Part shown: piece by piece, positions 1 through 35,115 of the stretch
Numbering within the stretch: position 1 is the stretch's first letter
Layout: every line of letters starts with the position of its first letter
From: Escherichia coli
GTDB taxonomy: Bacteria > Pseudomonadota > Gammaproteobacteria > Enterobacterales > Enterobacteriaceae
Assembly: GCF_003334765.1 (NCBI RefSeq)
Contig: NZ_QOWT01000038.1
Direction: 5' to 3' (one strand)
DNA length: 35,115 bases
Made by a program: the position numbers and the translations under genes
Notes under the pieces: model-generated
What the model was told of the DNA's origin: nothing
Databases searched by the model: none
What the model saw: the letters and a program-made list of their open reading frames with translations, nothing else

Positions 1-17276: not shown

Positions 17277-17592
17277 CCGCTGACACAGGTCTGCGGCTGG
17301 AATTGCCTGATGCGCTACGCTTATCAGGCCTACGAGTTCAGTGCTCTACGTAGGCCGGATAAGGCGTTCACGCCGCATCCGGCATAAACTACAGCTGGCA
17401 GACAGCCGCTGCGAAGGCATTTTTGCACATGGCGTTGGAGGAATGCGCGGTTGTTGGCGGGAATGAATCACGGTAGCCGCTGACACAGATCAGCGGCTGG
17501 AATTGCCTGATGCGCTACGCTTATCAGGCCTACGAGTTCAGTGCTCTACGTAGGCCGGATAAGGCGTTCACGCCGCATCCGGCATAAACTAA
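17193..17592. repeat. Tandem direct duplication (2 copies of about 200 bp, roughly 97 percent identical) spanning the cynR 3-prime end and a REP pair
   Basis: 17193..17390 and 17393..17590 align base-for-base with 5 mismatches; each copy ends in GCCTGATGCGCTACGCTTATCAGGCCTAC ... GTAGGCCGGATAAGGCGTTCACGCCGCATCCGGCA. Confidence 0.9.
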
Positions 17593-17612
17593 GCTCGCTG
17601 TAACCCAGTCGT

Positions 17613-18896
17613 TCAACGTTTGTAATCGATGGCTTCTGGCTGCTCCAGATATACGGTGGTTTGTGCCGGTTGTGTGCTGGCAATCACCTTGCCGCCACGT
17701 ACCGAATAACGTACCGGAACCTGACGGCGCAGCGCATCAAACCCATTTTCAGCCGGCAGGATAATCAGGTTGGCGCTGTTTCCGGCGGCAATGCCGTAAT
17801 CCTGCAAATTCAACGTCCTTGCGCTGTGGTGGGTGATTAAATTCAGGCCATCGTTAATCTGCCCGTAGCCCATCAACTGGCAAACATGCAGCCCCATATG
17901 CAGCACTTGCAGCATATTCGCCGTTCCCAGCGGATACCACGGATCGAAGACATCATCGTGACCAAAGCAGACGTTAATGCCGGACTCCAGCATCTCTTTA
18001 ACGCGCGTGATGCCGCGACGTTTTGGATACGTATCGAAACGTCCTTGCAGATGAATATTGACCAGCGGGTTGGCGACAAAGTTAATACCGGACATTTTCA
18101 GCAAGCGGAACAGGCGTGAGGTATACGCCCCGTTATAGGAGTGCATTGCCGTGGTGTGGCTGGCGGTGACTCGCGCGCCCATGCCTTCATGGTGCGCCAG
18201 GGCAGCAACGGTTTCGACAAAGCGCGACTGCTCGTCATCGATCTCATCACAGTGAACGTCGATGAGACGGTCGTATTTTTGCGCCAGGGCGAAGGTTTTA
18301 TGCAGCGACTCCACGCCGTATTCACGGGTAAATTCAAAATGCGGAATCGCCCCCACTACATCTGCCCCTAAGCGTAACGCCTCTTCCAGCAACGCTTCAC
18401 CGTTGGGATACGACAAAATCCCTTCCTGAGGGAAGGCGACGATTTGCAGATCAATCCACGGCGCGACTTCCTGCTTCACTTCCAGCATTGCTTTCAGCGC
18501 AGTTAGCGTTGCATCCGAAACATCGACATGGGTACGCACATGCTGAATGCCGTTGGCAATCTGCCATTTCAGCGTTTGCCATGCGCGTTGTTTCACATCG
18601 TCATGGGTTAATAACGCTTTGCGCTCGGCCCAGCGTTCAATGCCTTCAAACAGCGTGCCGGACTGATTCCAGTTCGGTTGTCCGGCGGTTTGCGTGGTGT
18701 CCAGGTGAATATGTGGCTCCACAAACGGCGGTATAACTAAACCTTGTTCGGCATCCAGGCTGTTTTCAGTTATGGGCATCACGCCGGATTGCGCATCAAT
18801 GGCGCTGATTTTTCCGTCCTGCAGATGAATCTGCCACAGCCCCTCTTCGCCTGGTAACCGGGCGTTAATAATTGTTTGTAAAGCGTTATTCGACAC
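17613..18896 (-). CDS. codA: cytosine deaminase (GTG start)
   Basis: ORF 17613..18911; canonical 427-aa product starts [23 protein letters not shown]; amidohydrolase HxH motif (PHIHLD). Confidence 0.95.
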
Positions 18897-20145
18897 TGTT
18901 AGCCTCCACATGCGTCATTGCTGCTGTCGTTTTACGATTCAAAATCGGGTTAAGGATCAGATAGCTCAGCGCGCCACCTAATACCGCGTTGACCGGAACA
19001 ATTCCCGGTAACCAGTGGCCTGCAGCAATCCCCAAGGCGACCGCCAGAATCGCCACCCAATTGACACTCATCATACGCGTGGTCGCAAAGTGCTCATAGC
19101 GGCGACGGTTCATCAGATAGTCGGCGATGATCACGCCACCCACTGGAGGAATAGCTGCCGAAAGGAAGGTCAACCAGCCGACAAAATTGTTATACAGCCA
19201 TAATGCGCAGACCGTACCGATAATACCGTTGATTACCGAAAGGGTTTTGCTCGACATCCCGGTAATGTTGGCGAAACCTAAACCCGACGCATAGAGTGCG
19301 TTATCGTTGGTGGTCCAGATATTCAGCCCCAGCACCACAATCGCAGGCAGCAGCAGGCCCTGAGCAATCATCACATCAGAGATATCCGCCATGCCCAGTG
19401 CCGCAGCGCCCGCTGCACCGAAAATAAACATCAACGAGTTGCCGAGGAAAAAGGCCACCATCGCCACCAGCACCGCCAGTTTGGCATTGCGACCAAACCG
19501 GACAAAGTCAGCGGTGAGCGTACCCGCACTGATAAATGACCCCACAACCAGCGCCAGCGCGACATTGAAATCTAACGGTTGTGCGGGAACGACCGCTTTT
19601 AATGCGTCCAGGCCGCCCATGCCGTTAACAGCCAGCCACACGGAATAACCGCCCAGGCAGGCGATAGCCGGAACCGCAATCACCGAAAGAACCGTCAGCG
19701 CCGAAATGCCAAAAAAGACGGTGACGGTCATCAGTAAACCGGAAACGGCAATCAGCAAATTAATATCCAGCCCGGTTGCCGTACCCACCGGAATGGCAAA
19801 CATCGCCACACCGACGCCAAACCAGCCAACCTGAGTTCCGCCCAGTAGCAGTGAAGGCAGCCATGAGCCTTTAACACCAAACGAGAAGCGAGCAAGAAGA
19901 TGAGTGGTCAGGCCGGTTTTTGCGCCAATGTAACCGAGAAATGAAGTGTAAATACCGAGGAGAAGATTACCGATGAGAACTGCGAGGAAGAAATCATGAT
20001 AGCTAAGACCGGTTCCGAGAGTGCCGCCGGTCCACATACTGGCGGAAAAGAAGGTTAATCCCAGCATGACGAACGTCAATGCCAATACCCCTTTCCGCGC
20101 CGACTGCGGGACTGGCCCCTGGCTAAAGTTGTTATCTTGCGACAC
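18886..20145 (-). CDS. codB: cytosine permease (GTG start)
   Basis: 419-aa [22 protein letters not shown]...; polytopic membrane protein; overlaps the codA start by 11 nt (codBA operon); AAAGGGGGAA Shine-Dalgarno upstream. Confidence 0.95.
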
Positions 20146-20211
20146 GAAATTCCCCCTTTTTGCTGTTTGAAACCCAAAAAATCCGCCGCATTCTATTCAT
20201 CTGAAGATAAA

Positions 20212-20227
20212 AAGCAATCGTTTTCGT
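20212..20227. promoter_or_regulatory. Candidate PurR box in the codBA promoter region
   Basis: AAGCAATCGTTTTCGT resembles the PurR operator consensus (ACGCAAACGTTTTCGT-like, about 13 of 16 positions) about 70 bp upstream of the codB start; codBA is a known PurR-regulated operon. Confidence 0.5.
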
Positions 20228-20295
20228 GGGGAAATATATTTTTTATATGAATGAGTGCAAAAAGGTGGGGGAAAAATTATCGGTGTAAAAACAGT

Positions 20296-20470
20296 GGGTA
20301 GGCCTGATAAGACGCGTCAGCGTCGCATCAGGCATCTGAGCATGGTGTCGGATGCGACGCGAGCGCCTTATCCGACCTACGGTTCAGGTCCGTAGGCATG
20401 ATAAAACGCGTCAGCGTCGCATCAGGCATCGGCACACAGTGCCGGATGCACCGCGCGACGCATCCGACAA
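20296..20470. repeat. REP/BIME cluster between prpE (3-prime end) and the codB promoter
   Basis: Alternating GTAGGCCTGATAAGACGCGTCAGCGTCGCATCAGGC and GTCGGATGCGACGCGAGCGCCTTATCCGACCTAC-type palindromes. Confidence 0.85.
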
Positions 20471-20474
20471 TAAC

Positions 20475-22361
20475 CTACTCTTCCATCGCCTGGCGGATCT
20501 GATCCAACGACGCAGGATCATCAATGGTCGTCAGATCTCCAGGATCGCGTCCTTCGCAAATCGCCTGGATCGTGCGGCGCAGCATTTTTCCGGATCGCGT
20601 TTTTGGCAATTGCGAGACAAACCAGACGTGCGCCGGGCGGCCAAAGTTGCCAATCTGGCTGTCCACCAGCGCCATAATCGCCTTCTCTTGCGAGTGCGCC
20701 ACATCACGATCTTCCAGACTGTCGCTCTCTTTCGGAATGACAAACGCCACCGCCACCTGCCCTTTCAGCGCATCTTTCACCCCAACCACCGCCACTTCGG
20801 CAACGCCCGGATGGCTGGAGATACTCTCTTCAATCTCGCGCGTCCCCAGCCGATGCCCGGCAACGTTAATTACATCGTCAGTGCGCCCGAGAATAAAGTG
20901 ATAACCGTCAGCGTCACGGATGCCCCAGTCAAAGGTGGCGTACACCGGGCGGGAAAACAGCGACCAGTAAGTCTTCACAAAGCGGCCGTCGTCGCCCCAG
21001 ATGGTCTGAATACACCCCGGCGGCAGCGGCCCTTCCACCACCAGCATCCCTTTCTCGTTGACGCCACACGGTTCGCCGGTGACTTCATTAAGCAACTGCA
21101 CGTTATAGCCATACATCGGCACACCGGGGCTTCCCAGACGCGTCGGCCTGTCGTCCAGACCGCGAGCAATCGCCATAATCGGCCAGCCGGATTCGGTCTG
21201 CCAGTAGTTGTCGATGACCGGCACATCCAGCGTATTGCTCACCCAACTGGCGGTCGGCTCGTCCAGCGGTTCTCCAGCCAGATAGAGCACTTCCAGCGAC
21301 GAGAGATCGTGTTTGCGAATTTCAGCGGTAGGGAATTTTTTCAGCACGCGAATGGCGGTCGGCGCTGAGAACATCCGGCTAACCTGATATTTCTCGACGA
21401 TTTTCCACCACACGCCGCAGTCCGGCCAGGTCGGCAATCCTTCGTAAACGATAGTCGCCATCCCCGCCAGCAGCGGCGCGTAAACGATATACGAATGCCC
21501 CACCACCCAGCCGATATCCGATGCGCAAAAGAACACGCTGCCCGCTTTGCCGCCAAAAATGGTGTCCATCGAGGTCGCCAGCGCCACCGCATATCCGCCG
21601 ACGTCACGCTGCACGCCTTTAGGTTTGCCGGTCGTGCCGGAAGTGTAGAGAATGCAGGAGGTTTCGTTGGATTCCAGCCACGCCACCGGTACCCGCGCGC
21701 CGATGTGTTGATGGCGCAACGACGCGAAATCGACATCCCGCCCGCTGACGCGCGCCATTTTCGCCAGCCCGCGATCCACCAGCAAAACATGGCGTGGCTG
21801 GTGCTGCGCCTGACTTATCGCATCGTCGAGCAATTTTTTATAGGGAATGATTTTGCCACCGCGCGCTCCGGCATCAGCCGAGACAATCAGCACCGGTTTA
21901 GCGTCATCAATTCGCGCCGCCACGCTGTGCGAGGCAAATCCACCAAACACCACCGAGTGAATAGCGCCAATGCGCGCGCAGGCCAGCAGAGTAATATGCG
22001 CTTCGGCAATCATCGGCATATACACCAGCACCCGATCGCCGCGCTGCACACCCAATGAACGCAACATTGAGGCCACCGCGTTCACTTCGTCATGCAGCTG
22101 ACGAAAGGTAAAGGTGCGCTCTTCTTCTGTTTCCGAAGAGACGGCAATCAGCGCCAGCGCCTCTGGCTGTTTCTCCAGCCAGCGGTCGATGGCGTTGTGG
22201 CACAAGTTGGTTCGGCCTTCACAAAACCAACGGGCAAACGGCGGATTGCTGTGATCGAGCGTTTGCGTAAAGGGCGTCTGCCAGTCAATACGCCGGGCCT
22301 GCTCGGCCCAGAACTGCTCCGGTTCGTTAATCGAACGCTGATAAAATTCGCTAAAAGACAT
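20475..22361 (-). CDS. prpE: propionyl-CoA synthetase (acyl-CoA synthetase family)
   Basis: 628-aa ORF with the AMP-binding motif YTSGTTGKPKG; last gene of prpBCDE. Confidence 0.95.
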   Translation of the reverse strand: MSFSEFYQRSINEPEQFWAEQARRIDWQTPFTQTLDHSNPPFARWFCEGRTNLCHNAIDRWLEKQPEALALIAVSSETEEERTFTFRQLHDEVNAVASMLRSLGVQRGDRVLVYMPMIAEAHITLLACARIGAIHSVVFGGFASHSVAARIDDAKPVLIVSADAGARGGKIIPYKKLLDDAISQAQHQPRHVLLVDRGLAKMARVSGRDVDFASLRHQHIGARVPVAWLESNETSCILYTSGTTGKPKGVQRDVGGYAVALATSMDTIFGGKAGSVFFCASDIGWVVGHSYIVYAPLLAGMATIVYEGLPTWPDCGVWWKIVEKYQVSRMFSAPTAIRVLKKFPTAEIRKHDLSSLEVLYLAGEPLDEPTASWVSNTLDVPVIDNYWQTESGWPIMAIARGLDDRPTRLGSPGVPMYGYNVQLLNEVTGEPCGVNEKGMLVVEGPLPPGCIQTIWGDDGRFVKTYWSLFSRPVYATFDWGIRDADGYHFILGRTDDVINVAGHRLGTREIEESISSHPGVAEVAVVGVKDALKGQVAVAFVIPKESDSLEDRDVAHSQEKAIMALVDSQIGNFGRPAHVWFVSQLPKTRSGKMLRRTIQAICEGRDPGDLTTIDDPASLDQIRQAMEE

Positions 22362-22400
22362 AATGCTCTCCTGTTGAACTTACGCCTTACCGCCGTTTAC

Positions 22401-23852
22401 TTAAATGACGTACAGGTCGAGATACTCATTGACCGGCATCTGTTCCAGGCGAGCTCTGTCGAGAGAAACCTCCAGAATGCGCTGCTGTTGGCGAGTCGGG
22501 AACTGGCGCGCGAGATTGATTTTGAATTTATCGACCAGTTTCGGAATACCATCCTGACGGCGGCGAGCATGACCAATGGGGTACTCCACCACCACTTCTT
22601 CAAATCGTGTGCCGTCGGTGAACTCAAGGGTAATGGCATTGGCGATGGCGCGTTTTTCCGGGTCGTGGTAGTCAGCGGTAAATGCCGGATCTTCAAAGCA
22701 ATTGATCTTCTCGCGCAGGGCGTCAATGCGTTTATCTTGCGCAACGTTGTCCTCGTAATCTGCCGCCGTTAAGCGCCCGAATAGCAGCGGGATCGCCACC
22801 ATGTACTGAATGCAGTGATCGCGGTCTGCCGGGTTATTGAGCGGCCCTTTTTTGTCGATGATGCGAATACAGGCTTCGTGGGTGCGAATGGTCACTTTTT
22901 CGATATCCGCCGCCGTTTTGCCTGCTGCCTGCATCTGTTCATAGAGCGTCATCGCTGCTTCAACTGCCGTCTGGGAGTGGAACTCCGCCGGGAAGGAGAT
23001 TTTGAACAGCACATTTTCCATAACGTAGGAACCGTACGGGCGCTGGAAGCGGAACGATTCACCTTTAAAGGAGACGTCGTAGAAGCCCCACACCGGCGCA
23101 GTCAGGGCTGACGGGTAACCCATTTCGCCCGTTTTCGCCATCAGTGCCAGACGTACCGCGCGGGAAGTGGCATCGCCCGCCGCCCAGGATTTACGCGTGC
23201 CGGTGTTCGGCGCATGGCGATAGGTGCGCAGCGACTGACCGTCCACCCACGCCAGCGAAACGGCGTTGAGAATTTCCTCGCGGGTCAGGCCGAGCATTTC
23301 GGCGACCACGGCGGTGGAAGCCACTTTCACTAACAGAACGTGGTCGAGGCCGACGCGGTTAAAGGAGTTTTCCAGCGCGATGCAGCCCTGAATTTCATGG
23401 GCTTTGATCATTGCGGTCAGCACCTGTTTCATGGTCAACGGCGCTTTGCCGCTGGCGACCGCGTTGCGCGAAAGCCAGTCCGCCGTTGCCAGAATGCCGC
23501 CGAGGTTGTCGGAAGGATGGCCCCACTCCGCCGCCAGCCAGGTATCGTTGAAATCGAGCCAGCGGATCATCGCGCCGATGTTAAATGCCGCCTGGACGGG
23601 GTCGAGCTGGAACTGAGTTCCGGGGACGCGCACGCCGTTGGGTACGACGGTGCCGGGAACAATTGGCCCCAGCAGTTTTTTACAGGCCGGGTATTCGAGA
23701 GCTTCCAGACCGCAGCCGAGCGTGTCGAGCAGGCAGTAATGTGCGGTGTCGTAGGCCACTTTAGAGCTGATTTCGTAGTTCATGACGTAATCGACGATAT
23801 CAACGATTTCACGATCAAATTCCGGGCGGATGTTGTTGATTTGAGCTGACAT
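22401..23852 (-). CDS. prpD: 2-methylcitrate dehydratase
   Basis: 483-aa ORF recognised as PrpD (MmgE/PrpD family); operon context. Confidence 0.95.
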
Positions 23853-23885
23853 TGGGTACGTTTCCTTATTGTTATTCGTAGAGGT

Positions 23886-25055
23886 TTACTGGCGCTTATC
23901 CAGCGCGACAAACGGGCGGTCTTCCGGTCCAACATAATTGGCGGAAGGACGGATAATTTTGTTGTCCTGACGTTGTTCGATAATGTGCGCCGCCCAGCCG
24001 GTGACGCGGGCGATAACAAACAGTGGTGTGAACATCTCGGTGGGAACGCCCATCATGTTGTAGGAAACAGCAGAGAACCAGTCGAGATTGGGGAACATCT
24101 TTTTGCTCTCCCACATCACCGTTTCCAGGCGATCGGCGATGTTGTACATCTTCAGCGAGCCGCCTTCCTGCGAGAGCTGCTTCGCCACACGTTTAATCAC
24201 CTGGTGGCGCGGGTCAGCGATGGTGTAAACCGGATGACCAAAACCAATGACCACTTCTTTGTTTTCCACGCGCTTGCGGATATCTGCTTCGGCTTCGTCC
24301 GGCGTTTCGTAGCGTTGCTGGATCTCCAGCGACACTTCATTCGCCCCGCCGTGTTTTGGCCCGCGCAGTGCGCCAATCGCGCCAATAATCGCGGAATACA
24401 TATCAGAGCCGGTGCCCGCAATCACCCGACTGGTAAAGGTGGAGGCGTTAAACTCGTGTTCGGCGTACAGCACCAGCGAGATATGCATCGCCTTTTCCCA
24501 GCTTTGCGATGGCTTTTCGCCGTGCAGCAGATGCAGGAAGTGACCGCCGATGGAGTCGTCATCGGTTTCCGGTTGGATGCGTTCGCCGTTGTGGCTGTAG
24601 TGATACCAATAAAGGAGAATCGAGCTAAGCGACGCCAGCAGTTTGTCGGCAATATCCCGCGCGCCAGAGACGGTATGCCCCTCTTTTTCTGGCAGCGTGC
24701 AGCCGAGCGCGGAAACACCGGTGCGCATAACATCCATCGGGTGCGACGCCGCCGGTAAGGCTTCCAGCACGGTACGCACGTTAGCCGGTAAACCGCGCAG
24801 GGCTTTCAGTTTCGTTTTGTAAGCGGCGAGTTCGTCACGGGTCGGCAGTTTGCCGTGGATCAGCAGATGCGCCACTTCTTCAAATTCGCAATGTTTCGCC
24901 AGATCAAGAATATCGTAGCCGCGGTAATGCAGGTCATTGCCACTTTTACCCACGGTGCAGAGCGCCGTATTGCCCGCCGGAACGCCAGAAAGTGCCACAG
25001 ATTTTTTCGGTTTAATGACATGGGTACTGTTTTGCAGGATCGTTGTGTCGCTCAT
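23886..25055 (-). CDS. prpC: 2-methylcitrate synthase
   Basis: 389-aa ORF of the citrate synthase family; operon context. Confidence 0.95.
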
Positions 25056-25093
25056 GTTGTCCTCGTCATTGTTATCATTTGTAGGGTCGAGAT

Positions 25094-25375
25094 TGTTGTC
25101 GGATGCGACGCTATGCGTCTTATCCGACCTACAGTTCAGTTCACCCCGTAGGCCTGATAAGTCGCGTCAGCGGCGCATCAGGCATCGGTTGTCGGATGCG
25201 ACGCTATGCGTCTTATCCGACCTACAGTTCAGTGCACCCCGTAGGCCTGATAAGTCACGTCAGCGGCGCATCAGGCATCGGTTGTCGGATGCGACGCCAT
25301 CCGTCTTATCCGACCTACAGTTCAGTGCACCTCGTAGGCCTGATAAGTCGCGTCAGCGACGCATCAGGCATCGGC
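25094..25375. repeat. BIME array: three tandem 93-94-bp units, each a REP pair, between prpC and prpB
   Basis: Unit GTTGTCGGATGCGACGCTATGCGTCTTATCCGACCTACAGTTCAGT.CACCCCGTAGGCCTGATAAGTCGCGTCAGCGGCGCATCAGGCATCG repeated at 25094, 25187 and 25281 with a few substitutions. Confidence 0.9.
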
Positions 25376-25401
25376 TGTCGAATACAATCAACGGGCGTTT
25401 T

Positions 25402-26292
25402 TTATTTCACCTGGCTACGGGCAAACAGGTTGTCGAGCTTCTCTTCGTACTGGTAGTAGTTGATGCTTTCGTACAGCTCGTTGCGGGTCTGCATGGTGTC
25501 GATGACGCTTTTCTGCGTGCCTTCCTGGCGCAGGACGTTGTAGACATGTTCAGCGGCGCGGTTCATGGCGCGGAACGCTGAAAGTGGGTACAGCGCCATT
25601 GCGACATGGGCGCTGCGTAATTCGTCGGTGGTAAACAGCGGCGTGGCACCAAATTCGGTGATGTTGGCGAGGATCGGCACCTGCACCGCATCGGCAAACT
25701 GGCGGTACATGGCGAGTTCGGTAATCGCCTCCGGGAACAACATCTCGGCACCCGCTTCAACATAGGCCTGCGCACGCTCGATCGCCGCATCCAGCCCCTC
25801 TACCGCCAGAGCATCGGTGCGCGCCATGATCACAAAATCAGGATCGGTTTTCGCATCCACCGCCGCGCGGATCCGATCCACCATCTCTTCTTTCGAGACG
25901 ATCGCTTTATTCGGACGATGACCGCAGCGTTTCGCACCAACCTGATCTTCAATATGCAATCCTGCCGCACCGGCTTTAATCATCGATTTCACGGTGCGCG
26001 CCACGTTAAAGGCCGAAGAACCAAAACCGATATCCGCATCCACCAGCAGCGGCAGCGAACAAACGTCGGTGATACGGCGAATGTCGGTCAGCACATCATC
26101 AAGGGTAGAAATACCGAGATCGGGCAGCCCCAGCGAACCTGCCGCCACGCCACCGCCAGAAAGATAAATTGCCTGATATCCGGCACGCTGCGCCAACAGC
26201 GCATGATTAGCGTTGATGGTGCCAACAATCTGCAATGGATTTTCTTTAGTCAGTGCAGCGCGAAACGCTTTACCTGGAGAGTGTAGAGACAT
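25402..26292 (-). CDS. prpB: 2-methylisocitrate lyase
   Basis: 296-aa ORF of the PEP-mutase/isocitrate-lyase superfamily; first gene of prpBCDE. Confidence 0.95.
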
Positions 26293-26339
26293 AGCCCATC
26301 CTTTGTTATCAACTTGTTATTTGCGTTGATAAAGACAAA

Positions 26340-26355
26340 GCAAGGGGTGTGCCAC
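26340..26355 (-). promoter_or_regulatory. Sigma-54 (-24/-12) promoter of prpBCDE
   Basis: Minus strand reads TGGCAC-ACCCC-TTGC (plus strand GCAAGGGGTGTGCCA), matching the sigma-54 consensus TGGCAC-N5-TTGC, about 45 bp upstream of the prpB start; PrpR is a sigma-54 activator. Confidence 0.8.
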
Positions 26356-26530
26356 AATTGCCTTAATAAAATTAAATGTTTAATTTCAATTTGTTAGAGA
26401 TAAAGTCATGAACTAATCCGCAAATATGCGTTTCAGTTAACGTTTCAGGCAATGTTTCACCGCGTTTCATTGCAACAATTATGAAACAAGACTAAACCCA
26501 ATATTCGGTTTCTTAACTTTGCGGTGCGCT

Positions 26531-28117
26531 ATGGCACATCCACCACGGCTTAATGACGACAAACCGGTTATCTGGACGGTATCTGTAACGCGCCTGTTCG
26601 AGCTGTTTCGCGATATCAGCCTCGAGTTTGATCACCTGGCGAACATTACCCCTATTCAGCTTGGCTTTGAAAAAGCAGTGACCTACATCCGCAAGAAACT
26701 GGCAAACGAACGCTGTGACGCCATCATCGCGGCTGGCTCTAACGGCGCGTACCTGAAAAGCCGCCTGTCAGTGCCAGTTATTTTGATTAAACCGAGCGGC
26801 TACGATGTGTTACAGGCACTGGCAAAAGCCGGAAAACTCACCTCTTCTATCGGCGTTGTCACCTATCAGGAAACCATTCCAGCGCTGGTGGCGTTTCAAA
26901 AAACCTTTAATTTGCGCCTCGACCAACGTAGCTACATTACCGAGGAAGACGCACGCGGGCAGATTAACGAGCTAAAAGCTAACGGCACCGAAGCGGTGGT
27001 CGGCGCAGGGCTGATTACCGATTTGGCAGAAGAAGCCGGAATGACCGGAATTTTTATCTATTCCGCCGCCACCGTGCGCCAGGCGTTCAGCGATGCGCTG
27101 GATATGACGCGCATGTCGTTACGCCATAACACTCACGATGCCACCCGCAACGCCCTGCGTACTCGTTACGTGCTGGGCGATATGCTCGGTCAATCACCAC
27201 AGATGGAACAAGTACGGCAGACTATTTTGCTGTATGCCCGCTCCAGTGCGGCGGTGTTGATTGAGGGGGAAACGGGGACGGGCAAAGAGCTGGCGGCCCA
27301 GGCGATTCATCGGGAATATTTTGCCCGCCACGATGCGCGACAGGGCAAAAAGTCGCATCCGTTTGTTGCCGTCAACTGCGGGGCGATTGCCGAATCGCTG
27401 CTGGAAGCAGAACTGTTTGGCTATGAGGAAGGGGCGTTTACCGGCTCGCGACGCGGAGGTCGCGCCGGGCTGTTCGAAATTGCCCACGGCGGTACGCTGT
27501 TTCTGGATGAGATTGGCGAAATGCCGCTACCTTTGCAGACCCGGCTGCTGCGGGTGCTGGAAGAAAAAGAGGTCACCCGCGTCGGCGGGCATCAGCCTGT
27601 TCCGGTAGATGTACGGGTCATTAGCGCCACTCACTGCAATCTGGAAGAAGATATGCAGCAAGGACGTTTTCGCCGTGATCTGTTTTATCGGCTGAGTATT
27701 TTGCGTCTGCAATTGCCACCACTGCGCGAGCGGGTGGCGGATATTCTTCCGCTGGCGGAAAGCTTTTTGAAAGTGTCTCTGGCGGCGCTCTCCGCCCCAT
27801 TTTCTGCTGCATTACGCCAGGGGTTACAGGCAAGTGAAACTGTGCTGCTGCACTACGACTGGCCAGGCAATATTCGTGAACTGCGCAATATGATGGAACG
27901 ACTGGCGCTGTTTTTAAGTGTGGAACCGACGCCGGATTTAACGCCGCAGTTTATGCAACTGCTACTGCCGGAACTGGCGCGCGAGTCGGCGAAAACTCCC
28001 GCTCCACGCTTACTGACACCACAACAGGCACTGGAGAAATTTAATGGCGATAAAACAGCAGCGGCGAATTATTTAGGCATCAGCCGGACGACGTTCTGGC
28101 GGCGGCTGAAAAGCTGA
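26531..28117 (+). CDS. prpR: sigma-54-dependent activator of the propionate operon (AAA+ enhancer-binding protein)
   Basis: ORF 26519..28117; canonical 528-aa product starts [15 protein letters not shown]; Walker A GETGTGKE, the GAFTGS signature and a C-terminal HTH. Confidence 0.94.
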
Positions 28118-28120
28118 ACT

Positions 28121-28150
28121 GCCGAATGCAGCGCGAACGCTTTATCCGGC
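28121..28150. repeat. Degenerate REP-like palindrome between convergent prpR and yahO
   Basis: GCCGAATGCAGCGCGAACGCTTTATCCGGC resembles the REP consensus. Confidence 0.55.
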
Positions 28151-28214
28151 ATAAATTTCAATAGATGATCACCGATAAACTTACGCATCGGAGATGTTTA
28201 CATAGGATTCAGAA

Positions 28215-35115: not shown

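Follow-up and report, generated by a model that had tools for sequence, protein, structure and literature searches.

The spacer between prpB and prpC, within the prpBCDE operon of this Escherichia coli sequence, carries the tandem repeat array catalogued as REP25, an identification that is near certain. The reading that joins the available evidence best, to which a probability of about 70% is assigned, is that REP25 acts in the mRNA as a stabiliser and attenuator favouring prpB over prpCDE, that its number of units changes by recombination and that the array is dispensable. The class of REP25, the variability of its copy number and its probable function are already in the literature; the present analysis adds the spectrum of alleles (0, 1, 3, 4 or 5 units, with no 2), a difference of one unit from the MG1655 array, the presence of the array in E. 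albertii and the inconsistent annotation of the open reading frames (ORFs) that lie over it.

The array was delimited in a window of 35,115 nucleotides, the whole stretch of DNA that was analysed. Tandem Repeats Finder (TRF) reported a single tandem array at 25095-25380 (period 93, 3.1 copies, 95% matches, 0% indels, score 523), and an ungapped repeat finder returned three in-register copies at 25095-25197, 25188-25290 and 25281-25383, with identities of 100, 98 and 93% and spacings of 93 and 93. Combined with the REP catalogue of MG1655, these results define a REP25 array of 3.1 x 93 bp, of BIME-2 type, at 25095..25383 on the minus strand, in the transcribed but untranslated spacer between the two genes. 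The initial annotation had described three near-identical units of 93-94 bp between 25094 and 25375; the number of units and the location hold, while both programs give 93 bp for every unit and the limits were off by 1 base on the left and by 5-8 bases on the right. The periodicity for which self-alignment had been proposed as a check is thus 93 bp, with no indels. Chance alone would place the REP core motif in the window 0.2 times; it was found 20 times. In 24900-25600 a generic repeat finder returned no inverted repeats, as short imperfect stems escape its seed and extension settings; the palindromic stems of the array units were revealed by folding and by explicit dissection.

Read on the minus strand, the spacer of 346 nt consists of a 32-nt leader, six alternating palindromic units and a unique tail of 42 nt. 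The leader (25370..25401) runs from the prpB stop codon to the first palindromic unit, and its last 12 nt (TCGACAGCCGAT) are a partial extra unit, corresponding to the "0.1" reported by TRF. Unit 1 (25334..25369; GCCTGATGCGTCGCTGACGCGACTTATCAGGCCTAC) is of the Z2 type, begins 32 nt past the prpB stop codon (TAA) and has a predicted hairpin of -21.4 kcal/mol. It is followed by unit 2 (25284..25318; GTAGGTCGGATAAGACGGATGGCGTCGCATCCGAC), an inverted Y-like variant with a predicted hairpin of -16.3 kcal/mol, by unit 3 (25241..25276), again of the Z2 type (-14.4 kcal/mol), and by unit 4 (25191..25225), again an inverted Y-like variant (-17.8 kcal/mol). Dissection identified unit 5 (25148..25183) as Z2-type and unit 6 (25098..25132) as an inverted Y-like variant, the end of which lies 42 nt ahead of the prpC ATG. 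The unique tail (25056..25097) holds the Shine-Dalgarno motif GAGGA at 25060-25064 and belongs to a flank that has been kept in E. albertii and Citrobacter; like all the elements above, it is read on the minus strand. The linkers measure 15 nt where units stand tail to tail and 7 nt (AACCGAT) where they stand head to head. The description of each repeat as an inverted REP pair is thereby borne out, as the six palindromic units alternate between the Z2 type and the Y-like variant.

The Z2-type units (GCCTGATGCG..CTTATCAGGCCTAC), with the consensus GCCTGATGCGCCGCTGACGCGACTTATCAGGCCTAC, match the Z2 unit of REP325 at 32 of 36 positions and its Y unit at 28 of 36. The Y-like units (GTAGGTCGGATAAG..CGCATCCGAC), with the sequence GTCGGATGCGACGCTATGCGTCTTATCCGACCTAC, are a variant or hybrid type: compared with REP325, they have 28 identities to its 34-nt Y unit and 29 of 36 to its Z2 unit; their outer stem, GTCGGAT/ATCCGAC in place of the canonical GCCGGAT/ATCCGGC, carries a compensatory double change (C-to-T and G-to-A). 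Fifteen distinct units differ from one another at few stem positions. The conserved GTAG/CTAC foot of REPs is present in every unit, as GTAGG or, in the opposite reading, CCTAC, and each stem is interrupted by a mismatch; the array is extragenic, as REPs are, no part of it reaching into prpB or prpC. By the published definition, a BIME-2 combines z2-type with y-type units joined by a short linker and is repeated in tandem, the number of copies differing among strains (PMC3333891). The prp array has z2 units, REPs in opposite orientation joined by short linkers and tandem copies in a number that is variable among strains, and is of BIME-2 type by that definition, with the proviso that its y units are divergent and that "atypical BIME" is an equally possible class. 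A supplementary table of a recent preprint lists REP25 of MG1655 as "Tandem", at 349970-349606, between prpB and prpC (bioRxiv 10.64898/2026.03.23.713779). The distances found in the window, 32 nt from the prpB stop to the array and 42 nt from the array to the prpC ATG, agree exactly with these coordinates.

The genomic context is that expected of an internal segment of one transcription unit. In matching E. coli records the ORFs on either side of the array are annotated as prpB (2-methylisocitrate lyase; 25402-26292, minus strand), the operon gene upstream of the array, and prpC (2-methylcitrate synthase; 23886-25055, minus strand), the first gene downstream of it, so that the placement of the repeats in the prpC-prpB spacer of prpBCDE was correct from the outset. 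Further downstream lie prpD and prpE, and prpR is divergent, on the plus strand. The only sigma-54 -24/-12 element matched in the window (TGGCACACCCCTTGCT; 26339..26354, minus strand) stands 47 nt ahead of the prpB ATG, and none was found within the spacer. Between 24800 and 25700 there is no sigma-70-like promoter and no site resembling an intrinsic terminator, and no sense-strand ORF crosses the array. Since the spacer is devoid of promoter- and terminator-like sites, the sigma-54 element occurs only upstream of prpB and no sense ORF runs across, the array should be carried inside the prpBCDE mRNA as an untranslated segment; the literature describes this mRNA as polycistronic.

Folding of the sense RNA, which had been suggested as a further check, predicted a structure of -153.1 kcal/mol, far more stable than that of dinucleotide shuffles (-116.8 +/- 5.0 kcal/mol; z = -7.25, with 0 of 100 shuffles as good). 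Single palindromic units were predicted to form hairpins of -14 to -21 kcal/mol, and the mean pairing probability inside the array was 0.72. The proposal that stem-loops tune prpB against prpCDE, already made in the initial annotation, is plausible on the basis of folding and analogy and in line with the literature. Mechanistically, transcription of prpBCDE would start at a single sigma-54 promoter, dependent on PrpR and located upstream of prpB, and the array would be part of the message. Its six G+C-rich hairpins would then behave as a module resembling a 3'-UTR of prpB, at which exonucleases proceeding 3' to 5' would stop, stabilising the prpB segment; their removal would require a nuclease competent for structured RNA, such as RNase R. 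In the other direction, the long, structured and untranslated gap would lead to partial and partly Rho-dependent termination, and fewer transcripts would extend into prpCDE. The net result would be a higher expression of prpB than of prpCDE, with a strength set by the number of units. This dual mechanism of stabilisation and attenuation, put together from sequence, structure prediction and analogy, is somewhat more probable than the contrary.

Several published observations bear on such a mechanism. By qPCR in one strain, prpB was induced more strongly than the downstream prp genes. According to a paper citing Simonte et al. (2017), the operon is under post-transcriptional control, possibly with RNase R targeting the prp repeats; in the summaries of two papers, RNase R degrades prpBCDE mRNA and its loss allows K-12 to use propionate anaerobically. 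Genome-wide, the presence of REPs between co-oriented genes has been correlated with expression biased towards the upstream gene. A regulatory effect of the array is in any case not required for the pathway, since about 38% of the E. coli genomes sampled have a 44-bp spacer free of REPs. A different effect on translation, the stalling of ribosomes, is said to arise where no more than about 15 nt separate a REP from a stop codon, as Liang, Rudd and Deutscher reportedly found in 2015; it should not apply at prpB, because the first hairpin lies 32 nt past the stop codon.

Two other systems offer a close comparison. In 1987 Newbury, Higgins and colleagues are said to have described the REP hairpins of malE-malF as barriers to 3'-to-5' exonucleases in a polycistronic mRNA. 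As in the prp operon, hairpins there lie between genes of one operon and a higher expression of the upstream gene has been proposed; the malE-malF element is a short REP pair whose effect has been demonstrated, whereas prp has a tandem array of several units whose effect would follow by analogy. REP325, the analogue that has been studied most, located between yjdM and yjdN and the source of naRNA1-6, is likewise made of tandem Y and Z2 pairs in opposite orientation between co-oriented genes of one operon, and its Z2 units are identical to those of the prp array at the 32 of 36 positions given above. It differs in its period and copy number (100 and 5.8, against 93 and 3.1 in the prp array), in its linkers (17 and 12 nt where the prp array has 15 and 7 nt) and in its Y unit, which reads GCCGGAT...ATCCGGC instead of the variant GTCGGAT...ATCCGAC. 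In a 2026 preprint REP325 was reported to be a partly Rho-dependent attenuator, with partial sensitivity to bicyclomycin, the deletion of which raises expression of the downstream yjdN about 8-10-fold; the mRNA of the upstream yjdM was stabilised and the nucleoid was not compacted. The same preprint found large variance and context dependence, and no general effect of terminal REPs on half-life.

The number of units was compared over E. coli strains, as had been recommended, in two systematic draws from the 5,221 complete genomes with prp flanks (59 rows each, 115 distinct records), alleles being called with flank-only queries and the length of the spacer taken from the span between the matches. 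A spacer of 44 bp, with 0 units and no REP, was found in 44 of the 115 genomes (38%), and one of 155-160 bp, with 1 unit, in 31 (27%). Three units (345-346 bp) were present in six genomes (5%), four units (439 bp) in 30 (26%) and five units (532 bp) in four (3%); a two-unit allele was absent from the 115 genomes sampled. Strains therefore carry 0, 1, 3, 4 or 5 units, in agreement with published work describing the prp repeats as variable among strains. In a megablast search, a two-unit query of 193 bp matched 3160 of 5426 genomes, about 40% having no match anywhere, which agrees with the share of empty alleles; the search further shows that the unit sequence is essentially confined to the prp locus. 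The array of MG1655 (349606-349970) shares locus, flanks and unit sequences with that of the window; it comprises 4.1 units in a spacer of 439 bp, whereas the window has 3.1 units in 346 bp and lacks the internal 93-bp unit 3 of MG1655. Strain CUPS03 carries a different three-unit allele, in which another unit is missing, so that units are lost recurrently. Such a natural series of 0, 1, 3, 4 and 5 units, in an inducible operon that is well understood, offers a handy test of the dose of REP hairpins.

The history of the array was approached through the useful outgroup loci among the matches listed, which came mostly from distant Proteobacteria, namely those of E. albertii, two Citrobacter and two Photorhabdus, a set without Salmonella and E. 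fergusonii. In E. albertii the array recurs between prpB and prpC, left flank and unit architecture being the same as in E. coli; it has 3.5 units there, with seven palindromic units. One or two REPs of a different kind occupy this spacer in the two Citrobacter species, and no REP was found in that of Photorhabdus. Conservation of the right flank (CCTACAAATGATAACAATGACGAGGACAAC) extends to E. albertii and, in an altered form, to Citrobacter; the empty E. coli allele is devoid of 9 nt of this flank. As these 9 nt belong to an otherwise conserved flank, the empty 44-bp allele looks derived, in a comparison of few outgroups. At the DNA level, the number of units would shift through recombination between the units of the array itself, and the array is held to be dispensable on the grounds that many strains have no units.

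The same data allow a tentative alternative, to which we attach a lesser though real probability, in which the array persists as a REP/BIME insertion that is selfish or neutral to selection and whose copy number changes by recombination or through a REP-associated transposase, any effect on prp being incidental and unselected. Polymorphism for presence and for unit number within a single species, together with the roughly two fifths of genomes in which the 193-bp two-unit piece found no match, is compatible with such an element; the different REPs of Citrobacter and the REP-free spacer of Photorhabdus look like repeated colonisation of a permissive site; and variability in copy number is a general property of BIMEs, for which an amplification model based on a transposase exists (PMC3333891). 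It is opposed by the long persistence implied by an array with the same flank and architecture in both E. coli and E. albertii, by the genome-wide correlation of REPs between co-oriented genes with upstream-biased expression and by the published qPCR results in which prpB induction exceeds that of the downstream genes. Neutrality and the stabiliser/attenuator reading are not mutually exclusive, as a molecular effect is possible without selection.

A stronger form of the stabiliser/attenuator reading would make the number of units (0, 1, 3, 4, 5) a heritable dial of the prpB:prpCDE ratio and of an RNase R-dependent shutdown of the operon. We consider this extension doubtful; if true, it would explain why strains differ in the speed and the oxygen conditions of propionate use, for instance the slow K-12 as against fast isolates associated with Crohn's disease.

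It has also to be considered whether the main role of the array could be played at the level of DNA and not of RNA, as a putative strong site of binding and cleavage by DNA gyrase serving as a topological buffer in a strongly inducible operon. The architecture of the prp array is that of a BIME-2, and, in the accessible part of one study, gyrase cleavage sites in vivo are significantly over-represented in BIME-2 elements, with a preference for y-type units and independently of transcription (PMC6379681). The same part of that source places cleavage sites in only a subset of BIME-2 elements and does not have the prp locus among those that it names (PMC6379681). The y-type units of the prp array are moreover divergent, sharing with the 34-nt Y unit of REP325 the 28 identities given above, and a main role in gyrase binding is in our judgement unlikely.

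The presence of three rather than four units could in principle reflect a collapse of the repeats during assembly of the source record. The prpB//prpC repeat appears on a list of repeats that break contigs in a short-read assembly of K-12 (PMC3045373), and units 2-4 of MG1655 are nearly identical, so that a collapse would yield exactly the sequence of the window. The 1301 bp around the array are, however, 100% identical in at least 21 complete genomes, including K-12 GM4792, with 99.9% identity in the other 39 of the 60 rows listed; these identical three-unit arrays come from unrelated sources, and the distinct three-unit allele of CUPS03 is a second instance of the same unit number. A collapse is for these reasons improbable in the present record; the unit count differs among records of closely related strains and is a trap for annotation and assembly alike.

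The likeness to REP325 raises the question of whether the units could be processed to putative small RNAs resembling naRNA4, which would bind HU and condense the nucleoid. The Rfam model of naRNA4 (RF02564), which represents a Y-l-Z2 pair, matched all three full units on the minus, transcribed strand, with 63.1, 57.7 and 35.1 bits against a gathering score of 59.5; the only match in the array above that score (25151-25222, minus strand, 63.1 bits) covers the head-to-head units 4 and 5. Over the entire window the model gave five matches above threshold, distributed over four separate REP loci including the prp array. As three further REP loci are thus matched above threshold, the model is a detector of the Y/Z2 repeat class and not of a specific gene. 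Although the source of naRNA4, REP325, is architecturally equivalent to the prp array, the model is generic for Y/Z2 pairs, the 2026 preprint reported no measurable compaction of the chromosome by REP325/naRNA4 and did not see REP-REP contacts, and an operon that is silent in the absence of propionate would hardly suit a structural RNA, which together make such a function very improbable.

Two long ORFs on the plus strand run over the array. One (24937..25581; 214 aa, TTG start) is antisense to prpC, the array and prpB, the other (25103..25456; 117 aa, ATG start) is likewise antisense, and both are translations of the repeat units. The 29-letter peptide quoted in the initial annotation is present in the ORF at 24937..25581, in which the repeat recurs three times in slightly differing form. 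Because 93 bp equal 31 codons, a frame that is free of stops in one unit stays open throughout the array; with three, four and five units the ORF at 25103 accordingly measures 117, 148 and 179 aa and that at 24937 measures 214, 245 and 276 aa, a growth of exactly 31 aa per unit. Their frames differ between the one-unit alleles of 155 and 159 bp, and the ORFs are gone in the 0-unit allele. Neither has a significant match in NCBIfam or Pfam, and an exact look-up of three ORF products in a collection of 15 billion proteins returned nothing. A match to the SepSecS family was rejected as noise (17 bits against a cut-off of 225 in NCBIfam; i-Evalue of 2.7 in Pfam).

In MG1655 no CDS is annotated in the prpB-prpC spacer, the locus tags skipping from b0331 to b0333. 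In one five-unit genome the frame that starts at 25103 is annotated as WP_001526095.1, "hypothetical protein", and a product of that name is listed at the locus in two more genomes with five units. That either ORF is a real protein-coding gene is scarcely credible: in spite of these products of the NCBI pipeline, and of the ribosome coverage published for the repeat ORF yahH, both frames run antisense to the one transcription unit that is known, with no promoter-like site found in 24800-25700, they overlap and are open simultaneously, their length follows the number of units exactly, they are lost or altered in the shortest alleles, and family models, the protein collection and the MG1655 annotation all fail to support them. 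The view that the two ORFs are phantoms generated by the repeats is accordingly upheld. Gene callers still annotate repeat-derived "hypothetical proteins" on the long alleles of REP25.

A sister array in the window, REP23/yahH, in the gap between yahG and yahI, is at 34858-35115 and is cut by the end of the window. It is also a BIME with a period of 93 bp and a long repeat-peptide ORF, and its units, unlike those of the prp array, are canonical Y and short Z-type. The possibility that yahH was the missing b0332, an ORF between prpB and prpC, was ruled out, since yahH is b0322 and lies over REP23. This ORF is currently annotated as a CDS in MG1655 and is co-oriented with its neighbour genes, whereas the prp ORFs are antisense and unannotated in that strain; it has been reported to be covered by ribosomes in EHEC.

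Among the 115 E. coli genomes sampled, the spacer between prpB and prpC was found to contain 0, 1, 3, 4 or 5 of the 93-bp units that make up REP25, and no two-unit allele was present in this sample. The one-unit allele exists in two forms, of 155 and 159/160 bp respectively, the 4-5 nt of difference being located in the tail-to-tail linker joining the two palindromic units; the 155-bp form is carried by O157:H7 and O55:H7 strains. In E. albertii NBRC 107761 (L056:3953-4358), the array is closed by a half unit: after a seventh palindromic unit, of the Z2 type, comes a truncated GTAA..., to which the conserved sequence flanking the array on the prpC side is immediately joined. The first base of this flank is A and not G.

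The five-unit allele of E. coli ECA64 (L006:548-1087) is annotated in RefSeq as a "hypothetical protein" of 179 aa (WP_001526095.1), which consists of repeat units only. A "hypothetical protein" is likewise listed at the locus of the prpB-prpC array in NZ_AP022222.1 and NZ_OZ392432.1. The five-unit genome of SW070910, which shares an identical spacer with ECA64, is devoid of such a call.

At the prpC-proximal edge, REP25 overlaps by 4 bp with a fragment listed in a supplementary table to a screen for Rho binding in vitro (MG1655 349966-350088, + strand, corresponding approximately to window 24979-25101), whose strand is antisense to prpC. In E. coli SCU-171 (NZ_CP054363.1, near 4184692-4184931), the match to prpB is limited to the 5' part of the gene (window 25661-25900) and the annotated neighbour of this partial prpB is a cytosine permease. 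Taken together, these two features suggest a deletion extending from within prpB, across prpCDE, to codB.

Other REP clusters are present in the window. The one located between prpE and codB, directly downstream of prpE (20297-20467), is catalogued in MG1655 as REP26; it matches naRNA4, the Rfam model of a Y/Z2 REP pair (RF02564, gathering score 59.5 bits), with 71.6 bits and has in common with the prpB-prpC array the unusual unit variant GTCGGATGCGACGC. An additional Y/Z2 cluster lies at the extreme start of the window (6-137) and gives the strongest naRNA4 match (79.3 bits). A further BIME array, with the same 93-bp period as the prpB-prpC array, occupies positions 34858-35115 and continues past the window end, with at least 2.8 copies at 95% matches and two naRNA4 matches (78.0 and 72.4 bits). 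This array is REP23, whose MG1655 counterpart is situated in the yahG-yahI gap, where the current annotation of that strain includes the CDS yahH (b0322, "putative uncharacterized protein"). Ribosome coverage of the REP23/yahH repeat ORF in EHEC was claimed in a 2016 paper.

Finally, the gap between the convergent genes codA and cynR harbours a tandem duplication of 200 bp (17193-17595; 2.0 copies, 96%), each copy of which includes a REP pair. Since the cynR ORF terminates at 17276 and the repeat begins within its 3' end, about 84 nt of the cynR 3' end are duplicated downstream. The codA-cynR gap is 336 bp long, the same length as in MG1655.
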